Program-made: the position numbers and the translations under genes
Part shown: piece after piece, positions 1 through 20,840 of the stretch
How positions within the stretch are numbered: position 1 is the first letter of the stretch
Layout: every line of letters starts with the position of its first letter
The notes under the pieces: model-generated
The model's input: the letters and a program-made list of their open reading frames with translations, nothing else
Databases searched by the model: none
What the model was told of the DNA's origin: nothing
IMG/VR virus record: IMGVR_UViG_3300017938_000005
Source of the DNA: a virus
Lineage: Duplodnaviria; Heunggongvirae; Uroviricota; Caudoviricetes
Length of the DNA stretch: 20,840 bases
Strand: one strand, 5' to 3'

Positions 1-132
1 AACGTCACGACGGGGTACGAGGTGTGGACGGACGCGCAGCTCTCGAAACGCGCGCACGATCTCGCGTACGAGCTTCGCTTGGTCGACGAAGAGATGGTGC
101 GGCGCGCTGAGAAACTGGAAAAACGGGAGTGA
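1..132 (+). CDS. Hypothetical protein, 3' fragment (runs off left edge)
   Basis: Frame 1 is open from base 1 (NVTTGYEVW...KLEKRE) to TGA 130-132, which overlaps the next GTG (GTGA). Confidence 0.55.
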   Translation, partial: NVTTGYEVWTDAQLSKRAHDLAYELRLVDEEMVRRAEKLEKRE

Positions 133-344
133 GCGTGGAGGGCGAAAAGATGACGGTGGAAGATGACGGGTTCGAGGTGACCGTGAACGACCGTGATCCG
201 TCCAACGTGCAGCTCCGCGCGGGCTACCTCGCGAGCATGGCCATGAAGCTTCCACCCGGCGACGACCGTACGTTCTTGATGAAAGCCTCACGTTCGCTCC
301 GGGCGTACGCGGATTTGCTTCTCGAAGAGCGAAGCACACGCTAG
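129..344 (+). CDS. Hypothetical protein (71 aa)
   Basis: GTGA overlap with upstream ORF; GC-rich third codon positions; protein-like composition. Confidence 0.7.
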   Translation: MSVEGEKMTVEDDGFEVTVNDRDPSNVQLRAGYLASMAMKLPPGDDRTFLMKASRSLRAYADLLLEERSTR

Positions 345-356
345 ACGAAGGACGCC

Positions 357-998
357 GTGAGAGCCGCACGCATGCATCCGCCGCGCTCGACGGAGCCTGG
401 GACTCCGGGAGGCAGACACGCGCGCCGGTGTCGCGAGCTGGGCATCTGCTATCGCTGCGGCAAGCGTGCGGTGCCGAACACGTCGCTCTGCGCGGCGCAC
501 CGTAAAGAGGTGAACCAAAAAACGCTCAAGCGTTACGCTCGCGCCCGTCGGCTCAAGATCTGCTGGCGATGCGGCAGGCCTGCCAAAGTTTCCATGCTCT
601 GCGCGAAGCATCAGCGTGATCAGCGTAAGCAGCAGAAACGTGATCGCGACCGCCGGCGCGCCCGCAAGCCATGCAGGGTCTGCGGCAGACTCGGTCATGC
701 GTCTCCCGATCACAAGAAGCTTAGACTCTGCGTCGATTGCGGGGAGCCGGCGACCGCGAAGGTGAGTGGAGCGCGCGTGTGTGGCGCTCATCGCATGATA
801 CGGCGTGCCGTCGAGCGTGAGCGAGAAGCGATACAGCGCAAACAGGCCATCGCGAAAGGTTTCTGCGGTCGATGCAAAAGCCGACCGATCGCGCCGGACT
901 CCAGCTCGCGGTGCGTCCAGTGCCTCGCCTACAATCGCCAATACATGGCGAACATCTACGATCCACGTCGTCGTGCCGGCAAAGCTGAGGACGTGTAA
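357..998 (+). CDS. Basic Cys/His-rich protein with five tandem putative zinc-binding modules (213 aa)
   Basis: CYRCG..CAAH, CWRCG..CAKH, CRVCGRLGH..H, CVDCG..CGAH and CGRC..CVQC joined by Arg/Lys-rich helices; AAGGA upstream of the GTG. Confidence 0.8.
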   Translation: MRAARMHPPRSTEPGTPGGRHARRCRELGICYRCGKRAVPNTSLCAAHRKEVNQKTLKRYARARRLKICWRCGRPAKVSMLCAKHQRDQRKQQKRDRDRRRARKPCRVCGRLGHASPDHKKLRLCVDCGEPATAKVSGARVCGAHRMIRRAVEREREAIQRKQAIAKGFCGRCKSRPIAPDSSSRCVQCLAYNRQYMANIYDPRRRAGKAEDV

Positions 999-1027
999 GA
1001 TCGGACTTGGGTCCGGAAACGGATCCA

Positions 1028-1077
1028 GCGCGCCCGTGGTCGTGACTCCCCCCTTCACTCCTCGGGCGCGCCTTTTT
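1028..1077 (+). terminator. Putative intrinsic terminator
   Basis: GCGCGCCCG (1028-1036) pairs with CGGGCGCGC (1063-1071), inner GTGA/TCAC stem, then TTTTT (1073-1077); lies between convergent genes. Confidence 0.6.
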
Positions 1078-1081
1078 CAAA

Positions 1082-1393
1082 TCAGCGGATCACATCTTCG
1101 GGGACAGCGGCACCCTCGTCGACCGTTCCGCCGCGCGCCTTGCTGAATTTTCCGAGTTCGGCGGCGAGGAGCTTTTGGACGCGCGCGATCATCTCGTCGT
1201 CCAAGCGCGGCTCCGCGAAGAGCTGGTACTGCGACTCGGTCGCGCTCATCGGCTTGAGCGTGAGTCGGAGGCGCCCGCGCGTGAGCGAGAGCTTTTCTTC
1301 GATGCGCCGCGCGATGGCGTCAAGTGGGACTTGGAACGCACGTTTCTGTTTCTTCTGCTGCGCGTTTGCAGCGCGTCGTTCGTGTCGATTCAC
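1082..1393 (-). CDS. Hypothetical protein (103 aa)
   Basis: Start placed at the GTG of VNRHERRAA, 7 nt after a candidate -10 box; the ORF track extends it to 1429. Confidence 0.7.
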   Translation of the reverse strand: MNRHERRAANAQQKKQKRAFQVPLDAIARRIEEKLSLTRGRLRLTLKPMSATESQYQLFAEPRLDDEMIARVQKLLAAELGKFSKARGGTVDEGAAVPEDVIR

Positions 1394-1400
1394 GAAAAAG

Positions 1401-1429
1401 ACCATCCGACGAAAACGGACACAGCGCAA
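1401..1429 (-). promoter_or_regulatory. Candidate sigma70-type promoter, leaderless geometry
   Basis: TTGCGC-N17-GATGGT-N7-GTG(1393); weak -10. Confidence 0.35.
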
Positions 1430-1464
1430 GATCCGACAGGATCGCCTGGACGAGGTACGACCCT

Positions 1465-1493
1465 TTGACGTACATTGGGATCGCGGCTAGAAA
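1465..1493 (+). promoter_or_regulatory. Candidate sigma70-type promoter for the 1648-6866 operon
   Basis: TTGACG(1465-1470)-N17-TAGAAA(1488-1493). Confidence 0.45.
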
Positions 1494-1499
1494 CCTCCG

Positions 1500-1630
1500 C
1501 GGTCCGCAATGTGCACGATGCGTGCTGCGGAGGAGTCGCCAATCGCGCCTCGGCGTGATGGGCGCTCACGGGCGAGTCGTCTAATCCTCCCGGTGTCTCG
1601 GACTTCTCACGACACGCCGGGATTTTTTCT
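1500..1630 (+). ncRNA. Candidate structured leader/attenuator or small RNA ending in a terminator-like hairpin
   Basis: Helices CCGCA/TGCGG, GCACG/CGTGC, TCGCC/GGCGA, CGTGA/TCACG; hairpin 1588-1622 followed by TTTTTTCTT. Confidence 0.4.
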
Positions 1631-1647
1631 TCGCAAAGGTGAGAGCG

Positions 1648-2037
1648 ATGCGGATCATTCACGACGTCCACGGTCCGATGCAGGTCGGTGCGGGGCTCAC
1701 GCCGCTCGCGAGCCCGGACGGCAAGGCTAGGGCCGCCCGCGTCGAGATGCTCGCGTGCGTGGATCCGAATTTCGCGATCTCGTGGCGCGACAGGTTGGCG
1801 GACGACGAGGCGATCTACATCGAGGGTGACGCGGCGTCCGTCGTGCGGATGCTCGAGGACTGGATCGACTTCATCGAGATCGGCGCCCAGGATCTCGTCA
1901 GGGACGGCAAGCTCGATCCCGGGTGGAACGACTTCGACAAACGTTGGGGTCCCTACAGCAAGCACAAAAAGAAAACGAAGAAGGCGAAGACGAAGGCGAA
2001 GAAGACGATGGCAAAGAAGACGAAAGCGAAGAAGTGA
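1648..2037 (+). CDS. Hypothetical protein with Lys/Ala-rich histone-H1-like C-terminal tail (129 aa)
   Basis: AAAGGTGAG upstream of ATG 1648; tail KHKKKTKKAKTKAKKTMAKKTKAKK. Confidence 0.75.
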   Translation: MRIIHDVHGPMQVGAGLTPLASPDGKARAARVEMLACVDPNFAISWRDRLADDEAIYIEGDAASVVRMLEDWIDFIEIGAQDLVRDGKLDPGWNDFDKRWGPYSKHKKKTKKAKTKAKKTMAKKTKAKK

Positions 2038-2324
2038 AGACGCACGAAGAAATGCCTGCGCTCGCCAAAGAAGCGCACTTCCTCCTCGAAGGACGACCTC
2101 CCAAGCCGGAAATCACGTCCCTCATCGTTGCATGTGCCCTGCTCACGGCGGCGACGATGGACGCGAAGAAGCTTGGATGGTTAGACGGGCTCTGCCTCGT
2201 GATGGCGCTTGGTAATTTGGCGCTTTATCTTTATCGCTGGTGGCGTGATCGGGTTTGGACGCGGCGCAGGAACGCCTACGTGAAGCGCATCCACGAGATG
2301 CAAGAAGGAGCCGTCGATGGTTGA
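2034..2324 (+). CDS. Small membrane protein, two predicted TM helices (96 aa)
   Basis: GTGA overlap; hydrophobic ITSLIVACALLTAA and LDGLCLVMALGNLALYLY followed by a basic stretch. The ORF-track extension to 1923 is the shifted frame of the upstream Lys-rich tail. Confidence 0.75.
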   Translation: MKTHEEMPALAKEAHFLLEGRPPKPEITSLIVACALLTAATMDAKKLGWLDGLCLVMALGNLALYLYRWWRDRVWTRRRNAYVKRIHEMQEGAVDG

Positions 2325-3504
2325 GGAGCAGAGGGTGGCAGAGACGGCGAAGATGTACGAGCCTTGCGTCGCGTGCAGCGTCGCGCGGGCGAAGGGCGAC
2401 TTCGAAGAGGCTGTCTCGTGCCGCTCGTGCAAGGGCACGGGCATCCTGCGCACGCGCGAGAGCTGGGTCTGCAACGCGTGCGGCGGGTGCCTTTGCCCCG
2501 GCGATTCAGCCGACCATGAGAGCCCGCACGGGCTCGTCGAGGCCAAGGTCTCGGGCGGTTACAGCTCGCCGGCGCTCTCGGACTGCACGAACTATGCGTT
2601 CTCGATCTGCGAGGCGTGCCTCCGGAAAATCTTCGACGGATTCGCGGTGAAACCGAAGATCAGCGACTACATGATCGGCGTGGCGGGTGGCGACGACGTC
2701 GCGACGGACGAGCAGTACGAAGAGGAAGCGGCGGCGCGGAAGAAAGCGGACGAGGAGAATGAGGCGAGCAAGGCGGAGTTCTTCAAGCTCTACGGCGAGG
2801 CCCGCTGCGCGGACCACGACAAGGACCCCGCGAGTAAGAACGGCAACGCTCTGAAGGAATATTGCATGCGTGAGGGTGCGGGGCGCCTCCTCTACGAGAA
2901 CAGCGACTGGCCCTACAGCAAGCGCTGGCTCTGCTCGCGCCATCTCCGCGACGCGTTCGTCAGCCGGGGGACGACGATCGAGATCCCGGGACGCGAGCCC
3001 CTCACGTGGGCCGCGCGATCGAAGAGGGGCCTCGAGCTGCTCGCCGAATTCCGCGGAGGCAATAGCCCCGTCGTCTCGTCCGAGGAAGACGCTGCCATCG
3101 CGATCTCGACGCTCTTCCCGCTCCTCATGTCGAAGAAACACGGTGGTCATGCCGCTCGTGAGCTTGCACGAATCTCGCTCGCACGGCCTCAGCCCGCAAA
3201 AAGTTGGGCGTCCCATCGCATCCCGCTGAGCTTTCGCCCCGGTCATGATGAAATCGCTCGCCTCGTGAACGATTGGCTTACATGGGGCAAGCAGCAAGAA
3301 TACGACAACGCCGTCGCGACGGCGTTTCTCCGATATGACGCGCGAACGATCTGGGACGACGGTGACGACGCGCGAAACATGCCTGTCGACGGCATGACCG
3401 ACGAAGAAGCCGAAGCGGCCCAGGCCAAAGACGAAGCCGATCGGGAGGCGCTTTTCGCGATGATGGCCGAACGGGACGCGCGAAAAGGGGAGTGGGAGGA
3501 GTGA
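2317..3504 (+). CDS. Multi-zinc-motif hypothetical protein (395 aa)
   Basis: AAGGAG SD; CVAC, DnaJ-like CRSCKGTG, CNACGG, GGYSS..D..Y.F.ICEAC, acidic linker and acidic C-terminus. Confidence 0.85.
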   Translation: MVEEQRVAETAKMYEPCVACSVARAKGDFEEAVSCRSCKGTGILRTRESWVCNACGGCLCPGDSADHESPHGLVEAKVSGGYSSPALSDCTNYAFSICEACLRKIFDGFAVKPKISDYMIGVAGGDDVATDEQYEEEAAARKKADEENEASKAEFFKLYGEARCADHDKDPASKNGNALKEYCMREGAGRLLYENSDWPYSKRWLCSRHLRDAFVSRGTTIEIPGREPLTWAARSKRGLELLAEFRGGNSPVVSSEEDAAIAISTLFPLLMSKKHGGHAARELARISLARPQPAKSWASHRIPLSFRPGHDEIARLVNDWLTWGKQQEYDNAVATAFLRYDARTIWDDGDDARNMPVDGMTDEEAEAAQAKDEADREALFAMMAERDARKGEWEE

Positions 3505-3797
3505 ATTTCAACGATCGCATCCACGTCGAAACCCGTTCGAACGGGATGCTTCGTTGCGAGGCCGCGCGGCGCGAGGGCGGCCCGTGCGGCAAGCAGCTCG
3601 AATATGATCTCGCGCGCCGCGGCAACGAGGTTCTCGAGTCCGACGGACGCATGGTTGCGAGGGATGTCGAGTACATCACGAGGACGATCGCTGCGAACGC
3701 CGCGGTCGGTGGCTGGTCGATGATCGAAGATGAGCGCGGCTTCTACATCGTGTGCCCATCCTGTCATCGTCGTGAGCGATGGGTGAAAAAAGAATGA
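3501..3797 (+). CDS. Hypothetical protein with split Cys zinc motif (98 aa)
   Basis: GTGA overlap upstream, ATGA overlap downstream; C..C plus CPSCH. Confidence 0.75.
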   Translation: MNFNDRIHVETRSNGMLRCEAARREGGPCGKQLEYDLARRGNEVLESDGRMVARDVEYITRTIAANAAVGGWSMIEDERGFYIVCPSCHRRERWVKKE

Positions 3798-5533
3798 AAA
3801 AGCTCCACATCTCCACGGCCCTGTCGCTCCCACTCGAGGCGATCACGGAGACCATCGCGATTCTCGGCATCCGCGGTTCGGGCAAAACGAACACGTGTGT
3901 CGTCCTCACCGAGGAGCTGCTCGACGCCGGGCAGCAGGTCGTCATCATCGACCCAACCGACGTCTGGTGGGGGCTCAAGTCATCGAAGAACGGCAAGGAG
4001 GCCGGTTACCCCGTCATCGTCTTCGGCGGCAGGCACGGCGACGTCCCGCTCACGGCGGCCGATGGTGCGACGGTCGCGGACTTCATCGTCGAGGAGCGCC
4101 TGCCGGCGATCCTGTCGCTCCGGCACTTCGAGTCGCAGGGCGACATGCGTCGCTTCGTGACGGATTTCGCGCGGAGGCTCTACCACAGGAAGGGCGAGGA
4201 GGGCCGCGACACGCCGATGCTGCTCGCCATCGACGAGGGACATCTTTTCGTCCCGCAGCGGGTGACCGGGGCGGAAGCGCAGATGGTCGGCGCGATCCAG
4301 AAACTTGTTCGCCAAGGACGGACGAGCGGCATCGGGGTCGCCGTCATCGACCAGCGCGCGGCGTCGGTCAACAAAGATATTTTGACACAACTCGAGCTTC
4401 TCATCTGCCACCGCACAAGCTCGCCGCAAGATCGCAAAGCGCTCGAAGGGTGGATCGAGCAGCACGACACGGCCGACCAGAAAGAGACGTTCTTGGCGCG
4501 CTTACCGGAACTCGCCCGCGGCGTCGCGTGGTGCTGGTCGCCCGGTTGGCTCGACATCTTCAAAGAGGTGCCCGTCCGCGAGCGCCGGACCTTCGACTCG
4601 TCGGCGACGCCGAAGGCCGGCGAGAAGCGCGTGACTCCCACGACGCTCGCGCACGTGGACCTCGACGCGCTCAAAAAGAAGATGGCGGACGCGATCGAGA
4701 AGGCGAGCGCCGAGGATCCGAAGGTGCTTCGCACGCGGATCGCGCAGCTCGAGCGGCAGCTCGCGAGCCGCGTCGCCGAGGTGAAGCTCGCGCCGCCGCC
4801 CGAGAAGCCGCTCCTCAGTCGCACCGAGGCAGAATGGGCAAAAGAGCAACTCGAGACGCTCGAGAAAATGCGAATCGAGGTCTTCAACAGCGCCGAGGAG
4901 ATCCACAACAAGATCCTCGAGACCAACACCTACCTGCTCAAGGCGCTCAAGCGTTGGCTCGAGGGCGGCCCGACGTCCGCTCAAATGGAGCACGCGAACG
5001 GCGCCGCGAAGAAGAAGTTCGCCAAGGAGTATGAAGTCGTTTATCCGGTGAAACCGGCGAAGGCTGAATCTTCGATCGCCGGGATGAGCCCGATCGAGAA
5101 GAAGATCCTCTGCACCCTCGCCGCGGGTGGTGCGATGAACCGGAAGAAGCTTGCGATCTGGACCGGTTACTCGCACACGAGCGGATCATTCGGTCAAGCG
5201 CTTGCGGATCTGCGGGCGGCGGGAGACATCGTCGGGTCGTCCAAGGAGTTTGCGATCACGACCGAAGGACATGCGAAGGTCGCCGGCTACGTCGAGAAGC
5301 TCCCGAAGGGAGAAGCGCTCCTCGAGTGGTGGATCGGTAAGCGCCCGGCCAGCGACGGGCTCGTCCTGCGCGCTCTCTGGCGCGCCGGCCCGATGTCGCG
5401 CGAGGACATCGCCTCGGCGATCAAACGTTCGAACACGTCGGGGTCGTACGGGCAGACGCTCGCGGATCTCCGCGCGCTCGGACTCATCGACGGGTCTGCG
5501 AAGGCCTACAGCCTTTCGCCCGAACTTCAGTAA
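3794..5533 (+). CDS. HerA/FtsK-superfamily (DUF87-like) P-loop ATPase with central coiled coil and two C-terminal winged-helix repeats (579 aa)
   Basis: Walker A GIRGSGKT, VIIDP strand, Walker B LLAIDEGH, RQGRTSG arginine-finger region, DQR motif; ATGA overlap sets start at 3794. Confidence 0.9.
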   Translation: MKKLHISTALSLPLEAITETIAILGIRGSGKTNTCVVLTEELLDAGQQVVIIDPTDVWWGLKSSKNGKEAGYPVIVFGGRHGDVPLTAADGATVADFIVEERLPAILSLRHFESQGDMRRFVTDFARRLYHRKGEEGRDTPMLLAIDEGHLFVPQRVTGAEAQMVGAIQKLVRQGRTSGIGVAVIDQRAASVNKDILTQLELLICHRTSSPQDRKALEGWIEQHDTADQKETFLARLPELARGVAWCWSPGWLDIFKEVPVRERRTFDSSATPKAGEKRVTPTTLAHVDLDALKKKMADAIEKASAEDPKVLRTRIAQLERQLASRVAEVKLAPPPEKPLLSRTEAEWAKEQLETLEKMRIEVFNSAEEIHNKILETNTYLLKALKRWLEGGPTSAQMEHANGAAKKKFAKEYEVVYPVKPAKAESSIAGMSPIEKKILCTLAAGGAMNRKKLAIWTGYSHTSGSFGQALADLRAAGDIVGSSKEFAITTEGHAKVAGYVEKLPKGEALLEWWIGKRPASDGLVLRALWRAGPMSREDIASAIKRSNTSGSYGQTLADLRALGLIDGSAKAYSLSPELQ

Positions 5534-5560
5534 AATGAAAGCGATGAAACGAGATTGACC

Positions 5561-5761
5561 ATGATTCGAATTCGGCCCTTCGACGTCGGTGTCTTTTCGG
5601 GCGAACAGATCGGTGAGCCCGGTAAGTGGCTCGTCGCCCTCGGTCGCGATGCAGTCGGTGGCGTCGTCATCGCGGAAGCGGACAGCGCACAAGAGGCGAC
5701 ACGCTTCCTTCACGACTTCGTCGCGGCGATCAAAGCCTCCCGCGCGAAGGGGGCCTCATGA
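5561..5761 (+). CDS. Hypothetical protein (66 aa)
   Basis: ATG 5561 (TTG 5555 alternative); ATGA overlap with next gene. Confidence 0.7.
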   Translation: MIRIRPFDVGVFSGEQIGEPGKWLVALGRDAVGGVVIAEADSAQEATRFLHDFVAAIKASRAKGAS

Positions 5762-6072
5762 TCGAAGATGGGAAAATGAAGCCCATGATCGAAGACGTGA
5801 AAGTGTTTGACGGCCGCGTCGAAGGGTTTGATAAGGACAAGCCCTTCTACATCGTGCGTTTTGGGGACGACGAGCATGCTCATCAGGCACGTGTTCTCAC
5901 TGCGTGGCTCGTGGATTCGTCCACGCCTGCGGTGTGCGCGACGATGGCCGGGGACGGCAAGCGCCACGTCTTCCGCAATGTGAACAGCACGGAAACGTCG
6001 TGTGGCGAAAACCTCACGCATGCCGAAGTGCCCGATGGACCCCTCTGTCCGAAGTGCTTCATCACCAGCTAA
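5758..6072 (+). CDS. Hypothetical protein with C-terminal H/C..CxxC zinc motif (104 aa)
   Basis: ATGA overlap; RHVF..SCG..LCPKC. Confidence 0.75.
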   Translation: MIEDGKMKPMIEDVKVFDGRVEGFDKDKPFYIVRFGDDEHAHQARVLTAWLVDSSTPAVCATMAGDGKRHVFRNVNSTETSCGENLTHAEVPDGPLCPKCFITS

Positions 6073-6102
6073 GGAAGCCGCGATGGAATTCAAAGAACAG
6101 GC

Positions 6103-6513
6103 GTGACCATGACCGACGAAAAAGCGGGTCACGTGCCATTGATTGCTGAGAAGATCGCGCGAGCGCTTGACACGGACAAATTCGATCCCGAACTAAGCGC
6201 GGAGTTGAGCCGAATTATCGGTAAGCCTCCCACGAAAGAAGAATTGGAAAGAGTGCTGCTTGGGGCGAAAGATATGTCATTGACCGACGAGGAGTGGTGC
6301 AAGCTCGAACGCGTTCCTCGGAATCTCCTCGAGCGCGCGAGGGCTTGGCAAGACAAGACGTTCCACGCGAGCGGTCACGAGTTCGATGGCCGCGCGCTCG
6401 CGCTCGCGTTCCGCGACGTCCGAGATGACGCTCTCGAAGAGGCCGCGGTCACGAGCGAGCGCGGCGATGATTCCGCGGAACGCATCCGCAAGCTCAAGTC
6501 TAAGCAGCCGTGA
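6103..6513 (+). CDS. Phage-type hypothetical protein (136 aa)
   Basis: C-terminal RDDALEEAA..AERIRKLK pattern typical of phage ORFans; ATG 6109 is an alternative start. Confidence 0.75.
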   Translation: MTMTDEKAGHVPLIAEKIARALDTDKFDPELSAELSRIIGKPPTKEELERVLLGAKDMSLTDEEWCKLERVPRNLLERARAWQDKTFHASGHEFDGRALALAFRDVRDDALEEAAVTSERGDDSAERIRKLKSKQP

Positions 6514-6516
6514 GCG

Positions 6517-6669
6517 ATGACGAAGCGGCTCTGTCCGGGATGCAGTAATCGGCCTCGCAAGAAAGGCGAGCGCTATTGCACGAAATGCATGCAGCTTCCG
6601 CTTCCATTTCAAAGCGGGTTGAGGCAAAAACCCAGACGTATGAAGAAGGTGAAGAAGACGCCGCCGTGA
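6517..6669 (+). CDS. Small basic zinc-finger protein (50 aa; not in the ORF track)
   Basis: MTKRLCPGCSNRPRKKGERYCTKCMQLPLPFQSGLRQKPRRMKKVKKTPP; starts 3 nt after the upstream stop and its TGA overlaps the next GTG. Confidence 0.65.
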   Translation: MTKRLCPGCSNRPRKKGERYCTKCMQLPLPFQSGLRQKPRRMKKVKKTPP

Positions 6670-6866
6670 AGGACGATCGCTCTCCAGGATGCCCGCTCCG
6701 CGTCGAGCGGCCCGTGGCACTTTCTTTCGAAGAATTCGATCAGGCTCTTCGCGACCTCGTGGGTCTTGGAGAGCTTCACTCGGCCGTCGTCACCACCGGC
6801 GGCCAGAGCGCGATCGTGAGGAAGTGGGTCGCCCATAGCCCGAGCGTGGCCGCGGCGAGTCGCTAG
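6666..6866 (+). CDS. Hypothetical protein (66 aa)
   Basis: GTGA overlap with the 50-aa ORF; last gene before the strand switch. Confidence 0.55.
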   Translation: MKDDRSPGCPLRVERPVALSFEEFDQALRDLVGLGELHSAVVTTGGQSAIVRKWVAHSPSVAAASR

Positions 6867-6871
6867 GTCGT

Positions 6872-7111
6872 TTAGGACCCGAAGCACTCGTCGATCGTCT
6901 GGGCCACGGCGAGCTGCACGACGTCTTTCGGGGCGCCGTGATGGGCGGCGAGCTTGATGCCCGTCTTGAAGAGGATGGCCGAGATCGTGCCCGCGAAGGT
7001 CACTTCGTCCATACCTCGGCACTCGGCCTTCAGCTCCTCGACGAGCGCGGCAAAACGCTCGTCGGCCTCTTCGTGGAGGTGTTCGACGCTCTCGATCGTG
7101 GAATCACCCAT
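6872..7111 (-). CDS. Small helical hypothetical protein (79 aa)
   Basis: MGDSTIESVE...; ATG overlaps the end of the upstream paralog gene by 8 nt. Confidence 0.75.
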   Translation of the reverse strand: MGDSTIESVEHLHEEADERFAALVEELKAECRGMDEVTFAGTISAILFKTGIKLAAHHGAPKDVVQLAVAQTIDECFGS

Positions 7112-7409
7112 AGCGCGGCCATCCTGCGGGATCCAAATGCTGCTCGTACTCGGGGAAGCCCGAGGGATCCCAATCATGCTCGTACGAGGGCCAGCCAGGT
7201 CGGTCGAAGTTTGGGTAGTGGCCCACGAGGTGGCCGGGGGCACGTTTCGTCTCCGCCCACTTCACGGCCGCACCCGCGACGACGGCCCCGAGACCGAAGA
7301 ACCAATAGAGATCCGAGGACGGCTTCTTCGAAGAGGTTGCGCCGACCGCGAGGCCCACGAGACCGCCAATCCCGGCCGAGACGAGCAGCTCTTTGTCGAA
7401 AAAGGCCAT
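7104..7409 (-). CDS. Membrane protein, paralog B: two Gly-rich hydrophobic segments plus C-terminal D(P/R)xG(W/F)PxY repeats (101 aa)
   Basis: GGAG SD; N-terminal ~63 aa clearly homologous to 7423-7953. Confidence 0.85.
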   Translation of the reverse strand: MAFFDKELLVSAGIGGLVGLAVGATSSKKPSSDLYWFFGLGAVVAGAAVKWAETKRAPGHLVGHYPNFDRPGWPSYEHDWDPSGFPEYEQHLDPAGWPRYG

Positions 7410-7422
7410 GGCAAGGATCTCC

Positions 7423-7953
7423 TCAGAACGTTTGCGTCACGGCGTCGAGGTTCGGGTTCGGCGGGAACGCCATGCGTCGGACGGCAGCGTCGATGCAGGC
7501 TGCGATGCGGGGGTTCGGCGGCGAGGTCGTCACGGTCACACCGACGGCGTGGCCGTTCTGGACCGCGGCTTTGATCGTCACGCCCATGTCTTCCGGCGCG
7601 CCGCACGCGTTCAAGAACGCACCGCCGGCGAAAGGCCGCGCGAGCTGGTCGGCGGTGAGGTCGGGCACGTGGCCGCTGCTGGGGTCGTACTTCTGCGCGG
7701 CGTGCGACCACGCGTCCTCGAAGCTCGCTCCGGCCCCGGCGAAGAAGAGGCCCTCGTAGCCGACGAGGTGCCGCGTCTTCGGGCCCGCGAACTTGACGGC
7801 GCCACCCGCGAGGACCGCCCCACCCAAGAGAAACCAGAGGAGCTTCGACGACGATGACTCGTCTTCTTCGCTGAGGAATGCGGCACCGATCCCGAGACCG
7901 ACGACGCCGCCGAGGCCGGCAGAAATGAGCAGCTCCTTGTCGAGGAAGGCCAT
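7423..7953 (-). CDS. Membrane protein, paralog A: same anchor plus C-terminal AgmX/PglI-like (TonB-C-like) domain (176 aa)
   Basis: MAFLDKELLISAGLGG...HLVG, then PDLT..CGAP..VGVTVTTSPPNPRIAACIDAAVRRMAFP, a pattern I recognise from myxobacterial proteins. Confidence 0.8.
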   Translation of the reverse strand: MAFLDKELLISAGLGGVVGLGIGAAFLSEEDESSSSKLLWFLLGGAVLAGGAVKFAGPKTRHLVGYEGLFFAGAGASFEDAWSHAAQKYDPSSGHVPDLTADQLARPFAGGAFLNACGAPEDMGVTIKAAVQNGHAVGVTVTTSPPNPRIAACIDAAVRRMAFPPNPNLDAVTQTF

Positions 7954-7960
7954 AGGGGAA

Positions 7961-7989
7961 AGCTTATCAGCATCCCAAGATCATGGCGA
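7961..7989 (-). promoter_or_regulatory. Candidate extended -10 promoter, leaderless geometry
   Basis: TCGCCA-N17-TAAGCT with TGn extension, N7, ATG 7953; no SD. Confidence 0.55.
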
Positions 7990-8007
7990 GACGGGTACCG
8001 AGGTTCC

Positions 8008-8226
8008 TCAATCACCCCTGTTGGGCGTGTCGGGAGATTCGTCGCGGCACCACAAGATTGCGGGCTCGCCGTCCACGGCAAGCGGCCAGATGTGGACGCG
8101 TTCCAAGAGTTTCATGTCGCGTTCGTCGTGGGGGTTCACGAGTCTGTACGCTTCTTCCGCGGTCGCGGCGCGAACGACGTTCAGGCTGTAGCCCCAGCGT
8201 TCGTAGTCTTCGACGAGCCAGAGCAT
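8008..8226 (-). CDS. Hypothetical protein (72 aa)
   Basis: MLWLVEDYERW...; TGATG overlap with upstream gene. Confidence 0.7.
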   Translation of the reverse strand: MLWLVEDYERWGYSLNVVRAATAEEAYRLVNPHDERDMKLLERVHIWPLAVDGEPAILWCRDESPDTPNRGD

Positions 8227-8438
8227 CACATGTGCCTTCTGAAGTCTGGATCGACCGCCGCGAAGGCGGATCGGATCTCTTCTTGGACTTCCGCCCAATC
8301 TGCCATCGCTTTGTGCCAGTGCTCGAGCGTCTCTTCGTCGACTTCGCTGGAAGGTTGGCCTGACCACTCTTCTTTTTCCGACACGGAGAAGACGGGGTAG
8401 GCCTCGCGAACGTCGCAGTAGATCCTTTTCGTACCCAT
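8226..8438 (-). CDS. Small acidic hypothetical protein (70 aa)
   Basis: MGTKRIYCD...; 16 D/E of 70; ATG 7 nt after a -10 box. Confidence 0.75.
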   Translation of the reverse strand: MGTKRIYCDVREAYPVFSVSEKEEWSGQPSSEVDEETLEHWHKAMADWAEVQEEIRSAFAAVDPDFRRHM

Positions 8439-8445
8439 GCAGTTC

Positions 8446-8474
8446 AGTATGACATGCATCCCACGATACATCAA
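8446..8474 (-). promoter_or_regulatory. Candidate sigma70 promoter, leaderless geometry
   Basis: TTGATG-N17-CATACT with TGn extension, N7, ATG 8438; AT-rich island. Confidence 0.6.
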
Positions 8475-8507
8475 GTAACGTTATATGCTGACTGCTTCCT
8501 CACCCCT

Positions 8508-10043
8508 TCACCCTTTCACGGTGCAGAGCGGGAAGAGCTTCGCCACACGCTGCGCAACGTGCGCGTCCACGACAGAGTCGATGACGGGCTCGATGGGTTT
8601 ATAGGCGTAAGGCGCCTCCTCCATCATGCGCTTCTCGTATTTATCGAGAATGTCTTTCCTCATTCGCATCATCGGCGACTTCGGATCGACGGGCCCGACG
8701 ATGCGGAGGCGCTCCACGGATTCGAGGTACTCGGAGCGCGGAACATGTGCCGCTTTTCCGCGTGAGAGACTCCGGCCGGCGCCGTGACACGCGCTTGAGA
8801 GTGCTTCATCGTTCTCCTCGCCCGCGAGAAGGTAGCTCGGCGCGCCCATGGACCCCGGGATGATGACAGGCTTGCCGAGCCACTCGGAACCTTGGCCGTC
8901 GTCCGTTGGCCCGTGCGCCGGGGTTACGCCTTTGCGATGGAGGCACGACTCGTTGTCCTTGAAGACGAGGTTGTGGGGCGCGTCGTAAACGAGCCGCGCA
9001 TCGATACTGAGCCCTGTCGCCTCTTCGATGGCGCGAAGAGCCATGAGACCCAAAAAGAGCCGGTTCGCGAAGGCGAAGTTCGCAGCGTTCCCCATCCCGT
9101 CGAGATAGAAGAGTCCCTCTTCGCATCTCGGTCCTTCCGTCGGCAGTGGGAAGAAGCCGCCTTTCGGCGACGCGATGTCGCTCGGGAAGATCTCGCGCGC
9201 GCGATCCATAAAGTGCCCACCGACAGCGTGCCCGATCCCGACGGAGCCCGAGTGCACCATGATGGCGACGTTGCCGCGGACGAGGTTCCACGCGCGAGCC
9301 GCGTGGCCCTCGTAGAGCGCGTCGATGCGCTGGATCTCGACGAAGTGATTGCCGCCGCCGACGCATCCGATCTGCGGGTCGCGGCCGTCGATGTTGCCCG
9401 ACGAGCGGATGAAGTTCTCGAACCCGAAGAGTCTCCTTGTCGGAAGGATCCCGCCGCCGTGCACGTGGTGGACGTCATCCCGCTGCGACTTCGGATCGAA
9501 GCGCTGCCAGATCCCTCGCGTGAGATTGTCGTCCGACGTGTCCACAAGACCTGGTAGGCCATGACGGAGGACCGCTTCGCGCTGCCGCGGCGACATCGGG
9601 ATGTCGCGTTCGCCCTCGAAGAAGATCGCGCGGAGACGCTTCTGGATCGCGGGCCAGTGCGGCTCGAGGGACTCGGCCGGCAGATCGGTCGCGAGGAGCC
9701 GCATCCCGCAGCAGACGTCGTTGCCAATCGCTTGCGGGATGACGACGTTCTTTGCCTGAACCACCGTGCCGACGGGAATGCCCGAGCCTTTGTGAAAGTC
9801 CGGCGTGAGCACGACGCGTTCGATCGCGGGCGCGGCGTCGCCGAAGAACGGATCGCCGGCGCCGCGCGTGTCCCGCTCACGAACTTCTCGGATCGCGCGG
9901 GCCACGTCGGCGAACTCGATGAGCTGCTCGAATGCGTCGGCCTCCACGGAGACCGACTCGTTCGCGAAAAGCTTGATGTCGATGTCCGGATGAAGGACGC
10001 GCACGACCGAGGGCGTCTCGCGGTGAAGGAAGGGAAAGCTCAA
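8508..10043 (-). CDS. rtcB: RtcB family 3'-phosphate/2',3'-cyclic-phosphate RNA ligase (511 aa)
   Basis: PDFHKG, GIPVG, GNDVCCG, GGGNHF, HSGS, HN, HRKG, IPGSMG, HGAGR (guanylylated His motif), EEAP.AYK and terminal VKG all present; TTG start overlaps upstream TGA. Confidence 0.97.
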   Translation of the reverse strand: MSFPFLHRETPSVVRVLHPDIDIKLFANESVSVEADAFEQLIEFADVARAIREVRERDTRGAGDPFFGDAAPAIERVVLTPDFHKGSGIPVGTVVQAKNVVIPQAIGNDVCCGMRLLATDLPAESLEPHWPAIQKRLRAIFFEGERDIPMSPRQREAVLRHGLPGLVDTSDDNLTRGIWQRFDPKSQRDDVHHVHGGGILPTRRLFGFENFIRSSGNIDGRDPQIGCVGGGNHFVEIQRIDALYEGHAARAWNLVRGNVAIMVHSGSVGIGHAVGGHFMDRAREIFPSDIASPKGGFFPLPTEGPRCEEGLFYLDGMGNAANFAFANRLFLGLMALRAIEEATGLSIDARLVYDAPHNLVFKDNESCLHRKGVTPAHGPTDDGQGSEWLGKPVIIPGSMGAPSYLLAGEENDEALSSACHGAGRSLSRGKAAHVPRSEYLESVERLRIVGPVDPKSPMMRMRKDILDKYEKRMMEEAPYAYKPIEPVIDSVVDAHVAQRVAKLFPLCTVKG

Positions 10044-11230
10044 CGCGCGATCTCTTCACGCGCTCGCGCGAACGCTTTCTGAATTCCATCTACAGAGTGC
10101 TCGTAGAAGAGTTCGACCTTCGGGCCGTCGTCGCCGTGCCACACCGTGAGCTTGACGGGGCCTGTCTCTACGGCCCATTCGAGTTCGATCGTGGGGTTAC
10201 TGGACTCGAGAACGCCGGCCTCGTTGCGTTTTCGCTGGTAAATGCGGCGACCCCACCGGCGCTCTTTCTTCTTGAAGTCGGGACACCAAGTGTCGTGTGT
10301 GATGCCGTGCCAATCGTGTTCTTCGGGCTCATGGTCCGCGTCGCATGTGAGCCTGAACGCGTTCAGCTCGTTCATGTACGCGAGGTAGAGCGGGTCGCTC
10401 GCGCGGAAGGCGGCGACCTCGGCCTCGTATTTCTTGCGACCCTCTTCGCGCTCGTGGCGCGACTTCTTCTCGGCTTCCGAGACCCATTCGTCTTGCAAGA
10501 TGAGCCTCGGACCCACGCGTTTGAAAGTCTTGATCGCGCGGATCTCTGCCGGGTTCTTCTTCGCCTTCTCGCTCTTGTTGCTTTCGTCGTCCTTGTCGCT
10601 CTCGTCTTCGTCTTCGTCGTAATTCGCCGTCTGGAAAGTGCGAACGAAGGTCGGGCCAAGCGTTGCCAAATCAGGAGCGACGATCTCGGGCCACTTGCGA
10701 TCTTCCTCGACCCATTCGCGATCGTCTTTCTCGGCGCTCGGTCCGAACATCTCGAGTTCGGGCCATCCCGCCATCGGGTTCATGAAGTCGAAGACGCGGA
10801 ACTCGTACGGGCATGCCCAGTAGCAGCCGCACACGACGAGCAGCATGCTCTTCGGATCGAACCGGTGCTCGGACCAGCAGAACTCGATACCCTGCTCGGC
10901 CTCTTCGCCGAGGTGGTCGCGGCGCTTGCCGGTATCCAGCTCGACGACGGTCTGTCCTTGGTAATCCTCACCCGCGATGAGGAAGGCGTGTCCGTTCGGA
11001 TGATCTTCGATCCACGAGAACGGGAACGCCGAGTAATTGCGATCGACGACAGCGATGGGTTCATCCGAGCCGATCTTGAAGGCTTTGCCGCGCGTGTAGC
11101 TCCATCCGCCTTCGCGCGTCGAGAAGGACGACACGACGAGTTTGTATTTTCCCGACGGCGAGAGGTGTTCGCGCCGGCTCCCAGCGACCTCGTTCTCAGG
11201 GACGAAATATTTTTCTCGTTCGTCACTCAT
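10040..11230 (-). CDS. Hypothetical protein, beta-rich N-terminal domain (396 aa)
   Basis: TGATG overlap upstream and TTGA overlap into rtcB; motifs SPSGKY, RNYSAFP, GEDYQG, FCW, GCYWACPYE, GWPEL. Confidence 0.85.
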   Translation of the reverse strand: MSDEREKYFVPENEVAGSRREHLSPSGKYKLVVSSFSTREGGWSYTRGKAFKIGSDEPIAVVDRNYSAFPFSWIEDHPNGHAFLIAGEDYQGQTVVELDTGKRRDHLGEEAEQGIEFCWSEHRFDPKSMLLVVCGCYWACPYEFRVFDFMNPMAGWPELEMFGPSAEKDDREWVEEDRKWPEIVAPDLATLGPTFVRTFQTANYDEDEDESDKDDESNKSEKAKKNPAEIRAIKTFKRVGPRLILQDEWVSEAEKKSRHEREEGRKKYEAEVAAFRASDPLYLAYMNELNAFRLTCDADHEPEEHDWHGITHDTWCPDFKKKERRWGRRIYQRKRNEAGVLESSNPTIELEWAVETGPVKLTVWHGDDGPKVELFYEHSVDGIQKAFARAREEIAR

Positions 11231-11517
11231 CACTTCGCTCGCTTCTTTTCCATCGGCGGGAATTTGTAGACGATGCCGCAGCCCTCGCAGTGCCAATCCT
11301 GGACGTAGGCCTGGAGCGGCGGGCCACCGATTCTGTCTGAATGCGGGTAAGCGACGTTACCCACGACGCTGCCGCCGCAGACGCGGCATGTCCCTGGTTT
11401 CGGCGCGTGCTTTCCGCGGAGCGTGCGTTTGTCTTCACGATCCTTTTCGAGCTTGGCGATGCGCTCACGCATCTCGCCCGCACTCGGCAGCTTGCTCTGA
11501 TCCATCTTCGGGATCAC
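11230..11517 (-). CDS. Zinc-ribbon protein (95 aa)
   Basis: CRVC...CEGC; coupled at both ends. Confidence 0.75.
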   Translation of the reverse strand: MIPKMDQSKLPSAGEMRERIAKLEKDREDKRTLRGKHAPKPGTCRVCGGSVVGNVAYPHSDRIGGPPLQAYVQDWHCEGCGIVYKFPPMEKKRAK

Positions 11518-11714
11518 GACGCGGTCTCCGACTTCTTATCGAGTCGCCTGCGTCGCTTATTTGCGAGCCGCGTCCACGTCTTCCTGTTCCGGCGTCGAAT
11601 CTTCTCCGTGCGGCCGAACGTGTGGCGCTTGACGACGGCTTCCTTGATCTCGGGCGACTCGGCGCGGCCCTCGGGCATCCGCCGACTCTTCTCAGGGCGA
11701 ATGGACCGACTCAC
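11514..11714 (-). CDS. Small Arg/Lys-rich protein (66 aa)
   Basis: GTGA overlaps at both ends; RRRNRK..NKRRRR. Confidence 0.65.
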   Translation of the reverse strand: MSRSIRPEKSRRMPEGRAESPEIKEAVVKRHTFGRTEKIRRRNRKTWTRLANKRRRRLDKKSETAS

Positions 11715-12286
11715 GATCGCCCCAACTTCGCGAGCGTCTTCCACGCGATTTCGCCGAGGGTGTTCATCTCGTTGCTGCTCCAGACTTGATGCGGACGCAG
11801 GGGGTGTTCGAACGTCGTGGCGAAGCGGAAGAGCCCGTGCGGGTCGTCGTCACCCCAATGCTCATGGTCGCCCGACGCGACGAGGGTCGCCCGACGGAGG
11901 TAGTTCGTCGGACACGTGTTCTCCTCGTAGTAGAAGCGCTTCTGCTCGAGTTCTTCGTCGAGCTTCCGGTCCTTCTCGAACGAGAGCCCGGGAACGACGA
12001 GGCGGATGATCGTCTTGCCGGCGCCGGTGAGTTCGAGGATGTCCCAGTTGTGCCACGACCGCTGCGGCGCGGGGACGACGTCGAGGGTCCCGTGGCCCGG
12101 ACGGACGCGCACCATCCACGTCGCATCGCATTCGTCGCATTGCCACGGCCCGACCTCACGCTCGCCGGAAATTTCGTCTTCGAACAGGTGCTCGACCTCG
12201 AACTCGTGCTTACCGCACGACGGGCACGAGAAATACCTCTTCGTGCGGAGCTGCACGCGGAGCGGGGCGGAAGCTTCGACGCTCAC
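11711..12286 (-). CDS. Zinc-ribbon hypothetical protein (191 aa)
   Basis: GTGA overlap; CPSC..CDEC, then YYEENTCPTN..DPHG motif. Confidence 0.8.
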   Translation of the reverse strand: MSVEASAPLRVQLRTKRYFSCPSCGKHEFEVEHLFEDEISGEREVGPWQCDECDATWMVRVRPGHGTLDVVPAPQRSWHNWDILELTGAGKTIIRLVVPGLSFEKDRKLDEELEQKRFYYEENTCPTNYLRRATLVASGDHEHWGDDDPHGLFRFATTFEHPLRPHQVWSSNEMNTLGEIAWKTLAKLGRS

Positions 12287-12603
12287 ACTTCGTTCCTTCC
12301 AGCGATTGCGGCGAGTTCCGCGGCAGTGAACGTCGTTGCCTTCTTGAACCAATGCGCATGCATCTCCAAGAGAAACGCCGCGTCGGTCACCGGCAAACCC
12401 GAAGCATCGCCGATGAGCGCGTCGATGCCGCAATGCGGACAGAGGGCAGTGTTTTCACCCTCGACTTCTCGCACCCACTCTCGAACGTCGCTCGGTGCAC
12501 ACGTTTTTCGACAGTAGAAGCAACCGCAGACCGTAGACGCCATGACGTTTGGCTTGTTACGGAACGCTCGATCGTGCGCGCTTTGAAGCTCGTCTTCGGT
12601 CAC
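12283..12603 (-). CDS. Conserved small CGCFYC/CPxCGID zinc-binding protein (106 aa)
   Basis: CGCFYC..TALCPHCGIDALIG..M..HWF, a widespread uncharacterised family pattern; AAAGGA SD before the GTG. Confidence 0.85.
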   Translation of the reverse strand: MTEDELQSAHDRAFRNKPNVMASTVCGCFYCRKTCAPSDVREWVREVEGENTALCPHCGIDALIGDASGLPVTDAAFLLEMHAHWFKKATTFTAAELAAIAGRNEV

Positions 12604-12802
12604 GTTGCGGTCCTTTCAGCAACTCGGTCGACTCGGTCGACTCGGTCTCGCAGATCGAAAGCGCGCGGCTCGCGTGCCAACGGGCCTCGACGCACCGAGC
12701 GTTCTCCCCGATCCAGGCAAGTGCGTCCATCAAGATCCGCGCACGCTGTCGGTCGGTTTTTGGCGTCGGAAGATCGAGCGGGCTTTTTTCGGGATGTGGC
12801 AT
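12557..12802 (-). CDS. Hypothetical protein (81 aa)
   Basis: High third-position GC through the core; tail overlaps the next gene by 47 nt. Confidence 0.55.
   Translation of the reverse strand: MPHPEKSPLDLPTPKTDRQRARILMDALAWIGENARCVEARWHASRALSICETESTESTELLKGPQRDRRRASKRARSSVP
12622..12647. repeat. 9-bp tandem repeat ACTCGGTCG, about 2.9 copies
   Basis: Seen directly; in frame, encodes TES-TES-TE in 12557-12802. Confidence 0.8.
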
Positions 12803-12821
12803 CGACAAGCATCGACGTGGA

Positions 12822-13121
12822 TCACCCGGTTTTCTGACGAGGTCGGGCGTGTCCGTGGTTCGTCGGCACGTAGCCGGGCTCAGCCTTCATGGCGACGCAG
12901 TCGGGATGCGTGCAGTTGGCCACGTAGTCCCCGTGCTTCGGCTCGGGGTTCGCGAACGTCCGCACGCTCGTGACGACCTTGTCGAAGTAGCCACCTTCGA
13001 GGAGCCCCTGGAATTCGACGACGTCGCCATCGCCCAAGACGAAGCGCGCCTGGACGAGCGTGCCGCGTGAGAACTTCGCGCGGAGCGCCTTTATGGATTT
13101 CGGGAATCTCTCGTTCGTCAT
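12822..13121 (-). CDS. Hypothetical protein (99 aa)
   Basis: ATGA overlap upstream; protein-like composition. Confidence 0.75.
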   Translation of the reverse strand: MTNERFPKSIKALRAKFSRGTLVQARFVLGDGDVVEFQGLLEGGYFDKVVTSVRTFANPEPKHGDYVANCTHPDCVAMKAEPGYVPTNHGHARPRQKTG

Positions 13122-13324
13122 GATTTCCTCACGAGTTTGTATCGGTGGAGCTTGTGGTCGAATCGATCGTAGTCGCCGTTTTTGAACATCGGAAATTCAG
13201 GTTCGCCGGTTTCATTCGGATCGGCGAACCAGATGCACCATTCTTTTTCGTCGTTGTCCCAATAAAGATAGACGTGATCTGTCGGCGGCTCATCGTTCTC
13301 GAATTTTGTCAGCTCGTTGCTCAT
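13118..13324 (-). CDS. Small acidic/aromatic protein (68 aa)
   Basis: ATGA overlaps at both ends; 16 D/E; visibly lower GC. Confidence 0.75.
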   Translation of the reverse strand: MSNELTKFENDEPPTDHVYLYWDNDEKEWCIWFADPNETGEPEFPMFKNGDYDRFDHKLHRYKLVRKS

Positions 13325-13602
13325 GATTTTCCGATTCGGCGGAGCACGACCATCTTGGGAAAGCCGCTGCCGTCGTCGTTCGACACGTCGAAGATGACGT
13401 GGTCCGCCGTCTCGAGCGCCTCGAGCCGTTCCTCTGCGGTGCCTTCGTCACCGATGGCCTCGTAGAACTCGCCCGTGCCTCCCCGCGCCGCTGCATGACG
13501 GTCGGGCTCGTCGTCTGTCATCGCCTGGAGGATGCAGCGCTCGTAGCGGCCGTCCTCGAGCTTGTCGAAAAACACTTCGCCGACGTTCACGGTGATGGGC
13601 AT
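13321..13602 (-). CDS. Small acidic protein (93 aa)
   Basis: AGGA SD; about 21 D/E. Confidence 0.75.
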   Translation of the reverse strand: MPITVNVGEVFFDKLEDGRYERCILQAMTDDEPDRHAAARGGTGEFYEAIGDEGTAEERLEALETADHVIFDVSNDDGSGFPKMVVLRRIGKS

Positions 13603-13611
13603 TCGGTTTTC

Positions 13612-14046
13612 CTAATCGGGACGGGACTTCGATGGATCTTTGCCGAGCTTCTCGAGGAGTTTTTGCTTGAGCGCGTTGCCCCTCTCGATGTGGTCGAGGG
13701 TCTCGACGAGGTTGTCCCTCACGAAGCCGAGGGCACTGCCGGCCATCACGATGAAGACCACCTGTTCGAACAGCTCGAGGTCCTCCCAAGCGATGTGGGT
13801 CCACTCGGTCTGGCAGCGCATCTGGGCCGTGCGACAGATCTCTTCCTGCTTCGCACGTTCTTGTTGAACGATGATCTCGAATTCTTCGGGCTGATACGTC
13901 GAAGCGAAGTGCTCTCGGAGCTGCTTTTCCCAAGCTTCATCCGGCGGCACTGGCTTGTTCTCTACGTAGATCTGGAACTGCGCGTAGAGTTTCTGCGCGA
14001 GGGCGTTGACGACGTTGTCGGGAGCGCCTGGGAGTGGACGAGTCAC
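13612..14046 (-). CDS. Helical hypothetical protein (144 aa)
   Basis: GTGA overlap sets start at VTRPLP. Confidence 0.75.
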   Translation of the reverse strand: MTRPLPGAPDNVVNALAQKLYAQFQIYVENKPVPPDEAWEKQLREHFASTYQPEEFEIIVQQERAKQEEICRTAQMRCQTEWTHIAWEDLELFEQVVFIVMAGSALGFVRDNLVETLDHIERGNALKQKLLEKLGKDPSKSRPD

Positions 14047-14243
14047 GATTTTTCCCACACGTGTGCACCGCTCGCTTCGAGACTTTTGACGAGGCTCTCG
14101 AGCGACGGGTGTCCGGTGCCGATCGGCATGTCGCATCGGTAGACCTTCTCGTCGCGATCGAGGTCGTGCTCGATGACACGCAGGTGCCGCGCGAACCAAA
14201 GGTCGCCGTCGTAGACGAGGACGATGCGTTCTCCAGGCTTCAT
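14043..14243 (-). CDS. Hypothetical protein (66 aa)
   Basis: AAGGAG SD before MKPGERIVL. Confidence 0.7.
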   Translation of the reverse strand: MKPGERIVLVYDGDLWFARHLRVIEHDLDRDEKVYRCDMPIGTGHPSLESLVKSLEASGAHVWEKS

Positions 14244-14266
14244 GCGCGTTTGCTCCTTCACGCAGT

Positions 14267-14470
14267 TCACTTGTAGGTTCGCTTCGGTCGTCGTGACTTT
14301 GGTTTCGCGACGATGAGGCCTCGAACGCATTCGAGCGTGTCGTGCGGCTTGACGCTGACGATGGTCGCCGGTTCGGGAGGCGCGGTGTCCAGCATCCAGA
14401 AGTCGAACATCTCGTTGTACCAGTGCTTGCCGCATCGGCAGCGCGGCGCTGCTTCTTTGACAGTTGTCAT
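14267..14470 (-). CDS. Hypothetical protein (67 aa)
   Basis: GAGGAG SD; CRCGKH..H..C possible zinc site. Confidence 0.7.
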   Translation of the reverse strand: MTTVKEAAPRCRCGKHWYNEMFDFWMLDTAPPEPATIVSVKPHDTLECVRGLIVAKPKSRRPKRTYK

Positions 14471-14476
14471 TTCTCC

Positions 14477-14800
14477 TCACAGATCGTTCAGCGTCACGCC
14501 TGCGATGGGGCGTTTCTTTTTGCGTTCGGCGGCGAGCGCCTTGAGCAAGCCGTCGCACGCGACCTCCGCCGCACGCATCGCGCGCTCGCGCGAGCGCATG
14601 TAGCCCCGAGCTTGCGCGAACTGGACGGCCTTGTGGCCCATCCTCATGGAGGCGAGGCTCGCGCCTCGCTGCGTGTACTCGACGGGCGTCACGGTGTAGC
14701 GCCACCGCGGACCGTTCGCCGCGCGAGCGACGAGCAGGTAAAAACCATCGCGCAGGCGATGAAGCGACGTCGGCTCCCACTCGGTCGCGAGCCGCGTCAT
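14477..14800 (-). CDS. Hypothetical protein (107 aa)
   Basis: ATGA overlap; MTRLATEWEP start. Confidence 0.7.
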   Translation of the reverse strand: MTRLATEWEPTSLHRLRDGFYLLVARAANGPRWRYTVTPVEYTQRGASLASMRMGHKAVQFAQARGYMRSRERAMRAAEVACDGLLKALAAERKKKRPIAGVTLNDL

Positions 14801-15075
14801 CGGAAGCCCCCTGCCTTCACGCGGACATCGTGCTGGGCGACGAGCTGCCGCATCTCCTCGATCGCGTTGCAGTGCGCGACGTAGGCGATCCGGCCCGCGT
14901 TCGTCGTCTTCCATTTGCGTACCCAGCCGAACATCTCTCGCACCATGAAGATCAAACGTAGCGACGCGAGCTTCTCCACGTCGTCGCACGTGCCCCAGTA
15001 GTCGAGCCCGCGAGCCCTGTTCGCGATGCTGAGCAGTTCCCACTGGGAGGCGGTCAACTCGAGCACGGGCGTCAT
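14797..15075 (-). CDS. Hypothetical protein, possible degenerate winged helix (92 aa)
   Basis: LTASQWELL..L.SLRLI..WKTTNAGR pattern; ATGA overlaps at both ends. Confidence 0.7.
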   Translation of the reverse strand: MTPVLELTASQWELLSIANRARGLDYWGTCDDVEKLASLRLIFMVREMFGWVRKWKTTNAGRIAYVAHCNAIEEMRQLVAQHDVRVKAGGFR

Positions 15076-15287
15076 GGATCGCTCAGATCCTTCCAGAGCT
15101 TGAACATCCGGTCGCGAAGATCTTCGCGGACGCGGGCGCGAGCTGCGTAGGTCTCGAGGTCTGCGACGTGGGCGCTGACGTCCGCGACGTGCCGGATCAT
15201 CTGGATGGCTTGGATGATGACCTGGACGTCGTCGTCGCGGATGTCCTTGTCGAGCACGACGGTGAGGGCATGAACGCGGTCGGTCAT
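15072..15287 (-). CDS. Phage-type hypothetical protein (71 aa)
   Basis: MTDRVHALTVVL..D.RDDD..II.AI.MI pattern; ATGA overlaps. Confidence 0.8.
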   Translation of the reverse strand: MTDRVHALTVVLDKDIRDDDVQVIIQAIQMIRHVADVSAHVADLETYAARARVREDLRDRMFKLWKDLSDP

Positions 15288-15586
15288 TCGGACACCTTCT
15301 CGGCTTTCTCTTTCGGGACGAATCGCTCGACGCGTCTCACGTAAATGGCGACGTGCGTCGATTCTGCGAAGCTCGTCATGAGCATCCGCCAGCAGAGGTA
15401 CTGTCGCACGTCGGACTCCGTGTAGAAGATCCGCGTCGCGGTTCTTTTCTCACCCGGCTTCGGCTCGGGGCCATGGTCGATCTGCCATTCGACACGCTTG
15501 TCGTAATCGTCGTCGTTCGGCATCGGGATGCGGACGTCGTGGCCAGGGATCTTGAACTCTTCGGTCACGATGTCTTTCGTCGACAT
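15284..15586 (-). CDS. Hypothetical protein, first gene of the long operon ending in rtcB (100 aa)
   Basis: MSTKDIV start lies 6 nt after a -10 box. Confidence 0.75.
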   Translation of the reverse strand: MSTKDIVTEEFKIPGHDVRIPMPNDDDYDKRVEWQIDHGPEPKPGEKRTATRIFYTESDVRQYLCWRMLMTSFAESTHVAIYVRRVERFVPKEKAEKVSE

Positions 15587-15592
15587 GGCCGG

Positions 15593-15621
15593 ACGATACT
15601 GCGATCTGGCGTAGGACGCAA
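15593..15621 (-). promoter_or_regulatory. Candidate sigma70 promoter, leaderless geometry
   Basis: TTGCGT-N17-TATCGT-N6-ATG 15586. Confidence 0.6.
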
Positions 15622-15673
15622 GCGCGCCATCGTCGCTGTCATCCCAAGAGATGTCACTGCATACCAAGTCTCA

Positions 15674-16354
15674 TCAGGAAGGCGTCTCCGGCTTGAGCGT
15701 CGGCCCGAGATCAACGATGATCGGTGGATGCTCGGGCCGATACGGCGCGGGCGTGCAGCTCGCCGCGTTGACGATGATCGGCGACTCGCCTTCGCGCCCG
15801 TACGCCTCGTGCACGTGCCCGAAGACGTGGAGCTTCAGCGAGAAGCACCGCCGCTGGTAGCGGAGGAGCGATTGCGATCCGAAGTGGTGCTCCCGTTGCG
15901 TGTCGTGGTCCCTGCCCCGGTCGCGGACGTTCGCGGGCGGCCCGTGCGTGACGAGCACGTCGATGTCGCGCGGCGCGCGCTCGAACCGATCCACGCCGCG
16001 GTCGAAAAACGCCCAGCCCTGGAGGTTCGGGACCCAAGGCGAGCCGTAAAACTTGAGGCCCGCGACGACGCGCGACACGTCGAAGAGGAAGTGGACGTCC
16101 GGTACCTCTTCGAGGAGTAGGCGCGCCTCCGGCCTGAATTTGGCGTGCGAAATGTCGAAGCAAAAATCGTGGTTGCCGGGGACGATCACCTTGTGCGGAT
16201 GCGGCAGCTCTCGGAGCCAGAGCCCGAAGTCGATGATGGTCGAAATCTCGCCCGAAGAGGTGATGTCGCCCGCGTGAACGAGGACGTCGCCCTCGGGAAC
16301 GTCGAGGCTCCGATGAAACCCGTGCGTGTCGCTGATGCAAACGATGCGAGCCAT
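15674..16354 (-). CDS. Calcineurin-like metallophosphoesterase, MPPED/239FB-like (226 aa)
   Basis: All five motifs present: SDTHG, HAGD, GNHD, THGPP, FGHVHE; also YGSPW and VNAA. Confidence 0.93.
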   Translation of the reverse strand: MARIVCISDTHGFHRSLDVPEGDVLVHAGDITSSGEISTIIDFGLWLRELPHPHKVIVPGNHDFCFDISHAKFRPEARLLLEEVPDVHFLFDVSRVVAGLKFYGSPWVPNLQGWAFFDRGVDRFERAPRDIDVLVTHGPPANVRDRGRDHDTQREHHFGSQSLLRYQRRCFSLKLHVFGHVHEAYGREGESPIIVNAASCTPAPYRPEHPPIIVDLGPTLKPETPS

Positions 16355-16419
16355 TCGGTGTCCAAGTTCTACTACCCTGTCTCGGAACACGTCGCCTGAT
16401 TCCTCGGCGTGTCCCAATC

Positions 16420-17196
16420 CTAACTACGGATAGGATTCCCGTCGCCCGGATCGTCTGAGCCATCCGAACCGTCCGGTGTCTCGTTCCTAATTGAGAGGGA
16501 TTCTTGACGCCTCTTTTTCCACTGCCGCTTCTGCATCTTGCGGCGCTCGCGGCGGTTCTTCTCGCCCTCGAGCAGCCACCGAGGTTCGGGCACGAGCCGG
16601 ATCGTCCGATCGATGCCGGCTTCCTCGCGGATCGTCCAGAGCTTACCGAGGGCGTAGCCGAGCGTCTCGGCGGTGGGACTCCGCTCGAGCATGCGGATGA
16701 TCCGGTTCAGCTCCTCCGGAACGTGCGTGAGCGTGCGGCGGCAGCCGAGTGCGCGTTGCCGGCCTTCGTTCTCCTTGATGATGCCCATGGTCTTGAGGCG
16801 CGCATCGAACGCGGCGATGGAGATCTTGCGCAGGGCCCGCAGATCGAGCTTCTTGCCGCCCTTCATGAGCCACTCCTTTCCGCCCGCGCCCGCGCCATCC
16901 CACCTCCGGAAGCCGAAGAGCAGCTCCCGCTGGTAGTGGCCGCGCGCGAGCGCGTAGGCTTCAAGCCACGCGCGCTTACTCCCGATGAGGAGGTTCGTGC
17001 GGCCGACAGTGGTGATCCAGATCGCGATCTCCTGGCGCTGGTTCTTCAGGTACCCGAGCCAGTGATGCCACTCGCGTGCGGAGAGATCGGGCGGGGAAAT
17101 CTTGCTCCCGAGCGCTTCTGAAATTTGTCTCTCGTCGTCACCATCGTCGTCATCGGAGAATCGGAGCGGACCGAACTTGTCGCCCTTCGTACTCAT
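16420..17196 (-). CDS. Hypothetical protein (258 aa)
   Basis: ATGA overlap; acidic N-terminus, basic then acidic C-terminus. Confidence 0.8.
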   Translation of the reverse strand: MSTKGDKFGPLRFSDDDDGDDERQISEALGSKISPPDLSAREWHHWLGYLKNQRQEIAIWITTVGRTNLLIGSKRAWLEAYALARGHYQRELLFGFRRWDGAGAGGKEWLMKGGKKLDLRALRKISIAAFDARLKTMGIIKENEGRQRALGCRRTLTHVPEELNRIIRMLERSPTAETLGYALGKLWTIREEAGIDRTIRLVPEPRWLLEGEKNRRERRKMQKRQWKKRRQESLSIRNETPDGSDGSDDPGDGNPIRS

Positions 17197-17423
17197 CGCG
17201 CGTTCTTGTTCCAAAACCGGAGGCAGCGATGACAGACTTTTCCGAACGGCGTGCCCGATGATGCAAGTGGAGCTTCAGGCGGCAGCGCGTCCGATTTTTC
17301 GAACGACTTGAACGATCCATGCGCTGTCGCGCAGACCTGCCTGTCGTTTTCGAAAAGATGCGCAGACCACTGACCCCATCTACGCCAAACCATCACGACA
17401 GAGGAAGCAGTGTGGACGGTCAT
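17193..17423 (-). CDS. Small H/C..CxxC zinc-motif protein (76 aa)
   Basis: TGATG overlap; AHLF..VC..VCHRC. Confidence 0.7.
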   Translation of the reverse strand: MTVHTASSVVMVWRRWGQWSAHLFENDRQVCATAHGSFKSFEKSDALPPEAPLASSGTPFGKVCHRCLRFWNKNAR

Positions 17424-17749
17424 CACGTGTTCTTCTTCGGAGGAAGGCAGACCCATTCGTCGCGGCAAAGGAAACAGCGCTGGTGAAGATGCGTGCCTTG
17501 GACCGGGCATCCGCCTCCAAAGGTCCTTTTCCACCAGGAGCTACCGCGGCATGCACGCGGGATCGAGGGTACCTTCCATTCGGGATAGCCCTCCTCGTCT
17601 TTTATCCAGAGGGGATGCTTGCACGTCGGGCACCACGTCCGGAAGGGCGCATCCGGATAGTCTTGCGGCGAAGACGGCAGAGACGATGCAGATTTCTTCT
17701 TGTCCTTGTCGCTCTTCTTCGGAAAGCGAATGACGTTGTCGCCCTTCAT
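17423..17749 (-). CDS. Zinc-ribbon protein with NVIRFPK N-terminus (108 aa)
   Basis: CPTC..HLHQRCFLC; start placed downstream of a candidate -10 (ORF track gives TTG 17791). Confidence 0.7.
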   Translation of the reverse strand: MKGDNVIRFPKKSDKDKKKSASSLPSSPQDYPDAPFRTWCPTCKHPLWIKDEEGYPEWKVPSIPRACRGSSWWKRTFGGGCPVQGTHLHQRCFLCRDEWVCLPPKKNT

Positions 17750-17758
17750 CAAGAGCCG

Positions 17759-17834
17759 AAGATACCGCGCTTCTACGACCTTGCGAAACAAAGTCGTACG
17801 ACGTTTGGCAGTACATCAAATTTTGCGTTACGTT
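17759..17834. promoter_or_regulatory. Divergent promoter pair with central palindrome
   Basis: Minus: TTCGCA(17787-17782)-N17-TATCTT. Plus: TTGGCA(17805-17810)-N18-TACGTT-N6-ATG. Palindrome GTCGTACGAC at 17793-17802. Confidence 0.5.
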
Positions 17835-17840
17835 CGTCCC

Positions 17841-18671
17841 ATGGACGGCAGTGACGGCAAGGACGACAGCGGCACGGGCAGGAGTGCGGATCGCGCGCGC
17901 CGCGCGAAGGACCGCGCTGCGCGGGTCGCGGAACGCCAGAAGCGAAGGTTCGGCTTGGACGACAGCGAGAGCGTTCTCGGCGAACGCGTCGCCACGATCC
18001 TCGCGTCGTGCGCGATACGGGCGAGCGCGGAAGAGGATCCGTACCTCGCGCGCGTCACGTTCACTCTCGGCGTGCTCTCGGCCGTGCGCTTCAATTTCCT
18101 CGCGTTGAAGGAGAAGCTCATCAAGGGTTTGCTCGATCATCCGAAAGCAATTGAGACCATCGACGGCAAGGCGGAGGCCGAGGCGCGGCGCGCGATTAAT
18201 CTCGCCCGCTCGAAGGTCTGCACCCTCGAGATCCCACACGCCCAGACGTTCTTCGGGCCGAGCCTCGGTTTCCCGCCGTTTCGCGCCGACCTCCGGTTCA
18301 TGAAGCCCATCCCCACGAAGAGCCGCATCCCTTTCGGGCCGGACTTCCCGAGGTTCGACATCCGCGCGCTCGACTACACGATCATCCTTGCCATGGGCAG
18401 CGACATCGCCGATTTGGCGTTCAAGAACGTGCCGAGCCTGGAGACGTTCGGCACGGACGACGAGCGCTTCTTCGCCGGGCTCGAGAACTTCGCGAACTTT
18501 TCCGTCATCCTCGCGACCCTCGGCAAATGCGCCCTCTCGGACTGGAAGCTCGCGCCGCGGAGCGCGCTCGAGCAGTTCGCGTGCATCATGGCGGAGCACG
18601 ATCTCAAGAAGAGGCCCGAGGACGACGGCGACGATGGCAACGCAGGCGACGGCGACGACGACAAGCTCTAG
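17841..18671 (+). CDS. Hypothetical protein (276 aa)
   Basis: Strong GC3 bias; isolated plus-strand gene; acidic tail; its stop interlocks with the convergent gene's stop (CTAG). Confidence 0.8.
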   Translation: MDGSDGKDDSGTGRSADRARRAKDRAARVAERQKRRFGLDDSESVLGERVATILASCAIRASAEEDPYLARVTFTLGVLSAVRFNFLALKEKLIKGLLDHPKAIETIDGKAEAEARRAINLARSKVCTLEIPHAQTFFGPSLGFPPFRADLRFMKPIPTKSRIPFGPDFPRFDIRALDYTIILAMGSDIADLAFKNVPSLETFGTDDERFFAGLENFANFSVILATLGKCALSDWKLAPRSALEQFACIMAEHDLKKRPEDDGDDGNAGDGDDDKL

Positions 18672-19210
18672 TTCAAATCGGGATCGACTTCCGATTCCAT
18701 CTCGGCCGCGAACGCGCACGCCTCTTCGGTCGTCTTGAACCAGTGGACCTCGTCCGGCGGGATTTTCTTCTCCGCCTTCCACGCTGCCACGTCGCCTTCG
18801 CTCGTGAAGAAGTGCTTCACCCAGCACTCCCAAGGCTCGGCGCCCGGCCTCTTGTAGACGGCGACCGCGTGCGGCGACTCCATCGCCGACCAGACGCGAT
18901 CGAAGGCGCTCATCGTCTCGGCCTTTTTCGCCTTGGCCTTCGCGGGTCCATCCCAAGCGGCGGCCGCGCGCTTCGTGACGGAGCAATCGCGTCTGTGGCT
19001 CGGCGTGCCACTGCATTCGCTGCACGCCAGCATCGGCAAGGGCCACTTCGGATAGGGCGGCTCGAGGAAGCTCGGTGACGCGAAGCTGCACTCGCTGCAG
19101 ATGCCGCAGTCGTCGCAGAAGAACGTGCGACCGCAGGCCGGGCACGTCTCGTTTTGCTGGTGCCCGATGACGCGACGGTGTGGGTCGATGGTGCGGCGCT
19201 TGATGGACAA
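18668..19210 (-). CDS. Cys-rich multi-zinc hypothetical protein (about 180 aa; start uncertain)
   Basis: CPAC, CDDC, CSEC twice and H..C; TTG 19210 preferred, GTG 19246 possible. Confidence 0.75.
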   Translation of the reverse strand: MSIKRRTIDPHRRVIGHQQNETCPACGRTFFCDDCGICSECSFASPSFLEPPYPKWPLPMLACSECSGTPSHRRDCSVTKRAAAAWDGPAKAKAKKAETMSAFDRVWSAMESPHAVAVYKRPGAEPWECWVKHFFTSEGDVAAWKAEKKIPPDEVHWFKTTEEACAFAAEMESEVDPDLN

Positions 19211-19221
19211 GATCGCTCTCG

Positions 19222-19794
19222 TTAGCTTCCGATCTTCTCGAGCCACGCGAGAAGCTTTTGCAGCTCCTTGCCCGGCCCGATGCCTTCGCTCTTGGCGTAC
19301 GCGACGAGCCGTCCGATGTTCTCGGAAGCGGCGCGGATTTCCTTGGACGAGGGAACGCCTTCGAGCGAGAGAGTTTCTTCGGACGAGGAATGCGCTGCGC
19401 TCTTTTTCGGGGACTTCGGCGCAGCTTTGCCGGGACCCTCGATCCAGACGATCGCGCGCCTCTTTCTCCGCGTCAGCCTCTTGTCCCCGCTGTCGTGAAG
19501 GAGCCCCTTCAAGACGAGCCCGTTGCGCCGGGCGCTCGCGCTCTGGTGGCAGAGCCCGGTGCCGACCTCGATCTCGTCGTCGGTCGCGCCGCGTCCTTTC
19601 CGTCCATGGATGAAGCCGAGGACCTTGGCCTCGTCGCGGGCTTTCGTGGGCTTCTTCGCGACGGCCGCTTCCTCGCTCGTCTCGGAACCGCGCACGAAGG
19701 GGACGCTTCCGTTCGCGCTGCCGTTCGCGGCGCCGTTCGAGCCGCTGGTGATCTCGCCTTCGCCCACACCGTCGCCCATGCCGTCGCTGTTCAT
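19222..19794 (-). CDS. Winged-helix DNA-binding protein, phage type (190 aa)
   Basis: VLGFI..GATDDEIE..GL.HQSASARR.GLV.KGL..DSG..R.T...RA.VW; TAGGAT-N7-ATG upstream. Confidence 0.85.
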   Translation of the reverse strand: MNSDGMGDGVGEGEITSGSNGAANGSANGSVPFVRGSETSEEAAVAKKPTKARDEAKVLGFIHGRKGRGATDDEIEVGTGLCHQSASARRNGLVLKGLLHDSGDKRLTRRKRRAIVWIEGPGKAAPKSPKKSAAHSSSEETLSLEGVPSSKEIRAASENIGRLVAYAKSEGIGPGKELQKLLAWLEKIGS

Positions 19795-19842
19795 GACGCG
19801 CATCCTAGATCAGTCCGTCGCGCGCGGATACGTCATTTCGCA

Positions 19843-20175
19843 TTACGAAGCGCCTCCGGTCTTTTTCTCCTTCTCCACCTCCGCCTCCGCGAGCAAAATG
19901 TGTCGAAGCTCGTCGAGCCGCACGAGCGCGATCTCGAGCTTCGCGGCGCGGGCCGCGTCCACGTGCTCCGGCGGCGCGGGCTTCGCGTCCACCGGTGCGC
20001 GGCCGAAGGCGGCGAGGAAGTGCGCGACGTCGCCGAAGACTTCCGCGATGAGCTTCGATTCGGCACGCTTGTCGTGACCCGGCGCGAAGAAGGAGCCGAG
20101 GGGCTTTGCCCGATGAAGGCGCGATGCCCGACGAATAGGATCTCTGCCCGACGATCCGCCGAAAAATTTTGACAA
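19843..20175 (-). CDS. Hypothetical protein, start uncertain (possibly 5'-degenerate)
   Basis: C-terminal ~75 aa (AESKLIAEVFGD...KKTGGAS) look coding, but there is no good start or SD; TTG 20175 is the nearest upstream in-frame start. Confidence 0.45.
   Translation of the reverse strand: MSKFFGGSSGRDPIRRASRLHRAKPLGSFFAPGHDKRAESKLIAEVFGDVAHFLAAFGRAPVDAKPAPPEHVDAARAAKLEIALVRLDELRHILLAEAEVEKEKKTGGAS
20107..20154. repeat. Three direct repeats TGCCCGAYGA
   Basis: At 20107, 20125 and 20145 (spacings 18 and 20), followed by GAAAAATTTTGACAA. Confidence 0.6.
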
Positions 20176-20326
20176 CCAACTACGACAGCAGGAAGCTCTC
20201 TGTGCTGGCGCGTACAGGCAATGGGTGTGTCTGCCACGCGGCGGTCGATCGTCGTCTACACGTAAGTCGGAACGGACGATCGTGACCCGGTATGAGGCAC
20301 CCCACCATGAGTCGCAAATAGCAAGA

Positions 20327-20363
20327 AGCCTCAGCACGGATAGCCGTCCGTATCGCTGAGGCT
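20327..20363 (-). terminator. Strong hairpin, possible minus-strand intrinsic terminator
   Basis: AGCCTCAGC-ACGGA / TCCGT-ATC-GCTGAGGCT (14 bp with a 3-nt bulge); on the minus strand followed by TCTTGCTATTT. Confidence 0.45.
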
Positions 20364-20480
20364 CTCACTTCTGCACGTCTTGGTGGCGCTTCGTTCCCGA
20401 CGCGTCGATGGGAAGTATCCATCGGCCCGCGATGACGCGCAAGGGTCCCGTTTTGTCTGCGTGAACCAACGGAGGCAACC

Positions 20481-20564
20481 ATGCCGTCCTTGCTCGCGGG
20501 CTTCGTCGCGCCGATCGTCGCCAAACTGCGTCGATGGGCGGCGAAAGCCCTTCCATGTCACTGA
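20481..20564 (+). CDS. 27-aa cationic amphipathic peptide (not in the ORF track), possible type I toxin-like microprotein
   Basis: GGAGG SD 5 nt before ATG; MPSLLAGFVAPIVAKLRRWAAKALPCH; first 14 codons all end in G/C. Confidence 0.6.
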   Translation: MPSLLAGFVAPIVAKLRRWAAKALPCH

Positions 20565-20565
20565 T

Positions 20566-20754
20566 TTAGGCGCGCTCGCCTCGTAGACGCTTCGCCTCCT
20601 TGAGGCTCGTCGAGAGGAGGAACGCGGACAAGCCGATGCCGAGCGACTCGGCGGCCTCCGAGAGCGTCCGCTTCTGCTCCTCCGTAACCCGGAGGTGGAT
20701 GCTGATGTCCTTGGTGACGTCCTTCCTTCGCTCCTTCGGCTTTCTCGCGGCCAT
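20566..20754 (-). CDS. Ribbon-helix-helix protein, DUF1778/TacA-antitoxin-like (62 aa)
   Basis: ISIHLRV strand, then TEEQKRTLSEAA and GIGLSAFLLSTSLKEA helices. Confidence 0.85.
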   Translation of the reverse strand: MAARKPKERRKDVTKDISIHLRVTEEQKRTLSEAAESLGIGLSAFLLSTSLKEAKRLRGERA

Positions 20755-20759
20755 GGGCA

Positions 20760-20820
20760 CTTGTAGCCACGTTAGGGTCAGGCGTCAACCCGTTGCCTGT
20801 TGCCCTAACGTGGCTACATT
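20760..20820. promoter_or_regulatory. Symmetric divergent promoters within a perfect 16-bp inverted repeat (candidate operator)
   Basis: TGTAGCCACGTTAGGG (20762-20777) and CCCTAACGTGGCTACA (20803-20818), 25-nt spacer; minus TTGACG-N17-TACAAG, plus TTGCCT-N16-TACATT. Confidence 0.7.
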
Positions 20821-20827
20821 ACGAATC

Positions 20828-20840
20828 ATGGACGCCGCAC
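20828..20840 (+). CDS. Probable start of a divergent gene (MDAA..., runs off right edge)
   Basis: ATG 7 nt after TACATT, matching the leaderless pattern; only 4 codons visible. Confidence 0.4.

Follow-up and report, generated by a model that had tools for sequence, protein, structure and literature searches.

In the 20,840-nucleotide viral stretch analyzed here (the window), the 27-codon open reading frame (ORF) at 20481–20564 is, judging by comparison of related sequences, a genuine, conserved and previously unannotated coding gene; we call it coding because it is retained in five distinct copies and shows frame-specific, protein-level conservation. It sits in a discrete cassette of ~720 bp (20099–20818) that also holds a convergent ribbon-helix-helix (RHH) gene. 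The reading that we favor, tentatively and short of calling it probable, is that a promoter, a ~277-nt folded leader and this real small-protein gene converge on an RHH repressor gene within one cassette, usually beside a transposase, and that the two genes work as a mutual antisense switch. The features discussed below are as follows.

20096–20154, plus strand: left cassette end, with a GGGC-AAA-GCCC hairpin at the boundary and then three TGCCCGAYGA direct repeats
20160–20197, plus strand: candidate promoter of the small-protein mRNA, as read from the sequence
20204–20480, plus strand: structured 5′ leader of ~277 nt, which folds and has islands conserved in both subgroups
20327–20363, minus strand: nested hairpin of 35–37 nt, likely RHH intrinsic terminator, with a U-rich tail on the RHH strand only
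20404–20426, plus strand: hairpin H2, with an 8-bp stem and a conserved (R)AGUAU loop, in all four leaders
20481–20564, plus strand: small-protein gene, 27 codons plus stop, kept in five distinct copies
20566–20754, minus strand: gene for a short RHH protein, with Pfam TacA1 and NikA-like matches
20695–20721, plus strand: frozen synonymous stretch inside the RHH gene, a GAUGUC-CUUGGU-GACGUC hairpin and then a C/U-rich tail
20762–20818, no strand assigned: perfect 16-bp inverted repeat with a 25-nt spacer, presumed RHH operator and right end of the cassette
20829–20840, plus strand: start of a divergent SWIM + DDE_Tnp_1 (IS5-like) transposase gene, the rest of which lies beyond the window

A conserved small-protein gene in a discrete cassette

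Retrieval via RHH homologues gave five distinct copies of the cassette, which fall into subgroup A (the window, L011 and L012) and subgroup B (L013 and L015). A further locus, L014, duplicates the window genome (1 mismatch in 3272 nt), reaches 815 nt beyond the end of the window and was not counted separately. With the RHH protein as query, 2 relatives were found in JGI metagenomes and none in IMG/VR or GTDB species genomes, and a DNA similarity search returned nothing from INPHARED phages or PLSDB plasmids. When neighboring proteins were used as anchors, the wHTH protein gave ten loci, in which synteny was absent, and the 323-aa protein gave zero. The convergent small ORF was absent from L050–L053, which are more distant RHH relatives. 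A DNA-pattern search combining H2 with GCGCAAGG was discarded, as 34 of 34 matches lacked the 5′ arm and were put down to chance. As far as these collections go, the cassette is rare, with five copies in two subgroups, so that counts of covariation are small.

The edges of the cassette are sharp, and the flanking DNA varies from copy to copy. On the left, GGGCTTTGCCC is the exact point at which homology starts between L013 and L015 and between both of these and the window; on the right, the outer operator arm is where homology with L011 stops. A terminator-like site lies at the boundary hairpin on the minus strand (20113–20096), and the TGCCCGAYGA direct repeats (repeat family D1) start at 20107, 20125 and 20145. 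Exact D1 matches number six in the window, three of them clustered at this left end, against a whole-window expectation of 0.35. Terminal inverted repeats were not seen, the left-end 18-mer and the operator arm being found nowhere else in L015 or the window, and a search for element ends did not place the cassette inside insertion sequence ends.

A GGAGG Shine–Dalgarno sequence (SD; 20471–20475), five nucleotides and an ATG (20481) precede the ORF, as the preliminary description had reported, and a conserved pyrimidine tract immediately precedes the SD. Conservation of the ORF, which had been proposed as a check, was borne out: it recurs in 4 of the 4 other distinct copies at a length of 25–30 codons across all five, with ATG and SD kept and with indels in-frame. 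When substitutions were permuted in all six frames, protein-level conservation was detected in the small-ORF frame only (P 0.0002–0.02; z 3.2, 3.1 and 2.1), and dN/dS was 0.23–0.67. Apart from this ORF the flagged stretch is non-coding; GC3 coding periodicity was absent from about 20100 to 20560. The evidence for the small protein is thus comparative and does not depend on ORF length alone. What emerges is a genuine gene for a protein of 25–30 aa that belongs to no family and was missed by the gene calls shown for related contigs.

We weighed this against the reading that the spacer is the remnant of a GNAT (TacT-like) toxin gene from a decayed type II module and the 27-codon ORF a chance frame. 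The RHH protein matches TacA1, the ~460-nt spacer is close to a GNAT toxin gene in size, and open frames are common at 62.6% GC. However, no frame on the RHH strand across the small ORF and spacer is kept or matches any family (L011 carries stops there), the RHH protein is without the toxin-binding C-terminal half, and the plus-strand ORF passes the frame-specific test that the other five frames fail, its ATG and SD being retained across saturated divergence. The unconserved RHH-strand frames and the missing C-terminal half largely refute a decayed GNAT gene, and we regard this reading as highly improbable.

The small protein shares the core pattern F-V-x-P-h-h-x-[K/R]-x-R-x-W-(3 or 4 x)-A-L and consists of 14–15 hydrophobic N-terminal residues followed by an Arg/Trp-rich segment with charged residues; an R-x-R/W-W segment is common to all copies. 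These properties bear on the possibility that the cassette is a type I-like toxin–antitoxin locus, in which the folded leader, together with the 3′ region of the RHH mRNA as antisense antitoxin, would silence a membrane-active toxin and the cassette would stabilize its carrier transposon or phage. In keeping with such a locus, the small gene is real, its SD is conserved and its leader is long and structured; the geometry would oblige a cis-antisense RNA to span the ORF and the SD and to reach into the leader; the unit is mobile, rare and self-contained; and the hydrophobic stretch is followed by the Arg/Trp-rich segment, the C-terminal half being cationic in subgroup A. Many type I toxins have a hydrophobic part and then a cationic C-terminal part, and IbsC is still toxic when cut to 15 residues (PMC8309996); toxin–antitoxin pairs have also been described as integral to Tn3-family transposition modules (bioRxiv 10.1101/848275, PMC7157771).

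Several features of the protein nevertheless speak against this. No 19-residue window reaches transmembrane hydropathy, the best Kyte–Doolittle means being 0.34–1.19 against a usual threshold of ~1.6. The peptide had been described as having four K/R and no acidic residues, which is true of the window copy but not of the family: net charge comes to +4 or +5 for the copies in the window, L011 and L012, and to −1 or 0 for those in L013 and L015. Nor did a proposed loose echo of the Fst/Ldr AP motif survive: the small protein lacks the APXXXG motif of Fst, Lpt and SprA1, subgroup A having A-P, three hydrophobic residues and then K in place of G, and subgroup B having C-P where subgroup A has A-P. 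A Pfam search at E ≤ 10 gave zero matches, whether to Fst, Ldr or any other toxin family, and the ESM Atlas offered no lead. In addition, SD occlusion is not above that of shuffled controls (see below), the antisense partner would be a protein-coding mRNA and not a small RNA, and the presumed RHH operator is shared with the transposase promoter, a hint of regulation. The small protein is thus at most a candidate toxin, and we consider a type I-like locus unlikely, though still worth weighing.

The leader and the predicted start of the small-protein mRNA

Upstream of the leader, the candidate promoter comprises an A/T tract, a −35 TTGACA (20169–20174), a 17-nt spacer and a weak −10 GAAGCT (20192–20197). 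The same layout occurs in L013 (TTGCGT-17-TAGGTT) and L015 (TTGCGC-17-TAGGTC); the hexamers, but not the spacer, are conserved between subgroups, as are the three TGCCCGAYGA repeats that precede the promoter. The preliminary description had found no convincing plus-strand promoter. A consensus promoter scan likewise made no plus-strand call, but this conserved TTGACA-17-GAAGCT candidate is present, and the scan missed it because its −10 is weak.

All of the leader stems previously listed were found in place, namely CAGCA/TGCTG, GGCA/TGCC, CGATCGTC/GACGATCG (20247–20282), the 20327–20363 hairpin and CGATGG/CCATCG (20404–20426). The flagged stretch also folds better than expected on both strands (z about −3.5): compared with dinucleotide shuffles, its 385 nt gave folding z-scores of −3.47 on the plus and −3.67 on the minus strand, and for the segment bounded by the candidate transcription start and the ORF stop the values were −4.5 and −3.9. 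Folding was significant in 4 of the 4 leaders examined. Within the leader there is a mini-ORF of five codons, counting the stop (20307–20321), and the islands GCGCAAGGG (20437–20445) and GUUUUGUCU (20450–20458) are conserved across both subgroups. Divergence over the whole leader is about that at RHH synonymous sites, i.e., about neutral, and because the leader as a whole evolves in this way, most of its hairpins may be without function. Its overall architecture differs between subgroups A and B. Rfam, searched at gathering thresholds and at E ≤ 10, returned no relevant family, and ARAGORN found no tRNA or tmRNA.

H2 is the hairpin in which covariation was found. Three of its positions carry altered pairs, with A-U replaced by G-C and U-A by A-U among the changes; on the plus strand every pair is valid, and on the minus strand three would be mismatches. 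The G-U pairs, valid on the plus strand only, mark the plus strand as the structured one.

The leader had further been proposed to sequester the SD and start codon through 20388–20395 and 20381–20384. These segments are complementary to their proposed partners, but the pairing is absent from the minimum free energy structure, the centroid and the two-sequence consensus. In that consensus, 20388–20395 and 20428–20437 instead pair with each other, enclosing the CGATGG hairpin, and GUUUUGUCU is the partner of the SD. Across four homologues the SD had a probability of being unpaired of 0.20–0.44, and in shuffled leaders it was paired as much or more, so in these folding models SD occlusion does not exceed chance. 

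Could the leader itself be the functional unit? It would then be a cis-regulatory RNA (a ligand, protein or temperature sensor) controlling either how the small ORF is translated or whether transcription continues into the RHH antisense region, with the small ORF mainly keeping the transcript translated and safe from Rho. The significant folding of every leader is consistent with this, as are three elements that survive saturated divergence (H2, whose loop is fixed, GCGCAAGGG, and the pyrimidine tract preceding the SD) and the strand signature of the G-U pairs; in subgroup B, the pyrimidine tract could be taken up by an AAGGG element in competition with the SD. Against it stand the lack of an Rfam family, the neutral evolution of most of the leader, the different architectures of the two subgroups, and the selection on the protein sequence, which a mere spacer ORF would not need. 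We consider a leader acting in this way very unlikely.

Predicted antisense overlap, the RHH gene and possible transposase control

The RHH stop codon (20566–20568, minus strand) lies 1 nt from the small-ORF stop, as had been noted, and the two stops are −2 to +1 nt apart in 5 of 5 copies. No room for a separate terminator or promoter was found between them in the sequence or its copies. Because the stops are this close in every copy, the RHH and small-protein mRNAs would have to overlap as antisense. The hairpin at 20327–20363 is likely the intrinsic terminator of the RHH mRNA, as indicated by its minus-strand tail, UUCUUGCUAUUU (20326–20315). In L011 the hairpin is 100% identical while its flanks differ by ~20%; there the minus-strand tail is UUUUCGCUAUUU and the plus-strand tail is U-poor. 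The earlier proposal that RHH transcription would run over the ORF to this hairpin fits these observations, as there is no earlier room to stop and the U-rich tail is confined to the RHH strand. The hairpin is absent from subgroup B, and the extent of the antisense overlap would therefore differ among copies.

For the opposite transcript, the candidate end is the hairpin-forming stretch at 20695–20721. Among 35 invariant degenerate residues of the RHH protein, nine have an invariant codon, and 8 of these 9 lie in RHH codons 12–20; a scan called this stretch terminator-like on the plus strand in L011, L013 and L015. From these signals we infer that it may end the small-protein mRNA.

Counted from the ATG at 20754, the RHH protein has 62 aa; the ORF listing begins it at the GTG at 20760, which makes 64 aa. 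Its homologues begin at the position of the ATG, and the mRNA is probably leaderless. Pfam TacA1 (PF08681) matched with 28.3 bits (cut-off 21) over profile positions 2–39 of 80, and the closest solved structures are DUF1778 antitoxins, in their N-terminal RHH part only (their residues 5–46). The earlier assignment to DUF1778 accordingly stands for the N-terminal RHH domain but not beyond it: the protein stops after helix 2, the C-terminal toxin-binding half is missing, and downstream on the same strand there is no toxin gene, with neither a conserved ORF nor a family match.

The 16-bp inverted repeat overlaps the −35/−10 elements of both the RHH promoter and the divergent transposase promoter, and both of its arms, together with TTGAC, are conserved in 5 of 5 copies. 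In L014, which covers more of the gene, the transposase product matches SWIM and DDE_Tnp_1. A divergent SWIM+DDE transposase adjoins the cassette in 4 of the 5 copies: besides the window, L012 and L015 carry the gene, and L013 has it interrupted by other insertion sequences. L011 has the cassette without a transposase, so transposition control is not an obligatory role. On this layout, the shared putative operator speaks for a role in regulating the transposon no less than for one in addiction. An origin of transfer, with a NikA/MobA-like accessory protein and inverted repeats serving as relaxosome binding sites, might also be considered, given the NikA-like match (27.4 bits, cut-off 27), a weak NCBIfam MobA match and a region rich in inverted repeats. 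However, neither the window nor any related locus has a relaxase gene, the neighboring gene encodes a DDE transposase, the inverted repeat coincides in part with promoter hexamers, and the conserved coding ORF accounts for the sequence constraint; we find an origin of transfer scarcely credible.

The mutual antisense switch that we favor would work as follows. An RHH dimer would bind the 16-bp inverted repeat and repress two promoters, the leaderless one of its own gene and that of the divergent transposase. The RHH mRNA would pass its own stop codon and run antisense over the small ORF, the SD and ~150 nt of leader to the 20327–20363 terminator, with its end predicted near 20315–20325. The small-protein mRNA would start near 20204 and cover most of the RHH ORF in antisense, possibly reaching a hairpin at 20704–20721, with its end predicted near 20725–20735. 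The two RNAs would share up to ~400 nt of perfect complementarity, and expression of each gene should therefore depress the other through duplex cleavage and transcriptional interference. The outputs of this two-state switch would be the RHH protein, with the transposase off, or the small protein. The transcripts and their ends, the mutual repression and the action of the small protein are what we infer here from the nucleotide sequences.

Such a compact design would force two protein-coding messages into mutual antisense. If the small protein proves toxic, the part of type I antitoxin would fall to a coding mRNA, blurring the boundary between type I and type II systems; if it does not, the cassette would still be a candidate control switch for an IS5-like transposase, and would extend the recent report of very small RHH proteins holding insertion sequences in check. 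We think it quite unlikely that the cassette is a new hybrid addiction-and-control module, in which the long 3′ part of an RHH mRNA would keep a convergent small toxic peptide silent and the encoded RHH protein would at once shut off an IS5-like transposase. Were it one, loss or silencing of the cassette would free both toxin and transposition, and a protein-coding message would double as type I antitoxin. At ~720 bp, the whole unit can be synthesized and tested directly.

Comparison with known systems

Type I loci with convergent, 3′-overlapping RNAs include par (fst/RNA II) of pAD1, txpA/RatA and bsrG/SR4 of Bacillus subtilis, and yonT/SR6 (PMC5848175, PMC8309996, PMC4147584). Like these, the cassette has a gene of <60 codons with a long folded mRNA leader, a predicted cis-encoded antisense transcript over the 3′ part of the small gene, and the form of a compact self-contained unit on mobile DNA. 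It differs in that the antisense would be the 3′ part of the RHH mRNA and not a dedicated small RNA, and the predicted overlap is far longer (up to ~400 nt) and reciprocal. Toxins of the Fst/Ldr type carry an APXXXGXXX motif inside a transmembrane helix (PMC8309996), whereas the small protein has no transmembrane-length helix, no family motif and no conserved charge.

Among RHH proteins, a precedent for the favored reading is Arc, described as an insertion sequence-encoded repressor of IS605-family promoters (bioRxiv 10.64898/2026.09.24.754181). As far as that account goes, the likeness lies in a very small RHH protein beside a transposase and a presumed operator in the intergenic promoter, through which transposon gene expression would be held low; the transposase here is SWIM+DDE and IS5-like, not TnpA(Y1)/TnpB, and the RHH protein belongs to the DUF1778/NikA-like sequence group. 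The cassette also has a convergent small-protein gene and a long leader; the abstract of the Arc paper mentions neither, and a term search of the paper did not bring them up. With the DUF1778 antitoxins TacA, AtaR and KacA (PDB 6ajm, 5zgn), the RHH protein shares an N-terminal RHH fold related by sequence. Unlike those of type II systems with GNAT toxins, it has 62–64 aa, no toxin-neutralizing half and no accompanying GNAT gene.

The arrangement also resembles P22 immI in combining an RHH repressor, an operator between divergent promoters and a countertranscript, which here is predicted. In immI, arc and mnt encode RHH repressors, the divergent promoters overlap, and the sar antisense RNA is made from the opposite strand within the operon; sar is a short non-coding RNA directed against the ant ribosome-binding site. 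In the cassette, by contrast, both convergent RNAs would be mRNAs, and the regulated neighbor is a transposase. Set against these systems, the cassette would be a further form of antisense-coupled small-protein/RHH control.

Extent and relatives of the cassette

When metagenome assemblies were searched with the ribbon-helix-helix (RHH) protein, whose gene lies on the minus strand (20566-20754), close homologs were recovered at L011-L015. L014 comes from another sample but represents the window's own genome: the two differ at one position in 3272 nt, a C to T at 20479, in the spacer between the Shine-Dalgarno sequence (SD) and the start, 2 nt upstream of the small-ORF ATG. The comparison therefore rests on five distinct copies in two subgroups, namely the window, which belongs to subgroup A, and four loci:

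L011: RHH 89% identical to that of the window (amino acids); subgroup A
L012: RHH 81% identical; subgroup A
L013: RHH 68% identical; subgroup B
L015: RHH 66% identical, on a 218-kb contig; subgroup B

Homology among the copies stops on the left exactly at GGGCTTTGCCC (window 20099) and on the right at the outer arm of a 16-bp inverted repeat (about 20818), and the flanking DNA is unlike between copies. With such sharp shared ends and differing flanks, the unit is a discrete cassette, about 720 bp long. Phage and plasmid collections gave no match at the DNA level, neighboring proteins used as queries gave no syntenic loci, and a search pattern combining the most strongly conserved parts of the leader gave chance matches only; close RHH relatives were not found in 185,579 species genomes or in IMG/VR. 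The wider family of short RHH proteins comprised 321 representatives at E <= 0.001. Since the convergent small ORF was absent beside the more distant IMG/VR relatives L050-L053, its pairing with RHH may be confined to one clade of this family. At L050 (2495-2680 of a 252-kb IMG/VR contig), a short RHH gene of the wider family is followed by non-coding-looking DNA with no convergent small ORF.

The window has a G+C content of 62.6% and its genes include a HerA-like ATPase, RtcB, a metallophosphoesterase, and PHROG matches; no Rfam family, tRNA, or tmRNA was found. G+C by codon position marked the RHH gene as coding, and also the gene to the left as far as about 20080-20100; from about 20100 to 20560 it gave no coding signal. 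This left ORF (19843-20175, minus strand) matches no family. It lacks a canonical start on its own side of the cassette boundary at 20099, the only in-frame starts being TTG at 20175, inside the cassette, or a GTG leaving 49 aa; this gene may have received the cassette by insertion or been fused to it. Six TGCCCGAYGA matches lie in the window, where 0.35 would be expected. Three copies stand in tandem at the cassette's left end (20107-20154), at 18-20-bp spacing and kept in both subgroups, and the others are single plus-strand copies at 9395, 17252, and 19161.

The small ORF and its predicted product

All five distinct copies carry an ORF of 25-30 codons with an ATG and an SD (GGAGG or AAGGAG), the length differences all being in frame. 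Within subgroup A its dN/dS was 0.23-0.67. We also permuted the observed substitutions among sites that began with the same base: in the annotated frame the real set altered the protein far more conservatively than the permutations predict (z 3.2, 3.1, and 2.1; P 0.0002, 0.0006, and 0.022), while the other five frames gave no protein-level conservation. Comparisons across subgroups gave P of about 0.01. Synonymous sites of RHH are saturated between the subgroups (dS 1.3-2.2), and the core that survives this divergence is F-V-x-P-h-h-x-[K/R]-x-R-x-W-(3 or 4 x)-A-L. The 27-codon ORF claimed in the preliminary description is thus a real gene, kept in every copy and conserved in a frame-specific way.

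None of the frames that follow the RHH gene on its own strand is kept, and L011 has stops there, so the spacer is not a decayed type II toxin gene. A reading that couples such a decayed gene with a chance ORF is very improbable.

The small protein has a hydrophobic N-terminal segment of 14-15 residues followed by an Arg/Trp-rich segment, and no 19-residue window approaches transmembrane hydropathy. It gave nothing in Pfam at E <= 10 and no lead in the ESM Atlas. The cationic character first ascribed to it holds in subgroup A (net charge +4 or +5) but not in subgroup B (-1 or 0). Membrane activity is common among Arg/Trp-rich peptides. Hydrophobic toxins can also be very short, IbsC still being toxic at 15 residues (PMC8309996). 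These precedents leave room for toxicity, which is compatible with the sequence but not indicated by it. An echo of an Fst/Ldr AP motif had been suggested, but the APXXXG motif common to Fst, Lpt, and SprA1 (PMC8309996) is missing. We consider it doubtful that the small protein is a type I-like toxin: the geometry fits, but the defining peptide features do not.

Predicted overlapping transcripts and the folded leader

The successive stems, the nested stem 20327-20363, the CGATGG/CCATCG hairpin, GGAGG-N5-ATG, and the ORF at 20481-20564 (plus strand) all lie where the preliminary description placed them, as does the small-ORF stop, 1 nt from that of the convergent RHH gene. Across all copies the two stops are -2 to +1 nt apart, so that each mRNA must run into the other gene before it can end. 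On the RHH strand, hairpin 20327-20363 is followed by UUCUUGCUAUUU (UUUUCGCUAUUU in L011), while its plus-strand tail is U-poor; its 35 nt show no change between the window and L011, in a leader that otherwise differs at 21% of sites. We read it as the RHH mRNA terminator in subgroup A. That mRNA would then have about 245 nt of 3' region, covering the ORF, the SD, and some 150 nt of leader in antisense. No counterpart is present in subgroup B, where the RHH transcript may continue to a GGGC-AAA-GCCC hairpin at the cassette's end.

For the opposite strand, no promoter had been seen at first, and a consensus scan indeed calls none. We nevertheless propose a candidate downstream of the three tandem repeats: TTGACA (20169-20174), 17 nt, and GAAGCT, a weak -10, with an A/T tract upstream. 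The same place in L013/L015 reads TTGCGT/TTGCGC-17-TAGGTT/TAGGTC, the hexamers being conserved but not the spacer. As to where this mRNA stops, RHH codons 12-20 (20695-20721) hold eight of the nine never-varying codons among 35 invariant degenerate residues in the five copies. Their synonymous sites are frozen in all five, whereas synonymous divergence is otherwise saturated, pointing to a second function that overlaps these codons. On the plus strand a 6-bp hairpin lies here, followed by a C/U-rich tail; it is terminator-like by scan in three relatives, and the small-protein mRNA may end at this point.

The 385-nt stretch folds better than dinucleotide shuffles on both strands (z -3.47 and -3.67), as do all four available leaders (plus strand, z -2.7 to -4.5; minus strand, z -2.2 to -3.9). 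As a whole, however, the leader (upstream of the small ORF, 20204-20480 in the window) has changed about as fast as RHH synonymous sites (0.21 vs 0.19, window against L011). The few islands that survive between subgroups are the 5' segment after the promoter, GCGCAAGGG, the SD, and two further elements:

20404-20426: hairpin H2, with a fixed (R)AGUAU loop
just upstream of the SD: pyrimidine tract GUUUUGUCU

In H2 three pairs change with the stem kept; every pair of the hairpin is valid on the plus strand, while on the minus strand three would become A-C mismatches. Together with seven G-U pairs in the long 5' hairpin of subgroup B, this argues that the structure belongs to the small-protein mRNA. 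Rather than pairing 20388-20395 with the SD, as first suggested, the predicted fold places 20388-20395 around H2 and the SD against the nearby pyrimidine tract, in a stem with one compensatory change at its base. Since the SD, though mostly paired, is no more so than with a shuffled leader, an SD-sequestering leader is not established. That the leader acts as a sensor seems improbable to us.

All four leaders also hold a mini-ORF of constant length (ATG, nine nt, stop; window 20307-20321, with matching places in L011, L013, and L015). The codons between start and stop differ among copies; L015 ends in TAA and the other three in TAG. In subgroup A the mini-ORF immediately precedes the terminator hairpin, and its AAATAG doubles as the U-tract of the minus-strand terminator. 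Its presence may be fortuitous, or it may act as a start-stop element.

RHH, the transposase, and a possible switch

The RHH protein matches Pfam TacA1 (28.3 bits) and NikA-like (27.4 bits), each over the RHH core only, and its nearest solved structures are DUF1778 antitoxins, aligned over their N-terminal 40 residues only. An oriT at this locus is, in our estimate, highly unlikely. The gene divergent from RHH encodes a SWIM + DDE_Tnp_1 transposase in the window (via L014), L012, and L015, its best model being IS5-family with a score below the model cut-off; L011 has a different gene in its place. L013 carries the same transposase gene, disrupted by IS21- and IS66-type elements. These nested elements (L013 1-5920; IS66-type tnpA/tnpB/tnpC and IS21-type istA/istB) split and inverted it, and the adjoining cassette is intact. 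Placement of the cassette inside an insertion sequence's ends was looked for and was not demonstrable.

The 16-bp inverted repeat overlaps the predicted promoters of both RHH and the transposase. Within it, the putative RHH promoter reads TTGAC and then TACAAG, 5-6 nt upstream of the ATG, so the RHH mRNA is probably leaderless. We tentatively propose, as the likeliest reading though one somewhat short of even, that the cassette is a mutual-antisense switch between RHH and the small protein that includes RHH control of the transposase promoter. RHH is predicted to bind the repeat, and the two genes would be transcribed into each other with up to about 400 nt of complementarity, so that, by cleavage of the RNA duplex and collision of polymerases, expression of one should lower that of the other. 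Two states could result: one with RHH present, the transposase off, and little small protein, and one with small protein present, less RHH, and the transposase derepressed. For repression by RHH at the inverted repeat, the closest precedent is Arc of IS605-family elements, which represses the promoters of those elements (bioRxiv 10.64898/2026.09.24.754181).
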